Below are positions 1-64,000 of a stretch of 64,000 bases of DNA, one piece after another. The stretch lies in IMG/VR virus record IMGVR_UViG_3300017917_002116, positions 32,001 to 96,000 of that record; one strand, written 5' to 3'. The DNA is from a virus. The notes under the pieces are model-generated. The model was not told where the DNA came from and ran no database searches. It saw only the letters and a list, made by a program, of their open reading frames with translations. Numbering within the stretch: position 1 is the first letter of the stretch; each line of letters starts with the position of its first letter. A program made the position numbers and the translations under genes.

Positions 1-1027
1 CTACTAGATATACTACATAGAAATTTTTAACGGCATATCGTCCTCGCACATGGTCATATTTTTTATATACAGTATGTGTGGCCACCCTATAGAATTGGTG
101 TATCTTCTGCAACATACTCTCATTATTTTTCTTGTTGGCCTTACTAGCACCCTGGGCGTCTGGTGTCTGTGGTCTTTCTTTTCCAGGCATGAGATCTTCT
201 GTGCCCTTGGACAAGGACAGCACATCAAAAATCTGCGCCATGATCGTGGTGCCTTTTTTAGCGGTTACGTCTATCTTTTTATTTGTTTCCCTGTTCTGCC
301 TGCTTTTATTTTCATAAGAAGTGTCTTTACCAGGATCATGTATCTCTTTGGTTTTTAATTCGTAACTTTTTATCTTAGGATCTAAAATAAAATAAAATTC
401 ATCATGGTAAGGATCGCCAGCAGCAGGGTGATCGCCACCGCCGCCTTTTTTGCTACCTGCTTTTTGTCTAGCTTCAGCTAACTTAAATTGTTGTAATTCT
501 AATTCTCTTGCGTACTTTTGGAAATATTCACCAACTGTGCTAACGTCCTTGACCGTGATGGTGTCCACCATCTGCTGCAATATATCTGACTGTACATAGT
601 CATATTCCATGGCAAACGTTGCATTATATTCTGTGCCTTTTTCGCTGATGTTTCTTATTTCCCACTTGTTTATTAGTATTGGAAATATATAGTGGAATTC
701 ATCTTTGTCGTAATTTTCTGCACGTAAGTCTACTTCTAAGAAATATCTTGCATCTAACCAGTTGATAATTCCCAACTTGGCGGCGGCCAGTCTTAGATAA
801 TCTAATAGCCTACAGCCCAATGGTTCTGCAATTTTTAAGTTGCCCATTTGGTGATAGGCCATGGAACTTTGCACATTAACGTCCGTTAATGATTTCCACT
901 CCAATTCTTGAAAGAAAAATTTACCCGTGGTCGCAGTTTCGGCTATCACTAATCCCAATTGAGGGTTCATCTTGGTTACCAATTTAGGATGAACCATGGT
1001 TAATTTTAAGTAATAGGTATCAAACAT
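1..1027 (-). CDS. Partial ORF (runs off window start), probable baseplate/tail structural protein
   Basis: Not in the ORF track. Read manually from ATG at 1027 (MFDTYYLKITMVHPKLVTKMNPQLGLVIAETATTGKFFFQELEW...), with no stop before position 1. It is the last gene of the minus-strand baseplate operon. Confidence 0.6.
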   Translation of the reverse strand, partial: MFDTYYLKLTMVHPKLVTKMNPQLGLVIAETATTGKFFFQELEWKSLTDVNVQSSMAYHQMGNLKIAEPLGCRLLDYLRLAAAKLGIINWLDARYFLEVDLRAENYDKDEFHYIFPILINKWEIRNISEKGTEYNATFAMEYDYVQSDILQQMVDTITVKDVSTVGEYFQKYARELELQQFKLAEARQKAGSKKGGGGDHPAAGDPYHDEFYFILDPKIKSYELKTKEIHDPGKDTSYENKSRQNRETNKKIDVTAKKGTTIMAQIFDVLSLSKGTEDLMPGKERPQTPDAQGASKANKKNNESMLQKIHQFYRVATHTVYKKYDHVRGRYAVKNFYVVYLV

Positions 1028-1037
1028 AGTTAATTAT

Positions 1038-1703
1038 TTAACGAGGTACTCTTGTATCTCGGAGGTCGCCGGCACCAAGCCTGGGGTTCATCACATAACC
1101 AAAACCACCGAAGAATTTATTAATTGCGGGCGTTGTCTGTCCAATTATGCTGCCCTGATCTGGTGGTGGGGGCTGGCCAGGAGGCTGGCCAGGCACTGGG
1201 GGTGCGGGCACAGGTTGTGGTATAGGCGGCTTAGGTTGTCCTGTTTCTGGTTTATAATTTGGTTCTTTAGTTGCATTGGATCCGTTTAGGTCTTTGCCCT
1301 TTTCAAATCCTGCGGCGGCCTGATAGGGTTTTCCTGTATTAGGGTCTGTTTTTTGAGGATCTACGGACTTTCCATCTGGCGTGCGAACTTCATAATGAAG
1401 ATGTGCACCTGTAGATTTTCCTGTATTTCCTGTATTTGCTATCTTGTCTCCGGGATTAACGGTGTCACCAACTTTTACATTTGCGCTATCAAGATGTCCA
1501 TATCTATATTCGGTTCCATTAGCATCCTTGGCATATACGTAGTTACCATAGCCAGGCTCATAGCCAACTCTAGTCACTGTCATTGGCTGATTAGCGTAGA
1601 TTGGGGTACCTACTGGCACAGCGTAATCTACTCCATGATGGAAAGAAGGCTTACCAGTAACTGGATCAATTCTTGGTCCGTATGGGTCTGATATTCTTGG
1701 CAT
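1038..1703 (-). CDS. M23-family metallo-endopeptidase (peptidoglycan hydrolase) with Pro-rich C-terminal linker
   Basis: HHGVD (HxxxD) and STGAHLHYEVR (HxH) zinc motifs, plus GYGNYV and YRYGHL. Confidence 0.9.
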   Translation of the reverse strand: MPRISDPYGPRIDPVTGKPSFHHGVDYAVPVGTPIYANQPMTVTRVGYEPGYGNYVYAKDANGTEYRYGHLDSANVKVGDTVNPGDKIANTGNTGKSTGAHLHYEVRTPDGKSVDPQKTDPNTGKPYQAAAGFEKGKDLNGSNATKEPNYKPETGQPKPPIPQPVPAPPVPGQPPGQPPPPDQGSIIGQTTPAINKFFGGFGYVMNPRLGAGDLRDTRVPR

Positions 1704-2011
1704 TATACACCTGCACCTCGTTCATACAATATGGACTTGCTAGGTATAAACAACCTCATGCCTGATTTTAAATCCCACAGTGGATCTTTTATAAGATCAG
1801 CATTAGCTAGTGCTATAACCCACCACAATCTACTGGTGCCATACTGCTGATAACTTAAAAGATCTGGTCTGTTTTCGCACTCAGGGGGTACTGTAATATA
1901 TGTGCCGCCAACATCTGTTAAGTCCGGCAATTTAGCAACATCAAGATAAAATTTGTTGAACTCTGTATTGTGTAGATAACTCTTAGGATGATATGATATC
2001 TGATTTGCCAT
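1703..2011 (-). CDS. Baseplate wedge protein, gp53/LysM-like
   Basis: RPDLLSYQQYGTSRLWWVIALAN motif. Start moved to MANQISY at 2011, just after the upstream gene's stop. Confidence 0.8.
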   Translation of the reverse strand: MANQISYHPKSYLHNTEFNKFYLDVAKLPDLTDVGGTYITVPPECENRPDLLSYQQYGTSRLWWVIALANADLIKDPLWDLKSGMRLFIPSKSILYERGAGV

Positions 2012-2012
2012 G

Positions 2013-2699
2013 TTAGATATATCCTTGTGCGTATAAGGCACCCTTACTAAACTTGTCAAGATCAAATGTGGTTACAGTCTGATAGGAATTCTGCTGCACC
2101 ATCAACGATATGTTTATAGTAAAAATAGAGGGCAACCACAGCGGCATCTCTACAAGTGTTGTATTAGCTGACGTACTGTATTGTTCGTTCTGTGTTTCAG
2201 TTTCATTGGTAGGATTTTCCACTTTGCGTGGTCCTGTCCTTGATCCCCCGTTGAAAGTTGATGTAACTCTGCCTTTTGAGTCATATACGCCCATGATGTA
2301 ATCCACATCTTCAGGGAAAGTAGTTGAAAATTTACTGATAACTACTGGCACATTGTTAAATATGAATGCACCATAGGCAAAGAATCTTAGTATCCTTGGC
2401 GGCTGACCTTTTTGTGCATCCTGTCTACCATAATTCATTTTGCTGTATGTTCTTAAAAATCTCAGTGCATATTCGCTACTCTTGAAATGCTCGGTTGTGT
2501 GTGCACTGAATCTGGCTGTTAAGTTTATGGTAGGGTTTTCGCTTTTAGAATAAGCGTTTGGTTGGTAATTTGTATGGGTCAATTGATATGCATCATATTT
2601 GACATCGTGACTGTATTCCAATGTCGGTGTATATTGAAACATCAATGGCTGCATTACACCGCTTATGGGGTTGTTTGCCTTTAAATATACTGTGCTCAT
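2013..2699 (-). CDS. Baseplate/tail-tube initiator-like protein
   Basis: FQYTP, THTNY and GQPPRILRFFAYG...FNNVPVVI..F..TFPEDVDY pattern of contractile-tail tube-initiator proteins. Start at 2699, 5 nt downstream of a late TAAATA. Confidence 0.6.
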   Translation of the reverse strand: MSTVYLKANNPISGVMQPLMFQYTPTLEYSHDVKYDAYQLTHTNYQPNAYSKSENPTINLTARFSAHTTEHFKSSEYALRFLRTYSKMNYGRQDAQKGQPPRILRFFAYGAFIFNNVPVVISKFSTTFPEDVDYIMGVYDSKGRVTSTFNGGSRTGPRKVENPTNETETQNEQYSTSANTTLVEMPLWLPSIFTINISLMVQQNSYQTVTTFDLDKFSKGALYAQGYI

Positions 2700-2704
2700 A
2701 ACTA

Positions 2705-2710
2705 TATTTA
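2705..2710 (-). promoter_or_regulatory. Late (gp55-type) promoter TAAATA for the baseplate operon
   Basis: Core of the T4 late consensus TATAAATA immediately upstream of ATG 2699. Confidence 0.65.
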
Positions 2711-2744
2711 TTGTGAAATTATGTATAGTTTTAACCGCAAAGGC

Positions 2745-2774
2745 TTGACATTGCCATTTACTTTCTGTTAATAT
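2745..2774 (+). promoter_or_regulatory. sigma70-type promoter for the gp55-47-46 operon
   Basis: TTGACA-N18-TAATAT with an extended TG; ATG follows 7 nt later. Confidence 0.7.
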
Positions 2775-2781
2775 ACTACTC

Positions 2782-3630
2782 ATGACAACCGCAAATCCAC
2801 AAGCAAAACAATACCTAACGAACAGGGAATTACTAAAAGAAATACATCTGAGCAAGAATCTGTATAGCAGTTATTCCAAACCAGAATACTGTGATTATGA
2901 TCTAATTTTGCCAGATATTTCCAAAATCAACATACGAACAACGGCTGAGGCCAAGCGTAATCGTGCTCTACGGCTTAGTCAACAAGCTCTGGCAGAAGCA
3001 CAAAAAACTAACCCGAAAACCAAGTTGGCAGACGTCGAAATAGACTATAAAAAAGTAGCTAAGACAGACGTTGTATTCAGGATTATGACACATGATCATA
3101 TTCCCCTAGAACCCGGACGCAAAAAGACTCCCAAGAGTCGAGGCGACCATCATACCAAAGTAAATTTTCCACCATATCAACATTTTAAATTTGACGATAA
3201 CGATCAACTAATATGTGTGGGCAAAAGTCATTGGAAGGGTGATATAGACACTGGCGTGTTCTCTATGGAACACGGCACAATGACCAATAAACTAGCAAAG
3301 AGTTTTATGCTACTGGTTGAAAAATACAGTATGCGTTTTAACTGGCGCGGTTATACCTACGTAGACGAAATGCGTAGTCAAGCCTTGCTACAATTATCAC
3401 AGATAGGACTACAATTCGATGAATCAAAATCGCAGAACCCTTTTGCGTATTATACTGCCGCCATTGATAACAGTTTCACTCGTATCCTTAATATTGAGAA
3501 GAAAAACCAAATGATACGAGACGATCTCTTGATTGAGATCGGCAGTAACCCCAGCTTTACTCGTCAGTTCGAACATGAGTCCATGATCAAAGACGAGCGC
3601 GAGCGCATGGCTAACTTGAAAGATGAATAA
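2782..3630 (+). CDS. gp55: Late-transcription sigma factor (T4 gp55-like)
   Basis: YLTNRELL, NWRGYTYVDEM and FDESKSQNPFAYYT motifs; synteny with gp47/gp46. Confidence 0.85.
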   Translation: MTTANPQAKQYLTNRELLKEIHLSKNLYSSYSKPEYCDYDLILPDISKINIRTTAEAKRNRALRLSQQALAEAQKTNPKTKLADVEIDYKKVAKTDVVFRIMTHDHIPLEPGRKKTPKSRGDHHTKVNFPPYQHFKFDDNDQLICVGKSHWKGDIDTGVFSMEHGTMTNKLAKSFMLLVEKYSMRFNWRGYTYVDEMRSQALLQLSQIGLQFDESKSQNPFAYYTAAIDNSFTRILNIEKKNQMIRDDLLIEIGSNPSFTRQFEHESMIKDERERMANLKDE

Positions 3631-4649
3631 TGTCTGACCTCTTTAAACGTGCTGCCGTATTCACGGACATACATTTTGGTATGCGTCAAAACAGCAAGGC
3701 GCATAACGATGATTGTACAGATTTTGTAAAATGGTTCTGTGCCACTGCCAGAGAACATGATTGTGATGTAGCAATCTTCATGGGCGACTGGCATCACCAT
3801 CGTGCCACAGTTAATGTCAGTACCTTAAACTATACCGTGGATGCTATTGATTATATCAGCCGGCACTTTGAACGTTTCTTTTTTATTCCTGGCAATCACG
3901 ACCTCTATTATAGAGAGAAGCGTGACCTGAACAGTGTACCATTTATTCGAAATCAAAAGAACATTGTTTTGGTAAATGATATACACACCGAAGGTAGCGT
4001 TAGCCTTGTACCTTGGTTAGTGGGCGATGAGTGGACTAAGATGAAGCGACTGGACAGTCGCTATGTGTTTGGTCACTTTGAACTGCCCAGCTTTAAAATG
4101 AATGCCATGGTTGAAATGCCTGATCACGGCGGACTCAACAGTGAACATTTTCCCAATCAGGAATATGTGTTTAGTGGACACTTCCACTTGCGTCAGCAGC
4201 GCGGCAATGTTCACTATACTGGCAATGCCTTTCCGCATAACTATGCCGATGCTTGGGATGACAATCGTGGTATGATGATATTTGAGTGGGGCAGTGAACC
4301 CAAATACATTGCCTGGCCCGATGCACCAAAATTCAGAACTATAGATCTAACAAAATTGATCGAAGATCCAGCCAAGTATATGGATAAGAATACATTTATT
4401 CGTATTACTTGTGATGCAGATGTCAGCTATGAAGAAGCCACATTTTTAAAAGAGAACTGGCAAGAAGAATACAACCTGCGTGAAATTACACTAATACCCA
4501 GCAAGCGTGAAGAACACGCACAAGACTGGAGTGGTGATGTTCACTTCGAAAGTGTAGATCAGATTGTACTAACACAATTGGCAGCAATTGATAGTGATGT
4601 AGTTGATAAGCAAGTTCTTATTGACATTTATAATAGTTTAACTGTATAA
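3630..4649 (+). CDS. gp47: Recombination endonuclease subunit (Mre11/SbcD-like)
   Basis: Metallophosphoesterase motifs DIHFG, GD, GNHD, GHF, SGHFH. Confidence 0.93.
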   Translation: MSDLFKRAAVFTDIHFGMRQNSKAHNDDCTDFVKWFCATAREHDCDVAIFMGDWHHHRATVNVSTLNYTVDAIDYISRHFERFFFIPGNHDLYYREKRDLNSVPFIRNQKNIVLVNDIHTEGSVSLVPWLVGDEWTKMKRLDSRYVFGHFELPSFKMNAMVEMPDHGGLNSEHFPNQEYVFSGHFHLRQQRGNVHYTGNAFPHNYADAWDDNRGMMIFEWGSEPKYIAWPDAPKFRTIDLTKLIEDPAKYMDKNTFIRITCDADVSYEEATFLKENWQEEYNLREITLIPSKREEHAQDWSGDVHFESVDQIVLTQLAAIDSDVVDKQVLIDIYNSLTV

Positions 4650-4657
4650 TAACCTAG

Positions 4658-6433
4658 ATGATTAAGATTAAAAATCTTACCATTCGCAACTTTCTCTCTG
4701 TAGGCAATGTTACCCAAGCACTAAGGTTTGATCAACATGGTTTAACTTTGGTCTTGGGTAATAACCTTGATCTTGGCGGAGATGGCAGCAGAAATGGTAC
4801 TGGCAAAACAACCATTGTTAATGCACTAAGCTATGCACTCTATGGCGGCGCTTTAACAAATATTCGCAAAGACAACCTCATCAATAAGACCAACAACAAA
4901 GGCATGTTGGTAACTGTTGAGTTTGACAGTAATGGTCATAGCTATCGCATTGAGCGCGGCCGCAAACCAAACGTTCTGCGGTTTATTGTAGACGATCAAG
5001 AACGTGATCAAGGGTCTACAGAAGAACAACAAGGCGAAAACAAAGAAACCCAAACAGAGATAGAAAAACTCTTGGGAATGAGTCACGACATGTTCAAACA
5101 CATTGTGGCGTTAAATACTTTTACTGAACCGTTCCTTAGCCTTAAGGCCAACGACCAGCGTAATATTATTGAACAACTATTAGGTATCACACAACTAAGC
5201 GAAAAGGCAGATCTGCTCAAAGACTTGATTAAGAACACCAAGGATCAGATCAAAGAAGAAGAATATCGTATAAAGGCTGTAACTGATGCAAACAATAAAA
5301 TTAAAACATCTATTGAAGATCTCGAGCGTCGTAGTCGTCTTTGGCAGGCCAAGCAGAGAGAAGATCTTGAGAAACTTGGGGCTACGATAAACGAACTACT
5401 GAACATAGACATTGAGCAAGAACTTGCCAATCACAAGGCTCTAGCAAAGTGGCGTGAGAACGAAAAGGAACTAAAGCGCCTTAACAAAGATCTTGCCACA
5501 CATCAGAGTGCAGTAAAGCGTGTAACACAACAATTAAGCGAGCTGGCTGGTGCACAGAGTAAGGCACTAGAACATAAATGTCATGCCTGTGGCCAAGATC
5601 TACATGATGAAACACAGGCCAGTATGATGTCTGAGTTAAACGAAGCCATCAGTCTACTGACTGCCGAACTTGAAAACGAGCAATCAAATATCAAACAAAT
5701 TGAAAAAAATATCAAGGAATTTGGTAAGATTGGCGTAACACCAAAAGTCAAATACGACAACATTGACGATGCTGTGAATCATAAGAGCACACTGGAAACC
5801 ATACAGGATCAGTTTGAACGTAGGCATCTTGATGTTGACCCCTATGTCGAACAAATAGATCATTTGAAAACAACCGCCATAGAAGAAGTTAATTTTGAAA
5901 CAATAAATCGTCTTACCAAGCTCAATGAGCACCAGGAATTCTTGTTGAAGTTGCTAACTAGTAAAGACAGTTTTGTTCGCAAGAGAATTATCGAACAAAA
6001 CCTGAGCTATCTAAATCACAGGCTAGCTTATTATTTGGAGAAATTGGCATTACCACATGAAGTTAAATTCCGCAGTGACCTAGAAGTTGATATTACTCAA
6101 CTGGGCCAAGAGTTTGACTTTGACAACCTGAGTCGTGGTGAGCGCAATAGATTGATCCTAGGTTTAAGCTGGGCATTCCGTGATGTGTTCGAAAGTCTAA
6201 ATCGACCACTCAATTTGCTGTTTATTGACGAAATGATTGACAGCGGCATGGACGCCAACGGTGTTGATAGCTCACTGGGCTTGTTGAAGAAAATGAGCAG
6301 AGAACAAAAGAAAAATATTTTCTTAATTAGTCACCGGGATGAACTGGTGGGCCGTGTAAATAACATACTACAAGTAGTTAAAGAAAACGGTTTTACTACA
6401 TTCAATACGGATGTAGAAATGGTAGAAGCATAA
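4658..6433 (+). CDS. gp46: Recombination ATPase subunit (Rad50/SbcC-like)
   Basis: Walker A NGTGKTT, coiled coil with CHAC zinc hook, LSRGE signature, LLFIDE Walker B, ISH. Confidence 0.95.
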   Translation: MIKIKNLTIRNFLSVGNVTQALRFDQHGLTLVLGNNLDLGGDGSRNGTGKTTIVNALSYALYGGALTNIRKDNLINKTNNKGMLVTVEFDSNGHSYRIERGRKPNVLRFIVDDQERDQGSTEEQQGENKETQTEIEKLLGMSHDMFKHIVALNTFTEPFLSLKANDQRNIIEQLLGITQLSEKADLLKDLIKNTKDQIKEEEYRIKAVTDANNKIKTSIEDLERRSRLWQAKQREDLEKLGATINELLNIDIEQELANHKALAKWRENEKELKRLNKDLATHQSAVKRVTQQLSELAGAQSKALEHKCHACGQDLHDETQASMMSELNEAISLLTAELENEQSNIKQIEKNIKEFGKIGVTPKVKYDNIDDAVNHKSTLETIQDQFERRHLDVDPYVEQIDHLKTTAIEEVNFETINRLTKLNEHQEFLLKLLTSKDSFVRKRIIEQNLSYLNHRLAYYLEKLALPHEVKFRSDLEVDITQLGQEFDFDNLSRGERNRLILGLSWAFRDVFESLNRPLNLLFIDEMIDSGMDANGVDSSLGLLKKMSREQKKNIFLISHRDELVGRVNNILQVVKENGFTTFNTDVEMVEA

Positions 6434-6442
6434 GGACAATAA

Positions 6443-6649
6443 ATGACAGAAGAAATTGGAATCCCAAACCCACACGAACACATTGTACAACAATATGAAA
6501 TCTATTTGGCAGAACATCAGAAGTTTACTGAGAAGGGTGTCAAGGCCGCTGCGGGTCGCGCACGCAAAGCCCTACAAGAAATGAGCAAGGCTATTAAACT
6601 GCGCCGTAAAGAAATCACAGATCAAAAGGCTGCATTAACTGCTAAATGA
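6443..6649 (+). CDS. Small basic helical protein resembling Hc1 (histone H1-like) family
   Basis: EKGVKAAAGRARKALQEMSK...RRKEI resembles the EKGNKAAAQRVR core of chlamydial Hc1. Confidence 0.65.
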   Translation: MTEEIGIPNPHEHIVQQYEIYLAEHQKFTEKGVKAAAGRARKALQEMSKAIKLRRKEITDQKAALTAK

Positions 6650-7074
6650 CATGGCTCTATCAAGGCAACGTTATTGAAGAATTGCCTGAAGATTGTGTTG
6701 GTTTTGTCTACATCATTACTAACACAATCACAGGCCGCATGTATATTGGCAAAAAACTGGCAAAATTTAGTAAAACCACCTATAAAACTATAAAACTCAA
6801 AAACGGCAAAAAGAAACGTAAAAAAATTCGTGGCAAAATAGAATCAGACTGGCAAACCTACTACGGCTCCAACGACGAACTTAAACGTGACGTCGAACAA
6901 CTAGGCGCAGACAAATTTATCCGTGAAATACTACATTACTGCAATAGTAAGGCACTAGCATCATACTACGAGGCTAAAGAACAATTTGATAGGCGAGTAC
7001 TGGAATCAACAGACTACTATAATGGGCACATACAGGTTCGCGTTCACGGCTCCCACATTATAAACAAAATTTAA
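6646..7074 (+). CDS. GIY-YIG (Seg-like) nuclease, catalytic domain only
   Basis: GFVYIITN..TGRMYIGKK, WQTYYGS, conserved Glu (YYEAKEQF) and YYN; Lys/Arg-rich insert; no C-terminal DNA-binding repeats. Confidence 0.85.
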   Translation: MTWLYQGNVIEELPEDCVGFVYIITNTITGRMYIGKKLAKFSKTTYKTIKLKNGKKKRKKIRGKIESDWQTYYGSNDELKRDVEQLGADKFIREILHYCNSKALASYYEAKEQFDRRVLESTDYYNGHIQVRVHGSHIINKI

Positions 7075-7566
7075 GACACTACTGATAATGCTCGCACCGG
7101 CAAGTTGATTAGGTGCCTGAATCCCTGGTGATGTCGCGGGGTAGGAATTTCCGAGCAGTAGCGGAGACATGATTGCCACTATCCTGGTGTTGCCAGGACG
7201 AAGCACTAGACTTGAAAGGTGCTGGCAAGTGTATGTATAGTCAAAAAGAGCAGGCAACGGTGAGCTATTACGACCTGCAAGAATTAGGGTGTTAATCTAT
7301 CAGCTAACTAATTCTGCGCCAAAGTGCTAGGTAAAAAGGTACAGCATGACCGCCTTTACCCTATTAGGGTTCTAGTGATAGATTGCGATAATGGGCCTCT
7401 GACAGGTATTTCATTATTTTTCATTTAGCCCTTAACAGGGCTAAGTGCGACTGCAAAACCTTGACAAATATCTTTAATTAGAGTACCTTGTTGAAATATC
7501 AAAGAAGACTAAAAAGAATTGTGTTTTGCGTAAGCAAAATATAATTCTAGTTGTTCTCCGAACAAC
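7075..7566 (+). ncRNA. Candidate large structured non-coding RNA of unknown family
   Basis: About 490 nt without a credible ORF in a gene-dense genome. At least 10 helices found by eye, including a three-way junction and a 9-bp loop-to-downstream pairing. Mismatches resolve as G-U on the + strand. Confidence 0.6.
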
Positions 7567-7809
7567 TTATTCGAAACCCTGTGTTAGAACTTGTTTGGGC
7601 TTTACACCCCTATCTATATTAATCTTATCCTTAAGGATATTCGTGAATATTTTGCGCTCGTCATAGGTTAAATTCCAAAGATCATTATAACTTTGTCCCG
7701 AGTATATGGCCAGCGATGCAATATCTTCTATAATGGCTTTTGTATCTTGTTCTAGTGATTTAAGTAGTCCTAGAATCTCTGGGCCTGATTTCAGACTCAA
7801 AAGCCTCAT
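7567..7809 (-). CDS. gp51-like baseplate-hub/tail assembly chaperone (possible -1 frameshift extension of the upstream ORF)
   Basis: SYNDLWNLTYDERK motif; follows the gp26-like gene with ATGA overlap. Confidence 0.7.
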   Translation of the reverse strand: MRLLSLKSGPEILGLLKSLEQDTKAIIEDIASLAIYSGQSYNDLWNLTYDERKIFTNILKDKINIDRGVKPKQVLTQGFE

Positions 7810-8654
7810 GCGAAAAAAGTTGTAGGATTAAGATCTAGACTGGACTTGTAAATCTTGCCGCATTTTTGGCACTGTACATCAAAGTCTTTTTTCACACCAT
7901 AGTTATTGGTGGCCATGATGTTTTCTTCTAATTTTTTGTACTCGGGTCTGCTTAGATCACGTACCCATTCCTCAATCATCTTGCTGTCGGACACCACTGT
8001 ACCATCAGGCAACAGCACTGTTTCTATACTGTCAGCGACCACCTTAATACTTTGATCTGTCAAGGCCTGATAGCTTTTGCTTAGTATGTCTACTTTTTCT
8101 TTTTCACTGGCATTGCGTTGTTCTGCAATCTGTATGTTTCTGATTTGTTCGTACTGTACCCAGTTCAAATCCAGTAGATGCTTTACTGTAACTGGCTTGA
8201 CATATACCTTGACGCCACTGTCATGCTCAACAGGTGGCACATCATCCAGCGTTTTGATACTGGCTATCAAGGAATTTAAGTCTACACTTACATCGTTTTT
8301 TACAGCTTCTCCGCAATCACAGGTTGTACTAACGTCTAGCTTTTCACCATAGGTGCAACGTTTAACAGCGACAAGAATAGCATCCAGGTCTGCGCTGGGC
8401 ATGTTTTCTGGATCTTTGATGCAGGGCGCACAACTCTTTATTAACTCAGCAATGGCATTGCCGTTTAGTAATGCATCGGCATTTTTTAACATGAGTTCAT
8501 CTTTGGCAGTCAGAGGATAAACTGGAATTTCTCCCATGTCATTAAGCTCTGCAGGTTTTTGAGCATAACCCTTGCCCCTACTAGGTAATTTAATCCAAAG
8601 ACCGGGTTTTCTAAAATAGGCCTTTAAAGGATTAACTTGTTGTTGATTTTCCAC
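7806..8654 (-). CDS. gp26-like baseplate-hub assembly protein
   Basis: NPLKAYFR, IKLPS.G, PLTAKDELML, DLDAILVAV, two CxC/CxxC motifs, C-terminal FF. GTG start at 8654 after GGAG. Confidence 0.8.
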   Translation of the reverse strand: MENQQQVNPLKAYFRKPGLWIKLPSRGKGYAQKPAELNDMGEIPVYPLTAKDELMLKNADALLNGNAIAELIKSCAPCIKDPENMPSADLDAILVAVKRCTYGEKLDVSTTCDCGEAVKNDVSVDLNSLIASIKTLDDVPPVEHDSGVKVYVKPVTVKHLLDLNWVQYEQIRNIQIAEQRNASEKEKVDILSKSYQALTDQSIKVVADSIETVLLPDGTVVSDSKMIEEWVRDLSRPEYKKLEENIMATNNYGVKKDFDVQCQKCGKIYKSSLDLNPTTFFA

Positions 8655-8667
8655 GATTTTCTCCAAC

Positions 8668-8712
8668 TAAATATTCGATAAGATTCTGTAATCTTATTTA
8701 TGTATATATTTA
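8668..8712. promoter_or_regulatory. Divergent late promoters
   Basis: TAAATA on + (8668-8673) and on - (8695-8700, 8707-8712) between divergent structural genes. Confidence 0.55.
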
Positions 8713-11502
8713 ATGGCTGATAAAGTAACTATAGAGGGCAATTACCCCACCGGTGAAGTGTTCAAATTTACTCTGGACGGTGCATCTACCTATGATCAGA
8801 TGCAACGTTTGATCGATTTGACCGGCAGCATGGCCAGCAAAATCAGCAAGCGTGATCCAGAAGAACTCAAACGTATAGATGAACTCAAAGCCGGCACAGT
8901 TCAGTATCAGAAAAATAGATCGGCATTAAATGCGACGTCCAGTGGCTTATTTGACCTAGATAGTGCACTGACAGACGTAAAGGGTTCCAGCAGTCTTGTA
9001 CGTGGTGATTTTAAAGGACTGTCTGGCGCTCTAAGAGGATTAAACACTCCACTATCACTAGTAGGCACCGCCGCCTCCAGCTTGGTAGGCGCGCTCATGG
9101 GCTATGCAGAAAGCCTGAGACCTGCGCTACAGCGTGGTATTGGTGGTGCAGTCATGGACTTTGCAATCTATGCCAAATCTGCTGGCATGAGCATGGATTC
9201 ATTCACCAAGGCCTTGGCTTCCACAGAAGGCGCATTTGGCATGCTGGGTGCGACACAGAACGAAGCCGCCAAGAATTTTTCTGGATTGATTAACTCGGTT
9301 AGAACAGCCACTGCTGCCACTGGCAACCTAGGCATGAACAACGAAGAACTGGCCAAGTTCACAGCAGAGCAGTTGAAGATTGCAGTACAACAAGGCGCTA
9401 GAGGCAAGGTAGCACAGGATCGTGTGATCAATACCAGCAAAGAACTAGGAGAACAATTCCAGGAACTGGCACAACGAACTGGCAAGAGTATAACTGAGCT
9501 TGCACAGTATGCCAGCAAGCTGGTCATGGACCCAACTATCAACAACTACATTGCTACACTATCATCTGGTGGCAGTGAAGTCAGCAAGGCCATGCAGAAA
9601 TTTGGTAGCACCATGGGTGCCCTGTTTGGTAAACAAGGCGAAGAACTAGCCAACGTGGCTGCTAGAACAGCGGTATCTGGATTCCCAATGTTTACTGAAG
9701 AAATGGGTAAACAGCTATATGCAGCCATGCCAGCTGTGGCACGTGAAATTGAAACAATGTCCAGAAAGGCTGCACAAGGATATGAACCCACACCAGAAGA
9801 CCAAGCCAGATTAAAGAGGATATTAGAAGAGGAATACGAGAAAAGACAAAGATATATTAGACTAATGGGCATGTCCTCTAATGCAGAAGACAGAGCCGCT
9901 GCGGCACGCATCGAACAGATGTACCAGCAGAGTAGAATGTATGATGAGGCTCAGACTAAGAAGCGCAAAGAAGAAGCAGATGCGGCACAAAAATATAATG
10001 CTCAGGTCAATGAGCTAACAGCAAAAATGCATCAGCTCATGGTTCCATTACTACAGGTTTTAAATGCTGTAGATTGGAACTTTATGTTTGACATGCTCAA
10101 CGGTTTTGCCAAAACAGTTGAAACTGTAATGAAAACAGTATTTGAGCCTATAGCTCATGTTCTAGGCGATACGGGCGGCGGAAAGGTACTTGGTGCATTA
10201 TTAGGATTGGCAACAATAGCAGGTACCCTTGGTGTAGCATTTGTTACTGTGCGTAACGCTGCCATGGCTCTGGCCTCTGTCTTTAGATTCATGACAGGTC
10301 GTGGTGCAGCCGGTGCTGGAGGCAAAGGCGTACTAGATGACATATTGGGAGGTGGCGGCAAAGCGCCAGGCGGTGCACCAGGTGGCCCAGCTGGTCCTGG
10401 AAAAGGCCCCGGTGGAGCCCCAGGTAGTCTTGGCGACCTAGCTAGACGTGAACAAGAACTAGCAGCAGCCCGTGCAGCAGAACAGGAAAAATTAAAAGCA
10501 AGAAGTGCAGAACTCTATAAAAAATACAGGGACGAAGGACTAACTGCCACAGAAGCGAAACGTAGGGCGGATGCACATGCAGCATACCAACCTGACCGTA
10601 CTCTTGGCGAAAGACTTGAAGCAGCAAAGAATTCAGAAACAGCAGGTAGGGTAAAGAATTTCGTCAAAGATTGGGGTCCTACTATTGGTCTAATGATGGC
10701 TGGCTATGCAGGATCTAAATTAGAGCAAGCCGGTGAAGAAAGATTAAAAGAAGATCCCAATAGCGTATTAGGTCAAATGGAGAAATACGGCGGTAAGGTT
10801 TTAGATTTTGCCGGCACGTGGGGTAGTACAATAATGTTTACTACCCAAATAATGAAAGACTATTTCCCAGATGCATTGGAGAAAGTAAAAGGTTTTGGAT
10901 CAGGTGTCTGGGACATAGCTAAAAAGACACTACCAGGAACGGTTGAAAAACTTGAAACATTTGGTAAGAGCCTAGGCACCTGGTCTACAGGTTTAATGAA
11001 TTCGCCATTGTTAAGTGCACTTGGTAGTGCAGCGACCACCTATGCGATATCTGCTATTGGCGGTATGGCCATAGACGCAGCCTTAAACAAACTGTTTGGT
11101 GTTGGCAATGTTCAGATTACTGAGAAAGACAAAAAACAAGATGAAGCCAATTGGCAAAGAATGACTGGCCTGGAAAAAGCTGAATCTGGCTTTCTTAGAA
11201 CTATTGAAACAGTTGGTAAGTTTTTTGGTTTAAGTAACATGGTCAAAGAAGCAGAAGCCGCCAGAATTAAAAATGAGACAGAATATTTTGCCAAGAAAGA
11301 TCTGGAAACAACTGGTGCCACCGCTGCCCAGGCACAGACCAAAGCAGAAAAAGAGCAGCTGGATCAGTTAAAAATATTGAATCAGCACATGGAAGACATG
11401 AAGGATTCGTCCAAAGCAACCAGTTATATGAGCAGTCGTCAGGTGATGACTGCGGAAGAACACAGCAGGTTCTTGCGTCAACTAACCATGAAACCTAATT
11501 AA
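8713..11502 (+). CDS. Tail tape-measure-like protein (gp29 analogue)
   Basis: 929 aa, Ala/Gly-rich and helical with hydrophobic segments; adjacent to gp26/gp51-like genes. Confidence 0.7.
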   Translation: MADKVTIEGNYPTGEVFKFTLDGASTYDQMQRLIDLTGSMASKISKRDPEELKRIDELKAGTVQYQKNRSALNATSSGLFDLDSALTDVKGSSSLVRGDFKGLSGALRGLNTPLSLVGTAASSLVGALMGYAESLRPALQRGIGGAVMDFAIYAKSAGMSMDSFTKALASTEGAFGMLGATQNEAAKNFSGLINSVRTATAATGNLGMNNEELAKFTAEQLKIAVQQGARGKVAQDRVINTSKELGEQFQELAQRTGKSITELAQYASKLVMDPTINNYIATLSSGGSEVSKAMQKFGSTMGALFGKQGEELANVAARTAVSGFPMFTEEMGKQLYAAMPAVAREIETMSRKAAQGYEPTPEDQARLKRILEEEYEKRQRYIRLMGMSSNAEDRAAAARIEQMYQQSRMYDEAQTKKRKEEADAAQKYNAQVNELTAKMHQLMVPLLQVLNAVDWNFMFDMLNGFAKTVETVMKTVFEPIAHVLGDTGGGKVLGALLGLATIAGTLGVAFVTVRNAAMALASVFRFMTGRGAAGAGGKGVLDDILGGGGKAPGGAPGGPAGPGKGPGGAPGSLGDLARREQELAAARAAEQEKLKARSAELYKKYRDEGLTATEAKRRADAHAAYQPDRTLGERLEAAKNSETAGRVKNFVKDWGPTIGLMMAGYAGSKLEQAGEERLKEDPNSVLGQMEKYGGKVLDFAGTWGSTIMFTTQIMKDYFPDALEKVKGFGSGVWDIAKKTLPGTVEKLETFGKSLGTWSTGLMNSPLLSALGSAATTYAISAIGGMAIDAALNKLFGVGNVQITEKDKKQDEANWQRMTGLEKAESGFLRTIETVGKFFGLSNMVKEAEAARIKNETEYFAKKDLETTGATAAQAQTKAEKEQLDQLKILNQHMEDMKDSSKATSYMSSRQVMTAEEHSRFLRQLTMKPN

Positions 11503-11506
11503 CAGC

Positions 11507-11514
11507 TATAAATA
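11507..11514 (+). promoter_or_regulatory. Late promoter TATAAATA (portal/head operon)
   Basis: Exact T4 late consensus. Confidence 0.8.
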
Positions 11515-11530
11515 TATAACAGGATAAAAT

Positions 11531-13249
11531 ATGAGTTGGCGTAAACACTTTCAGATACCACAAACAGCAAATGATCTAGCTAGTAAGGGCAAGCATTCCA
11601 GCATGGCCAGCAGTGCCAACAAATTTAGCAGCTGGCTCAAAGATGTATACAGTGGTGCGCCAAACAGAATAGATCGTTATGTTCAGTATGAAATGATGGA
11701 TGCTGACAACGAAGTTCATGCTGCCTTAGACACCATTGCAGAATTCTGCACTCAATTTGATTACGAAAGCAATCTACCATTTACAGTTGAACATTTCCAA
11801 GAACCCACAGACGCCGAAGTCACAGTGCTTAATCGCAGTCTACGTCAGTGGTGCATGATCAATGACTGGAACAAGCGTGTATGGCGCACAATTAGAAATG
11901 CATTAAAATACGGCGATCAGTTCTTTATACGTGATCCAGAAACATATGAGATGTACTATATTAATGCGTCTGACGTAAGCAAATTAATTATCAATGAAGC
12001 CAAAGGCAAAGAAATAGAACAATACATTGTTAAAAATATAAGCCTAGACGTTGTTAATAAGGTAGCCACTAACCCACTGATAACTGACAACAATTTTGGT
12101 CCTACGCAATTTAACAAGACAGCATTTACACAATTTGCCACACCAACTGCAAATCAGAACATGAGCAGCAACCAGACAGAAACTGCGGTTGCAGCCAGTC
12201 ACGTCGTACATCTAAGCCTAAGTGAGGGCATGGATCAAAACTATCCTTTTGGTACTAGTATACTTGAAAGCGTATTCAAGGTATATCAGCAAAAGAGTCT
12301 ACTAGAAGACAGTATCATTATCTATCGCGTACAACGTGCTCCTGAACGTCGTGTATTCTACATTGACGTGGGTAATATGCCTGCCAACATGGCCATGGCA
12401 TTCGTTGAGCGTGTTAAAAACGAAATACATCAGAAGCGTATTCCTAGTCGAACAGGCGGCGGCGCCAGCATTATGGATGCCAGTTATAACCCACTAAGCA
12501 TGTTGGAAGATTACTTCTTTGCACAAACAGCAGAAGGTCGTGGTAGTAAAGTTGAAGTGTTACCAGGTGGTGATAACTTGGGTCAAATTGATGACTTAAA
12601 GTATTTTACCAACAAGCTAATGCGAGCATTACGTATCCCTAGCAGTTATATGCCTACAGGTCCTGATGATGGCACAGCAGTATATAACGATGGTAGAGTT
12701 GGTACAGCGTTTATTCAGGAATATCGCTTTAACAAATACTGCCAGAGATTACAAAACCTATTGATCAATCCTCTGGATAAAGAATTTAAAATGTTCTTAA
12801 AGAACAAGGGCATTGAACTAGACACAAGCACATTTAGATTAAACTTCCTACCACCACAGAGCTTTAGTGAGTATCGTGAAATTGAAATTAATAATGCTCG
12901 TGCAGCAGTGTTTAGTCAATTGGCAGAAGTACAATACCTGAGCAGACGCTTTACATTGAAGAAATATCTGGGCCTAACTGACGAGGAAATCGTTGAAAAC
13001 GAAGAAATGTGGCAGGAAGAAAATCCAGACACAGGCGGTGGTGCTGCCGGTGGTGAAGCTGATACTTCTGGTCTAGGAAGCAGCGATCTGAATTCAGTGG
13101 GTATTGAACGCCCAACAGATCAAGACTTCGGACAGCTTGAACCCGGAGCAACGCCCGAACAGGGTGCTGAAGGCGCGGCCCCGGTAAATACTGGAGCAGC
13201 TAGTCCATTAGGATCAGCCCCAGCGCCAGGCGGAGGAGCACCAGCATAA
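11531..13249 (+). CDS. gp20: Portal protein
   Basis: LEDSIIIYRVQRAPERRVFYIDVGNMP, MLEDYFF, GRGSKVEVLPGGDNLGQIDDLKYF. Confidence 0.96.
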   Translation: MSWRKHFQIPQTANDLASKGKHSSMASSANKFSSWLKDVYSGAPNRIDRYVQYEMMDADNEVHAALDTIAEFCTQFDYESNLPFTVEHFQEPTDAEVTVLNRSLRQWCMINDWNKRVWRTIRNALKYGDQFFIRDPETYEMYYINASDVSKLIINEAKGKEIEQYIVKNISLDVVNKVATNPLITDNNFGPTQFNKTAFTQFATPTANQNMSSNQTETAVAASHVVHLSLSEGMDQNYPFGTSILESVFKVYQQKSLLEDSIIIYRVQRAPERRVFYIDVGNMPANMAMAFVERVKNEIHQKRIPSRTGGGASIMDASYNPLSMLEDYFFAQTAEGRGSKVEVLPGGDNLGQIDDLKYFTNKLMRALRIPSSYMPTGPDDGTAVYNDGRVGTAFIQEYRFNKYCQRLQNLLINPLDKEFKMFLKNKGIELDTSTFRLNFLPPQSFSEYREIEINNARAAVFSQLAEVQYLSRRFTLKKYLGLTDEEIVENEEMWQEENPDTGGGAAGGEADTSGLGSSDLNSVGIERPTDQDFGQLEPGATPEQGAEGAAPVNTGAASPLGSAPAPGGGAPA

Positions 13250-13455
13250 TGCGATTAATGGAAGTTAAACCCAGCTTTGTAGATCAACAATCTGACCAAT
13301 TTCACAAGCAGGAAAAGATGGATACTCGCCGTCCACGACTAACCTTAGAGCATTTGGGCAAGCTAAGAAAGATGCGAGAAATACGCAACATGGAGATAGA
13401 GGAACGCAAGAAATTGTACAGTAAAATCTATCAACGTCCCGTAGCGCAGATGTAA
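13249..13455 (+). CDS. Small head-module protein
   Basis: DTRRPRLTLEHLGKLRKMRE; lies between portal and core genes. Confidence 0.6.
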   Translation: MRLMEVKPSFVDQQSDQFHKQEKMDTRRPRLTLEHLGKLRKMREIRNMEIEERKKLYSKIYQRPVAQM

Positions 13456-13575
13456 GCTATACTTACACGACATTTCTGATAGAAAACTGCGTTTTTAACT
13501 CTATTTGACAATTATATTGTAAGAAATATGTAAATATTCTTACAGACAATACTTTTGGCCAAAAAGGAGAACAGA

Positions 13576-14421
13576 ATGTCTAAACATACACTTGAACAAG
13601 TGCTAGAAGCCCTTCTAAACAAGGAAGAAGATCGTGCCAGCGAACTGTTACATCAATTCTTTGTTAACAAGGGTAAAAGCATATATGAAGAACTAAGCAG
13701 CCTAGACCAACAATTGGAAGAGGCCGAGCTAGAAGAAGACGAGGACCTTGAAGAAGGTTTCGGCGACACACCTAAGCATGATTTCGAAGATGAAATTATC
13801 GCTGACGAAAACGAATTAGATGACGAGAGTCTATTCGCTGAAGCAGACGACGAACCAGAAGATCCAATGGCTGCTGATGAGCCTACAGAACCAGAAGCAA
13901 CTGCTGACCTAGCAATGGGTGACGAAGAAGGTGCTGAGGGTGCTGAAGGTGCTGAAGGCGAAGCTGAAGAAGCTCTAGACAAAGTAGAAGACGCATTAGC
14001 AGAACTAAAGGCTGCTTTTGCTGAAATCATGGGCGAGCCTGCTGCTGATGCAGGTGAAGAAGGTCCTGCTATGGACATGGGTGACGAAGAAGAAACAGAA
14101 GAAGCATTTGATCCGCTAGGCGAGAGTGCTAGCCTGGTTGCTGTTCCTGCTGCCCAAATGGGTGACGATGGCGACAAGAGTGCTAAGAGTCCAGTAAGCT
14201 CTGGTCCACGTGTTAGCGATAACGGCGCCAAGCCTGTTAGAACTAACTCTGGTACAGTAAGTGCTGGTACAGAAGGTGGTTTAGCAAAGCCTAGCGCAAA
14301 TGCTATCAACAGCGGTAACGTAAACGTTCCTGGTAACAAAAAGGCTCCTGCTCTTAAAGGTGTAGCAACACCAAAGAACAGTGATACAGCCAGCAACAAA
14401 ACTAGCCCAGTAGCGAAGTAA
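13576..14421 (+). CDS. Acidic prohead core protein (gp67/gp68-like position)
   Basis: Very Glu/Asp-rich, with many (L/I)xE sites. ATG 13576 follows AGGAG; late TAAATA at 13531-13536. Confidence 0.65.
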   Translation: MSKHTLEQVLEALLNKEEDRASELLHQFFVNKGKSIYEELSSLDQQLEEAELEEDEDLEEGFGDTPKHDFEDEIIADENELDDESLFAEADDEPEDPMAADEPTEPEATADLAMGDEEGAEGAEGAEGEAEEALDKVEDALAELKAAFAEIMGEPAADAGEEGPAMDMGDEEETEEAFDPLGESASLVAVPAAQMGDDGDKSAKSPVSSGPRVSDNGAKPVRTNSGTVSAGTEGGLAKPSANAINSGNVNVPGNKKAPALKGVATPKNSDTASNKTSPVAK

Positions 14422-14425
14422 TAAC

Positions 14426-15061
14426 ATGGCATACGTACCACTAGTAGAAAGTCTAACATATGATCAAGCGGGTATGCGTACCCACTTGATTGAGAACGCC
14501 ACTGGCGGCAAAGACCTCTACATGGAAGGTATTTTCATTCAGGGCGGGGTACGCAATCAAAATCAACGTGTGTACCCTGTTAATGAGATTGCCAGGGCTT
14601 GTAATGCTATTTCTCAAAAAATTAAAGAAGGTTTCAGTGTGCTAGGCGAAGCCGATCATCCTGACGACCTGCAAGTTAACCTGGACCGTGTATCTCATAT
14701 GATTACAAATATCTATATGAATGAGAATAACGGAATTGGTAAGTTAAAAATATTACCTACACCTATGGGTAACATCGTTAAAACTCTATTAGAGAGTGGT
14801 GTTAAACTGGGTGTATCTAGTAGAGGTTCTGGTAACGTCAATGAATCTGGTGGCGTTACAGATTTCGAAATTGTCACGGTAGATATCGTGGCGCAACCAA
14901 GTGCTCCGGATGCATATCCTAAGGCCATATATGAACGTGTGCAGGGCGCAAGACGTCGTGGCGTTCTAATGGACTTAGCCGAGGCGGTCAGATATGATCC
15001 AAAAGCACAAAAACACCTCAAGGAAGAGGTTCTCAGGTTCATCGATAACCTAAAGAAATAA
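14426..15061 (+). CDS. gp21: Prohead protease
   Basis: MEGIFIQG..RNQNQRVYP, GEADHP, VSHMI, GVSSRGSG, DIVAQPSAPDAY. Confidence 0.95.
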   Translation: MAYVPLVESLTYDQAGMRTHLIENATGGKDLYMEGIFIQGGVRNQNQRVYPVNEIARACNAISQKIKEGFSVLGEADHPDDLQVNLDRVSHMITNIYMNENNGIGKLKILPTPMGNIVKTLLESGVKLGVSSRGSGNVNESGGVTDFEIVTVDIVAQPSAPDAYPKAIYERVQGARRRGVLMDLAEAVRYDPKAQKHLKEEVLRFIDNLKK

Positions 15062-15068
15062 GGGGAAA

Positions 15069-16175
15069 ATGATGAGCAATATAAAAGAACTATTCGGCTC
15101 TGGGGTTTTATCTGAGGAAGTTCAAAGCCAATTACAAGAGGCTTGGGAATCCAAGGTCCAACAACTACACGAAGAAGTAGAAGCAAATCTGCGTGAAGAA
15201 TTCAGCCAGCGTTATGAGCATGACAAAGGCCTAATTATTGAAGCCGCAGACAAGATGATTACAGAAGCAATTCGTAAAGAAATCGAAGAGTTTGCCCAAG
15301 ACAAGCGTGATGTTGTAGAAGCCAAAGTTGCGTATAAAAAGCAAATGAAAGAGCATGCTCAATTGCTCAATAAGTTTGTTATGGAACGTATGGCTGCTGA
15401 GATCAAGGAACTCAGAGAAGACCGTTCTACACAGAAACAGAATTTCGCTAAATTAGAGGAATTCGCTCTGCGTAAACTATCCAGCGAGTTGAAAGAACTT
15501 AAAGAAGATGAGCAGAAACTTGTACAGGCTCGTGTACAAATGGTTTCCGAAGGCAAGAAATTGCTAGCAGAAGCCAAGAAGAAGTTCGTCAAAGAAGCCG
15601 CTGCTAAGGCAGAAAAACTATTGAGTGAAACTCTACGTACTGAAATTACTCAGTTGCGTGAAGACATTCAGACAAGCAGAGAAAATGCATTCGGTCGCAA
15701 GATCATGGAAGCATTTGCTGCTGAGTTTATGGCTAGTGGTTTTGCTGATGGCACACAAGTCAAGAAGCTGGGTGATCAAATGGCTAAACTAAAGAAACAG
15801 CTAGATGAAACAGCATCTCTTGTAGAGTCTAAGAATCAAGAATTGGCTCAAGCTCAATCTAAGATTCGCATTGCTGAAGATGCTGTTAAGCGTCAGGCAA
15901 TCATGCATGAATTGGTAGCTCCACTTGGAAAAGAGAAGCGCGACATTATGGAAGATCTGTTGAAGACAACTAAGACAGAGAATCTACGCGAAGCTTACAG
16001 CAAGTATCTACCTGCGGTACTTAACGAGAAAACAGTGACTACAAAGAGCAAGGCTGTTATCTCTGAAAGCGCAGTATCTCAGAAGACTGAGGTAACTGGT
16101 AATAAAACTTCTAGTGAGGACTCTGCCCCTGCAGATATTATATCACTTAGAAAATTAGCCGGAATAGGAAAGTAA
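15069..16175 (+). CDS. gp22: Prohead scaffolding protein
   Basis: Long coiled coil between protease and capsid genes; FGRKIMEAFAAE. Confidence 0.85.
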   Translation: MMSNIKELFGSGVLSEEVQSQLQEAWESKVQQLHEEVEANLREEFSQRYEHDKGLIIEAADKMITEAIRKEIEEFAQDKRDVVEAKVAYKKQMKEHAQLLNKFVMERMAAEIKELREDRSTQKQNFAKLEEFALRKLSSELKELKEDEQKLVQARVQMVSEGKKLLAEAKKKFVKEAAAKAEKLLSETLRTEITQLREDIQTSRENAFGRKIMEAFAAEFMASGFADGTQVKKLGDQMAKLKKQLDETASLVESKNQELAQAQSKIRIAEDAVKRQAIMHELVAPLGKEKRDIMEDLLKTTKTENLREAYSKYLPAVLNEKTVTTKSKAVISESAVSQKTEVTGNKTSSEDSAPADIISLRKLAGIGK

Positions 16176-16191
16176 TTAAAAGGAGCCTATT

Positions 16192-17364
16192 ATGTCCGAA
16201 AAACTTTTCGAGTCCCAGAACTGGTCTGCAACAAAAGACGTTCTTCTAGAAGGACTCAATGGCAACCGTAAGGCTGTCATGGAAGCTGTGTTAGAAAACA
16301 CACGCAAAAACATTATGGAAAATGCGTCTGCTGGCGCCACACAAAGCGGTAACTTTGCTGTTCTAAACAAAGTTATTCTTCCAGTAATTCGACGTGTTAT
16401 GCCAACAGTTATCGCTAACGAAATCATCGGCGTTCAGCCAATGACAGGTCCTGTTGGTCAGATTCACACTCTACGTGTACGTTACGCTGAAACTGCTGCT
16501 GGTGTTACAGCCGGTACAGAAGCTCTAAGCCCATTCGATATCGCTAAGGCTTACAGCGGCAATGGTAACCAGAGTGATCCAGCTGGTGAAACAACAGCTA
16601 CAATGGAAGGTGCTATTGGTCGTAAACTAAGCATCCAGATTCTAAAGCAAACAGTTGAAGCTAAGACACGTAAGATGTCTGCTCGCTGGACTTTTGAAGC
16701 TGCTCAAGATGCTCAAGCTATGCACGGTCTTGATGTTGAAGCAGAAATCATGGCTGCTCTAGCACAAGAAATCACAGCTGAAATCGACCAAGAGATCCTA
16801 GGCAAGTTGATGACTCTAGCTGGTACAGCTACTCACACATTCGACCAGAACGGTAGCTTCACAGGTACACCTACATATGTTGGTGACCAGCACGCTGTTC
16901 TAGCAATCCAGATCAATGATGTTGCTAACAAGATCGCTCAGCGTACACGCCGTGGCGCTGGTAACTTCGTAGTTGTAAGCCCAACAGCTTTAACAGTACT
17001 ACAAAGTGCTACAACATCTGCATTCGCACGTACAACAGAAGGTACATTCGAAGCACCTACAAACACCAAGTTCGTTGGTACTCTAAACAGCAGCGTAAAA
17101 GTTTACGTAAACAGCTATGCTGACAGTACAGCTCCTGTACTAGTTGGTTACAAGGGTCCTAACGAGATGGATGCAGCAGCGTTCTACTGCCCATACATCC
17201 CTCTAATGAGCTCTGGTGTTGTTCTTGATCCTAACACAATGGAACCAGTTGTGTCCTTCATGACACGTTATGGTTACGTTGAGTTGACAAATACTGCTAG
17301 CTCTCTAGGTAACGCAGCTGACTACCTAGGCAAGATCGCTATCGGTACAATCAAGTACGCTTAA
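16192..17364 (+). CDS. gp23: Major capsid protein
   Basis: IRRVMPTVIANEIIGVQPMTGPVGQI, AQDAQAMHGLDVEAE, TRRGAGN, FYCPYIPL, FMTRYG. Confidence 0.97.
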   Translation: MSEKLFESQNWSATKDVLLEGLNGNRKAVMEAVLENTRKNIMENASAGATQSGNFAVLNKVILPVIRRVMPTVIANEIIGVQPMTGPVGQIHTLRVRYAETAAGVTAGTEALSPFDIAKAYSGNGNQSDPAGETTATMEGAIGRKLSIQILKQTVEAKTRKMSARWTFEAAQDAQAMHGLDVEAEIMAALAQEITAEIDQEILGKLMTLAGTATHTFDQNGSFTGTPTYVGDQHAVLAIQINDVANKIAQRTRRGAGNFVVVSPTALTVLQSATTSAFARTTEGTFEAPTNTKFVGTLNSSVKVYVNSYADSTAPVLVGYKGPNEMDAAAFYCPYIPLMSSGVVLDPNTMEPVVSFMTRYGYVELTNTASSLGNAADYLGKIAIGTIKYA

Positions 17365-17394
17365 TTTTTTTATACTTCGGTATACGAAAGTGCA

Positions 17395-17418
17395 AAAAGG
17401 GACCGCAAGGTCCCTTTT
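17395..17418 (+). terminator. Rho-independent terminator after the major capsid gene
   Basis: AAAAGGGACC-GCAA-GGTCCCTTTT. Confidence 0.85.
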
Positions 17419-17437
17419 GTCATCTATAAATATTTTT

Positions 17438-17668
17438 ATGCTTAAAACAGTTAGTCAAGAAGTCAAAATACAAAGATTAAAAATCTGTCAGCAGTGTGAG
17501 TTTTTTACATCAAAGTATAATAGTTGTAATGTCTGTGGATGTTATATGCCAGCTAAAGCATTATTTGCAGCATTCAAATGCCCCAAAGACAAATGGTCAA
17601 CAGCAGAGCCAGGTCAAGATTTAATAAATAAGATAGAGGAAATGATTCTTGCCAGCTGGAAAAAATAA
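17438..17668 (+). CDS. Small Cys-rich (zinc-binding) protein
   Basis: CxxC...CxxCGC...CP.xKW. ATG 17438 lies 5 nt after TATAAATA (17425-17432). Confidence 0.7.
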   Translation: MLKTVSQEVKIQRLKICQQCEFFTSKYNSCNVCGCYMPAKALFAAFKCPKDKWSTAEPGQDLINKIEEMILASWKK

Positions 17669-18069
17669 TGTCTGATTTTTATACCAAATTACACGGAACA
17701 ACCACAGATAGATTCAAAATCGGACTGAAAAACGAACGATTAACTCTAACTGGAACCAGTGTAGGTGCCACCAATGTAACACTTAAAGACAGGGACGGCA
17801 ATAATCATACAGCAAATTCCACAGTCTTTTTTACAGCCTACATTGTAGGTCGCGGTACATCAAATACAGCGGCATATGAAATTAAAGGTTGTTACCTAGA
17901 GGGGACAACCACAGTAAGTGGTTATGTTATTAACACCTATGTCGATTCTTCTGGATTTACAGAACCTAGCTTTAGTTTTAATAGTTCAGGAGAATTAACA
18001 GTGGAATGTGCCGGCGTCGTTGGTGATACCATTGACTGGACAGCAAGTATAGATTTTGTATCGGTATAA
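17668..18069 (+). CDS. Beta-rich virion structural protein
   Basis: Thr/Ser/Gly-rich, ends TIDWTASIDFV; lies in the late fibre cluster. Confidence 0.55.
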   Translation: MSDFYTKLHGTTTDRFKIGLKNERLTLTGTSVGATNVTLKDRDGNNHTANSTVFFTAYIVGRGTSNTAAYEIKGCYLEGTTTVSGYVINTYVDSSGFTEPSFSFNSSGELTVECAGVVGDTIDWTASIDFVSV

Positions 18070-18070
18070 T

Positions 18071-19207
18071 ATGGCAATTAAGATTAATCATCAAACAGAA
18101 AAAATTACTCCTGAAAGCAGTATATTAGAAATTGCCGGCGCAATAAAATTATCTGCTGGTACCACTTTGCAAAGACCGCCCGGCCATGAAGGTATTATCA
18201 GATACAACAGTGATTTGTTAAGCACAGAATTTCACGATGGTACAACGTGGCAAACTGTAACAAACAAAACCTATGTTGACAGTCAAATTAGTTCTGGTAA
18301 TTCCAGTGTTAATACAAGAATAGACAATTTATCATTAAATGATCTAACTGACGTTACTGTAACTAGCCCGTCAAATGGTGAGGTACTTGTCTACGATACA
18401 ACATTTGGACAGTTTAGAAGTCAAGTAAATGTAATTACCCCCATAACAAAATATTTTACTGGTGATGGTACCACATTAGAGTTTGACATGCAACTAAGTG
18501 TTAGCAGCCCAAACATGCTGGTGGTTACTATTAACGGTATAGCGCAAGAGCCATTTTACAGTTATACAGTTGTCAATGGTACCAAGGTGGCATTTGATGA
18601 GCCACCAGAAACTGGTGATAGGATTCAGGTAAGAATTTTACGTGGCAACACAACCAGTGATAGACCAAGACCAAAAATCATAAACATAAGCTACAGTACA
18701 ATAGGCAGTTATACAACTGTTTCAATTGTGGCCACAGATGTGTCTTATGGCACAGGCGTAAAGATAGGCGATAAAAATGTCACCAGGATAGACTATCCTA
18801 CAGACAGTATATTACAGGTCATGGTAGAAACTAGTCAAATTACAGGTTCTACATGGAACACACCACAAGATCTAACGCTAATAGATCTAAATGGCAATGA
18901 ATATGTTTATAAGAATTTGATTAACTACGGCGCAGCCAAGCCGCAATTTACAGATAGCACTCAGTATATTGGGCGTTTTAGGGGTGGAGACAGTATCAAT
19001 TTTGCACTTGCGGTAAATAATACTACGAGTATTACAATAGGCCCTGCATATGACGGGGAAAATATGCCTGGTTGGTTATCAATTTCAGGTACTGATATCG
19101 TAGGAACTGCTCCTAGTAATAGCAGCCCTAGTCGATATGAATTTAAAGTTACGGCCAGTAATGGTGTTGTTGATATAACAAAGAATTATTGGTTGTTGGT
19201 TGTTTAA
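18071..19207 (+). CDS. Virion fibre/decoration protein with Ig-like C-terminus
   Basis: GTTLQRP..GIIRYN, LNDLTDV, FTGDGTT..V.INGIAQEP domain, C-terminal MPGWLSI..GT.P..F.VTA (He_PIG-like). Confidence 0.65.
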   Translation: MAIKINHQTEKITPESSILEIAGAIKLSAGTTLQRPPGHEGIIRYNSDLLSTEFHDGTTWQTVTNKTYVDSQISSGNSSVNTRIDNLSLNDLTDVTVTSPSNGEVLVYDTTFGQFRSQVNVITPITKYFTGDGTTLEFDMQLSVSSPNMLVVTINGIAQEPFYSYTVVNGTKVAFDEPPETGDRIQVRILRGNTTSDRPRPKIINISYSTIGSYTTVSIVATDVSYGTGVKIGDKNVTRIDYPTDSILQVMVETSQITGSTWNTPQDLTLIDLNGNEYVYKNLINYGAAKPQFTDSTQYIGRFRGGDSINFALAVNNTTSITIGPAYDGENMPGWLSISGTDIVGTAPSNSSPSRYEFKVTASNGVVDITKNYWLLVV

Positions 19208-19260
19208 TACTATTCTCATGATGGCTGGCACCATACTTAAAAATGCCAAGGGAGACAGGG

Positions 19261-19470
19261 ATGCCGATGATCAAACTAAAATCTAGCTCTGTTATCGACA
19301 GCGTGGATCTTAGAGGGATTCCAACGGTTCCTGATGCCTTTCCCGAAATTGCTACGACCCAAATGGTCCAACAAGAAATAAGCAATCTTGTCAATTCCGC
19401 TCCGGTGTTATTAAACACACTGGGTGAATTGGCAAAGTCTTTGGGAGAAGACAATACCAAAACCCAATAG
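19261..19470 (+). CDS. Short paralogue of the N-terminus of the downstream giant fibre
   Basis: MPMIKLKSSS..LRGIPT..SAPVLLNTLGELAKSLG aligns with MPLIKARSSS..LRGQPT..SSPALLDTLNELAAALG. Confidence 0.6.
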   Translation: MPMIKLKSSSVIDSVDLRGIPTVPDAFPEIATTQMVQQEISNLVNSAPVLLNTLGELAKSLGEDNTKTQ

Positions 19471-19505
19471 GATTTCAGTAGAAATCCCCTAATGAGGATA
19501 AAAAA

Positions 19506-22500
19506 ATGCCTTTAATTAAAGCCAGATCAAGTTCTATTCAAGACGACGTTGCACTGCGCGGCCAACCTACATCGCCAACAGCTATGCAAAACGTTAATAC
19601 AACTCAGATTGCCAGTACTGCGTATGTTCGTACTGCAATTGCAGATTTGATCGACTCTAGTCCAGCACTATTAGATACATTAAATGAATTAGCTGCTGCC
19701 CTAGGTAATGATGCAAATTTTGCCACCACCGTTGCTAATGATATCGCCACCAAGGTATCAAAAGCTGGTGACACAATGACAGGCCCACTAGTTTTAAGTG
19801 GTGCACCTATACAAAACTTACACGCTGCTACTAAAAAGTACGTTGATGATGCCATCAACGCACAGATGATTTATAGTACAGACGACGTTAACGAAGGTAG
19901 TTTAAATTTATACTACACAGACACTCGTGTGCGTGCAGCGGTAAGTTTATCTAGTGATAATACTAGCGTATTAGACTATGATTACACAACAGGCCAGTTC
20001 ACATATAGCCATCCAAACAGTGACGGTATTTTAGAAGGTTCAACAAACAAATATTATACAGACGCTCGTGTTAGAAACGCTGTTAGTTTAACAAGTGATG
20101 ATGGCCAAATTCTTTCTTATAGTAGTTCTACCGGTGTGTTTACATTTACAACACCCGATACAGACAAAATTGTTGAAGGTAGCACAAACTTATATTTTAC
20201 AACAGCCCGTGCCCGTAATAGCGTAAGCAATGGTTCAAACATTGATTATGATAGCTCAACTGGTATCATCAGTACACAGGCTGCTGTTTGGAGCGTTAAC
20301 GGTCAAAACCACACTGTTGTATTAGATACAGATGACATCAGCGAAGGCAGTGCTAATTTATATTTTACCAACGCACGCGGCCGCAGTTCCGTAAGTCTAA
20401 CAACTGACAACAGCAACATTCTAAGCTACAGCAGTGGTACTGGTGTATTCACATGGACAACACCTGATACAGATGCTATCAGTGAAGGTAGCACAAATCT
20501 ATATTTTACAAACGCTCGTGCTCGCTCAGCAATTAGTGTAAGTTCCAGCTGGAACAACATTAGCTATGATAATTCCTCTGGTGTCATCACAGTAAACGCA
20601 CCAAATACAGACGATGTTACTGAAGGTAGTACAAACAAGTATTACACAGATGCAAGAGCTCGTAATGCTGTAAGTCTATCATCTGATAATGCCAGCGTTT
20701 TAGACTATGACAATACAACTGGTGTATTCACATTTACACTGGGCAATCAGACAACTGATGACGTTGCTGAAGGTACTAATAACTTATATTTTACTACAGC
20801 CCGTGCACGTCAGAGCATTAGTACAAGTGGTTGGGGTAACCTAAGTTACAATAGTTCTACAGGTATTATTGATATCACAGCACCTAGCACAGATGATGTC
20901 AGTGAAGGTTCTAACCTATATTTCACAACTACAAGAGCACGTAACTCTGTAAGTGCTAATGATGCAGGTGGTGATGGTAGCTTCAGCTATGATAGCGCAA
21001 CTGGTACATTCACATATACTGGTCCTAGTGCATCAGAAGCTCGTGCACATTTTGGTGCCACACAATTAGGTGGTGATGGTAGCTTTAGTTATGACAGTAC
21101 AACTGGTGTATTCACTTATGATGGCCCAACTAATGCAGATTACCGTCAGGCTGTAAGTGCCAACGCTAACAGTGGCGACGGCAATTTACAATACGACAGT
21201 ACAACTGGTGTATTCACTTATGATGGTCCAACTAATGCAGACTATCGTGGTGCAATCAGTGCAACAAAAGTCAGCGGAGATGGCGACATTTCTTATAGCA
21301 CAGTTACTGGTGTAATCAGCTACACAGGACCAAGTGCTAGTGAAACTCGCGCTCACTTCAGTGCTACTACAAGTGGTACAGGTTTCGGTGGCCTAACATA
21401 TGATAGTGCAACCGGTGTTTTCACATATGCCAAAGTTACCGCCAGCGACGTTCGCGGTAACCTAAGTGCTACAACAGCAACTGGTGCTCAATATGACAGC
21501 TCAACTGGCGTATTCAGCTTATCAGGAATTCCTAACAGCAGCCTAACAAACAGCGACATCACTGTTAACGGTTATACTACTGCTTTAGGCTCTAGCGTAA
21601 CACTAGATACCGATGATGTATCAGAAGGTTCAAATAACCTATACTACACACAGGCTCGTTTTGACAGCGCATTAGCTGCCAAGACAACTGATGATGTATC
21701 AGAAGGTTCAAATAACCTATACTACACACAGGCTCGTTTTGACAGTGCATTTGCTGCCAAAGACACAGGTGATCTAGCTGAAGATCCAAACGCAACAGTA
21801 ACAAGCGGTACAATGTACTTTACACAAAGTCGCGCTCGTAACACACTAAGTGGTGGTACTGGTGTAACATATACAGCCGCAACTGGTGTTATTGAGATTG
21901 GTCAGGCAGTTGGTACAACTGACAACGTTACATTCAACGATGTAACAGTTGCAGGTGACTTAACAGTTCAAGGTACAATGACTGCTATCCAGTCAACTAC
22001 TGTTGAAATTAACGATTTGAACCTAACATTGGCTAAAGGTAGTGCTAATGCCGCTCAAGCTAACGGTGCAGGTTTAACAGTTGACGGTGCCGGTGCTACC
22101 ATCACTTATGCAAGTGGTACAGATAGCTGGGACTTCAATAAAGATGTAAATGTTAATGGTGACTTTGCAACAACAGGTAGCTTGACAGCCGCTAGCTTTA
22201 CTGGTCCTCTAACCGGTGATGTAACTGGTAACGTAACTGGTAACGTAACTGGTAACGTAACAGGCAACATAACAAGTTCAGGTACTAGCACATTTGCTAC
22301 GGTTGACATCAATGGTGGTAACATCGATGGTACAACAATTGGTGGTGCAACTCCTGCCGCTATAACAGGTACAACTGTAACAGCTACAACAGGCTTTACA
22401 GGCGACCTAACTGGTAATGTAACTGGTAATGTAACTGGTGACCTAACTGGTAATGTAACTGGTAATGTAACTGGTGACCTAACTGGTAATGTAACTGGTC

Positions 22501-24347
22501 AAGTTAGCGATCTAAGCAATCACGATACAGATGATGTTGCTGAAGGCGTTACAAACCTATACTTTACAGATGCCCGTGCAAGAGCAGCAGTAAGTGCCAA
22601 CGATGCAGGCGGTGATGGTAGCTTCAGTTATAATAGCACAACTGGTGTATTCACATATACTGGACCAAGCGCAAGCGAAACTCGCGCACATCTAAGTGCC
22701 ACAACAAGTGGTACTGGTCATGGTAACCTAACATACGATAACACAACTGGTGTATTCACATATGCTAAAGTTACAGCGTCTGACGTACGCGGTGACTTGG
22801 GTGCTAATAAATCAGGCGGTGACGGTAACTTCAGTTATGACAGTGCAACTGGTGTGTTCACATACACTGGTCCTGACTTCAATGACTATCGTCAGGCTGT
22901 AAGTGCTAATGATGCAGGTGGTGATGGTAGCTTCAGCTATGACAGTTCAACCGGTACATTCACATATACCGGACCAAGCGCAAGCGAAACTCGCGCTCAC
23001 TTCAGTGCAACAAGCAACACAGGTATCACATACGACAGCTCAACTGGCGTATTTGCTCTATCTAATATTCCTAATAGCAGTCTAAGCAATGATAGTATCA
23101 CCATTAACGGTGCAACTATTGCTCTTGGTGGTAGTGATACCCTAGATACCGATGACATCGGTGAAGGTACAACAAACCTATACTTCTTGAACAGTCGTGC
23201 TAGAAATGCAGTTAGTTTGACAACAAACAACTCTACAGTTCTAGACTATGACAATACAACTGGTGTGTTTACATTTGATCTAGGTAATTCCACTACAGAT
23301 GATATCGCTGAAGGTGCTACAAACCTATATTTTACAGATGCTCGTGCACGTAACAGTATCAGCGTAAGCGGTTGGGGCAATTTAAGCTACAACAGCACAT
23401 CTGGTGTTATTACTATTAGTGCACCAAGTACAGATGATGTGTCTGAAGGCACAAACTTATACTTTACACAGGCCCGCGCTCGTCAGAGTGTAAGTTTAAC
23501 CAGTGATAACCAAGGCGTATTGTCTTATGACAATTCTACTGGTACATTCACGTTCAGTCTATCAAGTAGTACAACTGATGATGTCGCTGAAGGTAGCACA
23601 AACTTATACTTCACTACCGCTCGCGCACGTAATAGTATAAGCAACGGCTCAAATATCAACTACGATAGTTCAACTGGTATTATTAGCACACAGGCAGCAG
23701 TCTGGAGTGTTAACGGTCAAAACCACACAGTTGTACTAGATACAGATGACATCAGCGAAGGCAGTACAAATCTATACTTCACTGATGCCCGTGCTCGTAG
23801 TGCTATCACTCTAAATACAGATAATAGCAATATTCTGGATTACGATACAGGTACTGGTGTATTTGATTTTGTAACGCCAACAACTGACGCAATCAGTGAA
23901 GGTTCAACTAACCTATACTACACAAATGCTCGTGCAGATGCCCGTATAGCAGCGGCAAGTATCCGTGATTTAAGTGATGTCAATAAGACAGAATCTTTAC
24001 AAGACGGTTATACACTAGTTTGGTCTAGTGCTTTAGGCGAATTCGTTCCACAGAACGTTGCTGTAACAGCTACTACATTGAACTTTACTGGTGACGGTAC
24101 AACAGATACTTTCAGTACTGGCGTTGAAGTTACTAGTATTGATAACACTCAAGTGTATATCAACGGTTTAATTCAGGCACCTACATACTCTTACACACTT
24201 AGCACAACTAATAATGTAACAAGTATCGTGTTTGACGTCGCTCCAGAAACCAACGACTACATTTTCGTTCGTGTAACTGCTACAAGTAGTTTAACTGCTG
24301 GTGGTATTCTAAACGAAAACAGTACTGTTGACGGTGGTACATTCTAA
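19506..24347 (+). CDS. Giant repetitive fibre protein (1613 aa)
   Basis: N-terminal SPALLDTLNELAAALGND fibre motif; about 17-18 TDDxxEGxxNLY(F/Y)TxAR repeats; YDSxTGVFTY and GNVT repeats. Confidence 0.8.
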   Translation: MPLIKARSSSIQDDVALRGQPTSPTAMQNVNTTQIASTAYVRTAIADLIDSSPALLDTLNELAAALGNDANFATTVANDIATKVSKAGDTMTGPLVLSGAPIQNLHAATKKYVDDAINAQMIYSTDDVNEGSLNLYYTDTRVRAAVSLSSDNTSVLDYDYTTGQFTYSHPNSDGILEGSTNKYYTDARVRNAVSLTSDDGQILSYSSSTGVFTFTTPDTDKIVEGSTNLYFTTARARNSVSNGSNIDYDSSTGIISTQAAVWSVNGQNHTVVLDTDDISEGSANLYFTNARGRSSVSLTTDNSNILSYSSGTGVFTWTTPDTDAISEGSTNLYFTNARARSAISVSSSWNNISYDNSSGVITVNAPNTDDVTEGSTNKYYTDARARNAVSLSSDNASVLDYDNTTGVFTFTLGNQTTDDVAEGTNNLYFTTARARQSISTSGWGNLSYNSSTGIIDITAPSTDDVSEGSNLYFTTTRARNSVSANDAGGDGSFSYDSATGTFTYTGPSASEARAHFGATQLGGDGSFSYDSTTGVFTYDGPTNADYRQAVSANANSGDGNLQYDSTTGVFTYDGPTNADYRGAISATKVSGDGDISYSTVTGVISYTGPSASETRAHFSATTSGTGFGGLTYDSATGVFTYAKVTASDVRGNLSATTATGAQYDSSTGVFSLSGIPNSSLTNSDITVNGYTTALGSSVTLDTDDVSEGSNNLYYTQARFDSALAAKTTDDVSEGSNNLYYTQARFDSAFAAKDTGDLAEDPNATVTSGTMYFTQSRARNTLSGGTGVTYTAATGVIEIGQAVGTTDNVTFNDVTVAGDLTVQGTMTAIQSTTVEINDLNLTLAKGSANAAQANGAGLTVDGAGATITYASGTDSWDFNKDVNVNGDFATTGSLTAASFTGPLTGDVTGNVTGNVTGNVTGNITSSGTSTFATVDINGGNIDGTTIGGATPAAITGTTVTATTGFTGDLTGNVTGNVTGDLTGNVTGNVTGDLTGNVTGQVSDLSNHDTDDVAEGVTNLYFTDARARAAVSANDAGGDGSFSYNSTTGVFTYTGPSASETRAHLSATTSGTGHGNLTYDNTTGVFTYAKVTASDVRGDLGANKSGGDGNFSYDSATGVFTYTGPDFNDYRQAVSANDAGGDGSFSYDSSTGTFTYTGPSASETRAHFSATSNTGITYDSSTGVFALSNIPNSSLSNDSITINGATIALGGSDTLDTDDIGEGTTNLYFLNSRARNAVSLTTNNSTVLDYDNTTGVFTFDLGNSTTDDIAEGATNLYFTDARARNSISVSGWGNLSYNSTSGVITISAPSTDDVSEGTNLYFTQARARQSVSLTSDNQGVLSYDNSTGTFTFSLSSSTTDDVAEGSTNLYFTTARARNSISNGSNINYDSSTGIISTQAAVWSVNGQNHTVVLDTDDISEGSTNLYFTDARARSAITLNTDNSNILDYDTGTGVFDFVTPTTDAISEGSTNLYYTNARADARIAAASIRDLSDVNKTESLQDGYTLVWSSALGEFVPQNVAVTATTLNFTGDGTTDTFSTGVEVTSIDNTQVYINGLIQAPTYSYTLSTTNNVTSIVFDVAPETNDYIFVRVTATSSLTAGGILNENSTVDGGTF
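21612..21766 (+). repeat. Near-exact 78-bp tandem duplication within the fibre gene
   Basis: GATGATGTATCAGAAGGTTCAAATAACCTATACTACACACAGGCTCGTTTTGACAG occurs at 21612 and 21690. Confidence 0.9.
22215..22500 (+). repeat. Two blocks of 12-bp tandem repeats (GTAACTGGTAAY) encoding G(N/D)(V/L)T
   Basis: Visible at about 22215-22265 and 22400-22500. Confidence 0.85.
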
Positions 24348-24373
24348 TTAAGAAATTGGTTAGAAAATACTAG

Positions 24374-24399
24374 GAAAAGGTGCAGAAATGCACCTTTTC
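24374..24399 (+). terminator. Rho-independent terminator followed by late promoter TATAAATA (24415-24422)
   Basis: GAAAAGGTGCA-GAAA-TGCACCTTTTC. Confidence 0.85.
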
Positions 24400-24442
24400 T
24401 TATTTTTGATTTCGTATAAATATACGATAATGGATCTAAAAT

Positions 24443-26254
24443 ATGCCACTTTTTAGAGGTAAAAATTTCGTCAGTGCGGTATCTGATTATAAAGACAGCG
24501 TCAGAGTAGCAACGAGGTCAAATGTAAATTTGGCCGCGACCGTTACCACAGTTGATGGTGTGAATCTTGCCGATAAAGACAGGGTATTATTGGTTGGTCA
24601 AACAAATCTAACACAAAATGGCATCTACGCATGGTCAATATCAGACAGCAGATTAGCAAGAGCCACTGATTCCGACAGTATTTTTGAATTAAGTCCCGGT
24701 AACAAGGTCTATGTAGAAGAAGGCAATAGCCACGCCAAAACCACCTGGACATTGATCACTCAGGGTGTAATCACACCTGGCATCAGTAATTTGGTTTTCG
24801 CCAAGGAAACCAGAATTAGTACTTCAGAAATTAGTGGTACCTATGGTAGTGCAACAAAAACACTTCAAATTACAGTTGATGAAACCGGCCAAATCAATGC
24901 AGTAACGGAATACACAATCGATGGATTGCCCAGTCAAACTGGCAATACTGGAAAGTATTTAAAAACAAACGGATCAACGGCTAGCTGGGATACAATATCA
25001 ACTACATTGGCAGGATTATCAGATGTAGATGTAACTGGCGTCGCCGACAATTATATTTTAATTTATAACGATGCTACAGATACTTGGGTAGCAGGCCAAG
25101 GTGTGGCAGATGGTACGGTTGTTGATGGCGGTAATTTGGATGGTCCTAGTGGCAATTCCGGTGTTACTGCGGTAACTGAAACGCATAGTATCGATGACCT
25201 AAGTGATGTTGACACTACCACAACAGCACCAACCAATGGTCAGGCCCTTGTTTGGAATAGCACAAGTAGTAAATGGTTACCAGGTACCATATCTGCAGGC
25301 GGCGGAGGTGGAATTAGCCTGACTGATTTAAGTGTCACTGTAAATTCTGCAGGGTCTTCCACACTAAGTTATAATAATTCAACTGGCGTGTTCACGTTTA
25401 CTCCGCCGGATTTGTCTTGGTCAAATATTACAAGCAAACCTACATTTGCCACAGTGGCAACTAGTGGCAGTTATACTGATTTAACTAACAAGCCAACTAT
25501 ACCAACAGTTCCAACCACAGTAAGTTCATTTACAAATGATGCTGGATATTTGACCAGTGTTGGTTCAATTAGCTATAACGACCTAACAAATAAGCCAACA
25601 TTGTTCTCGGGTGCGTATGCAGATTTAACCGGCAAGCCAACATTGTTCAGTGGTAGTTATACTGATCTAACAAGTAAACCAACTATACCAACAAAAGTAA
25701 GCGATTTAACAAATGATAGTGGTTTTATTACCGGAGTAAGTTGGACGCAAGTAACCAGTAAACCCACATTTGCCACAGTGGCAACTAGTGGCAGTTATAA
25801 TGACTTAACAAGTAAACCAACAATACCAACAAATGTCAGTGATTTAACAAATGATTCAGGATTTGTTACTACGTCAGGAGCAAGAAGTGCAATTAGTGTT
25901 AGTGGTAGTCTAAGTTATAATAATTCTACCGGTGTTATTAGTTATACTCAACCAAATCCTTACTTGACTTGGGAAATAGTTACATCGAATACTACCTGTG
26001 TAGCAGGTAAAGGGTATTTTGTTGATACCTCATCCAGTGCAGTAACAATGACATTACCTGTGTCAGCGACATTGGGTGACACTATAAGATTTAATGATTT
26101 AGCAGGAACATTTGCTACAAACAATTTAACTGTATCTAGAAATGGACATAAAATACAAGGACAAACAGACAATTTAGTAGTAACAACAAATCAATCGAGT
26201 TTTGGTTTGGTATACAGTAATGCCACATACGGCTGGAAGATAATGGAGTTATAA
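24443..26254 (+). CDS. Fibre/structural protein
   Basis: DYKDSVRVAT..DRVLL..Q...QNGIY domain; SYxDLTxKPT repeats; C-terminal GYFVDTS..TLP.SATLGD..RNGHKIQG domain. Confidence 0.75.
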   Translation: MPLFRGKNFVSAVSDYKDSVRVATRSNVNLAATVTTVDGVNLADKDRVLLVGQTNLTQNGIYAWSISDSRLARATDSDSIFELSPGNKVYVEEGNSHAKTTWTLITQGVITPGISNLVFAKETRISTSEISGTYGSATKTLQITVDETGQINAVTEYTIDGLPSQTGNTGKYLKTNGSTASWDTISTTLAGLSDVDVTGVADNYILIYNDATDTWVAGQGVADGTVVDGGNLDGPSGNSGVTAVTETHSIDDLSDVDTTTTAPTNGQALVWNSTSSKWLPGTISAGGGGGISLTDLSVTVNSAGSSTLSYNNSTGVFTFTPPDLSWSNITSKPTFATVATSGSYTDLTNKPTIPTVPTTVSSFTNDAGYLTSVGSISYNDLTNKPTLFSGAYADLTGKPTLFSGSYTDLTSKPTIPTKVSDLTNDSGFITGVSWTQVTSKPTFATVATSGSYNDLTSKPTIPTNVSDLTNDSGFVTTSGARSAISVSGSLSYNNSTGVISYTQPNPYLTWEIVTSNTTCVAGKGYFVDTSSSAVTMTLPVSATLGDTIRFNDLAGTFATNNLTVSRNGHKIQGQTDNLVVTTNQSSFGLVYSNATYGWKIMEL

Positions 26255-27399
26255 TGCCATTAGATTTAGGAAATATAAAAAGCGCCAATACAATACCCGC
26301 AGACAGTTCAGTATCATCTAATAAACTAGCCTCTGGTGCAGTAACCTTGGATAAATTAGGAACCGACGCGGTAATTCCAAGAATTTCTACAATAGAAGTA
26401 ACAGATAGTAGTTGGACAGTTTTAGATGATACCGCAGTAGACACCTCCGGTGGATATATCAAAATTACGGGTTCGGGATTTTTAACTGGTTGCAATGTTG
26501 TTATTGGCACTACAACAGCAACTTCGGTTACTGTGGTTAACAGCACTACTTTGAGAGTTCAAGTGCCTGCGCTGTCAGCAGCCACTTATAATGTTTATGC
26601 TGTTAACACCGACGGAGGTACAGGAACAAAAATTAACGGATTAACTTATAGTGCATTACCTTCTTGGGTAACATCTAGCAGTCTTTCAGCAACATCCGGA
26701 GTTGCATTTAGTACACAATTAAGTGCTACAGAAGCAACTAGTTATGCGTTAGTTAGTGGTTCTTCCTTACCCACCGGGGCAACATTAACATCGGGTGGAT
26801 TACTAAGTGGTACTATTACGGTGGCTAATCCAACCACATATAATTTTACTATCAATGCTGTTGATGCTCAAAATCAAGATAGTCAGCGAGCATTTTCCTT
26901 AGCAGTTAGTACATTGGCTGGAATACGTTGTAGATATATGCGTATTGTTCAGACTAGCACTGCTTATGGAAACCATACGGTATGGCAACTTATAGTTAAA
27001 GGTAATACAGATGCTAATGGTACACAACGTTTCTTATTTAATGATAGTGCAATCCGTTCAGCAATTACTGCACCTGCTGCTAGTTGGGGCAACGGCTTTG
27101 CACAAATAGACGGAAGCACAGGCGCTTTCCAAACTTATTTCAGAAATACTGCTGGCCTTGCTTCTGGGGGATACTATTACTATATTTCAGATGCCAACGC
27201 TAATATAAGTTATACATTTGATTTTACTACAGCCTTTCCTACTATTTGTGAAGTGTGGATTTCTGGGGTCGCGACCAACGGATATACTTATTATAATAAC
27301 GGATACGTTCAATTTAGTTTAAATGGTACTACTTGGTCTAATAATTACGCTCTTACCGGTGCTAATGCGTATAACGATATTCCGCCAGTGGTGCTTTGA
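26254..27399 (+). CDS. Virion protein with IPT/TIG and He_PIG Ig-like domains and a variable C-terminal domain
   Basis: GGYIKITGSGF..V.VVNSTTLRVQVP, SLPTGATLTSGGLLSGT, RCRYMRI. Confidence 0.7.
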   Translation: MPLDLGNIKSANTIPADSSVSSNKLASGAVTLDKLGTDAVIPRISTIEVTDSSWTVLDDTAVDTSGGYIKITGSGFLTGCNVVIGTTTATSVTVVNSTTLRVQVPALSAATYNVYAVNTDGGTGTKINGLTYSALPSWVTSSSLSATSGVAFSTQLSATEATSYALVSGSSLPTGATLTSGGLLSGTITVANPTTYNFTINAVDAQNQDSQRAFSLAVSTLAGIRCRYMRIVQTSTAYGNHTVWQLIVKGNTDANGTQRFLFNDSAIRSAITAPAASWGNGFAQIDGSTGAFQTYFRNTAGLASGGYYYYISDANANISYTFDFTTAFPTICEVWISGVATNGYTYYNNGYVQFSLNGTTWSNNYALTGANAYNDIPPVVL

Positions 27400-27470
27400 T
27401 CATATAACCAATAGGTAAATATTCAATTATGATAAAAAGATTAAATTGTAAATAAGGAATAGAAAAAATA

Positions 27471-27717
27471 ATGTCGTTCCCATCAAGTCCTAGTAACGGT
27501 GATCAAGCAACAGTCGGTGGTATACTCTATCAGTATAGCAGCACTACAATATAGTATCAACACTAATTTACTTGGTACATTGACAACAAGTGCCCTGATA
27601 ACTACATTTGTGCTGACAGTGGATAAAAGACTAACTATTTCAACATCTGACGCACTAATTGACCCGGCAGTTGTTAACCCCGAGCAGGCCTACCTGACAG
27701 ACTCAACTTCTGGTTAA
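27471..27717 (+). pseudogene. Disrupted fibre-type gene remnant
   Basis: ATG 27471 gives MSFPSSPSNGDQATVGGILYQYSSTTI then TAG (27552-27554), a typical fibre N-terminal motif. Another frame stays open to 27717. Late TAAATA at 27416 and 27449. Confidence 0.55.
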
Positions 27718-27826
27718 AACACAGAACCTGGGTTATTTTAAAACAATAAAACCAAAGTTTGATAAATACTCTACAGAATAGTAGGAAACGATTGACCTAT
27801 GACTTCAATAGGAGTATATACTCAAA

Positions 27827-30800
27827 ATGGCCAATACAATCATTTTAAAGCGCAGTGCGACCCCTGGTAAGGTACCTACCACGGCTCAACTAGCACTGGG
27901 CGAAATTGCTATTAACACACATGACGGTTTAATCTACATCAAGAAAGACAATGGAACACCCAGCGTAGTTCAAATTGGTGGTGTAACCAGTGTTAACGGC
28001 GAAACCGGTGCAGTAACAATAGACACCGGCGATATTACAGAAAACGGCAATTTGTTCTTTACAAATGCCAGAGCACGTAGCGCACTAAGCGCAGGAACAG
28101 GTATTAGCTACAATAGTGGCACAGGTGCGATCAGTACATCACAAAACCTAAGCACAGCAGGTAGTCCAACATTTGCTGGCTTGACACTAACAGGTGGTAT
28201 CAGTAGTATTGCAGGTAGCATCATTCCTAGTGCTGACGTTACTTATGACCTAGGTAGCTCATCTAAGCAGTGGAAAGATATCTACGTTGGTCCAGGTTCT
28301 TTATACGTTAACGGTAGTAAAGTTCTTCAAGACGATACAGGCACAATTTCTTTCAGTGCTGACACAGACCAAAATATCCGTATTAAGACACTGGGTACAG
28401 GTATTCTACAGTTAGGTTCTAGCTCAACAATATTACAAGTTGACAGTACATTGCAAATTACCAGCGGTAAGAACATTACTGACAGTTCTGGTATCAAAGT
28501 TAATTTCGGTGATAACATCGAAATGAACGGTAACAAAGTTATCGGTCTTGGTGCCCCAAGTTCTGCTAACGATGCCGCCACAAAGACCTATGTGGACACA
28601 CAAGTCGCTGCAATTAGCACAAGCAGTATCAGTCAAGGTAACAGTAACGTTACAGTAACAGACACAGGTACTGGCACAGTAACAGTTACAGTTGACGGTA
28701 GCACAGCTCTTACAGTTGATGCAACCGGTGTAACAGTTGCAGGTAACTTTACAGTTAGCGGTACTCAGACCGTTGTTAACTCAAACACAATTAACTTAGC
28801 TGACAACATTATTACATTGAACAGCGACCATACTGGTGCCCCAAGTCAGAACGCTGGTATTTTAGTTGAGCGTGGCGATGAAGCAGACGTACAACTACGT
28901 TGGAACGAGGGTTCTGACAAGTGGACATTTACCAATGATGGAGCAGTATATTACCCAATGGCGGTAAGCACTACCGATCTAGCTGAAGGTACAAACTTAT
29001 ATTATACAGACACTCGCGCTCGTGGCGCAGTAAGTGCTACAAGTGCTACTGGTATTAGCTATAACAGCGCAACTGGCACATTCAGTTTAGGAAGTATTCC
29101 AAATAGTAGTTTGTCCAACAACAGTATTACTATTAACGGCACATCTGTTGCTCTAGGTGGTACACGTACATTAGATACTGATGCAGTTAGTGAAGGTTCT
29201 ACTAACTTATATCACACAACAACTCGCGCACGTAGCGCAGTGAGTGCAGGCACAGGTATTAGTTATAACAGCACAACTGGTGTAATTAGTACAAGTGCTA
29301 TTCCAAACGCAAGTTTGTCTAACAGCTCAGTGACTGTTGGTTCTACATCAATCAGCTTGGGTGCTAGCTCTACAACATTGGCTGGTTTAACGAGCGTTAC
29401 ATCTACCAGCTTTATTGGTGCACTAACTGGTAATGCTGATACAGCAACTAGCGCAGGTAAGTGGACAACTGGTCGCACAATCACTTTAGGTGGTGACTTA
29501 ACAGGTAGCGTAAGTATTGACGGTAGTGCAAACGTAACCCTAACAGCCACAGTGGCCGCCAACAGCGTTGCACTTGGTACAGATACAACTGGTAACTACA
29601 TGAGCGATGTTACTGCTGGTACAGGTATTAGCGTAAGCCACACAGCAGGTGAAGGCTCTACTGCTACAATCAGCATTGATACAGGTACAACAGTTGATAA
29701 GACAACTGCTCAAACATTGACTAATAAGTCATTGAGCGACAGTACAACTTATTTTATTGATGAAACTGATGGTACTAAGAAACTACAGTTCCAGTTAAGT
29801 GGTATTACTACTGCAACAACTCGTACATTAACAGTACCTGACGTAAGTGGTACAATTATCACAACTGGCGACACTGGTACAGTCACCAATGCAATGTTGG
29901 CAGGTTCTATTGCTAACGCAAAACTAGCTAACAGCACAATCAGCGGCAAGGCACTAGGTACAAACCTAGACGCATTGACAATTGGCACAGGCCTAAGCGG
30001 TACAAGCTATAACGGCAGTAGCGCAGTTACTATTGCTATTGACAGCACTGTTGCTACATTAACAGGTACACAGACACTAACCAATAAGACATTAGGTGCA
30101 ACAACTATTTCAGGTCACTTGACTCCTTCTGTTGACGTGACTTACGACTTGGGTGATGCTACACATAGATTCCGTGATTTATACCTAAGTGGTTCTACAA
30201 TTAAGTTGGGTTCTGCTACAATCTCTGCAAGTGGTTCTGGTGTTGCGATGTCTAGCGTTGTATTGTCCGGTTCTACAAGTGGTACAGTAACATTGTCTGC
30301 ACCTGCGGTTGCTGGAACAACAGCAATTACAGTACCAGCAACAGCTGGCACATTGGTAACAACAGGTGACACTGGTACTGTTACCAACACAATGTTGGCA
30401 GGTAGCATTGCTAACGCAAAATTAGCAAACTCAAGTGTAACAGTTGGTACAACTGCAATTTCATTAGGTTCTAGTTCAACTACACTAGCTGGTATGACTG
30501 GTATTACCTTCAGCGGTAGCACTAGTGGTACAGCACAAATTGTTCCAGCCGCAGTAGCAGGTTCTGGCACAGTATTAACATTACCAGCCGCAACAGGTAC
30601 ATTGGCAACATTGGCCGGTACTGAAACATTGACTAATAAGACAATTGCCGCAGGTAGCAATACAATTAGTGGTTTGACTAACAGTAACTTGAGTGGTACT
30701 GCTGGTATTACTAATGCTAACTTAGCAAACAGCAGTGTAACAGTCACAGCTGGCACTGGCCTAAGCGGCGGTGGTTCAGTAGCACTAGGTAGTAGCGTAA

Positions 30801-32014
30801 CATTAACTAACGCAGGTGTAACAAGCATTGCTGGCACAGCAAACCAAATTACTGCAAGTGCTAGCACAGGTAGCGTAACACTAAGCCTACCAAGTAGCGT
30901 TACAATGCCTGGTGATCTAACAGTTACAGGTAACTTAACAGTTAGCGGTACAACTACAACAGTAAGTTCTACAACATTAAGTGTTGCAGATAAGAACATT
31001 GAACTTGCTAAAGGTAGTTCAACAGACGCGGCAGCAGATGGTGGCGGTATCACATTAATTGGTACCACAAACAAGACCTTCAACTGGGTTAACAGTACAG
31101 GTGCTTGGACAAGCAGTGAACATATTGCTACAGCAGCCGGCAAGTATCATATTTTTGCTGGTTCTACAAGCGGAACAACTAATGTCCAAGCCAGTGCAAC
31201 TGCTAGCGGTACATTAACATTACCAGCTGCTACAGATACGCTAGTTGGTAAGGCCACAACAGATACACTAACCAACAAGACAATTGCTGCTGGTTCAAAC
31301 ACAATTACTGGTTTGACAAACAGCAACTTGAGTGGTACTGCTGGTATTACTAATGCTAACCTAGCCAACAGCACAATTTCTGGCGTAGCACTAGGTAGCA
31401 ACTTGAACACATTGACACTAGCTACATCTGGTACAGGTCTAAGTGGTTCTGCTACTTACAACGGTTCCGGTGCAACTACATTCACTGTAACAAGTAACGC
31501 AACCAGTGCTAACACAGCAAGCACAGTAGTTGCTCGTGATGCTAGCGGTAACTTCAGTGCTGGTACTATTACTGCTACCCTAACAGGTACAGCAACAGGT
31601 CTAGCAGGCACACCAAACATCACAGTTGGTACAATTACATCTGGCGCTATTGCAGCCACTGGTGCAATTACTGCTACTGGTGATATTACAGCTTACTTCT
31701 CTGACTTGAGACTGAAGACAAACATTGTTCCAATCGCTGATGCACTTGCAAAAGTCGAAGCATTGAATGGTGTTGAATTCGATCCTAACGAGACAGCTCT
31801 TGGTCTTGGTGTTGACAACAAACACCAGATCGGTGTTATCGCTCAAGAAGTTGAAGCAGTTGCACCAGAATTGGTTGTTGATAGTGCGATCGCTGGCTAT
31901 AAGACAGTTAAGTATGACAAGCTAACAGCATTGTTGATCGAAGCTGTCAAAGAGTTGAGTGCTAAAGTGAAGACACTAGAAGCACAGTTGGGTGGTACTA
32001 CTCCCCAGCTATAA
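27827..32014 (+). CDS. Long tail fibre with C-terminal intramolecular chaperone (peptidase S74)
   Basis: N-terminal IILKRS..GKVPT..LALGEIAINT.DG; TQTLTNKT repeats; C-terminal FSDLRLKTNI..IGVIAQEVE..VKYDKLTALLIEAVKEL; late TAAATA at 27763. Confidence 0.88.
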   Translation: MANTIILKRSATPGKVPTTAQLALGEIAINTHDGLIYIKKDNGTPSVVQIGGVTSVNGETGAVTIDTGDITENGNLFFTNARARSALSAGTGISYNSGTGAISTSQNLSTAGSPTFAGLTLTGGISSIAGSIIPSADVTYDLGSSSKQWKDIYVGPGSLYVNGSKVLQDDTGTISFSADTDQNIRIKTLGTGILQLGSSSTILQVDSTLQITSGKNITDSSGIKVNFGDNIEMNGNKVIGLGAPSSANDAATKTYVDTQVAAISTSSISQGNSNVTVTDTGTGTVTVTVDGSTALTVDATGVTVAGNFTVSGTQTVVNSNTINLADNIITLNSDHTGAPSQNAGILVERGDEADVQLRWNEGSDKWTFTNDGAVYYPMAVSTTDLAEGTNLYYTDTRARGAVSATSATGISYNSATGTFSLGSIPNSSLSNNSITINGTSVALGGTRTLDTDAVSEGSTNLYHTTTRARSAVSAGTGISYNSTTGVISTSAIPNASLSNSSVTVGSTSISLGASSTTLAGLTSVTSTSFIGALTGNADTATSAGKWTTGRTITLGGDLTGSVSIDGSANVTLTATVAANSVALGTDTTGNYMSDVTAGTGISVSHTAGEGSTATISIDTGTTVDKTTAQTLTNKSLSDSTTYFIDETDGTKKLQFQLSGITTATTRTLTVPDVSGTIITTGDTGTVTNAMLAGSIANAKLANSTISGKALGTNLDALTIGTGLSGTSYNGSSAVTIAIDSTVATLTGTQTLTNKTLGATTISGHLTPSVDVTYDLGDATHRFRDLYLSGSTIKLGSATISASGSGVAMSSVVLSGSTSGTVTLSAPAVAGTTAITVPATAGTLVTTGDTGTVTNTMLAGSIANAKLANSSVTVGTTAISLGSSSTTLAGMTGITFSGSTSGTAQIVPAAVAGSGTVLTLPAATGTLATLAGTETLTNKTIAAGSNTISGLTNSNLSGTAGITNANLANSSVTVTAGTGLSGGGSVALGSSVTLTNAGVTSIAGTANQITASASTGSVTLSLPSSVTMPGDLTVTGNLTVSGTTTTVSSTTLSVADKNIELAKGSSTDAAADGGGITLIGTTNKTFNWVNSTGAWTSSEHIATAAGKYHIFAGSTSGTTNVQASATASGTLTLPAATDTLVGKATTDTLTNKTIAAGSNTITGLTNSNLSGTAGITNANLANSTISGVALGSNLNTLTLATSGTGLSGSATYNGSGATTFTVTSNATSANTASTVVARDASGNFSAGTITATLTGTATGLAGTPNITVGTITSGAIAATGAITATGDITAYFSDLRLKTNIVPIADALAKVEALNGVEFDPNETALGLGVDNKHQIGVIAQEVEAVAPELVVDSAIAGYKTVKYDKLTALLIEAVKELSAKVKTLEAQLGGTTPQL

Positions 32015-32023
32015 TTTCCTGAA

Positions 32024-32049
32024 ATCGGATGGGACAACTCCCATCCGAT
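32024..32049 (+). terminator. Stem-loop after the tail fibre gene, followed by late TAAATA (32054-32059)
   Basis: ATCGGATGGGA-CAAC-TCCCATCCGAT; no U tract. Confidence 0.5.
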
Positions 32050-32079
32050 CGGATAAATAAACGCATACAGGAGATTTAA

Positions 32080-32274
32080 ATGGCAGTTTTACCAGCAACA
32101 GGAACAGCAATCGTTATGGGTCGTGTTAAAGCGGCTTATACAAACGTTGCGGCCGCCGCAGGACAAAACATTGCTCTAAGTGGTACAATGGCTTCATATT
32201 TAGGTCAGGCATCTGCTACTCAGATCAGTTTAAGTGCTAAATTCGGTGGACGAAACGCACCATATACATACTAA
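32080..32274 (+). CDS. Small fibre-associated protein
   Basis: MAVLPATGTAIVMG..ISLSAKFGG; GGAG SD; lies after the S74-type fibre. Confidence 0.6.
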   Translation: MAVLPATGTAIVMGRVKAAYTNVAAAAGQNIALSGTMASYLGQASATQISLSAKFGGRNAPYTY

Positions 32275-32326
32275 TCAAACTAAGAATTAACACAATAAAT
32301 ACCTCAACTAATGTTGGGGTATTTTT

Positions 32327-32929
32327 ATGGCTAAAAGAAAAATGGAAGTCACATCAACGGTGGACAGGGCTACTCAATTCAAAGATTTGTTTGAAGCATG
32401 TCCTTATGTGTTGATCAGTAAATTTGAACAGGAAAATTTTAATGCAACATCTGGTGCTGGTTTAGCCAGACACATTATTAATTCTATTAATCGAATAAGA
32501 AAATTAGAAAGTGATTTAGAATTAGAAACCAGACGATTTGAACGCAAATGTATCGAGCAAGAATTAGATATTTTATATTCTTGGCTTGAGTCACAGGATC
32601 CAAATAGCATCAAAAATTCTGTAGATGGTTGGCAGTCTATAGAAAGAGAGTATTGGATCAATACTCTAGGTAAACAGGCCGCCATCGAACTTATTACTCT
32701 TGGTAGAACAAGTCCAGAAACAATGAGCAAAATGGTCAAACTACCAGAAGACATGTATATTAAAGTAACGCAAATTTGTGTTAGATTGGCAAATACAATC
32801 AAAGAAACCACAGTACGTGCAGAGCAGGAAATAGGCATCGTTGCCCCGGCACCCGAGGACTCAGCTGAACAAACCCCAGATCCAGCACCTACTGGTCCAA
32901 AGAAAATTAACCTTAAAAAAGTTAAATGA
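32327..32929 (+). CDS. Hypothetical helical protein
   Basis: 200 aa; EREYWI..LGKQAAIELI; late TAAATA at 32296. Confidence 0.6.
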   Translation: MAKRKMEVTSTVDRATQFKDLFEACPYVLISKFEQENFNATSGAGLARHIINSINRIRKLESDLELETRRFERKCIEQELDILYSWLESQDPNSIKNSVDGWQSIEREYWINTLGKQAAIELITLGRTSPETMSKMVKLPEDMYIKVTQICVRLANTIKETTVRAEQEIGIVAPAPEDSAEQTPDPAPTGPKKINLKKVK

Positions 32930-33570
32930 GTTTCATTGACGGCCTGGTTAAAAATATATCCTCGACAAGACTGGCGGTATGCATTCCTGCAAGGGATATG
33001 ATGCATACCGCAACCACCTATTGCCTTTGGCAATTGGCAGAGTTGTTAAAAACTCAGGGTATTGAATCTAGACTTTTCATAAGTCCAGGCACATTAATAG
33101 CCAATCAGAGACACGAACTTGTTCTCTCCGCAATGGACTGGAAAGCCACACATGTTTTATTCATTGACAGTGACATAGAATTCGAACCAGGCGCAGTGCT
33201 AACACTGTTGAAGCATAAAAAAGATATCGTAGCAGGCTGTTATAGTCAAAGGCAAGAACCCTTCGTTAATACAGCCTGGAGCAATATCGGCGTCTGGGAT
33301 ACATGGATTCGTATCAATAAAGAATCTACAGGATTGATGCCTATAGAAGCAGTTGCTCTTGGTTTCTGCCTAATAGACATAACAGTGTTCGATAAAATAG
33401 ATGATCCCTGGTTTCAATTAGGTTATATGAACGGGCAGTACACAGGTGAAGATATAGAATTTTGTAGAAACGCCATATCTAATAATATAAAAATACATCT
33501 AGATCTAGATGTCAGTAAACGGCTGATACATCTTGGTACGCGGGGATTCAGAGTAATTGGCGATGATTAA
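32926..33570 (+). CDS. Glycosyltransferase (GT-A/GT2-like)
   Basis: AVCIPAR, THVLFIDSD (DxD), GFCLI, GEDIEFC, H.G. Confidence 0.8.
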   Translation: MSFIDGLVKNISSTRLAVCIPARDMMHTATTYCLWQLAELLKTQGIESRLFISPGTLIANQRHELVLSAMDWKATHVLFIDSDIEFEPGAVLTLLKHKKDIVAGCYSQRQEPFVNTAWSNIGVWDTWIRINKESTGLMPIEAVALGFCLIDITVFDKIDDPWFQLGYMNGQYTGEDIEFCRNAISNNIKIHLDLDVSKRLIHLGTRGFRVIGDD

Positions 33571-33931
33571 TAAGACTCTGCCACTTATTTTTCCACTTGG
33601 TTAATTTAGTAATATTATAGCTAGTACTAAAGAAACTGCTATAATCATTGAAAGTATTCTGTATACATAAATCTTTTTCAGTGGCATCTAATAAAAGATT
33701 TAATGTGTTGTCTTTTTTGTCTAATAGTAATCTAATTAGTGGGTGGTCTACTTCTTCAACATTTAACAAATGCGTAGTCTGCAAATACCATCTTTCTACG
33801 TAACATACTTCTTCTTTGAATAGGCTATTGAGCAGTGGGTTATTGAGCCGTTGATCCCAACAAAAATGCAGATCTACAGATCGAACTGATTTATGATTTT
33901 TCCTCGGTAGTTGTATTATTTCTGCTGCCAT
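33548..33931 (-). CDS. Hypothetical protein
   Basis: 127-aa ORF at the end of the gp14-gp15-Nudix operon. Confidence 0.55.
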   Translation of the reverse strand: MAAEIIQLPRKNHKSVRSVDLHFCWDQRLNNPLLNSLFKEEVCYVERWYLQTTHLLNVEEVDHPLIRLLLDKKDNTLNLLLDATEKDLCIQNTFNDYSSFFSTSYNITKLTKWKNKWQSLINHRQLL

Positions 33932-34379
33932 TTTTCTTATCTACCCATTGATAAAAGTTCTTAAATTTATCAATAAGCCTACTGGATGAAATCATTTGCC
34001 TTGTTTTAGGATGCAATGGCGTAGGCAGACTATTAATGTCAGTCCAGGCATAACCACTGTTTTCCCAATTTAGCTCGGGCGTAAATTCTTTATTAACCAA
34101 AACAATATAAGTTTCGTAGACAAAATCTTTTGTTCTACTTTGATATCTGTGTAGTGGGGATATCTTTTTTATTTTAGTTAATTGTAATTCTTCTTTCAAC
34201 TCTCTGTGCAAGGCGTCGCTCATGCTTTCGTTATCATCTACCCTGCCGCCGGCAAATGTCCATGTATTAGGATGGCTTTCGCGTGGACTGCGTAAAACAG
34301 TCATGACTCTGCCTGTTTCTTCACTGACAATAATAGCACCGACGCCCTGAAACTGTTTCACAGATACAATCTCCACCAA
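33891..34379 (-). CDS. Nudix hydrolase
   Basis: GGRVDDNESMSDALHRELKEE Nudix box; LNWENSGYAW, PLHP. Confidence 0.9.
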   Translation of the reverse strand: MVEIVSVKQFQGVGAIIVSEETGRVMTVLRSPRESHPNTWTFAGGRVDDNESMSDALHRELKEELQLTKIKKISPLHRYQSRTKDFVYETYIVLVNKEFTPELNWENSGYAWTDINSLPTPLHPKTRQMISSSRLIDKFKNFYQWVDKKNGSRNNTTTEEKS

Positions 34380-35710
34380 CCGTTCCTATATGTACCTTCG
34401 TAAGCACTGATCCACTGGCCATAACGCCATTCATATATAAGTCCGTTGCTAATATTTAATACCGAGGCACTATTAGTTGCTGTGTGATCGAAACTTACGA
34501 TCCAATTGGCGCCGTTGTATTCTATGATATCATTAGCATTAGCACCTAGTATGCCCCAGTTGGCAACTGCGGGTACGTCTTCTAATACTAGATATCTTTG
34601 ACCTAGAGCAGCGGCAGGAAGGTTACGTCCAGGAGCGGACTTGGTTGGGTCTATAACAGCCGTAACTGCTGGCAATGTTGTGCCAGGTAATGTATTTTCA
34701 TCTACATCAATGATCAGCTGATCTGGATGGGCTGGATCTATACTAACAATAACAGCAATGATGTCATTTGTGCTGTCAGCAGGGTCATCGCCTCTGCGTA
34801 ATCTTAGATTGCTAATACCCGGTCTCAACTCTCCAAAAGGCTTTAACTTTTCTTCCCAGGTTAATGGGTTGCCTTGATCGTCAACATTGTCTCCTGATCT
34901 ACTCAATAATATTGCTCGATCTCCTTCTATTTTTACCTGAAGATGCAGATCCTCAAATGTAACTATTACCCATTGTTTGTTTGGTATTGGATCAGTAGGA
35001 TTCCAATCAACAATGTCAGGTCCCTTCATCTTTTTAATTTCGTTAAGAATAGTATGAATAAGAACTTGTCTCTTGACCTTGGCAGGAGGATTCAAGAATA
35101 TAGGCAGGCTAAAATTCAATGCTGCAACATCGATGATGTCATCTGTACCCTGCGGCACTTGACGCACACTCCATACTACGTTTACAATTTCTGCATAGGT
35201 TAAGTTAGTCCAGTCAAACGGATTGTCATTGGTCTTAAGGTTAATACTTGGGTTGAACAGGACCAATAACTGTTCCATCAACTGTAGTTTTTGCTCAGTA
35301 TTGCTAGTCCAGATATCCACTTGTACAGTTAGATCGTAGGGAACAGGCATATAACGTTCAATGGTATATGTGTTTCCTATTTCGCCTTCTATATAATCGC
35401 CGGTTGTGGGATCAACCTTCTTTTCGTATACCTGTACCTTATTAACGTGTGTGGGATTATGTCTACGCTCGGCATTTATTTGCAAATCAGTTACATAGAC
35501 ACTGATAAACGGTACAGTGTTGATAGCGTTCTCGCTCTGATTTTTCATAATGTGACCGGCCATGCGATTAATATCACCGTAACGAACGGGAACCTGTAGA
35601 TATGATTCTACACCATCTCGATCCTTTCCTGTCTTAACACTGAACCCACCCAACAGTCGCATGAACTGTGTTAGATATCGCCTTATCTGATTATCATAAA
35701 AATATTGCAT
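34358..35710 (-). CDS. gp15: Tail sheath stabiliser/terminator (gp15-like) with C-terminal extension
   Basis: YFYDNQIRRY, VPVRYG, MPVPYDL, QLMEQLLVLFNPS. Confidence 0.85.
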   Translation of the reverse strand: MQYFYDNQIRRYLTQFMRLLGGFSVKTGKDRDGVESYLQVPVRYGDINRMAGHIMKNQSENAINTVPFISVYVTDLQINAERRHNPTHVNKVQVYEKKVDPTTGDYIEGEIGNTYTIERYMPVPYDLTVQVDIWTSNTEQKLQLMEQLLVLFNPSINLKTNDNPFDWTNLTYAEIVNVVWSVRQVPQGTDDIIDVAALNFSLPIFLNPPAKVKRQVLIHTILNEIKKMKGPDIVDWNPTDPIPNKQWVIVTFEDLHLQVKIEGDRAILLSRSGDNVDDQGNPLTWEEKLKPFGELRPGISNLRLRRGDDPADSTNDIIAVIVSIDPAHPDQLIIDVDENTLPGTTLPAVTAVIDPTKSAPGRNLPAAALGQRYLVLEDVPAVANWGILGANANDIIEYNGANWIVSFDHTATNSASVLNISNGLIYEWRYGQWISAYEGTYRNGWWRLYL

Positions 35711-36756
35711 TACTTGTCTGCCTTGGGTCTAATAACTTGGCTAAGAGCCTGCTTCTCCGGCATTTCTTTGTTGCCTATCACTGTAGTATTATTGTTATTA
35801 ATAAATGGTGCGGCGTTGAGCACTCGATCTCTAACATCAATTGGTCCGTCTTGAACACTGACACGCTGCCAACGTGTGCCACGATATACAAACAATGCGT
35901 TTGGGGTATAATCTGTACGCATAAAGAAGTCGCCCTGATGTGGTGTTAATGGAAAACTCAAACCAGTTGGTATTGGCTCACCATGATTGTATTTTTCATA
36001 ATCAGATCTTTGATAATTCTTTGTTGTATCTTGTATGATATTTTTAGTTTCATCTAGCAATGTTGGGGCTAGTCTTTCGCCCTGCTCAACAATTGAATTG
36101 CTTATCTGAAGTTCTCTCTGATAGGTGCTTAGTGCGTCCTTGAGAGTATCAACACCATTGTCTGCTTTTTGTTGTAGTATGTCTCTATATTCTTGAGCAT
36201 CAGTCATTGGGCTGGCCTTGATGCGCCATATGTGCGGGTACCAGGTCTGACTGAAACCCTCGGCAGCACGGCTAGCATCCTGTACAACATAAAATTTATT
36301 CACAGCAGGTTTAGTCTGATCTAACAGCAAATCATCTCTAACGTGAGGTAGCTCAATAACGTCGCCCGCCATTAATTTTCTGCCCATGCGCTCTACCATG
36401 TCATTGGTATGGAAACTTACAAAAATTGTATCAGCACTTAGGAACAAACCAAACTGAGTTAGGTCAAAGTCCTGATCACCCACGTTGTAGACGCCGCGAA
36501 GTTCGTAGACATCGGGATCATATATACGATCTCTATTTTCCAGGAACAGCAGATCCTGTATTTTGGTTTCATCAAGCATGTCATCAGCCGCATAATGTGG
36601 CTGAGTAGCATCTGACTTATCGCCCTGGTCCGCGGGTTTGAGATATTTGTGTACTAGTACCGCAGTACCACCTACTAGAAACTGCTCACGAATAACCTTG
36701 TCCATGAAATGGAAGTCATTGGTCTTTTCGTTTCTCCATAAACTTAGTCTTGGCAT
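35710..36756 (-). CDS. gp14: Neck/head-closure protein (gp14-like)
   Basis: IQDLLFLENRDR.YD, FDLTQFGLFL, GDVIELPH; late TAAATA at 36764-36769 (-). Confidence 0.75.
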   Translation of the reverse strand: MPRLSLWRNEKTNDFHFMDKVIREQFLVGGTAVLVHKYLKPADQGDKSDATQPHYAADDMLDETKIQDLLFLENRDRIYDPDVYELRGVYNVGDQDFDLTQFGLFLSADTIFVSFHTNDMVERMGRKLMAGDVIELPHVRDDLLLDQTKPAVNKFYVVQDASRAAEGFSQTWYPHIWRIKASPMTDAQEYRDILQQKADNGVDTLKDALSTYQRELQISNSIVEQGERLAPTLLDETKNIIQDTTKNYQRSDYEKYNHGEPIPTGLSFPLTPHQGDFFMRTDYTPNALFVYRGTRWQRVSVQDGPIDVRDRVLNAAPFINNNNTTVIGNKEMPEKQALSQVIRPKADK

Positions 36757-36822
36757 AATATATTATTTACCTTTACCTAGGCCAGATGCCTAAAACCACA
36801 GTACACCATAAAAACCCGTAAA

Positions 36823-36851
36823 TAGACAAAAAATCGTAGACGTCGTATACT
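36823..36851 (+). promoter_or_regulatory. Early sigma70-type promoter
   Basis: TAGACA-N17-TATACT. Confidence 0.75.
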
Positions 36852-36878
36852 AGAAGTCTTGCAACTAGGAGATCTTAA

Positions 36879-37067
36879 ATGACTCTGCTTTCCGATCTTA
36901 GCGACTTTATCGAAGCTTGTAAGACTTTGGATAACTACGACATTTTTGACTTGTTCGAAGATGGATGTACCGAAGAACTGCGCGAACTAATTTACGCATT
37001 CGGAGATCCGGACTGCTACGAACCTTTCCGCGATGCTATGTATAATCTTGGGTTTGTAGACTTCTAA
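36879..37067 (+). CDS. Small acidic early protein
   Basis: AGGAG SD, own promoter. Confidence 0.65.
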   Translation: MTLLSDLSDFIEACKTLDNYDIFDLFEDGCTEELRELIYAFGDPDCYEPFRDAMYNLGFVDF

Positions 37068-37071
37068 CTAG

Positions 37072-37109
37072 GTTAGTACTCACTGACGTCAATGTCAGTG
37101 AGTACTGAC
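37072..37109. repeat. 16-bp inverted repeat
   Basis: GTTAGTACTCACTGAC-GTCAAT-GTCAGTGAGTACTGAC. Confidence 0.85.
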
Positions 37110-37126
37110 TCAAAAATACCCAATAA

Positions 37127-37155
37127 TTGACAGAAAATCGGGTTTAGTGTATCAT
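37127..37155 (+). promoter_or_regulatory. Early sigma70-type promoter
   Basis: TTGACA-N17-TATCAT. Confidence 0.8.
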
Positions 37156-37183
37156 TATGATACTTTAAAAATTGGAGTAGCGC

Positions 37184-37519
37184 ATGAAAGCTCTTGAGCT
37201 AGAAACTAAAGATGCAGGATTTTTCAAAGTAGCCGCTTATCTTGATGCTCGAATGAAGAGTCTCGCGGCGTCCTCGCACTACAGTGATGTAGAAAAAATT
37301 CGTGCAGAACGCATGCGTCTAGCACTCAATGAAGTGTATTCTGCGAAGTGTGTATATGTAACATTTCGTAAGAAGTTTATCGTTGTCAAGCTCGACAGTC
37401 CCACTATTCGGGATCGCAAAAATCTGCGTCTGCTTGAGCAGGATTACGAGTCTGAGGGTATAACTAAAGTGTCGACAGCCCAAGGTATCACATACCGCAT
37501 ACCCAAAAATACTCAATAA
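37184..37519 (+). CDS. Hypothetical early protein
   Basis: GGAG SD, own promoter. Confidence 0.65.
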   Translation: MKALELETKDAGFFKVAAYLDARMKSLAASSHYSDVEKIRAERMRLALNEVYSAKCVYVTFRKKFIVVKLDSPTIRDRKNLRLLEQDYESEGITKVSTAQGITYRIPKNTQ

Positions 37520-37548
37520 TTGACGAAAAATACCGGTTCTGTTATACT
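37520..37548 (+). promoter_or_regulatory. Early sigma70-type promoter (near-copy at 59552)
   Basis: TTGACG-N17-TATACT. Confidence 0.85.
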
Positions 37549-37578
37549 AACAGTATTGTAAACACTACGGAGCACGAA

Positions 37579-37848
37579 ATGGCTACTGCGATCTACGAAG
37601 CGCTCACTGAGCAACAGAAACGCGAAGTGCGTATGTACGGCTGTACCGAAGCCGAAATGCGCGAAGCTGTCGAAGAAAGCCTGACCTTTCGCTTTTCGGG
37701 TCCTGCTATGTATGCGGCTAGCATCATGAGCGACTGCCAAGAAATGTTGGCCTATCGCGACGCAGACGCAATGATCCGCGAAGATGTGCGCCAAGCTCTG
37801 AATCGTGCTAAGTGGATTTTGTTCACTTATGTCATGGAATCCAAGTAA
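37579..37848 (+). CDS. Hypothetical early protein
   Basis: GGAG SD; VRMYGC..SIMSDCQE..RQALNRAK. Confidence 0.7.
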   Translation: MATAIYEALTEQQKREVRMYGCTEAEMREAVEESLTFRFSGPAMYAASIMSDCQEMLAYRDADAMIREDVRQALNRAKWILFTYVMESK

Positions 37849-37862
37849 TAGGAGAGACTGTT

Positions 37863-38063
37863 ATGCCCAGCATGAGTTATTGTGTGTGCGAAAACACTAG
37901 TTCAGATATGAGCCAGATTCTGAGTCGCATGTTTGAACGCGGCCGCGATTATGTGGAAGGTATGAACTCTTACGAGCGAGAAGCCTACCACGCACTCTAC
38001 GAACAGTGCCGTGAATTTATGACACTGTACAAAGAAATTGATGAGGAAGTGGCAGAAGAATGA
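37863..38063 (+). CDS. Hypothetical early protein
   Basis: AGGAG SD, start MPSMSYC..ENT. Confidence 0.65.
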   Translation: MPSMSYCVCENTSSDMSQILSRMFERGRDYVEGMNSYEREAYHALYEQCREFMTLYKEIDEEVAEE

Positions 38064-38290
38064 TCACAGTAGATACCTTGCGTAACTGCGCCTGGCTGAA
38101 CAGCCTGACCCTGGAAGCTCTGATTCGAGAAAAGTATCCCAAGGATTCAGTTATCTCTTCTGAGTTTCTTGGTATTACAAATGGCGGCCAGTTCTGCTAT
38201 AATATCGCATTTCCCGGAGAAGAAGGCATGGATTATGCCAAGCTCTATGTCTGGGAAGATGTCAACGGAAAGGTAGTGGCGGAGTATTAA
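38060..38290 (+). CDS. Hypothetical early protein
   Basis: ATGA-coupled; SEFLGITNGGQFCY. Confidence 0.65.
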   Translation: MITVDTLRNCAWLNSLTLEALIREKYPKDSVISSEFLGITNGGQFCYNIAFPGEEGMDYAKLYVWEDVNGKVVAEY

Positions 38291-38291
38291 T

Positions 38292-39503
38292 ATGAAACGA
38301 ACAGTAAAACAAATTGAACACGGCAAGACTGCATGGCGATTTGCCGATCCAGTGAAGCCACTGCATAATCGAAATGTCGACGCTAAACAACTGGGTGATG
38401 AGCCGCAGTACCCCGACGTCAAAGTGCAAGATGAGTGGACTCACAGTGAGTACACTTCCAAACTGATGCGTAGTCTTAACTGGTATAACGCCACGCAGGA
38501 TTACAAGACTTCTTATTCTTGGCTTAGCCAATTCCTAGAGCGTAATCCACGTAGGCATCTCCTGGCGGCCGCCATCAAGAGCGGTGACGTTCGAGTACCT
38601 CCTACTATTGGCTTTGCCCTACGTGCCGGCCGAGTAGGCATGAAACTGCGATTCCAGACACTTAGGTCTGTGGTGCGTATCCTGCGAGAGTCACAGGTAG
38701 AAAAAGAAGCCAGTATCCTGTCACCTGCCAAGGAGAAAGCAGAACAGGAAGAAGTCAAAGTAAAAACACCCAACATCCAGGATCGTCTTGCAGAAAAGGC
38801 CCGTGAAGCCGCAGGTGAGATCGAAGGACGTTTTGACGACTTTATCACCACCAATGAATTCAAAGGTGACCCCAAAGCCGTTGAAGTGTTGAGCCAGTTT
38901 AACGTGCAGCCTGCTCACGTTAAAACCATTCTGTCACTGGCAGATCGACGTCTTGCCGAGTATAATGAAGTACTTGCAGGCAAAGATGGACAACTGGTTG
39001 AAGCATACAGCCACTATGGCAAGCGTCAACTTAATGCTGTCGTCAAATGGTGGCAACAGGTCATTGCAGACTGCAATAGTTATGGTGTGATCAAGAAAGC
39101 CAGCAAGGCACCGCGTAAGAAGAAGGCAGTGCCTCCGGAAAAAGTCGTGAGCAAGATGAAATTCCTCAAGGAATTCGCCGAGCTCAAACTGAAGAGTATT
39201 GATGCCACGCAGATTCTGACTGCACAAGAACTCTGGATCTATAACACAAAGACTCGCAAACTCGGCATCTACATTGTAGACCAATATGCAGGTGCACTGG
39301 GTGTCAAAGGCACAACCATCCTGGGCTTTGATGCGGTGGCAAGTGTGCAGAAGACTCTACGCAAACCTAAAGAACAACTCAAAGAGTGGGCCAGCAACGG
39401 CAAGCCCGCGGCAAAGAAATGGTTTAAAGGTGTTAAAAGTGTGGAGACCAAGCTCAACGGCCGTATCAATGCGGATATGATCCTGCTGAAAGCCTACAAA
39501 TGA
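38292..39503 (+). CDS. Conserved T4-like phage hypothetical protein (basic, probably nucleic-acid binding)
   Basis: 403 aa; LNWYN, PNIQDRL, ELWIYNTKTRKL, SVQKTLRKP, LNGRIN. Confidence 0.65.
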   Translation: MKRTVKQIEHGKTAWRFADPVKPLHNRNVDAKQLGDEPQYPDVKVQDEWTHSEYTSKLMRSLNWYNATQDYKTSYSWLSQFLERNPRRHLLAAAIKSGDVRVPPTIGFALRAGRVGMKLRFQTLRSVVRILRESQVEKEASILSPAKEKAEQEEVKVKTPNIQDRLAEKAREAAGEIEGRFDDFITTNEFKGDPKAVEVLSQFNVQPAHVKTILSLADRRLAEYNEVLAGKDGQLVEAYSHYGKRQLNAVVKWWQQVIADCNSYGVIKKASKAPRKKKAVPPEKVVSKMKFLKEFAELKLKSIDATQILTAQELWIYNTKTRKLGIYIVDQYAGALGVKGTTILGFDAVASVQKTLRKPKEQLKEWASNGKPAAKKWFKGVKSVETKLNGRINADMILLKAYK

Positions 39504-40642
39504 AGCGAACGTTACTCGCACTAGCGGTTGCCGGCTTCCTTAGCGCATGCGGTGGGGGAGGCGGCACAGCAGAAGCGATACCTATTAAGCAACCTGCCGA
39601 TCTTGGCATCGCATGTACACAAGCAACGGATTCTAATTATCTAGATATACCCCCAATTTATAAATTCGGAGGCCTACTCAGTAATTGGTCAAACGGTGAT
39701 AGTGTGCCAGGCAAGTTAGATGGAGAACATTTTACATGGGCAGTATCTAATTTTAGTGCTATTGCTAGCGAACAGAATAATTCAGTACTGAAATCTAGGA
39801 TTACAACTAGTATCCATCGTTGGGCGCAAGCAGATGCTTATCAAGGCAGTCGTTGGTGTTGGTCTCCTAGTAAAGGCTGGGACTCTGCTTGTACACAATG
39901 GGTTGATCCAAACGGCAACGATTTTAGTGCTATTCAGGATCAAGGATATATCCAACAAAATGTAGAAGCAATACGTAGAGCCTATGCTTTGATATCAGAT
40001 TGGGCAAAAGTCAATGAGCCCGCCAAGCATGCTAAAATTACCAATTGGTTGAGCTATTTTGAAGTTAATAGCCCTCCGCCTGACAGGGTGTTTTTTGGTT
40101 TGGGCATGGGAAGATATCATTGGAGGATACAACAGGTCAGTGACACAGCCGGCCCGGCCGCCACAGTGCCTCTGGTACGCAACCTCTTGGATGGTATTCT
40201 ACCCCTAATCAATGATGATGGTTCAATTGCTGAACGGACCTCCAGGGGTAATAGGGCAATGTGGTATCATTATACTTCATTAAATGAAATAATGACATCA
40301 ATGTACCTGGCCAAACAGGTAAATGTTGCAATTAATCCTCTGTTAGAAACAAGACTGCACAAAGCCGTTGAGCTTTTTCTGAACACATTGGACAATCCTG
40401 CTTTTATTATTCCTTGGGCACGAGCAGGTTATAATAACGGCGGTGATGGGTCGACACAGAATTTTAATTTTAGCAACTGGTACAATGACCCCTATGCAGG
40501 TTCTTGGGTATATCTATACACTAATTGGTATCCCGCCCATGCTAATACACCAAGGTTGAAACAGAAGGTACCCATGGGATCAACTACATCTGCATCCTTG
40601 GACACACAATTTGGTGTCCCATTAGGTTGTACTCTGTATTAA
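39500..40642 (+). CDS. Lipoprotein with alginate-lyase-like (PL5/PF05426-type) domain
   Basis: Lipobox LSA-C followed by GGGGG; DDGSIAERTSRGNRAMWYHYTSL resembles the PL5 catalytic-Tyr segment. Confidence 0.6.
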   Translation: MKRTLLALAVAGFLSACGGGGGTAEAIPIKQPADLGIACTQATDSNYLDIPPIYKFGGLLSNWSNGDSVPGKLDGEHFTWAVSNFSAIASEQNNSVLKSRITTSIHRWAQADAYQGSRWCWSPSKGWDSACTQWVDPNGNDFSAIQDQGYIQQNVEAIRRAYALISDWAKVNEPAKHAKITNWLSYFEVNSPPPDRVFFGLGMGRYHWRIQQVSDTAGPAATVPLVRNLLDGILPLINDDGSIAERTSRGNRAMWYHYTSLNEIMTSMYLAKQVNVAINPLLETRLHKAVELFLNTLDNPAFIIPWARAGYNNGGDGSTQNFNFSNWYNDPYAGSWVYLYTNWYPAHANTPRLKQKVPMGSTTSASLDTQFGVPLGCTLY

Positions 40643-40688
40643 TCACTCACATAAATCTTCCGATAAATAAAATATCGGGAGATTTTTC

Positions 40689-41435
40689 ATGAGTGTAAAA
40701 GACGATATTATCAAAGAAATAGAACTACGTTTGGGAGGCGGTATGGTGGACGTTGAACTTGATTCAGCGCACTACGAGTTGGCTATTACTTCTGCCCTTA
40801 GAAAATATAGACAGCGAAGTCAACGCGGCACCAATGAAAAATTCATCGAACTAAACATAAAGAATGAGCAACAAGAATATCAATTACCACAGAATGTGAT
40901 CATGGTTCGCGATGTTCTAATGCGACAGACAGGAACAATAGGCGCAGGAACTACAGGTGTTGACTTTGATCCCTTTGACGCCATGTATCTGAATAACATG
41001 TTGCTACAGAACAGTATGAATTTCGCAGGCCTGCAGAACTACGAGTTTTACGCACACCGCAGAGAATTAATTGCTCGTATGTTTGGTGGCTATGTAACCT
41101 TTAACTTTAATCAAAACGACAAGAAGATTTTTATACACAAGAAGTTCAAGTCAGATGACAAGGCGTTTGTTTGGTGCTTTGTGGATCGTGACGATGAAGA
41201 TTTATTAAACGATAATTATGCCAATCCCTGGCTTAAAGACTATGCGTTTGCCAAGGCTAAATTTATGTTGGGCGAGGCCCGTAGTAAGTTTAGTACTATT
41301 GCTGGTCCACAAGGTGGCACCAGTCTTAACGGAGATAACCTCAAAAGCGAAGCACAGGCAGAACTTGAAAAACTAGAAGAAGATCTAAAAACCTACGCAG
41401 AGGGTGGAACACCTCTGGGATTCATAATAGGGTAA
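40689..41435 (+). CDS. gp13: Neck protein (gp13-like)
   Basis: RLGGGMVDVELD, WLKDYAFAKAK.MLGEARSKF..IAGPQGG.SLNG; late TAAATA at 40664-40669. Confidence 0.88.
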   Translation: MSVKDDIIKEIELRLGGGMVDVELDSAHYELAITSALRKYRQRSQRGTNEKFIELNIKNEQQEYQLPQNVIMVRDVLMRQTGTIGAGTTGVDFDPFDAMYLNNMLLQNSMNFAGLQNYEFYAHRRELIARMFGGYVTFNFNQNDKKIFIHKKFKSDDKAFVWCFVDRDDEDLLNDNYANPWLKDYAFAKAKFMLGEARSKFSTIAGPQGGTSLNGDNLKSEAQAELEKLEEDLKTYAEGGTPLGFIIG

Positions 41436-41438
41436 TTT

Positions 41439-41870
41439 ATGAGAATAAGTGAAATATTAAACGAATTAGATCGTAGAGGTTTCCTACGAGGACTAGCCGC
41501 CGCGGCATTAACAGGAGCGGCAGGAACCGCGGCCGCAAGAGTAGTACCCGGACAAGATGATCCAAATATCAATCGTCTAACAGGTAAGCCCAATGCCGCA
41601 CCTGGTACTAACAATGAACCGCCTGCATCAAGTGCACAAATGCCAAATCAAAATTTGGAAACTGCTGAAAAAGTAGACCGCACAGATGATGGCATCATTA
41701 TCACACATAATGGCAAACAGTATCAGGCAGTAGAAGTGCCCAAGGACGGCCCAACACCTCGCGGCGCCCAAATGATTAAGGTGCAACAAGCACAATTAGG
41801 CATGCGAGGGATAGGCAACTATACAACTTACCTATTACCAAACGGACGAGCTTACATCTATTCTAAATGA
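41439..41870 (+). CDS. Late protein with twin-arginine (Tat) signal peptide
   Basis: MRISEILNE-LDRRGFLRG-LAAAALTGAAGTAAA. Confidence 0.7.
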   Translation: MRISEILNELDRRGFLRGLAAAALTGAAGTAAARVVPGQDDPNINRLTGKPNAAPGTNNEPPASSAQMPNQNLETAEKVDRTDDGIIITHNGKQYQAVEVPKDGPTPRGAQMIKVQQAQLGMRGIGNYTTYLLPNGRAYIYSK

Positions 41871-42058
41871 ATCCAGAAGAATTAAGAAAACTCGCCGGCA
41901 TAGACAAAACAGCTACTAGCCCTATTAGCGGAGAAATAGGCACAACCAAAGGCGAGTACATGCGTAAACACAATATACAACCAGGCACAGACGAATGGTT
42001 CAAGTTATGGTTCGCCCGGCCTAGTCTAACTGGTGAAAATCCTACTCCTAAAAAGTAA
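41867..42058 (+). CDS. Small conserved phage protein
   Basis: ELRKLAGI..NIQPGTDEWFKLWF. Confidence 0.65.
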   Translation: MNPEELRKLAGIDKTATSPISGEIGTTKGEYMRKHNIQPGTDEWFKLWFARPSLTGENPTPKK

Positions 42059-42066
42059 AAAACTTA

Positions 42067-42095
42067 TAGACAAATAGATCAAGGTACTATATACT
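42067..42095 (+). promoter_or_regulatory. sigma70-type promoter, probably leaderless transcript
   Basis: TAGACA-N17-TATACT, ATG 6 nt downstream. Confidence 0.7.
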
Positions 42096-42101
42096 AGTAC
42101 G

Positions 42102-42590
42102 ATGATAATTTACCTTGACATGGATGATGTAGTAGCAGACTGGATGGGTCTAGCCAAAACTATAGTCAATAGAAACTGGAATTATGGAGAAAGAATTCCA
42201 GATTCAGATTGGAAAAAACTCAAATATAATCCAAGATTCTATAGAAACATTCCTCTTAAAAAGGGTGCAGTAGACCTGGTAAATTATTGTAGGAATTTAT
42301 TGTCCGAAAATAAAATAGACGGGCTGTATTTTTTAACAGCACTCCCACATGATTATTCCATGCCCCATGCAGCTTACGACAAAGTTCTTTGGGCACAAGA
42401 GCACTTTCCTGATATCCCTGTATTTTTTGGACCCTTTAGTCATGACAAATGGCGCCATTGTACGCCAGGCGATATACTAATAGATGATAGATCGAGTAAT
42501 GTAAGTGAATGGATTTCTGCTGGCGGCATCGCACACAGATATACCACGTGGGAAAATTGTAAACCTTGGTTAGAGGAAATTTTTAAATGA
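42102..42590 (+). CDS. HAD-family 5'(3')-deoxyribonucleotidase-like protein
   Basis: IYLDMDDVVAD, FLTA, K..W, ILIDD. Confidence 0.85.
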   Translation: MIIYLDMDDVVADWMGLAKTIVNRNWNYGERIPDSDWKKLKYNPRFYRNIPLKKGAVDLVNYCRNLLSENKIDGLYFLTALPHDYSMPHAAYDKVLWAQEHFPDIPVFFGPFSHDKWRHCTPGDILIDDRSSNVSEWISAGGIAHRYTTWENCKPWLEEIFK

Positions 42591-43225
42591 TTATAGGCAT
42601 CTGCGGTTTTATTGGTGCTGGTAAAGACACCATTGCTGACTATTTGGTTAATATACATGAATTTAGACGAGAAAGTTTTGCCAACACTCTTAAAGATGCT
42701 GTAGCGGCAGTCTTTGGCTGGGATCGAACTCTACTAGAAGGTCGTACCAAAGAAGCTAGAGAATGGCGCGAGCAGGTAGACCCCTGGTGGGCAGAACGTT
42801 TGGGCATGCCTGAACTGACGCCACGTTGGATACTGCAATATTGGGGCACAGAAGTATGTCGCAAATCATTTCATGATGACATCTGGATCGCAGCCTTAGA
42901 AAACAAACTGAGAAATAGTAAAGATGATGTCGTTATTTCTGATTGCAGATTCCCCAATGAGATTAAAGCTATTAAAAACGCAGGCGGCATTGTAATAAGG
43001 GTCAAACGTGGTGCCGAACCCGAATGGTTAGAGGCCGCGCAACATTATATGAGCGGACCCAGTACTATTGGATGGGCTCTGGGCAAGGGTTTGCTTGATA
43101 AGCATAAAGTACATGCTAGTGAATACAGCTGGGTAGCCACCAACTTTGATCATGTCTTAGAAAATGATGGTAGCATGGATGAACTGTATAAAAAAATACA
43201 TGATATAGTAGAAAACATGCAATAA
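42587..43225 (+). CDS. gp1: Deoxynucleoside monophosphate kinase
   Basis: GICGFIGAGKDT, SFA..LKD, TPRWILQYWGTEVCR, SDCRFPNE, HASE. Confidence 0.92.
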   Translation: MIIGICGFIGAGKDTIADYLVNIHEFRRESFANTLKDAVAAVFGWDRTLLEGRTKEAREWREQVDPWWAERLGMPELTPRWILQYWGTEVCRKSFHDDIWIAALENKLRNSKDDVVISDCRFPNEIKAIKNAGGIVIRVKRGAEPEWLEAAQHYMSGPSTIGWALGKGLLDKHKVHASEYSWVATNFDHVLENDGSMDELYKKIHDIVENMQ

Positions 43226-43232
43226 ATTTAAC

Positions 43233-43264
43233 AAATGGACGGTGCACCCTGACCGTCCATTTTC
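43233..43264 (+). terminator. Rho-independent terminator
   Basis: AAATGGACGGT-N8-ACCGTCCATTTT. Confidence 0.7.
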
Positions 43265-43337
43265 ACGGTTTGGGCTAAATAGCGCCTTTTTCCACCTTTT
43301 TGGTAAATACTATTAACCTACCAACAAGGAGAAAAAT

Positions 43338-45770
43338 ATGCCTACATTAGTTTCACCAGGTGTAGCAGTCAGCGTTAAAGACGAAAGCATGTACGGCCCA
43401 GCCGGCAATGGTACAGTTCCGCTATTAATTCTGGCAACACAATCTAACAAGGCTAACGTCAGTGGCAGTGGTTACGCAGAAGGAACCATGCCAGTGAATG
43501 CCAATAAGCCATATCTACTAACAAGTCAGAGGGAATTAGTAGAATTATTTGGTAAACCATACTTTAAAGTTATTGATGGCACACCAGTACATGGTGCTGA
43601 AGTCAACGAATATGGTCTAATGGCTGCTTACAGTTATCTAGGCCTTGCCAATCGTGCCTACGTACTACGTGCAGATATTGACCTAGCACAACTAGAACCA
43701 AGAGACGTTGAACCCAAAGGTGATCCAGTAAATGGAACATACTGGCTAGATCTTACCAGCGCCACAGATGCTACAGGCACAGCTTGGGGTATATTTGAAT
43801 CAAGAGGCGCAGGCAGAAATTGGGCAGCTAAAACTCCATTGGTAATTACAGAATTAACTGACACGGCTGGTAACCTAGGCTTCGCTCCTGCTACAAGTCT
43901 TGGCACTGATGGTGACTATGCTGTAGTTGCCACTTCAGTTGTGAGCAATTATCTATACTATAAAAAAGTATCAGGCCTATGGAAAGCAGTAACTAATGCG
44001 TCCCTAAGCACCACTGTGCATGTGGCTCCTCACTATCAGATTCCTACAGCCGTGGCAGCAGGTGAAGTCTGGGTCAAGACAACTAACCCAAATAATGGTC
44101 TACGTGTTCTTGTCAAGAGATACTATGCAAGTAGTAGACAATGGGTAACTTTAGCTTGCCCAAGCTATGTTGATGATGCCGCAGCCACAACAGCTTTTGG
44201 TACTGCTCTAACAACAGGCAAGATCTATGCTAAAGTAACTCCTGGTTATGGTAACGTGACATTGAGATTATACACAGGCACACCAACTAATGGTAGCTGG
44301 GGTCCTTTATATGAAGAACCTAGCGTAAGTGCACCCAAGGGTCCTACTCCAGACGGAACACTATGGTATAATACAGATCTAATGGTAGATCTTTATATCA
44401 AGGCCAATGGTAAATGGGAACCAGTAACATCTAATATTACTATAGATGCTAGTGCACCAACAAGTCCTGCTGTGGGCGATTTCTGGATCAACAGTGATGA
44501 CCCAGAAAATTATCCTCTGGTATACGAATTTGATGGTACAGACTGGATAGCACGCGACATTACAGACCAAACTACTCCTAACGGTATTATTTTTGCAGAT
44601 TTAACAATGACACCAGCAGACACAAGCAACGCTGGCGGCGCAGATGGTATCATGGATAGTCCAGATCCTCTACTACATCCAGATGGCATGCTACTGTGGA
44701 ACAGTGCAATCAGCACAGGCAACGTAAAGATCTATGGCGACGTTACACTTGGTGACGAAATCACAGTTGTAAAAGGCTGGAGCACATATAGTGGCAACAT
44801 GGAAAATGGTGCTCCTTATATGTTCCGCAAGGCACAGCGTAGAGCAGTTGTTCGTGCAATGCAAGCGGCAGTAAACAGCAACACACAAATTCGTGAAGAA
44901 ATGACACAATTTACATTGATTGCTGCTCCTGCTTATCCTGAACTATTAGATGAAATGTTAGCACTGAACGTAGATCGTAAAGAAACAGCGTTCATTATTG
45001 TTGACACACCTTTCAGACTACGTCCACAGAGCCAAGAGCTATTAAATTGGATGAGTGGAAACAAGGCTGTAACCAATGGTGAAGATGGTATTACAACACC
45101 AACTCCTCAGGCAGCTTGCTACTATCCAAGTGCATACACTAGTGATCTAGATGGCAACGATGTCGTTGTTCCACCAAGTCATATTGTATTGCGTACATAT
45201 GCATACAATGACCAAGTGGCTTATCCTTGGTTTGCACCAGCAGGCCTAACACGCGGTATTGTTACAAACGCCAGCAACGTTGGTTACATCAACAGCGAAG
45301 GCGAATTTATACCAGTTGCATTGACCAATGGTCAGCGTGACGTTCTATACGGTGACGGTAAGAGAATGGGTATCAACCCAATCACACGTTTCCCAGGACA
45401 GGGTCTATTCGTATTCGGTCAGCGTACAATGCAGAGCTATGCTAGTGCACTTGATCGTGTTAACGTCGGTCGTCTATTGGCTTACCTACGTGAGCGTTTT
45501 GATCCTCTTGCTCGTCCGTTCATATTTGAACCTAACGACAAGATCACAAGAGCAAATGCTAAACAGGTATTTGATAGCTTCCTAGCAGATATGATTGCCA
45601 AGAGAGCGATCTATGATTTTATTGTTGTTTGCGACGAGACAAATAATACTCCTGCTCGAATTGACAGGAACGAATTGTGGATTGATGTTGCTATTGAACC
45701 AGTTAAGGCTGTTGAATTTATCTACATCCCAATCCGTGTTGTCAACACCGGCGCTTTGTCAGCAAGATAA
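43338..45770 (+). CDS. gp18: Tail sheath protein
   Basis: LVSPGV, PWFAPAGLTRG, INPI..FPGQG..FGQRT, SALDRVNVGRL, FEPND, P.KAVEFIYI; late TAAATA at 43276 and 43304. Confidence 0.96.
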   Translation: MPTLVSPGVAVSVKDESMYGPAGNGTVPLLILATQSNKANVSGSGYAEGTMPVNANKPYLLTSQRELVELFGKPYFKVIDGTPVHGAEVNEYGLMAAYSYLGLANRAYVLRADIDLAQLEPRDVEPKGDPVNGTYWLDLTSATDATGTAWGIFESRGAGRNWAAKTPLVITELTDTAGNLGFAPATSLGTDGDYAVVATSVVSNYLYYKKVSGLWKAVTNASLSTTVHVAPHYQIPTAVAAGEVWVKTTNPNNGLRVLVKRYYASSRQWVTLACPSYVDDAAATTAFGTALTTGKIYAKVTPGYGNVTLRLYTGTPTNGSWGPLYEEPSVSAPKGPTPDGTLWYNTDLMVDLYIKANGKWEPVTSNITIDASAPTSPAVGDFWINSDDPENYPLVYEFDGTDWIARDITDQTTPNGIIFADLTMTPADTSNAGGADGIMDSPDPLLHPDGMLLWNSAISTGNVKIYGDVTLGDEITVVKGWSTYSGNMENGAPYMFRKAQRRAVVRAMQAAVNSNTQIREEMTQFTLIAAPAYPELLDEMLALNVDRKETAFIIVDTPFRLRPQSQELLNWMSGNKAVTNGEDGITTPTPQAACYYPSAYTSDLDGNDVVVPPSHIVLRTYAYNDQVAYPWFAPAGLTRGIVTNASNVGYINSEGEFIPVALTNGQRDVLYGDGKRMGINPITRFPGQGLFVFGQRTMQSYASALDRVNVGRLLAYLRERFDPLARPFIFEPNDKITRANAKQVFDSFLADMIAKRAIYDFIVVCDETNNTPARIDRNELWIDVAIEPVKAVEFIYIPIRVVNTGALSAR

Positions 45771-45795
45771 ATAAAATAGCCAAAGGAGAAGATAC

Positions 45796-46407
45796 ATGGC
45801 AGATTTAACACAATACGGAGTCCCAACAACAACATCTAACGTTATCATGATGCCAAAACTCCAGTACAGATTCAGAGTGAACATGTACGGTTTTGGCAAG
45901 GATAATGGTAGTACGCTGGACTTCACACAGAACGTAGTTAGCGTAACACGCCCAAGTCTAACTCATGATGAAGTAACCTTAGATGCATATAACAGTCGTG
46001 CATATTTGGCTGCTAAACATACATGGGAACCTATAACACTTACAATTCGTGATGATATGAACAACGCTGCAAGCAAGCACGTTGCAAGCCAATTGCAGAA
46101 ACAATTGAATCATGGTTTGCAAAGCGCACCTGCCGCTGGTAAGGATTATAAGTTTGGTCTTGTTATCGAGCAGTTAGACGGTAGCCAACCAGGTCTTGTA
46201 GTTGAAACATGGAGCTTGAATGGTTGCTTCATTCAGAACGTTAACTATGGTGAAAACAACTACGCTACTAGCGATGTAATGTTGATTACACTACAGATTC
46301 GTTATGATGGTGCAGATATCCATAGTGAGCCTCAGGCTGCTGCTACAGAGCCTGGCAAGTTAACAAGCGGATTACTAGGCAATTCAGCTATTAATCCTGC
46401 TGTTTAA
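45796..46407 (+). CDS. gp19: Tail tube protein
   Basis: PKLQYRFRV, KHTWEPITLTIRDD, ETW.L.GCF; follows the sheath gene; TAAATA at 45768. Confidence 0.9.
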   Translation: MADLTQYGVPTTTSNVIMMPKLQYRFRVNMYGFGKDNGSTLDFTQNVVSVTRPSLTHDEVTLDAYNSRAYLAAKHTWEPITLTIRDDMNNAASKHVASQLQKQLNHGLQSAPAAGKDYKFGLVIEQLDGSQPGLVVETWSLNGCFIQNVNYGENNYATSDVMLITLQIRYDGADIHSEPQAAATEPGKLTSGLLGNSAINPAV

Positions 46408-46418
46408 GGAGCGCACTA

Positions 46419-47186
46419 ATGGCGGCACTTACTGACGCTATGAAGTGGTACGGTTTAGGCGCGGACATGGCTCCGCGCCTTAAGTATCATTTTAACATCG
46501 AAATCTATAGTTCACAGGCACAAGAGTATGCGAGAGATGTCTACAACTGTGTAAGGACAGTAGAACTTCCCAAGTACAGCATAGACACACAGGTGGTAAA
46601 TGCCTGGAACGTACAACAGCTAATCCCCACAAAAGTGGTCTTCGAACCATTGAGTATATCATTTAATGACACTCACGATAATAGATTCCAAAAATTTATC
46701 AAGGCATATCTTGCCGCAGCCACAGATAGTTTCCAACCGATTACTAGTGGCTACAGAACCGGTTTTGATACGTTTGGTCTTAAAATGCAAGATACTACCT
46801 ATGACGTCATTATTGAAAAAATAGTCATAAGACGCTTCTATGGTGCAGATGCAGACAGACAAAATTTTGGCGATGAAAGTATCGTAACACTGTACAGACC
46901 AAAAATAATTGATGTACAACACGACACATTAGACTACAGTGCAAGCGAAGCAATAACCTGGCAGATTAGTATTAGATACGAAAGTATGACCTATGAAGAA
47001 ATCGGTGGGCCGCCAAAGACCAACACAGAAACGGCACCTGAGCCTACATTATTGAATGCAGGTGAAGTTCCAGTCGAAGAATCACTAGGCCCGGGAGAGA
47101 CGGTGGTTGACTTGACAAATAGCCCACTAATTAGTGGCGGTGGCATCGGCGGCGTTACTGGTGGTGGAATAGTAGGAGGTATATAA
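46419..47186 (+). CDS. Tube-like baseplate protein (gp54/gp48-like)
   Basis: PRLKYHF, VELPKY, EPLSISFND, QHDTLDYS; tube-fold paralogue. Confidence 0.7.
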   Translation: MAALTDAMKWYGLGADMAPRLKYHFNIEIYSSQAQEYARDVYNCVRTVELPKYSIDTQVVNAWNVQQLIPTKVVFEPLSISFNDTHDNRFQKFIKAYLAAATDSFQPITSGYRTGFDTFGLKMQDTTYDVIIEKIVIRRFYGADADRQNFGDESIVTLYRPKIIDVQHDTLDYSASEAITWQISIRYESMTYEEIGGPPKTNTETAPEPTLLNAGEVPVEESLGPGETVVDLTNSPLISGGGIGGVTGGGIVGGI

Positions 47187-47521
47187 TGAGTTTTGAAACA
47201 TCTAAATTTGATTTATTATACGGCAAACTACTAGGCAAAGGTCTAACCCCATCGCTGTCAAAGCAGCTGGCCTCCACTCTATATCGATTAAGTCAGAATA
47301 TAGATGTTAGCATAGATGATATAGTACGCAATGTTACTACCAATGGTATACGATTTGACAATGTGATATATGCGTCACTGAATCGTTATAGATCCAACAG
47401 CAGCCAAGTAGGCTATCTAGATATTAATAATATTCCGCTAGGCATATCGCAACAAATACCAACTATTGCTGAATCTAGTTACATTGCACCAGGCTATGTT
47501 AAAAAGGGTTATGTAGAATAA
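47186..47521 (+). CDS. Hypothetical structural-module protein
   Basis: LNRYRSNSSQVGY; translationally coupled to the upstream gene. Confidence 0.55.
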   Translation: MSFETSKFDLLYGKLLGKGLTPSLSKQLASTLYRLSQNIDVSIDDIVRNVTTNGIRFDNVIYASLNRYRSNSSQVGYLDINNIPLGISQQIPTIAESSYIAPGYVKKGYVE

Positions 47522-47531
47522 GGAACACGAT

Positions 47532-49688
47532 ATGACATTGACATTACGCAGAGACAAAGGGTCTATTCTAACATACGACGAATTAGATGATAACTTTGTT
47601 CATCTAAGTAACTATGAGAATCTGTCTAACAAGCCCACTTCATTAGAAGGACCGGCCGGACCTAAGGGAGACACCGGCGAACCCGGACCACAGGGACCAC
47701 AAGGACCCGCAGGAGCAGATGGAGCACAAGGACCACAAGGCGAACCCGGAACAACAGATTATAACGAACTGGTTAACAAACCAACTATTCCTACAAATCT
47801 TAGTGAACTTAACAATGATGTCGGCTTCATTACAGACTGGATGCAGGCCGATTGGAATGAGACTGCCGTAGATAGTCCTGCATTTATTAATAATAAACCT
47901 ACAATTCCTACAGATGTCAGTGACCTAACAGATGTTAATGGTTTATTAGGCAGCGGCAGCGGGCTGCTACCACCATACAAAGGCTTCAGAGCACATTACG
48001 GCAGAATGTGGGGAAATACAGACGATCCCAACGGCCCGATCAACAAAATTGTAATCTACAAAAATTCTGCGTCCCCTAGCTCTACTATTGACGAAAGTAC
48101 CAGCAACGATACCTTTAACGTGTCAGGCTTGACTGGTAGTGATGTTGTAGCCATGGTAGTTGTGGTTGGACAAAACGTTAATCAAACTACAACTGCCGAA
48201 CTAAAAACCCTTGCCGAATCTATCATCGACACGGTTATTTTGAATAATGGTGTAGAAGGTGATATTAATAGCATTGAATTGATGCACGATTATTTCTATG
48301 ACAACTATTCCACATTTAGTGCAGTCGTTACAGATAGAAAAACTGATTTAGAATTCTTTAGCGTTAACAATCAATTCAATATCAATCCTACATTCGCCAC
48401 CGGCGATGGCGCCAACTTTAGCAGTATCTCTTACAATATGAATAATGATACTCTAGATCTAGGCAGTTGGGGACAAGGCGCTCCAAATACACACGAAGTT
48501 GGCGATGTGCATGTAATTCCAGGCAACACCATTCAAGATGCTAACGGTAATTTCCTTTTAACACCCGACAACGATGTTACAGTAACCATCACCGGAGTCA
48601 GCGACGGGTGGATTCAAACTTATTCGGTGACAGGCAATTTGCCCCGCCCGGCAGAAGTTTGGCCTGATAACTATATCAGCGATGGCGGCGATGACGAATA
48701 TGATACTGCAAACTATATTAACACAAACTTGCAAAGTGAGATCAGCTATAACAGTGGCAATGCAGTAATAGGTAGTTCAGCCTTTGGCGGTGGCAACTAT
48801 GTTGTTGCTTACAAGGATGGTATTTTTGGTATTTTTGCTGTTAACGCAGATATTGACAGTATAGGCACTAGCGGTAACAGCGGCTTTGACGGTGATGGCC
48901 AAGCAGACACAGGTAGTTTATATGGTGCTGTTACTGAAGACAATACTATGGCAGACATTACCTTCGAAGGTACAGCGTTAAAAACCGAGAACGGCAATAG
49001 CCCATGGTATAATGGTGTTATCAGTTTAATGCCCGGTTCATTAAACGAGCCACAGTATGCTAACTATGGTCAGTTTATTAATATCTATCCAACATGGGGT
49101 TACGATCAGCCGCACATTCACGTCGACTCCGGCGAAGGTCCCAACGGAAAAGGCGACTTAATATTGGGTCCAGACGGATATCATATAGATGTTAATCACG
49201 ATGGCAATGTTTACATAAAGACTAATAACCAGAACAACACTTGGACTTTTGATAATAACGGCAACTTAGCGTTACCTTACGGCGGTGATATTAAAGACAG
49301 TTCGGGTAATTCAGTATTAACCGGCGGTGATACATTGCCAAGAGCAAGTGTTATTAACATTCCCGATCCCGACGTCACATGCGGTATTATCAGGGTAAGG
49401 ATTACCAACGGTGTCGTCACAGTAGAAGAAGCCAACGGTGGATCACTAACTGTGGTATATTCGGGTCGTGTTGTATCATCGACAGGAACTCAAACTATAC
49501 TTTCTACAGGTGGCTCTAGTGCAGCACCCGGTGGACAATTAACACTGGGAACCTTAGTCAATCGCGGCGATAGCTTGATTATGGATTATCTATACGACGC
49601 CAATACAAATCATGCATACAGAATAAATGCTATGGTGACATGGAGTAGTGTTCCTTACGGCGGTATCATCGTAGAACGAATAGCTTAA
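47532..49688 (+). CDS. Collagen-like fibre protein
   Basis: N-terminal [19 protein letters not shown]; Gly-X-Y run ([16 protein letters not shown]...); NKPTIP repeats. Confidence 0.75.
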
Positions 49689-49696
49689 TCACTAGA

Positions 49697-50164
49697 ATGG
49701 CTAACAATTATAATCAAGGATTTTTCACACCCAGCAACCCAGAACGATATATTGGCAGCAACAGTCCAAAATATCGTAGTGGTTGGGAACTTACTGTAAT
49801 GCGGTTTTGTGATAATCATCCCAGTATTATAGCCTGGGCCAGTGAAAGTTTACGCATACCTTATCGTAATCCATTTACTGGCAAAGACACTCATTACTAT
49901 CCTGATTTTCTGATAACATATCAGGATAAAGAAGGCAATAAAATAAGCGAAGTTATTGAAGTCAAGCCACGCAACCAAGCATTATTAGAGCAAGCGAGAA
50001 CCCAACAAGAAAAGGCAGCAGTAGTTCTTAACATGGCTAAATGGGAAGCATGTAGGATATGGTGCCAGAAACATGGTATGCGTTTTAGAATACTCACTGA
50101 AGAAGATATATACAATAACTGGCAACCAAGAAGCAAGCCCAAACAAAAGCGAGTTAAAAGATGA
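49697..50164 (+). CDS. gp4: Head completion nuclease (gp4-like, TnsA fold)
   Basis: YRSGWE..MRFCD, WASE...IPY, YYPDF, IEVKP, N.AKWEA, FRILTE. Confidence 0.92.
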   Translation: MANNYNQGFFTPSNPERYIGSNSPKYRSGWELTVMRFCDNHPSIIAWASESLRIPYRNPFTGKDTHYYPDFLITYQDKEGNKISEVIEVKPRNQALLEQARTQQEKAAVVLNMAKWEACRIWCQKHGMRFRILTEEDIYNNWQPRSKPKQKRVKR

Positions 50165-50670
50165 CAAAAAAGCTGGAAGAATTCTTCAACGTTGAACCTT
50201 TAGATAGAAGCGAAAGTGAATCAGAAGAGCAAACAGTGCTACCCACAGCAGAGGTGGTGCCATTGCCCACAGTGGTAGACCATGAGGAACTCAGCATGCA
50301 ATTGGACATTGCCAATAGAATAGACAAGGCATTACCGCAAGTTAGAGGTCTGGAAACAGAAGATAAAGACCTAGATAGTTATGCAGATCAGGCCATGGAC
50401 AGTTATCAAAAGCTCATGGACCTAGGTTTTAATGTAGATGATCGCAATGCTGGTAAAATATTTGAAGTTGCTAGTACTATGATGAATAATGCTATTTCTG
50501 CTAAAACTGCCAAGTTAGAAAAGAAGCTCAAAATGGTTGAATTGCAGCTAAAGGCTGCTAGATTAGCACAGACACAAAAGCCTGAAGAGGAAACAAAGCC
50601 CAATCAGGAACTCAATACCGATCGTAATGCTATTTTAAATCTAATCAACCAAAATCTTAAGAAACACTAA
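50161..50670 (+). CDS. Probable terminase small subunit
   Basis: Helical; LMDLGFNV..R.AGKIFEVA..M; ends DRNAIL; upstream of the large terminase. Confidence 0.6.
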   Translation: MTKKLEEFFNVEPLDRSESESEEQTVLPTAEVVPLPTVVDHEELSMQLDIANRIDKALPQVRGLETEDKDLDSYADQAMDSYQKLMDLGFNVDDRNAGKIFEVASTMMNNAISAKTAKLEKKLKMVELQLKAARLAQTQKPEEETKPNQELNTDRNAILNLINQNLKKH

Positions 50671-50711
50671 AGTACGGTGATAGTATGCTGTTTTTTTAAT
50701 AAACAGTATAA

Positions 50712-51113
50712 ATGAAGCTTCACGAAATAATCACCGAAGATAGGAATTATACTAAAACGCATGGGCGCATGGATAAGAGCTACTCCCAGGTTCTGCCCAG
50801 CACGCACCTTGTGGCTGGTACGGCAGATAGATTCTACGATCTATATAGAATAAGCATGAGAACTGCCATGGCAGATGGTAAGAATATGCCCAAATTCGAA
50901 CCAGAAAGCTGGGTTGGTAGAAATAACACCATGCACCCTTATACCAAAGAAGAAGCAGACATGCTCAAACATGCCTATGCTGCCACAGGGGTACAATGGA
51001 CAGATGAACTGCATCCAAATAGTGAAAACCGTAGTTTAGAACCCGATGACACCTATACAGTTAGTCCCGTGGCCTCCGGATGGAAAAAGAAACGACGCAG
51101 GAGTGATAAATAA
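50712..51113 (+). CDS. Probable internal head protein
   Basis: N-terminal MKLHEIITE resembles the T4 capsid-targeting leader. Confidence 0.5.
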   Translation: MKLHEIITEDRNYTKTHGRMDKSYSQVLPSTHLVAGTADRFYDLYRISMRTAMADGKNMPKFEPESWVGRNNTMHPYTKEEADMLKHAYAATGVQWTDELHPNSENRSLEPDDTYTVSPVASGWKKKRRRSDK

Positions 51114-51131
51114 TGTATCCGGAGATATTAG

Positions 51132-51773
51132 ATGTCAACCCTATTAGAATATATAAATTCAGTAAAGACACAACATAAGTATCGCATCAAGTTGGCCTGC
51201 GGCTGTGATGATGCGATCATGGACAAAATCGAAAAGCATCTGGAAAAGTATGATGCAGAAGAAATCAGTAATCCACAAAAACTTATTCTTCAAAGACGTC
51301 CATTAGACTTCCCCAACTTAGACATGGCTGAAGTTCATATTGTTGATTTTACTGCCAACCTTCCTGTAAGCCAGGATATGCTCAGAGCAGAACTATCTAA
51401 AATATTGAGAGTCCCAGAAGGCATGATCGTTGTAAGAAACGCATTAGAGCCTAGAGAACAAGAAGCTGAACATGACGAAGAAGCAGAAAAGTTCATGAAG
51501 GACCCCAAGAAATTAGAAGCTAAATTAGGCACAGATTATAGCAAGGATGAAGGTTCTGAAGTAACAGCAGAAGAAACATTCGGCAACAAGTACAATACTA
51601 ATCTGCTAAAAGAATTGAAAAAATTAGCAGATGATCGTAAGAAAAAACTGGAGACACCTAAAGTAACAGATCCTGATATTCCTGCTAGTGAACCAGAGAT
51701 CGGCGACAGTCCACGCACCAACACAAAGAGTACAGTTCGTGCATTTACATCTCCAACAGGTAAAGGAAAATAA
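51132..51773 (+). CDS. Conserved head-associated hypothetical protein
   Basis: MSTLLEYI, YRIKLA, PLDFP, FGNKYN..LLKEL; late TAAATA at 51107. Confidence 0.55.
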   Translation: MSTLLEYINSVKTQHKYRIKLACGCDDAIMDKIEKHLEKYDAEEISNPQKLILQRRPLDFPNLDMAEVHIVDFTANLPVSQDMLRAELSKILRVPEGMIVVRNALEPREQEAEHDEEAEKFMKDPKKLEAKLGTDYSKDEGSEVTAEETFGNKYNTNLLKELKKLADDRKKKLETPKVTDPDIPASEPEIGDSPRTNTKSTVRAFTSPTGKGK

Positions 51774-51775
51774 TC

Positions 51776-52789
51776 ATGGATCTAGTAAAACTATTAGCCA
51801 AGCTACAAACTATTGGCGTCACCGAAGAAAAGAAGCCAGATGCTGACGGTGACGGTGTGCCTGATTGGGCAGACAAAAAGCCTGGTGCAGATGACACCGA
51901 GGACAAAAAAGAAAAAGCCAACGAAGATATTGAAAATGTACTTCGCAAACTACAAGCCATTCAAGAAGGCAATAACGAAGATACAGAAGTCGATGAAGCA
52001 GTTAAAGTAATGCGTAAAGATCAGTTTACTGGTGACTTTGAAAGATATAGTAGAGACGCCACAGATCCAGATGCTCAAGCACATAGAGATCAAACTGCCG
52101 CTGCTATGAAAGATTTTAGAAAGCAGACTGGCATATCAGGCGCAAAAAAACTTGCTGGCGATTACAGAGCCAAGCAGGCAGGATTAAATATTCATTCTCG
52201 TAAAACATTTGAAGAAGAAGATGTGGAAGAAGGCAACGAATTTGCACAAAAAGTTCAACAACTCAAAGCACAAGGCGCCAAACCTGGTACTAAGTTCAAG
52301 ACCAGCGATGGTAAAGAGCATGTACTGGAGGCGGAAGAAGCATGTGAAGATTGTGGCAAAGTTCACGAAGGTGCATGTAAAGAAGAAGATCTTAAAGAAT
52401 GCGATATGAGTCCATTAAGTTCTATGGGCGGTATGGAACAGCAAGCAACTCCTGATCGCTACACATTAACAATTCAGCGCGGTGACAAGAATCTAAACGT
52501 TACCACAGATAATCCTGCAGAATTGCTACAGCTAATGAAATTGGCAGGCGTAACACAGGGTGCAGAAGTACAACAGGCACCTGCAGAAGAACAGGAAGTT
52601 GAAGAAGATTGGGGCAATACTCCTGCACAAACCAATGAACCAGAACCACGTGGCCATGGTGACATACGTGACTGGGGACTACCTGGCACAGCAAAAGCCA
52701 AAGTACGTTATACTCCTCAACAACAAGGCGACAATCCAATGGAAAGCAAAATGTTTGAGGAATATAAACAGTTCAAACAAGGTAAATGA
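51776..52789 (+). CDS. Acidic low-complexity probable internal head protein
   Basis: Many (L/V/I)xE sites; DADGDGVPDWAD; EEGNEF; CEDCGKVH; MKLAGV. Confidence 0.55.
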   Translation: MDLVKLLAKLQTIGVTEEKKPDADGDGVPDWADKKPGADDTEDKKEKANEDIENVLRKLQAIQEGNNEDTEVDEAVKVMRKDQFTGDFERYSRDATDPDAQAHRDQTAAAMKDFRKQTGISGAKKLAGDYRAKQAGLNIHSRKTFEEEDVEEGNEFAQKVQQLKAQGAKPGTKFKTSDGKEHVLEAEEACEDCGKVHEGACKEEDLKECDMSPLSSMGGMEQQATPDRYTLTIQRGDKNLNVTTDNPAELLQLMKLAGVTQGAEVQQAPAEEQEVEEDWGNTPAQTNEPEPRGHGDIRDWGLPGTAKAKVRYTPQQQGDNPMESKMFEEYKQFKQGK

Positions 52790-54318
52790 GCACCGACAAT
52801 TTCATAAAGTCGCCTTATAAGAAGGAAAATTATACAGAGGATCAGATAGCGGAGATTATAAAGTCCGCTACTGATCCAGTATATTTTTTAACGACCTACA
52901 TGTGGATACAACACCCCGTCAAGGGGCGTGTTAAATTTGATCTATTTGATTATCAGATAGATCTTATCAATACCTACCATAATCACAAATACAGCATTAA
53001 CATGCTAGGTCGTCAGATGGGCAAGTCCACCTGTGCTGCCGGTTATCTATTATGGTATGCCATGTTTGTACCGGACAGCACGATTCTAATTGCCGCACAC
53101 AAGTACACAGGCGCACAGGAAATTATGCAACGTGTTCGTTTTATGTACGAGCATTTGCCCAATTGGATCAAAGCAGGTGTCACTAGTTATAACAAAGGCA
53201 GCATAGACTTTGACAACGGCAGTCGTATAGTAAGTGCAACTACAACAGAAAACACTGGTCGTGGTATGAGTATTACACTAGTATACCTGGACGAATTCGC
53301 CTTCGTGCCACCTCGAATCGCCAAGGAATTCTGGACAGCACTAAGCCCAACATTGTCTACTGGTGGTAAGTGTATTATTACAAGCACACCTAGCCAGGAT
53401 AATGACCAGTTCGCACAGATCTGGAATGAAGCAATAAAGAACATAGATGAGTATGGTAACCCCAGGGACGTTGGTAAAAACGGCTTTAAGAGTATCAAAT
53501 ATATCTGGAGTGATCATCCTGACAGAGATGATGCCTGGGCGGATCATGAACGCAGTAAGATTGGCGAAGACAGATTCATGCGTGAGCATGAGTGTAAGTT
53601 TATTGCAGCCGATGAGACCTTGGTTAACAGTATTAAACTATCATTACTTGAAGGCAAGGAACCCATTAATAAAATGGGACAGCTTAGGATATACACTCCT
53701 ATAGTCAAGGACATGACTTATATTATAGGATGGGACCCTAGTCTAGGCACTGGTGGTGACTATGCAGCCATAGAAGTATTTAGGCTACCAGACCTGGTAC
53801 AGGTGGCAGAGTGGCAGCACAATAAAACAGATGTTCGTGGACAGTTGAAAGTTCTAGTAAATCTATTAGACTACATGAAAGAACAGGGTTTGGACAACGA
53901 TCAAATGTATTGGAGCGTAGAGAATAACACTCTGGGCGAAGCAGCCCTAGTGGCTATTACAGAATATGGTGAAGAACGCATACCAGGATATTTTATCAGT
54001 GAACCAGGAAACAAACGCAGGGGTTTCAATACCACAAACAAAAGCAAATTAGCCGCATGTACTAAATTCAAATACTATTTAGAAACAGACAAAATGCGCC
54101 TGCAGAGTAAAAATCTAATACAGGAAGTCAAAACCTTTGTGGCTCACGGCGCTAGTTTTGCTGCCAAAGAGGGTGAAACAGACGATTTGGTCATGGCATC
54201 CTTGCTAGTTACAAGAATAGTAGAACACATGATGAAGTACGACGAAAAAACATATCAAGCTCTGGTTGAGCGCAGTAGCAGTGATTTCGTAGCTCCCATG
54301 CCAATCGGCATAATATAA
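52786..54318 (+). CDS. gp17: Terminase large subunit
   Basis: RQMGKST Walker A, GRGMS, VYLDEFAF Walker B, ITSTP, WDPSLG.GGD, DDLVMA. Confidence 0.96.
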   Translation: MSTDNFIKSPYKKENYTEDQIAEIIKSATDPVYFLTTYMWIQHPVKGRVKFDLFDYQIDLINTYHNHKYSINMLGRQMGKSTCAAGYLLWYAMFVPDSTILIAAHKYTGAQEIMQRVRFMYEHLPNWIKAGVTSYNKGSIDFDNGSRIVSATTTENTGRGMSITLVYLDEFAFVPPRIAKEFWTALSPTLSTGGKCIITSTPSQDNDQFAQIWNEAIKNIDEYGNPRDVGKNGFKSIKYIWSDHPDRDDAWADHERSKIGEDRFMREHECKFIAADETLVNSIKLSLLEGKEPINKMGQLRIYTPIVKDMTYIIGWDPSLGTGGDYAAIEVFRLPDLVQVAEWQHNKTDVRGQLKVLVNLLDYMKEQGLDNDQMYWSVENNTLGEAALVAITEYGEERIPGYFISEPGNKRRGFNTTNKSKLAACTKFKYYLETDKMRLQSKNLIQEVKTFVAHGASFAAKEGETDDLVMASLLVTRIVEHMMKYDEKTYQALVERSSSDFVAPMPIGII

Positions 54319-54339
54319 TAAAAAAAGGTAAATAATAAC

Positions 54340-55590
54340 ATGGCCGTTGATTTTGATACAGTAGCTGAACGAGTTTTTGACCAACTAAAAGGTTTTGGGC
54401 ACAATCTTGCCATTTTTGACAAAGATGGTAAGCAGACTGTTAATGCCGAGGATGGCAGGCAGTTTTATAGCAAAGATCAAAAATTGACAGTGGAATTAGA
54501 TGAAAATGATAACACTATCAAAATTAAATATGGCGACAGTTCTGATCCAGATAGGGTTAAAAAATTAATTAACTCCATACGTGGCGGAATAGCAAAAAAA
54601 TACTTAATAGGAGTTGATGTTATGCCTTATACAGGTAGAGACATAGAGCTTAAAGACGTTCAAAATTTAGTCAAAGAAAGCCTGGGCCCTGCGGCTGGTT
54701 CTGTCAAGACCAGCTACCAGCAAACAGAAGGCGCCAGACTAATTATACGTCACAGTAAGCCAGTAAACGAAGAAATACGCGGTAGCAGAAGCAGAAATAT
54801 TAGTGCACTATTCATAGAAAACGCTCAGGGTGAACGTTTCCGCTATCCACATAAACATCTTGCCGCCGCAAGAATTATGACACGACATGTCGCAGAAGGT
54901 GGCACACCTTATGACGAAGTTGGTCAAAAGATTATCAGCCTAAGCGAAGAACGTTCCAACCTTATCAAGGTCGCAGGCTATATCAAGCACAACGGACTAC
55001 AAGAACAAGCCAGTGATGTTGGCTATGCTGTACAACAACGTCTAAGTGAAATCAAGCACCTATTAGGTAGATACAATGCCGAGAGTCTATTGGCAGATAT
55101 GTACGAAAGTGATGAAAGCAACGTAGAAGAACTAAAAGAAAAATTAACCAAGAATGTCTTTGATGAAAGCATTACAGACATGTTGCCTAAACTAGGTGGT
55201 TATGTAAAAGCATATCAAAACAGAATTCAGGCTGAACAGGCGCTCACAGGATTGCAACAACAAGTTGAAGAAAGTGCAGGCATTCCAGTTAATGAAATTC
55301 CTGATATGGAATTGGCCAGCATGATTGTTTATGAAAGCCCAACAGTCAATACAACTGAGTTGATCAACATGGTATTACCTGTACTAGAAGATCAAGAGTT
55401 AAAACAACAATTGGAACAGGTCAATGCCTACGTTCAAGAAGGCCTACTAGATCCTGCCAAGGTTGATAATTTAACCAGAAGCATTGTTGGTAAGGCTCAA
55501 TTGGTCACATTCGAATCTGACAGAACTTTTGATGACATGTTCGAAAGTGCCATAAAGAAAAAATTTGATATCAGAGAAATTTTGAAGTAA
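54340..55590 (+). CDS. Conserved late hypothetical protein
   Basis: RLIIRHS..V.EE.RGSRSRNISALFIEN.QGERF; TAAATA at 54329-54334. Confidence 0.6.
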   Translation: MAVDFDTVAERVFDQLKGFGHNLAIFDKDGKQTVNAEDGRQFYSKDQKLTVELDENDNTIKIKYGDSSDPDRVKKLINSIRGGIAKKYLIGVDVMPYTGRDIELKDVQNLVKESLGPAAGSVKTSYQQTEGARLIIRHSKPVNEEIRGSRSRNISALFIENAQGERFRYPHKHLAAARIMTRHVAEGGTPYDEVGQKIISLSEERSNLIKVAGYIKHNGLQEQASDVGYAVQQRLSEIKHLLGRYNAESLLADMYESDESNVEELKEKLTKNVFDESITDMLPKLGGYVKAYQNRIQAEQALTGLQQQVEESAGIPVNEIPDMELASMIVYESPTVNTTELINMVLPVLEDQELKQQLEQVNAYVQEGLLDPAKVDNLTRSIVGKAQLVTFESDRTFDDMFESAIKKKFDIREILK

Positions 55591-55593
55591 TGA

Positions 55594-55741
55594 TATAAAT
55601 ATCAGTGTAGGATGATCGTTTTGGTCATCTTACACTTGACGTAACAAGCATAAGCATGTTACATTACGTTCACAAGATAGGATGTCTTGTGATCCAGGCA
55701 AACAATTTGGTATTACCCTGGCTTAACATTGGAGAAAAACT
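55594..55741 (+). promoter_or_regulatory. gp32 promoter region with structured leader
   Basis: TATAAATA at 55594; TTGACG-N18-TACATT at 55636-55665; several hairpins; GGAG SD. Confidence 0.6.
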
Positions 55742-56722
55742 ATGGCTACACTAGCAGAAATTCGCGCTCGTTTGATGGAGCAAGAAAACCGTTCTACCGG
55801 TACAAAAATGGTTGCAGACAATGCAATCTTTCCTTTCTGGAACATCCCAGAAAATTCCACAGCAGTTATTCGTTTCCTGCCTGATGGAGATGACACAAAT
55901 ACTTTCCCCTGGCGCGAACGCCAAATGATTCGTCTAGCCTTCCCTGGCGTTAAGGGTGGAGACGAAGGCAAGGCAGTGACTGTTACTGTTCCTTGTATGG
56001 AAATGTGGAAAGAAACTTGCCCGATCCACGCAGAGATTCGTCCTTGGTTTAAGGACAAGAGTCTTGAGGATCTTGGTCGCAAATATTGGAAAAAGAAGTC
56101 TTATATCTTCCAGGGCTTTGTTGTACAAAGTAGCCTGCAGGAAGAAGTTCTTCCGGAGAATCCTATTCGACGTTTCATTATCAATCCCAGCATCTTTAAC
56201 ATTGTTAAGGGTGCTCTAATGGATCCTGAAATGGAAAGTCTATTCACTGACTATGAGAATGGCACAGACTTCCGTCTGACTAAGACCACTAAGGGTCAGT
56301 ATGCTGATTACAGCACTTCAAGTTTCGCACGTCGTGAACGTGGCCTGAATGAAGTTGAACTGCAAGCCATTGCTTCACATGGTCTGTTCAACCTTAATGA
56401 CTTCATGCCTAAGAAGCCAACCAAAGAAGAAGTTGATATCATCTATGATATGTTCAAGGCCAGCGTTGATGGTGAACTCTATGATCCTCAGCGTTGGGGT
56501 CAGCACTTCAAACCAGGTGGTCTAAATCTTGACACCGGCTCTGCGTCAGCAGAACGTGCTAGTGCATCTGCTGCCAAGCCCGCTGTTAGCGTGGTTAAGC
56601 CATCTGCACCAGTAGAAGAAGATGACGAACCTCCTTTTGAAGTAGAATCCAGCACTCCTGCTCCTGCAGGCAAAAAGGATGTCAACGACATTCTAGCAAT
56701 GATTCGCAATCGTAAGCAATAA
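55742..56722 (+). CDS. gp32: Single-stranded DNA-binding protein
   Basis: AVIRFLPD, C....CP, KYWKK.SY, DFRL.K..KG.YADYS.S.F, acidic tail. Confidence 0.9.
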   Translation: MATLAEIRARLMEQENRSTGTKMVADNAIFPFWNIPENSTAVIRFLPDGDDTNTFPWRERQMIRLAFPGVKGGDEGKAVTVTVPCMEMWKETCPIHAEIRPWFKDKSLEDLGRKYWKKKSYIFQGFVVQSSLQEEVLPENPIRRFIINPSIFNIVKGALMDPEMESLFTDYENGTDFRLTKTTKGQYADYSTSSFARRERGLNEVELQAIASHGLFNLNDFMPKKPTKEEVDIIYDMFKASVDGELYDPQRWGQHFKPGGLNLDTGSASAERASASAAKPAVSVVKPSAPVEEDDEPPFEVESSTPAPAGKKDVNDILAMIRNRKQ

Positions 56723-56729
56723 TAGGCTC

Positions 56730-56753
56730 CCCGGGCTACGGCCCGGGTTTTTT
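56730..56753 (+). terminator. Rho-independent terminator
   Basis: CCCGGGC-TACG-GCCCGGG-TTTTTT. Confidence 0.9.
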
Positions 56754-56797
56754 CTGTGCAGAAAAAACGATTACTATCTCAAAGTAGGGAGTATCCT

Positions 56798-57070
56798 GTG
56801 ACATTACCAGACGAACGATATCGTGCTGTTGTGTGGGCAGAGCGGTTCCTCAAAGAACTAGCTCATGACACTAAAAAATATCCTCGAGTACCCAAGGCCG
56901 TACGTCGAGAAGCATATTCTATTTTAAGACATTACCCAAGCAAATGGGATATGACTCGTGTATCAGAAGCATCACCAGAAGTATTTCAGGAAAAGATGGA
57001 ACCTTTGACACGAATGCTAGAAGTTTATAAAATAGAGAAGAAGGAAGAACTAAATGGCAAAATTGACTAA
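56798..57070 (+). CDS. Hypothetical protein
   Basis: GTG start after GGGAG; TLPDERYRA..PRVPKAVR..LRHYP. Confidence 0.65.
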   Translation: MTLPDERYRAVVWAERFLKELAHDTKKYPRVPKAVRREAYSILRHYPSKWDMTRVSEASPEVFQEKMEPLTRMLEVYKIEKKEELNGKID

Positions 57071-57245
57071 ACTAGTAAAAGTAAATGAATCAATCACTAT
57101 CAACCGTTATGACAACGTATGGATGGTGGAAATTGGTGGCAGAAACAAAAAAGACGATTGGGCAAATACCAAGACTGTATGCAATACCGAGCAAGAGCTT
57201 CTGGAACTCATCAAAGAGTGGAATACAATGGAAGTGAACGACTAA
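57054..57245 (+). CDS. Small hypothetical protein
   Basis: 63-aa ORF in the operon upstream of uvsX. Confidence 0.6.
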   Translation: MAKLTKLVKVNESITINRYDNVWMVEIGGRNKKDDWANTKTVCNTEQELLELIKEWNTMEVND

Positions 57246-57246
57246 T

Positions 57247-58314
57247 ATGACTAAGCCATTTGATGTAAGTAAATTTAGAAAAGAAATCACTAAGAGCATT
57301 GAAGGTCTTAGTATTGGTTTCAATGATCCAACTGATTGGATTTCAACAGGCAACTATACACTGAACTATCTGATCAGTGGAGACTTTTTTAAAGGTGTAC
57401 CACTAGGCAAGGTTACAGTATTTGCCGGTGAATCAGGTGCAGGTAAGAGTTATATCTGTTCAGGCAACCTTGTGCGCCACGCACAAGAGCAAGGTATCTT
57501 TGTTGTACTGATTGATAGTGAAAATGCTCTTGACGAGGCCTGGCTACACGCACTAGGTGTGAGCACTGATGAAAGTAAACTGTTAAAACTTAACATGGCC
57601 ATGATTGATGATGTGGCAAAAACTATCAGTAAGTTTATTGCTGATTATAAGGCACTACCCGAAGATGATCGTCCCAAGGTCTTGTTTGTAATTGACAGCC
57701 TGGGTATGTTGCTGACACCCACCGATGTAAACCAGTTCGATGCGGGTGATCTCAAAGGCGACATGGGTCGTAAACCCAAAGCATTAACTGCCCTAGTACG
57801 CAATTGCGTAAATATGTTCGGTAGCCATAATGTCGGTCTAGTGGCAACTAACCATACCTACGCTAGTCAAGACATGTTTGATCCTGATGACAAGATCAGT
57901 GGCGGCCAAGGCTTCATCTATGCAAGCTCTATTGTGGTTGCCATGCGTAAACTCAAACTCAAAGAGGACGAGGAAGGTAATAAAACTACCGAAGTCAATG
58001 GTATTCGTGCAGCCTGTAAGGTTATGAAAACACGCTATGCAAAGCCATTTGAGAGCGTTCATGTAAAAATTCCTTATGCCACAGGTATGAGTCCTTATAG
58101 TGGCCTGTTTGACATGCTGGAAGAGCGAGGCCTGCTTAAACGTGAGGGCAATAGCTATCTTTATACAACTAAGGATGGTGAAATCTTCAAGGCCATGCGT
58201 AAAGGCTGGACAAATGAACTACTAGACAAGGTTATGGCAGACATAATGCTCAGAGATTTGACTAAAGGTGTAAATACAGCGGAAATCAAAAAGGAGCCCG
58301 CTGATGCTGCATGA
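57247..58314 (+). CDS. uvsX: RecA-like recombinase
   Basis: AGESGAGKS, DSE, VIDSLG, DMGRK, NHTY, SGG.G..YASS. Confidence 0.93.
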   Translation: MTKPFDVSKFRKEITKSIEGLSIGFNDPTDWISTGNYTLNYLISGDFFKGVPLGKVTVFAGESGAGKSYICSGNLVRHAQEQGIFVVLIDSENALDEAWLHALGVSTDESKLLKLNMAMIDDVAKTISKFIADYKALPEDDRPKVLFVIDSLGMLLTPTDVNQFDAGDLKGDMGRKPKALTALVRNCVNMFGSHNVGLVATNHTYASQDMFDPDDKISGGQGFIYASSIVVAMRKLKLKEDEEGNKTTEVNGIRAACKVMKTRYAKPFESVHVKIPYATGMSPYSGLFDMLEERGLLKREGNSYLYTTKDGEIFKAMRKGWTNELLDKVMADIMLRDLTKGVNTAEIKKEPADAA

Positions 58315-58573
58315 AGAAGAAGTTAACCTTATCGTAGACGTTTGGACTAGTGTTAAGAGTTATATTGATCGAAAAGAAAGATATGATGCCGCCAGTGCAT
58401 TACTACGCAGTTTAGAAAATCACTATGACATGGATAGTGTCAGTGAAGAACTGCTGGGCAATGACACCACGCTAGACACTGTTATTGCTGATATCTATGG
58501 AACAAGCGCCATGGGTGAAGATGAGGACGGCTACGAAGAAGACAACTACGACAGTGACTACGACGACGAATGA
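58304..58573 (+). CDS. Acidic hypothetical protein
   Basis: Lies between uvsX and uvsY; Asp/Glu-rich tail. Confidence 0.6.
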   Translation: MLHEEEVNLIVDVWTSVKSYIDRKERYDAASALLRSLENHYDMDSVSEELLGNDTTLDTVIADIYGTSAMGEDEDGYEEDNYDSDYDDE

Positions 58574-59031
58574 GTGATTGGTTCAGGCTTGTATCGGGCG
58601 ACTTATCTCAGTTGCCCGATGCCATAGCATATTTCGAGAGTGAACTACAAGGCGCTAGGATAGAAACTAGCCTCAAGGGTAACCTTGAAATGAACAGCAG
58701 ACTCATGCCTGGTATAGTTGAGCATAGATTCAATCAACTGCAAGAGATTGAAGCCATATTAGAATACCTGAATATACAATTGCGTAAAAAACGCAGTGAG
58801 GTATTCAGAAAGTATATCGAAAACTATAACAGGGCACTGAGTAGTCGTGATGCTGAAAAGTACGTGGATGGTGATGCGGATGTAGTACAATGGCAATTGT
58901 TGATCAATGAATTTTCCATGGTGCGTAACAAGTACCTTGGTCTAATGAAGGCCATCGACAGTAAACAATTTCAGATTAATAACATTACTAAACTCAGAGT
59001 TGCTGGTATGGAAGATACCACTCTGGGTTGA
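58570..59031 (+). CDS. uvsY: Recombination mediator (UvsY-like)
   Basis: Helical; KY.E.Y.RALSSRDAEKYVDGD..K..D.K.FQI.NI.KLR; synteny with uvsX and uvsW. Confidence 0.75.
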   Translation: MSDWFRLVSGDLSQLPDAIAYFESELQGARIETSLKGNLEMNSRLMPGIVEHRFNQLQEIEAILEYLNIQLRKKRSEVFRKYIENYNRALSSRDAEKYVDGDADVVQWQLLINEFSMVRNKYLGLMKAIDSKQFQINNITKLRVAGMEDTTLG

Positions 59032-59159
59032 CATGACAGACGAAGAATATTCAAGGCAAAAATATCTATTACAAATAGAACTGTTAAAATGGCAACAGCT
59101 ATGACAACAAGAATTTAAGCTATGTGTACGAATTATGATAAATAAAAAAGTATAAGGAG

Positions 59160-59390
59160 ATGGATATGGCAACATTTATAGAATGGCAAGCTACATTATC
59201 AGAGGTTGAACAAGCAAGATGTAATGAGCTATGCAATAAAGAAGAGGAACGTAGAAATGCGTCTGGTTTCCCCAAGGATGCAGAAGGCAGACTGATTTTT
59301 CCTAATGATGAAGCTCGTAAGCAATATCAAGCAGGTGCAGACCCGGAGTTTGTTTCCTATAGGACAAGATACGAAATATCACAGCAATAA
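59160..59390 (+). CDS. Small hypothetical protein
   Basis: AAGGAG SD and TAAATA upstream. Confidence 0.55.
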   Translation: MDMATFIEWQATLSEVEQARCNELCNKEEERRNASGFPKDAEGRLIFPNDEARKQYQAGADPEFVSYRTRYEISQQ

Positions 59391-59414
59391 CATATAAGTA
59401 AAACACAATATATT

Positions 59415-59439
59415 GGCCCGGCTTCCCCCGGGCCATTTT
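59415..59439 (+). terminator. Probable terminator
   Basis: GGCCCGG-CTTCCC-CCGGGCC-ATTTT. Confidence 0.65.
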
Positions 59440-59450
59440 ATTCAGTAAAA

Positions 59451-59580
59451 TTGACATAAAATCCCAGTTATTGTATACTACTGTTTTAGTTAGCGAAATG
59501 CATGAATTTTGGGTATTTTTCGGGATTTTTGAGCTAGAAAAACACCGAAAATTGACCGAAAATACCAATTCTGCTATACT
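59451..59580 (+). promoter_or_regulatory. Tandem early sigma70-type promoters
   Basis: TTGACA-N17-TATACT (59451-59479) and TTGACC-N17-TATACT (59552-59580). Confidence 0.85.
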
Positions 59581-59610
59581 AACAGTATTGTAACGCAACA
59601 GGAGCACAAA

Positions 59611-60681
59611 TTGGCTACAGTCACTATTCTGAAGGGTTCGTATCGCAACACCCCCGTTCGCAACCAAACGTTCCGTTTGGTTAGCGACTTTAAGACGGGT
59701 GCCAAGGGTGCATACGTTACTGTAGAAGATGATGGCTCGCTGGGTTTCCCTGGCAAGAGCATTCGCATTAAGGTTAAAGGTATGCAAGATATTGAAGTCG
59801 CCCGCAGTGGCGTTGAAGACATGAACGACAGCGAACGCCGTCGTGCCGCTAAGGATGACGGCAACGTGTTCAGCATTGTTAAGCCTGCTGAACCCGAGAC
59901 TTATACTGAAACTGAAGAAGCCGCTATCGAACGCATTCGCGAACGATTCGACATTCTGGATCAGATGTCGGAAGGTTGTACTACCGGTGCAGTTCGTGCT
60001 ATGATTGTGTCCGGCCCCCCTGGAGTTGGTAAGAGCTTCGGTGTTGAGCGAGTGCTCGAGCAAGCCGCTCTGTTTGACAAGATGGCTCAGCGTAAGAACC
60101 GCTTCGAGGTTGTCAAGGGTGCTATGTCAGCAATTGGTTTGTATGCCAAACTGTATCAGTTCAGCGATGCCAATAACGTGCTAGTGTTTGACGACTGTGA
60201 CAGCATTCTGCTTGATGACCTGTCGCTGAACATTCTTAAGGCTGCTCTGGACTCTAGCTCTAAGCGTACTATCTCCTGGAACACTGACTCCAGCATGTTG
60301 CGTCGTGAAGGTGTACCCGATCGTTTCGACTTTAAGGGCTCTGTGATCTTCATCACCAACATCAAGTTCGAGCACGTTCGTTCTAAGAAGTTGCGCGATC
60401 ACCTGGACGCTCTGGAATCACGTTGCCACTATCTGGACCTGACTCTGGATACCATGCGCGACAAATTCCTGCGTATCAAGCAGATCGTGCGTGACGGCAT
60501 GTTGGATCGTTACGATTTCGAAGACGGTGCTAGCGATGAAATCGTCGACTACGTCTGGGAACAGCGTAACCGACTGCGCGAGCTGAGCCTGCGTACTGTG
60601 CTGAAGATTGCGGATCTGCGTAAGATGTCTGCTACCAACTGGAAGCGTCTTGCAGAAACTACGATCCTGAAGCGAGCCTAA
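59611..60681 (+). CDS. AAA+/P-loop ATPase
   Basis: GPPGVGKS Walker A, LVFDDCD Walker B, IFITN sensor, ALESR Arg finger; TTG start after AGGAG. Confidence 0.88.
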   Translation: MATVTILKGSYRNTPVRNQTFRLVSDFKTGAKGAYVTVEDDGSLGFPGKSIRIKVKGMQDIEVARSGVEDMNDSERRRAAKDDGNVFSIVKPAEPETYTETEEAAIERIRERFDILDQMSEGCTTGAVRAMIVSGPPGVGKSFGVERVLEQAALFDKMAQRKNRFEVVKGAMSAIGLYAKLYQFSDANNVLVFDDCDSILLDDLSLNILKAALDSSSKRTISWNTDSSMLRREGVPDRFDFKGSVIFITNIKFEHVRSKKLRDHLDALESRCHYLDLTLDTMRDKFLRIKQIVRDGMLDRYDFEDGASDEIVDYVWEQRNRLRELSLRTVLKIADLRKMSATNWKRLAETTILKRA

Positions 60682-60686
60682 TAACA

Positions 60687-60709
60687 GGGAGGAGCAATCC
60701 TCCCACTTT
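60687..60709 (+). terminator. Stem-loop (weak terminator or stabiliser)
   Basis: GGGAGGA-GCAA-TCCTCCC-ACTTT. Confidence 0.55.
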
Positions 60710-60719
60710 AAGGAATATC

Positions 60720-62786
60720 ATGAAACTCCGTCCTACTCTTATTGCACTTGCAGTATCAGCGATAGCAGGAAGTGTGCAGGCACAGGTCTTTACCAATCAG
60801 GAAACTGTTGCTAAGACAAATTACCTGAATGCTATTGGTGCACCGGCAGCATGGGCCCGTGGCATTACAGGTAAAGGAGGTGTGATCGCAGTTCTGGATA
60901 ATGGTTTTGCTGTCAATCACACCGACATTAAACCCAACGTCCTTGCCTACAAGAATTTTTATGTAGGCGACACCTACACATGGGGCTTGCATGGAACGCA
61001 GATGGCCAGCATTGCCGCAGGCGTAGCCAACGGCGCAGGCACTGTGGGCGTGGCACCCGACGCTAAATTGATTCTTGGACAAGTCGGTACTGGCGGAACC
61101 AGTCCCAGCATCGACATGAATGCAGTTATCAAAGGTATGACCTGGGCTGAAGGTCTCGGTGCTAATGTTATTAACCTGAGTCTTGGTAGCAACTATGACT
61201 CTACGTTCAAGGCAGGCACTACGCAGATTGCTCCTGGTATTTTTAAGTCTGCTCCTGGTTACGGCACTATGTATGGTAACAGCCTGACTGACATGCTACA
61301 ATTTACCGGTGCCACAAAGAGCACTGTGATTGTTGCCAGCGCAGGTAATAGTGCCACACCTTATGCTCAATTTCCTGCGGCATTCGCAGTACAAACGGAC
61401 GCTAATGGCAATTTGATTATGGGCGGCCGAGTGCTGATCGTTGGTAATGTCAAGTCAGATGGCAAGGGCGGCTGGGTTATGGATGCTAGCAGTAATCGAG
61501 CAGGCACCCTCTGCCAGAAAATTGTTGCCAATGTTTGTCAAGACAAATACTATGTCAAAGACTTCTACGTCGTGGCTCCTGGAAATGCCATCTGGGGCGC
61601 AGTACCTGACGAAGCACGAACCGCGACTGCTATCAAAGCAGGTCTAACTAATGGTGTTGGTGGCGTAACAGGAACCAGTCCCAGTGCCGCGTTGGTTAGT
61701 GGCGGCATCGCGCTCATGCGCCAGGCCTGGCCGCAACTCAAGGCAGCACAATTGGTTAATCTTGTTTTAGACACTGCTACTCCTCTCGGTGACAGCAATG
61801 TCTACGGCAAGGGTATGGTGAACTTTGACAAGGCAACGCAACCTACAGCAGGCCTGAAATACACCACTGCTAGCCTTACTTCAGGCCCTACAGTGTCTGG
61901 TACTAGTGTACAAAACACAGGTGTTGCAGTATCAGGTAATGTAGGGGCCGCACTGAAAACCAGTAGTGTGTTGCAGAGCGTTCAGGTGGTTGATGGTTTG
62001 AATCGTAACTTTACCGCAGACTTTACCAAGGCAATCGGTGTTAATACTCCTGCAAATAGCCTTTACACTAGTCCCTATCTTGCAATGCAGAGTTTGGGCT
62101 ACAAGGAATTCACTGTGCCCATGGGCAAGGATAGTACTCTGACATTGATGCAGAGTTTTAATGGTGTAGCGGCACAATATGAAACTGGTTACAAGGAAGG
62201 TCGTATTAGTTTCCAGACCGGTACTATGACTGAACGCAACGGTTTCTTGAATAACTCTGGTACAGGCCTGTTTGGTATGGGCAATAGTGCTACCAGCTAT
62301 GCAATGATCGGTGGTAGTTACCCCATTGTTAGAAGTGTGGATCTGATCGGAAATTATGGTGTTGGTATTACTCGCACTAGTAACGCACAAGATAGCATGC
62401 TGGCCCTGAGCCCTACAATTATCAGCGATACCTGGAAACTGGGTATTGCCAAGAAGGAGATCTTCTTCAGCGGTAGTACACAAGATCAACTGACCTTGGC
62501 AGTGCATGGACCGGTGGCAGTGCGTCGTGGTTCTGCAGACGTGACCGCTGTGACTGGCTACACTTATTCAGGTGCAGAAGATGATGTGACTGCCAATCCG
62601 ATTATCAGCAAACAACGAGTCAACCTTGCGGCAGGACAACGCCAACAAGATCTGATTCTGAGCTATAGTGTTAGTGTAAGTAATAAGACTTATGCTGGTA
62701 TCAGTGTTGCCAAACAGTTTAATGTTGGTGGTATCGGCGGACAAACTGGATCGGCATTTGGTCTAATGGTGCGTAGTGTGTTCTAA
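60720..62786 (+). CDS. Secreted subtilisin-like (S8) serine protease with beta-barrel-like C-terminus
   Basis: Sec signal ending VQA; IAVLDNG (Asp), HGTQMA (His), SAGN (oxyanion), GTSPSA (Ser); terminal Phe. Confidence 0.88.
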   Translation: MKLRPTLIALAVSAIAGSVQAQVFTNQETVAKTNYLNAIGAPAAWARGITGKGGVIAVLDNGFAVNHTDIKPNVLAYKNFYVGDTYTWGLHGTQMASIAAGVANGAGTVGVAPDAKLILGQVGTGGTSPSIDMNAVIKGMTWAEGLGANVINLSLGSNYDSTFKAGTTQIAPGIFKSAPGYGTMYGNSLTDMLQFTGATKSTVIVASAGNSATPYAQFPAAFAVQTDANGNLIMGGRVLIVGNVKSDGKGGWVMDASSNRAGTLCQKIVANVCQDKYYVKDFYVVAPGNAIWGAVPDEARTATAIKAGLTNGVGGVTGTSPSAALVSGGIALMRQAWPQLKAAQLVNLVLDTATPLGDSNVYGKGMVNFDKATQPTAGLKYTTASLTSGPTVSGTSVQNTGVAVSGNVGAALKTSSVLQSVQVVDGLNRNFTADFTKAIGVNTPANSLYTSPYLAMQSLGYKEFTVPMGKDSTLTLMQSFNGVAAQYETGYKEGRISFQTGTMTERNGFLNNSGTGLFGMGNSATSYAMIGGSYPIVRSVDLIGNYGVGITRTSNAQDSMLALSPTIISDTWKLGIAKKEIFFSGSTQDQLTLAVHGPVAVRRGSADVTAVTGYTYSGAEDDVTANPIISKQRVNLAAGQRQQDLILSYSVSVSNKTYAGISVAKQFNVGGIGGQTGSAFGLMVRSVF

Positions 62787-62800
62787 GCAAACACATTCCT

Positions 62801-62826
62801 AAAAAGCAACCCCGGGGTTGCTTTTT
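62801..62826. terminator. Perfect 26-bp palindrome, bidirectional terminator-like
   Basis: AAAAAGCAACCCCGGGGTTGCTTTTT. Confidence 0.75.
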
Positions 62827-62845
62827 CATTGATAATAAATATTAG

Positions 62846-63568
62846 GTGATCGAAAATATTTTTATTAGCTTCACCGGCGGGACTGGTGGCAATTTTATAT
62901 CTGCACTATTGTCCTCGATGAAATTTCCTGACAGAGATTTCTCTGTTAATCTTTCTGCATACGGAAACGCACACCGGTGTGTGCACTTTGACGGTATAGT
63001 TCAACCTGAATTTAGCAATGTTGACGATCCCAGAATTGTGACAGATATTAGTTTAACTGAACCAATAAAATATCCGCGCATAGGCAGAGCTCACTGGACT
63101 AGAATTCATGAATTATTAGAATACTTTCCCAACAGCAAAGTTATCTACATTTACAGCGAACGCAGTGAGTATCAACTAATAGCCTTCAATATCTTTTTTA
63201 AAAAATTTATTGAAAATTATGAGAAATCTGAAGCTGGGAAAATAGACTTTGTGAATTTTCTCTATAACAATAGAGACCTAGATATAGATCCGTCTACATC
63301 ACCCAGGGCCCTAACTAAAAATCAGTATTCATCGATCATCAAAAGAATTGTATCGCAACCAGATCGTCGATGGAGGAAATTATTGTATGATCACCCATCA
63401 ATATTGCAGGTCAATTTTGCAGATATTGGTTACGGTCGAATGAAATTGTTAGGGCAGTTATCCACATTTACAGGCCTGCCAGTGTCAGATAATGCTCTTA
63501 ATTTTTTTAGAACATATGTTGATAGACAACCAAAACCATCGGATTTTATTAATAGTCTGAAAGATTAA
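62846..63568 (+). CDS. Hypothetical protein, possibly sulfotransferase-like
   Basis: N-terminal FISFTGGTGGNFISALL loop, RAHW, SKVIYI; AT-rich; TAAATA at 62836. Confidence 0.4.
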   Translation: MIENIFISFTGGTGGNFISALLSSMKFPDRDFSVNLSAYGNAHRCVHFDGIVQPEFSNVDDPRIVTDISLTEPIKYPRIGRAHWTRIHELLEYFPNSKVIYIYSERSEYQLIAFNIFFKKFIENYEKSEAGKIDFVNFLYNNRDLDIDPSTSPRALTKNQYSSIIKRIVSQPDRRWRKLLYDHPSILQVNFADIGYGRMKLLGQLSTFTGLPVSDNALNFFRTYVDRQPKPSDFINSLKD

Positions 63569-63582
63569 CGCAACCAAAAAGG

Positions 63583-63612
63583 TTGCTTTATTGTCTGTAA
63601 ACGTGTTATACT
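63583..63612 (+). promoter_or_regulatory. sigma70-type promoter of uvsW, probably leaderless
   Basis: TTGCTT-N18-TATACT with extended TG; ATG 7 nt later. Confidence 0.65.
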
Positions 63613-63619
63613 ACCGTCT

Positions 63620-64000
63620 ATGACATCTTGTACTATACATATTCGTGACGAAGTCAATATCAAAATATCAGGACTAGAAGTTAGTACCAGGAGAAAACTA
63701 GAGAAGGCGTTAAAGTATTTTATGCCCTATGCCTACCACACACCAGCATATAAACTAGGACGCTGGGACGGCTGTGTAAGTTATTTTTCTCTTGGTGGCG
63801 CTAGCTACTTCAATTTGTTAGATCGAATTCTGCCTACTATAGTAGACGAAGGCTACAAGGTAGAGGTAGATGACCAACGTTCTGCTTGGAATTTCGAATT
63901 TCCAGAAGTGTGCGAAACAACACATGAGCAGACATTATGGCCCAAAGGTCACCCTGCCGCAGGCACACCAGTTCTTTTACGTGACTATCAAGTCACCGCC
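63620..64000 (+). CDS. uvsW: SF2 DNA helicase N-terminus (UvsW-like), partial
   Basis: Not in the ORF track. Manual read MTSCTIHIRDEVN...PAYKLGRWDG...LRDYQV (Q-motif) runs off the window end. Confidence 0.85.
   Translation, partial: MTSCTIHIRDEVNIKISGLEVSTRRKLEKALKYFMPYAYHTPAYKLGRWDGCVSYFSLGGASYFNLLDRILPTIVDEGYKVEVDDQRSAWNFEFPEVCETTHEQTLWPKGHPAAGTPVLLRDYQVTA

What the first reader, a model, noticed from the sequence alone, without database searches (positions are those of the whole stretch)
6443..7566. Stand-alone GIY-YIG nuclease followed by a ~490-nt pseudoknotted non-coding RNA: candidate novel ribonucleoprotein system
Seen: this is the largest non-coding gap in the window. It starts at the stop codon of a 142-aa GIY-YIG protein, is GC-richer than other intergenic DNA, and is almost fully pairable. 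A 5' domain is closed by TGCTC 7089-93/GAGCA 7248-52 and contains GCACC 7094-98/GGTGC 7112-16 and TTTCCG 7148-53/CGGAGA 7162-67. It also holds a three-way junction: TTGCCA 7173-78/TGGCAA 7223-28 encloses TCCTGG 7182-87/CCAGGA 7193-98 and GCACT 7203-07/GGTGC 7218-22. Next, the hairpin AGAATTAG 7280-87/CTAATTCT 7308-15 has a loop AATCTATCA 7294-7302 that is the exact complement of TGATAGATT 7376-84, a pseudoknot. GGTAAA 7330-35/TTTACC 7355-60 surrounds GGTACAGCATGACCGCC. An 11-bp hairpin at 7422-7447 is flanked by the repeat TGACA..TAT, and a 15-bp GTAA-capped hairpin lies at 7515-7548. Mismatches resolve as G-U on the + strand, favouring a + strand RNA. Established: homing GIY-YIG enzymes (I-TevI, SegA-G) carry a C-terminal DNA-binding domain. 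This one has none and instead has a KKKRKKIR insert. Inference: the RNA could scaffold or guide the nuclease (by analogy to IscB/omegaRNA), or act as a ribozyme or origin RNA for recombination-dependent replication, since it sits at the end of the gp55-gp47-gp46 operon. I could not match it to a known RNA family by eye.
Basis: partly seen in the sequence, partly recalled or inferred. Interest (0 to 1): 0.85.

Follow-up and report, generated by a model that had tools for sequence, protein, structure and literature searches.

The report
Full-length Polynucleobacter-1 twin-box phage RNA
The gene-free gap behind a small nuclease gene of this uncultured T4-like phage encodes a real, about 480-base, doubly knotted non-coding RNA; its first third is the orphan Rfam motif Polynucleobacter-1 catalogued in 2010, the rest is uncatalogued, the nuclease looks like a neighbour rather than a partner, and the RNA's job is still unknown.

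Summary
Window 7075-7566 is the largest non-coding gap and encodes a + strand structured RNA. The claim that no known family matches is wrong: 7089-7232 scores 55.1 bits (cut-off 37) against Rfam RF01718, Polynucleobacter-1. Its discoverers noted in 2010 that it lies downstream of homologues of cyanophage gene PSSM2_218. I confirmed that PSSM2_218 is this GIY-YIG family.

The remaining 330 nt are not in Rfam, but they are homologous and covary in 66 non-redundant phage loci.

The nuclease-RNA partnership is not supported:
- Eight cultured phages carry the nuclease without the RNA.
- Variovorax phage V45v66 and one Comamonadaceae contig carry the RNA away from any such gene.
- Five loci have another ORF between the two.
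- No nuclease residue tracks the twin-box word.

Function is unknown. My best reading is an autonomous trans-acting RNA that holds two copies of an outside partner.

This scan has already reported the same RNA family on many other genomes, as "twin-box / extended Polynucleobacter-1 RNA".

The parts
6646..7074 (+). Upstream neighbour: 142-aa catalytic-domain-only GIY-YIG protein. It is a homologue of P-SSM2 PSSM2_218, which GenBank often mislabels 'NAD synthetase'.
   Evidence: PF19835 E 1.6e-32, matched over the full profile. phrog_447. The GIY, YIG, R58, E94 and N126 positions are invariant in alignment A8. 37% identity to PSSM2_218.
7089..7232 (+). 5' domain, the Polynucleobacter-1 motif: hairpins 7094-98/7112-16 and 7148-53/7162-67, and a three-way junction 7173-78/7223-28 that encloses 7182-87/7193-98 and 7203-07/7218-22.
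   Evidence: Rfam RF01718, 55.1 bits against a cut-off of 37. In 62 distinct sequences, 91.8% of cells are paired and 29 of 34 pairs show double changes; slid controls reach at most 45%.
7243..7249 (+). Conserved A-rich linker (AAAAAGA) between the 5' domain and the 3' core.
   Evidence: Conservation profile over 66 sequences.
7250..7278 (+). H1 hairpin: 7250-54 with 7274-78, plus inner pairs 7258-59/7271-72.
   Evidence: 100% paired, with 3 of 5 pairs showing double changes, in 20 relatives on an unfitted alignment. The equivalent helix in the majority clade is 88.9% paired.
7280..7315 (+). H2 hairpin (7280-87/7308-15). Its loop supplies the 5' strand of pseudoknot 1.
   Evidence: Perfect 8 bp in the window. 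In the majority clade all 12 pairs show double changes and 88% of cells are paired, against 36-59% when slid.
7295..7383 (+). Pseudoknot 1: loop 7295-7301 pairs with 7377-7383.
   Evidence: 5 of 7 pairs show double changes. In the majority clade 93.9% of cells are paired and 6 of 7 pairs show double changes, against 20-48% when slid.
7318..7350 (+). Pseudoknot 2: 7318-22 pairs with 7346-50 inside the conserved GGTAC...GACCGCC loop. In the window itself only 3 of 5 pairs form.
   Evidence: 94% paired in near relatives and 98.7% paired with 3 pairs showing double changes in the majority clade. It was the top covariation helix in a blind scan.
7327..7375 (+). Three-way junction of the 3' core: H4 7327-30/7372-75, H5 7335-39/7353-57 and a small hairpin 7359-61/7367-69.
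   Evidence: 93-94% paired. All 4 H4 pairs show double changes.
7400..7406 (+). Twin box 1 (TGACAGG).
   Evidence: It co-varies in parallel with box 2. The mutual information equals the column entropy in the majority clade. 41 of 41 majority sequences are identical in 7 of 7 positions; the window is identical in 5 of 7.
7424..7445 (+). H7: the conserved hairpin between the boxes, followed by conserved GTGCGAC.
   Evidence: 97.5% paired, with U-G pairs that fit only the + strand. 95.6% paired in the majority clade.
7462..7468 (+). Twin box 2 (TGACAAA).
7471..7514 (+). AT-rich spacer. GC is 29% over 7471-7566.
7515..7566 (+). Terminal hairpins: a 15-bp GTAA-capped hairpin 7515-7548 and a hairpin 7549-55/7560-66. 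These are the likely 3' end of the RNA and of the operon.
   Evidence: The only terminator-like site in 6300-8000. 90% paired in 11 relatives.

Best explanation
Window 7086 to about 7566 (+) is the full-length form of the Polynucleobacter-1 RNA, called 'twin-box RNA' in earlier notes of this scan. It is about 480 nt long, non-coding and multi-domain.

Shown:
- The fold. It comprises a 5' domain that is the Rfam motif, a 3' core with a three-way junction and two pseudoknots, a conserved hairpin flanked by two direct boxes that change together, and terminal hairpins.
- The + strand polarity.
- Its presence once in the 115-kb record.
- Its fixed place directly 3' of the GIY-YIG gene in this clade.
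- That the RNA and the nuclease each exist without the other elsewhere.

Inferred:
- In this phage the RNA is made by read-through from the gp47-gp46-Hc1-like-GIY-YIG operon. In relatives the RNA starts between -9 and +43 nt from the stop codon, which leaves no room for a promoter.
- It ends at the 7515-7548 hairpin.
- It is an autonomous RNA gene that acts in trans. The knotted core is a scaffold that presents two identical short words about 55-60 nt apart, either to two copies of an outside partner or to a dimer. That partner could be a phage-specific protein or nucleic acid that co-evolves with the word.
- It is not a guide for the neighbouring nuclease.
For: - Family membership: RF01718 match at 55.1 bits against a cut-off of 37.
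- Structure: covariation in the 5' domain. In the 3' core, on alignments not fitted to the structure, 94.2% of cells are paired against at most 50.5% when slid, 19 of 39 pairs show double changes, and the covariation score is 0.357 against at most 0.092. The majority clade gives an independent repeat.
- Strand: G-U pairs and the fold z-score favour the + strand.
- Prevalence: the RNA is present in 63 of 80 GIY-YIG loci by the 5' model and in 9 more, plus 1 weak hit, by the 3' core model.
- Placement: 57 of 63 start between -9 and +43 nt from the stop codon.
- Autonomy: eight cultured phages carry the nuclease homologue but no RNA. Phage V45v66 carries the RNA with H2, PK1, PK2, H5 and H7 intact, 51 kb from its GIY-YIG gene and antisense between a terS-like ORF and terL. 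A Comamonadaceae contig has the 5' domain with no GIY-YIG, gp46 or gp47 within 8 kb. Five loci have an ORF of 264-341 aa between the nuclease gene and the RNA.
- Twin boxes: box-to-box mutual information equals the column entropy, while the next best column in the RNA reaches 0.43-0.60 bit. No complementary copy lies in cis. No GIY-YIG residue tracks the word.
Against: - The ends, processing and abundance of the RNA are therefore unknown.
- The trans-partner idea rests only on the parallel co-variation of the boxes. In the window's own subclade the boxes are identical in only 4-7 of 7 positions (5 of 7 in the window).
- Near-universal adjacency to the GIY-YIG gene in this clade (at least 72 of 80 loci) could still reflect a functional tie that my tests cannot see.
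- The mutual-information test against the protein is weak, with 48 related sequences and no correction for the tree.
Confidence: 0.55

Rival explanations
1. Replication-origin element. The RNA stays hybridised to, or pairs back onto, its own DNA and primes DNA synthesis in the manner of ColE1 RNA II or T4 ori(uvsY). The twin boxes would act as iteron-like sites, or would allow slipped RNA:DNA pairing, and the AT-rich stretch 7471-7514 would be the unwinding element.
For: - The RNA is single-copy in the 115-kb record.
- Identical direct repeats flank a hairpin.
- A stretch of 29% GC lies just 3' of box 2.
- The element sits next to the recombination genes gp46 and gp47.
- A direct-repeat identity with no partner in cis is what pairing of RNA box 1 with the DNA template at box 2 would require.
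- Several earlier notes of this scan favour this reading. They are leads only.
Against: - The cumulative GC skew has no turn near 7.3 kb.
- Here the element sits where transcription converges, not where it diverges.
- In V45v66 it lies inside the terS-terL late region.
- Two covarying pseudoknots and a 5' domain that varies between clades are more than a primer needs.
- No initiator gene is linked to it.
Confidence: 0.15
2. The RNA scaffolds or guides the adjacent catalytic-domain-only GIY-YIG nuclease, as omega RNA does for IscB or TnpB, or it regulates that nuclease.
For: - The RNA lies directly behind the GIY-YIG gene in at least 72 of 80 related loci and sometimes overlaps its stop codon.
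- The protein has no DNA-binding domain.
- The boxes are a fast-evolving short segment.
Against: - The same domain-only protein occurs in 493 phage records. Eight cultured phages that I searched in full carry it without the RNA.
- The RNA occurs without an adjacent nuclease in V45v66 and in a Comamonadaceae contig.
- Unrelated ORFs can separate the two.
- No protein column tracks the box word.
- The variable word is present twice and lies inside the RNA, not as a terminal guide.
Confidence: 0.07
3. A cis-acting 3' UTR element. It protects the gp47-gp46-GIY-YIG mRNA from 3' exonucleases, terminates transcription between convergent units, or tunes expression of the upstream gene.
For: - The RNA starts at or within the stop codon of the upstream gene.
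- It ends in terminator-like hairpins.
Against: - About 480 nt with two pseudoknots and conserved loops is far more than such a role needs.
- The RNA stands alone, or antisense to its neighbours, in V45v66 and in the Comamonadaceae contig.
- The twin boxes are left unexplained.
Confidence: 0.08
4. A new ribozyme, either self-processing or acting on another substrate. The knotted conserved core GGTAC...GACCGCC would be its active site.
For: - Its size, pseudoknots and invariant unpaired nucleotides are typical of large ribozymes.
Against: - No Rfam ribozyme or intron model matches at E up to 1.
- No conserved cleavage-site logic was recognised.
- The resemblance is purely structural.
Confidence: 0.07

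Closest known systems
Polynucleobacter-1 RNA motif (Rfam RF01718; Weinberg et al. 2010, Genome Biol 11:R31, PMC2864571)
   Same: Window 7089-7232 matches the full 141-position model above the cut-off. It has the same helices, the same freshwater and Burkholderiales-linked habitat, and the same place downstream of PSSM2_218-like genes.
   Different: - The published motif is only the first third of the RNA. The authors found it in no purified phage and proposed no function.
- Here it sits in a T4-like phage record and continues for another 330 nt or so of covarying structure that is absent from Rfam.
- The 3' core is the more widespread part. It is found in 9 loci and in phage V45v66, where the 5' motif is not recognisable.
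Large orphan structured RNAs of bacteria and phages (GOLLD RF01998, ROOL RF03087, OLE, raiA)
   Same: It is several hundred nucleotides long, ornate, supported by covariation, often phage-borne and of unknown function. This comparison rests on my own knowledge.
   Different: No sequence or model match. The twin boxes and the double-pseudoknot core are its own features.
IscB/TnpB omega RNA (HEARO) nuclease-guide systems
   Same: A structured RNA is encoded next to a small nuclease gene.
   Different: - In those systems the protein and RNA are obligatory partners and the RNA carries a terminal guide.
- Here each occurs without the other.
- The nuclease fold is GIY-YIG, not RuvC or HNH.
- No guide was found.
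ColE1 RNA II and T4 ori(uvsY)/ori(34) R-loop primers
   Same: A structured or persistent transcript next to an AT-rich stretch could prime replication.
   Different: There is no skew turn, no linked initiator, convergent transcription at this site, and much more tertiary structure than those primers have.
Protein-sponge RNAs with repeated sites (CsrB/RsmZ)
   Same: Repeated identical short single-stranded words sit around hairpins. The commonest word context (ACUCGGAUGAU) resembles the CsrA SELEX consensus, which I recall from memory.
   Different: Many family members, including the window, lack GGA in the box. There are only two sites, and the word changes between phages, which points to a co-evolving partner rather than a conserved one.
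Group I introns carrying GIY-YIG homing endonuclease genes (I-TevI) and free-standing Seg endonucleases of T4
   Same: A GIY-YIG gene of the SegE-like family lies beside a structured RNA in a T4-like phage.
   Different: - No intron model matches.
- The gene is not inside the RNA.
- The protein lacks the DNA-binding domain.
- Its position after gp46 is conserved in 60 of 76 loci rather than sporadic.

Membership tests
Rfam RF01718 Polynucleobacter-1 | Score at or above the curated gathering cut-off over the whole model. | tested here: met
   55.1 bits against 37, model positions 1-141.
Rfam RF01718 Polynucleobacter-1 | Helices kept by compensatory change. | tested here: met
   91.8% of cells paired and 29 of 34 pairs with double changes. 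The alignment was fitted to the model; slid controls reach at most 45%.
Rfam RF01718 Polynucleobacter-1 | Lies downstream of GOS11034 / PSSM2_218-like genes, as the discoverers noted. | tested here: met
   The supplement text. PSSM2_218 is the tblastn hit of the window's GIY-YIG protein.
GIY-YIG nuclease superfamily (PF19835 SegE-like) | Profile match and the catalytic GIY, YIG, Arg, Glu and Asn positions. | tested here: met
   E 1.6e-32 over profile positions 1-123 of 123. Y22, Y33/G35, R58, E94 and N126 are invariant in alignment A8.
GIY-YIG nuclease superfamily (PF19835 SegE-like) | Nuclease activity. | not testable with these tools
   No close solved structure (best PDB E 0.34). Needs an assay.
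Homing endonuclease (I-TevI or Seg type) | C-terminal DNA-binding domain joined to the catalytic domain. | tested here: not met
   The 142 aa are covered almost wholly by the catalytic domain. The same holds for homologues in other phages.
Homing endonuclease (I-TevI or Seg type) | Sporadic, mobile distribution. | tested here: inconclusive
   The position after gp46 is kept in 60 of 76 related loci. The context differs in Melnitz, ACP17 and P-SSM2.
RNA-guided nuclease module (omega RNA type) | Protein and RNA always occur together. | tested here: not met
   Nuclease without RNA in eight cultured phages. RNA without an adjacent nuclease in V45v66 and in contig L109.
RNA-guided nuclease module (omega RNA type) | A variable guide segment that co-evolves with, or is used by, the protein. 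| tested here: not met
   The only variable segment is the twin box. It lies inside the RNA and is duplicated. The best mutual information with any GIY-YIG column is 0.41-0.59 bit against a box entropy of 0.9-1.0, and the gp46 control scores as high or higher.
Replication origin with RNA primer | Strand-composition switch at the site. | tested here: not met
   The cumulative GC skew rises steadily through 7 kb. This is weak evidence in phages.
Replication origin with RNA primer | AT-rich unwinding element and repeated initiator sites. | tested here: inconclusive
   29% GC over 7471-7566. There are two direct boxes, but no initiator is known.
Replication origin with RNA primer | DNA synthesis starts here. 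| not testable with these tools
   Needs origin mapping.
Known ribozymes, introns and riboswitches (Rfam 15) | A match to any other covariance model. | tested here: not met
   RF01718 is the only hit at E up to 1 in 6000-8500, and the only hit at gathering scores in the whole window.

The most novel reading that the evidence does not exclude
The knotted core with its two always-matching words is a new kind of phage device. One possibility is an RNA-primed replication start in which the RNA re-pairs with its own DNA through the boxes. Another is a scaffold RNA that grips a dimeric phage factor, conceivably still the GIY-YIG nuclease, and directs it. Either would give large T4-like phages an RNA-based mechanism with no described counterpart.
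Probability: 0.2. Interest if true: 0.85.

Novelty: new member of a known kind. Interest (0 to 1): 0.55.

Why it matters
An orphan Rfam motif from 2010 turns out to be the head of a much larger RNA. That RNA is doubly pseudoknotted and is carried by many uncultured T4-like giant phages of lakes and seas. RNAs of this size and intricacy are usually ribozymes or cores of ribonucleoprotein machines.

The two words that always change together give a concrete handle for finding the partner. The member in Variovorax phage V45v66 (GenBank PV558790.1, which names Variovorax sp. SCN45 as host) may offer a culturable system for testing function.

For annotation, this work gives three things:
- The true extent of the RNA.
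- A 3' core model that finds members which Rfam misses.
- The point that the 'NAD synthetase' label on the neighbouring gene family is wrong, because the family is GIY-YIG.

Tried and rejected
- blastn of 6443-7566 against 50,697 phage records found no match.
- No tRNA or tmRNA in the window.
It is 52% paired and clashes with H1.
- Window-specific hairpin ATAATG/CATTAT 7388-93/7413-18: not kept in relatives.
- Search for a cis partner of the twin boxes: no complementary 7-mer lies at a fixed place, and no third column shows comparable mutual information.
- Antiparallel pairing of box 1 with box 2, and self-pairing of box 2: not consistent with the variants seen. This is my reasoning on the data.
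- Sigma-70 promoter reading of the boxes: the spacing and the variants do not fit. The promoter-like site 7061-7089 would start transcription inside P1.
- Hc1-like protein as a partner: it is present in only 17 of 76 loci.
- Co-variation of GIY-YIG with the boxes: none above the gp46 control.
- Melnitz: one weak hit without H5, judged not a member.
- Three of the 21 DNA-pattern hits in viral contigs, and three of the four in bacterial genomes, were chance matches.
- The apparent larger gap 359-1037 is coding. It is covered by an open-ended minus-strand ORF.
- PDB sequence search with the nuclease found nothing significant.
Full report
**What is there**

The window comes from a 115-kb IMG/VR virus record that CheckV rates as about one third complete. 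On the + strand lie:
- gp47 (3630-4649);
- gp46 (4658-6433);
- a 68-aa Hc1-like basic protein (6443-6649, PF07432);
- a 142-aa protein (6646-7074) that matches the SegE-type GIY-YIG catalytic domain over its whole length (PF19835, E 1.6e-32).

The next genes are on the minus strand: an 80-aa ORF ending at 7567 and a baseplate hub gene. Positions 7075-7566 hold no credible ORF. This is the largest non-coding gap of the window, because the apparently larger gap at 359-1037 is covered by an open-ended minus-strand ORF. The + strand folds far better than shuffled sequence (z -4.24). The minus strand does not (z -1.66).

**A known family, in part**

In fact 7089-7232 (+) matches Rfam RF01718, Polynucleobacter-1, over all 141 model positions at 55.1 bits (cut-off 37). 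It is the only Rfam hit in the window.

The discovery paper (Weinberg et al. 2010, PMC2864571) lists the motif as a probable RNA from Burkholderiales and from fresh water and estuaries. Its supplement says that most examples lie downstream of genes of family GOS11034. It notes that these have possible homology to PSSM2_218 of cyanophage P-SSM2, that the 3' half is not always detected, and that no purified phage carried the motif.

I checked the homology. The window's GIY-YIG protein hits P-SSM2 exactly at PSSM2_218 (37% identity, E 3e-10). The held literature contains no functional study of the motif.

**The RNA is much longer than the Rfam motif**

- A DNA pattern from the motif found 18 true instances in viral contigs. 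Every one with enough flanking sequence has gp46 and the GIY-YIG gene upstream.
- Independently, I fetched the 80 closest GIY-YIG loci (69-82% identity).
- A covariance model built and rebuilt from these loci (R1, R2) finds the motif in 63 of the 80. All hits are on the gene's strand. 57 start between -9 and +43 nt from the stop codon, one starts at +130, and five start after an inserted ORF of 264-341 aa.
- In most loci another 260-375 nt without any ORF follow the motif.
- These downstream stretches form one similarity cluster and align with islands of near-invariant sequence.
- A model of the 3' core alone (R3) recovers the RNA in nine further GIY-YIG loci, plus one weak hit, where the 5' motif is not recognisable.
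- At least 72 of the 80 loci therefore carry the RNA, and the 3' core is the more constant part.

**Structure**

The 5' domain covaries strongly. It is 91.8% paired against at most 45% when the partners are slid, and 29 of 34 pairs show double changes.

For the 3' part I used MAFFT alignments that were not fitted to any structure.
- In the 20 nearest relatives, including the window, 39 proposed pairs are 94.2% paired against at most 50.5% when slid. 19 pairs show compensatory double changes. The covariation score is 0.357 against at most 0.092.
- In a separate clade of 46 sequences the same helices are 88-99% paired, against 16-66% when slid.

The supported elements in window coordinates are:
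- H1: 7250-54/7274-78.
- H2: 7280-87/7308-15.
- Pseudoknot 1: the H2 loop 7295-7301 with 7377-83.
- Pseudoknot 2: 7318-22 with 7346-50, inside the invariant GGTAC...GACCGCC loop. The window itself forms only 3 of the 5 pairs.
- A three-way junction: H4 7327-30/7372-75, H5 7335-39/7353-57 and a small hairpin 7359-61/7367-69.
- The conserved hairpin H7: 7424-31/7438-45, with U-G pairs that fit only the + strand.
- The terminal hairpins 7515-48 and 7549-66.

The closing helix 7089-93/7248-52 is 52% paired and clashes with H1. The register of GGTAAA/TTTACC is wrong.

**Twin boxes**

H7 is flanked by two direct repeats, at 7400-06 (TGACAGG) and 7462-68 (TGACAAA).
- In the majority clade the two 7-nt words are identical in 41 of 41 sequences, although the word itself differs between phages. 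At least nine versions occur.
- The mutual information between equivalent box columns equals their entropy (0.89-1.0 bit). The next best column anywhere in the RNA reaches 0.43-0.60 bit.
- No complementary copy sits at a fixed place in cis.
- In the window's own subclade the identity is looser, at 4-7 of 7 positions (5 of 7 in the window).

What reads the boxes remains unexplained.

**Partner or neighbour?**

The evidence favours neighbour.
- The catalytic-domain-only protein is a family trait found in 493 phage records. The 'KKKRKKIR insert' is a four-residue lengthening of a basic loop that holds the invariant K56 and R58.
- Eight cultured phages with a homologue gave no convincing hit to the RNA models anywhere in their genomes. 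They are Melnitz, ACP17, P-SSM2, C48C1, phiN3, immuto 2-6A, Ps15 and S-SRM01.
- Variovorax phage V45v66 has a divergent but clear member. The R3 score is modest (18.3 bits), but H2, both pseudoknots, H5 and H7 are all present, and the H2 and pseudoknot strands lie outside the modelled region. This member lies 51 kb from the phage's GIY-YIG gene, between a terS-like ORF and terL, and antisense to them.
- A Comamonadaceae MAG contig has the 5' domain with no GIY-YIG, gp46 or gp47 within 8 kb. It sits next to DUF6641 and DUF6876 genes.
- Other ORFs can sit between the gene and the RNA.
- No GIY-YIG column tracks the box word better than gp46 control columns do.

**Origin reading**

Several earlier notes of this scan prefer an RNA-primed origin. 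Here the cumulative GC skew shows no turn at 7 kb, and transcription converges on the site. An AT-rich stretch follows box 2, and the direct-repeat identity would fit RNA-to-DNA re-pairing. I keep this as the main rival, at about 0.15.

**Verdict**

By Rfam's own test it is a member of a known orphan family, of which only the first third was described. The nuclease-guide idea is not supported, and the function is unknown.

Earlier agents of this scan reached the same description on many other genomes. My tests here were independent of theirs. One of their leads, members in E. coli giant phages, could not be confirmed on PBECO4 or 121Q.

Noticed in passing
window 6443-6649 (+): A 68-aa histone-H1-like (Hc1, PF07432, E 2.4e-12) basic protein lies between gp46 and the GIY-YIG gene, with overlapping stop and start codons. 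A homologue is detectable in only 17 of 76 related loci.
   Followed up: partly
L111:1140-1714 (+) = PV558790.1 about 98.46-99.04 kb: Variovorax phage V45v66 carries a divergent member of the RNA family in a gap of about 580 nt between a terS-like ORF and terL, antisense to both. Its two boxes are only partly identical. It may offer a culturable system.
   Followed up: partly
L109:1-130 (-), contig CANFVA010000033.1: A Comamonadaceae MAG contig holds the Polynucleobacter-1 5' domain, cut off by the contig end. It has about 200 nt of non-coding DNA upstream and DUF6641 and DUF6876 genes nearby, with no GIY-YIG, gp46 or gp47. It could be a mobile island or a phage fragment binned with the MAG.
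   Followed up: partly
window 7078-7088; L109:118-140 (-): A short word, ACTACTGA, precedes the first helix of the RNA both in the window and in the stand-alone copy of L109. Close relatives keep ACTGATAAT. It might be a processing or start signal.
   Followed up: no
L039:3426-4451, L042:3372-4274, L044:3306-4322, L068:2438-3232, L087:3312-4238: In five related phages an ORF of 264-341 aa is inserted between the GIY-YIG gene and the RNA. One is methyltransferase-like (PF08003). The three others scanned (L039, L042, L068) had no Pfam match; the L044 ORF was not scanned.
   Followed up: partly
Related loci, region equivalent to window 7515-7548: In the majority clade the penultimate hairpin carries a conserved internal loop and GNRA cap, of the form YGA-GC-GNRA-GC-GAAR, which suggests tandem G-A pairs. 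The window has replaced it with a plain 15-bp GTAA hairpin.
   Followed up: no
GenBank records of 493 phages (e.g. P-SSM2 PSSM2_218): The GIY-YIG family of the window's 142-aa protein is widely annotated as 'NAD synthetase' (phrog_447). The Pfam match and the invariant catalytic residues say GIY-YIG nuclease.
   Followed up: yes
window 7006-7257 (-): An 83-aa minus-strand ORF overlaps the end of the GIY-YIG gene and the RNA 5' domain. The conservation pattern is that of an RNA, so the ORF is almost certainly spurious.
   Followed up: partly

Follow-up and report, generated by a model that had tools for sequence, protein, structure and literature searches.

A capsid-tag-like leader ahead of a Tat-type signal in a giant T4-like phage suggests that some virion-carried proteins may be sent on to the periplasm of the new host

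Introduction

Why would a phage protein carry two addresses at its N-terminus, one resembling the tag of T4 internal proteins and the other a bacterial export signal? The question is raised by a 143-amino-acid ORF (positions 41439 to 41870, + strand) in a 64,000-nucleotide stretch of viral DNA, which was analyzed as a whole and is called the window below. The window comes from a 115-kb IMG/VR virus contig, about 32% complete according to CheckV, and its source is an uncultured giant T4-like phage. It encodes a head module of the T4 type, with a portal, a gp21-type protease, a scaffold and a major capsid protein, as well as a contractile tail, the sheath of which shares about 45% identity with its counterparts in the jumbo phages PA5oct and Atu_ph07.

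In T4, the tag (CTS) MKTYQEFIAE ends in an L/I-x-E site that is cut by gp21, and it is the sole feature that the diverse internal proteins have in common (PMC8442874, PMC9026906, PMC3012670). Known injected phage proteins either act in the cytoplasm, as T4 IPI* and Alt do, or form a conduit for ejection, as in P22 and T7. A preliminary description of the ORF proposed a further fate, in which the protein would be packaged, trimmed, injected and then exported by the new host. From comparisons of sequences we put the probability of this reading at roughly 45%.

Results

The ATG of the ORF and the N-terminus MRISEILNELDRRGFLRGLAAAALTGAAGTAAARV are secure, because an in-frame stop lies two codons 5′ of the start. 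The protein begins MRISEILNE↓LDRRGFLRGLAAAALTGAAGTAAA↓RV, where the arrows mark proposed or predicted cuts. Its leader, MRISEILNE (aa 1 to 9; 41439 to 41465, + strand), resembles the T4 CTS and has the L-x-E cut motif at its end; ISE, at aa 3 to 5, is another candidate for cutting. In the family consensus, MRxxEILTEEQLxEL, the leader is 5 aa longer. Residues 10 to 33 (41466 to 41537, + strand) make up a Tat-type signal with LD-RR-GFLR, the h-region GLAAAALTGAAGTAAA and AAA at positions −3 to −1, which places the predicted signal-peptidase site at A31-A-A↓R34-V35 (41529 to 41543, + strand). It is followed by a predicted disordered region (aa 34 to 71; 41538 to 41651, + strand), in which the conserved linker RVxPGxDPxINRLTGKP precedes a variable Pro/Gln-rich stretch, and by a C-terminal six-strand beta domain (aa 72 to 143; 41652 to 41867, + strand), modeled by AlphaFold2 with a pLDDT of 86 to 93. 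The beta domain has no convincing match in the PDB (Foldseek, E > 0.2; VIA, Z ≤ 3.6), a search of the ESM Atlas found nothing, and the whole protein belongs to no family in Pfam or PHROGs. It has about 21 to 22 homologues, 18 of them close (50 to 75% identical), and none in cultured phages, as searched with megablast and tblastn in 50,697 phage records. A role of the beta domain in superinfection exclusion is a guess, as is the idea in the preliminary description that the protein enters the new host in folded form.

The ORF starts 3 nt behind a head-tail adaptor (neck) gene (40689 to 41435, + strand; phrog_211, E = 8e−35), and the junction has no terminator-like site on the + strand. Its stop overlaps the start (ATGA) of a 63-aa gene (41867 to 42058, + strand), a homologue of which (BLASTP, 37% identity, E = 2e−8) is found among the clustered leader genes of the related contig L003 described below. 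The idea that the 63-aa gene is also a module of polyproteins was dropped, BLASTP giving no match. In PA5oct the order is adaptor, dNMP kinase, sheath, so that the 143-aa ORF, the 63-aa gene and the nucleotidase gene are insertions relative to that phage. The T4 late promoter motif TATAAATA occurs 4 times, versus 4.9 expected, and nowhere near the ORF. Given the insertion and this absence, the late operon assumed in the preliminary description is no more than plausible for the 143-aa ORF; the position directly behind the neck gene stands as described. A sigma-70-like promoter match (10/12) at window positions 42067 to 42095, just 5′ of the nucleotidase gene at 42102, means that the nucleotide-metabolism genes may be transcribed apart from the unit formed by the adaptor gene, the 143-aa ORF and the 63-aa gene. 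Two genes upstream of the ORF, at 39500 to 40642, the window encodes a lipoprotein-like protein with the lipobox LSAC followed by GGGGG and a weak Pfam match to alginate-lyase; farther on, at 60720 to 62786, it encodes a 688-aa protein with a classical Sec-type signal (MKLRPTLIALAVSAIAGSVQA↓Q).

Is the second address a genuine Tat signal? NCBIfam TIGR01409 (TAT_signal_seq) matches residues 10 to 36 with 19.3 bits (cutoff, 16.7), and the twin-arginine consensus (S/T)-R-R-x-F-L-K at the n/h boundary is satisfied by D11-R-R-G-F-L-R17. The h-region consists of 16 uncharged residues with a mean Kyte-Doolittle hydropathy of 1.3, and A31, R34 and V35 are invariant across 22 homologues. Pfam PF10518 falls below its cutoff for the 143-aa protein (8.7 versus 22.7) and passes for the homologue P0003 (25.4). 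Like bacterial Tat signals (TIGR01409/PF10518), the segment thus combines RR-x-F-L-R with a weakly hydrophobic h-region and an AxA site; unlike them, it is phage-encoded, stands behind a capsid-tag-like acidic leader, and has the RR in a third of the homologues. With the start fixed, TIGR01409 above its cutoff and the leader recurring widely (see below), the capsid-tag-like leader ahead of a Tat signal noted in the preliminary description is confirmed.

The twin arginine itself is not conserved, a result that the preliminary description had named as one that would refute its reading. RRGFL is present in 6 of the 18 close homologues; the others have N/D-W-R/K-K and are three residues shorter at that point, while keeping the weak Ala/Gly segment (family mean hydropathy, 1.0 to 1.4) and the invariant AxA↓RV. 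The Tat consensus RRGFLRGL arises via this 3-residue insertion relative to the W-R-K homologues, and the tree, which is poorly resolved, implies between one and three changes in RR and neither shows nor excludes a monophyletic RR clade. Because so few homologues have the RR, we regard the twin arginine as a clade variant of a broader export-like cassette, the non-RR forms of which are apparently Sec-like.

Taken by itself, such a signal could mean that the producer cell simply exports the protein through Tat, for example to exclude superinfecting phages or to remodel the envelope, with the leader acting as the n-region and being inherited from tagged ancestors or kept for another purpose. Natural Tat signals frequently have n-regions of about 10 residues, and 11 residues are normal, which would allow export of the uncut precursor from the cell that makes it. 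The score above the TIGR01409 cutoff speaks for such export. So do the homologues P0002 and P0003, which have a shortened leader (MRIDEI) and resemble plain N-terminal Tat precursors, P0003 also passing Pfam TAT_signal. The phage encodes other exported proteins (the lipoprotein at 39500 and the Sec-signal protein at 60720), and the 143-aa gene lies among non-head genes; its location outside the head module counts against the packaging reading. We consider export in the producer cell the main rival to our reading, though a somewhat less probable one in view of three kinds of evidence presented in the following paragraphs: the distribution of the leader, the charge of the uncut n-regions, and the burial of related cassettes in long proteins.

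The leader follows the pattern M-R/K-x-x-E-I/F-I/L-x-E, and its strict form occurs in 2 of the approximately 125 genes of the 115-kb contig. The second gene (50712 to 51113, + strand) encodes a 133-aa protein without known family, starting MKLHEIITE, and lies among late structural genes. Its homologue (37% identity, E = 1e−25) in G004 (IMGVR_UViG_3300046787_000200), a complete 352-kb relative, is also tagged (MRATEFVFE) and adjoins another tagged gene. G004 encodes a gp21-type head protease that is 63% identical to that of the window, and about 7 of its approximately 473 genes are leader genes, which are clustered. At G004 194866 to 199861, four consecutive genes encoding proteins of 288 to 792 aa start MRANEFLIE, MRLVEFVTE, MRALDFILE and MRATDFIIE.

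When IMG/VR was scanned for MRxxEI[L/F]TE, about 75 of 81 matches fell at the start of an ORF, among the matches listed (80 loci). At least 74 leader-headed ORFs from the IMG/VR jumbo-phage contigs, again among the matches listed, fall into at least 20 unrelated cargo clusters, which include the DUF6267 family, DUF6321 proteins, and kinase-like, ParB-like and Gly-rich proteins. The kinase-like, ParB-like and DUF6267 cargo would act in the cytoplasm. Other leader families also have Gly/Ala-rich segments, and in 42 of 62 leaders the terminal TE is followed by Ala or Ser.

The related contig L003 (IMGVR_UViG_3300011339_000564) contains a row of unrelated genes starting MRITEILTE, MRANEFAVDE, MRAKEFITE and MRALEFLTE, and its lineage has 5 leader-tagged genes. 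Their hypervariable cluster (L003:9117-13461) lies between UV-endonuclease-like and sugar-metabolism genes and encodes a DUF6321 protein, a fusion of the export cassette with a GP88 domain, and kinase-like and ParB-like proteins; a SodA-like and a 60-aa gene are scattered among them. This cluster resembles the T4 internal-protein locus.

In the family of the 143-aa protein, the leader ends in I6-L7-N8-E9 or its equivalent, with [LIVM]xE lying 2 to 5 residues before the basic pair in all 18 members. Judged by these comparisons, the leader is more than a chance n-region and behaves as a modular N-terminal tag like the T4 CTS. Its conservation in the family and its match to a tag on unrelated cytoplasm-type cargo argue against an n-region that serves export in the producer cell. 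The capsid-tag part of the preliminary description is hence borne out by comparison (at least 20 unrelated cargo families, the L/I-x-E end and a gp21-type protease), in distinction to RR conservation. Against the packaging reading, PA5oct, for which a virion proteome exists, has one weak leader-like gene, gp213, which carries no ESI-MS/MS note.

If the leader is removed in the head, the enzyme would be the phage's gp21-type head maturation protease (14426 to 15061, + strand; phrog_207, E = 2e−59). It is followed by a scaffold-like protein (15069 to 16175, + strand; phrog_10922) and the major capsid protein (16192 to 17364, + strand; phrog_138). The scaffold-like protein has the densest [LIVM]xE[AGSDN] sites in the genome, with 16 in 368 aa versus about 2 expected (Poisson P = 4e−10); the protease has 8 in 211 aa (P = 3e−5), and all five cut-type sites of the capsid protein lie within aa 5 to 44, as in a propeptide. 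Since this concentration of sites in scaffold, protease and capsid propeptide is the T4 pattern, site enrichment suggests that the protease of the window probably retains the T4 specificity. One detail speaks against trimming of the 143-aa protein: the P1′ residue after E9 is Leu, whereas the enriched sites of the head proteins have A, G, S, D or N there.

A cut at the leader would also change the charge in front of the h-region. The net charge of the uncut n-region is ≤0 in 13 of the 18 family members, and −2 in 10 of them; once everything up to the end of the last [LIVM]xE is cut off, every one of the 18 has a charge of +1 or +2 there. The mostly acidic uncut n-regions are a further argument against export in the producer cell and are consistent with a signal that is masked until the leader is removed. 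Masking is weakened for the 143-aa protein itself, the n-region of which is already +1 before the cut and +2 after it.

Relatives of the protein place the same signal in a different setting. Searching 1.8 billion representative proteins with a profile yielded 168 matches, and the cassette, consisting of an Ala/Gly h-region, AxA↓RV and usually PGxDPxINRLTGKP, was recognized in 118 of them. Most copies are internal, in proteins of 200 to 1650 aa that are composed of small modules with (Q)GVAEG-type linkers; Tat signals in relatives lie 40 to 240 residues deep in polyproteins. An [LIVM]-x-E motif lies just upstream of 117 of the 118 copies, typically as LDE↓GWKEKL. Cassettes that are buried behind such a motif in long proteins, sometimes two per chain, fit poorly with simple export in the producer cell. 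Hidden internal starts at P3 of buried cassettes were considered as well; the few codons available there, six in all (TTA three times, CTT, GTA and TTG), give no support to them, TTA, CTT and GTA not being start codons.

The "RV" of the mature start follows AxA in 124 relatives and directly follows [LI]xE in all six relatives that have no h-region (P0088, P0152, P0104, P0066, P0081 and P0096). Because "RV" follows either motif, both junctions look like processing sites that would yield one common N-terminus. Two of the six begin with MKTLREYIDL, a sequence that resembles the T4 CTS even more closely, and three (P0088, P0104 and P0152) have the beta domain. It thus seems that the same cargo occurs both with an export address and without one, and the "RV" linker and its cargo are not always bound for the periplasm, which counts against our preferred reading.

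The cassette architecture also bears on the possibility that the Ala/Gly segment is an uncleaved signal anchor, of the SAR type, that tethers the beta domain to the inner membrane or later releases it, in either cell. SAR domains are found in the T4 RI antiholin and in SAR endolysins, and the Gly/Ala-rich, weakly hydrophobic segment of the 143-aa protein resembles them: the mean hydropathy of 1.0 to 1.4 is within the SAR/Tat range, and a conserved small-xxx-small pattern could pack helices. Unlike SAR proteins, the protein has a full Tat consensus, and the identified neighbors (adaptor, nucleotidase and dNMP kinase) include no lysis gene. Cleavage is favored by the invariant AxA↓RV together with the h-region-less relatives that start at the equivalent "RV." In P0077 and P0116, moreover, each chain contains two cassettes of the same orientation, one Tat-type and one W-K-type, which contradicts a simple anchor; cutting fits this arrangement better than membrane anchoring, and separately released units make sense. 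We therefore regard an anchor as improbable.

If leader and Tat signal form a functional pair, they might be expected on other cargo, and a survey for the leader followed by RRxFL on unrelated proteins, as suggested in the preliminary description, was positive for an M48 protease, a 140-aa protein and a polyprotein. In L224 and L183, MRANEFISE↓AISRRDLLKG, which scores above the TIGR01409 cutoff, precedes a Peptidase_M48 domain. The gene (L224:4557-5231 and L183:4521-5210) encodes a small zinc protease (HELGH), has a GTG start and adjoins a leader-headed polyprotein gene. The M48 family includes envelope proteases, and we consider this enzyme, from its sequence, a candidate virion-delivered envelope protease. 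The contig L052 encodes a 140-aa protein of no assigned family that starts MKINEIIETQIDEI↓DRRGFLRGMG. In the leader-headed polyprotein of L158 (P0137), VDE↓ADMSRRGFLKG stands before a relative of the beta domain of the 143-aa protein, and LSE↓ and a basic DUF6321 module come next. A sister gene in L224 encodes the same polyprotein without the Tat signal and beta domain, which identifies this block as a cassette bounded by xE sites.

These signals also help to judge whether the 143-aa protein is instead a head-internal ejection protein, with a hydrophobic segment that inserts into the inner membrane and aids DNA entry, with no export by the host and with an incidental RR. The leader tag and the logic of the protease sites would suit such a protein, as would the Gly/Ala-rich segments in other leader families, and the ejection proteins of P22 and T7 do act in the envelope (PMC8402733). 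A full Tat consensus, RRGFLRGL, that came about through a 3-residue insertion is not what an incidental RR would predict, and Tat signals on other cargo are hard to explain without recognition by Tat. An ejection role of this kind is accordingly improbable as well.

Discussion

Our preferred reading is that the 143-aa protein is packaged, trimmed, injected and exported, and it can be laid out as a pathway of four steps. The protein would be made together with the neck gene, and its 9-residue T4-CTS-like leader would take it into the prohead core. There the gp21-type protease would cut after L7-N8-E9 (or after E5) and remove the acidic leader, so that the protein would now begin with LD-RR-GFLR, a minimal Tat signal. 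The trimmed protein would then be ejected with the DNA into the cytoplasm of the next host, where the Tat system would export it and signal peptidase I would cut AAA↓RV. The product would be a 109-aa periplasmic protein, comprising the RVxPGxDPxINRLTGKP linker and the beta domain, that presumably acts on the envelope early in infection. Relatives with W-R/K-K in place of RR would use the same cassette via a Sec-type route.

We also propose, tentatively and at somewhat less than even odds, that this is one case of a general two-step system. A CTS-like tag would load cargo into the head, either alone or as polyproteins, the protease would unmask Sec-type or Tat-type cassettes by cutting at [LIVM]-x-E sites immediately ahead of them, and re-export of some pieces to the periplasm of the new host would precede phage gene expression. 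A full-text literature search found no description of the leader motif, of the concept or of export cassettes as modules.

How does this compare with known systems? The closest parallel is with T4 IPI, IPII, IPIII and Alt, which share the tag pattern M-basic-x-x-E-hydrophobic-hydrophobic-x-E with its L/I-x-E end (PMC9026906, PMC3012670). As with the T4 internal proteins, the tag is attached to unrelated, fast-changing cargo, and a gp21-type protease, a scaffold and a capsid module are present. Unlike them, the 143-aa protein has a leader that is one residue shorter, and its packaging and cutting are predictions; it has no sequence homology to the T4 proteins. The T4 internal proteins, in contrast to the 143-aa protein, act in the cytoplasm and have no export signal.

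A second parallel is with polyvalent or multi-module injected phage proteins, reportedly described by Iyer, Burroughs, Anand, de Souza and Aravind in 2017. The phiKZ-like phages have inner-body or ejection proteins that are cut by a protease (PMC9026906). Like these proteins, the relatives of the 143-aa protein consist of interchangeable modules strung together with protease-type sites between them; unlike the polyvalent proteins, the 143-aa protein itself is a stand-alone version with a single cargo. One such module string, gp029 of cyanophage S-SCSM1, is annotated as "virion protein," and S-SCSM1 virions were analyzed by mass spectrometry; the label is not traceable to a peptide table, and gp029 matches the query mainly in its DUF6321 module, not in the beta domain.

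Eukaryotic viral polyproteins offer a third comparison, since some contain internal signals that are cut by the signal peptidase of the host. Here, too, a host signal peptidase would free a viral protein, but the signal would be unmasked by a capsid protease and not co-translationally.

Together, the modular leader, the export cassettes behind protease-type sites and the occurrence of both on other cargo suggest that part of the protein cargo of the virion may go on to the periplasm of the new host. If this is true, delivery would run from the virion through the cytoplasm to the envelope, and a viral protease would "unmask" a targeting signal of the host. In practical terms, the leader motif offers a simple means of listing proteins that may be injected as effectors across hundreds of uncultured jumbo phages, and the first candidates for envelope targets are the M48 protease and the beta domain of the 143-aa protein. 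A virion-carried protein that uses the Tat or Sec machinery of the recipient would be a new route by which a phage alters the cell envelope within minutes of infection, with the exclusion of rivals, the trimming of receptors and the blocking of envelope-linked defenses as possible uses.
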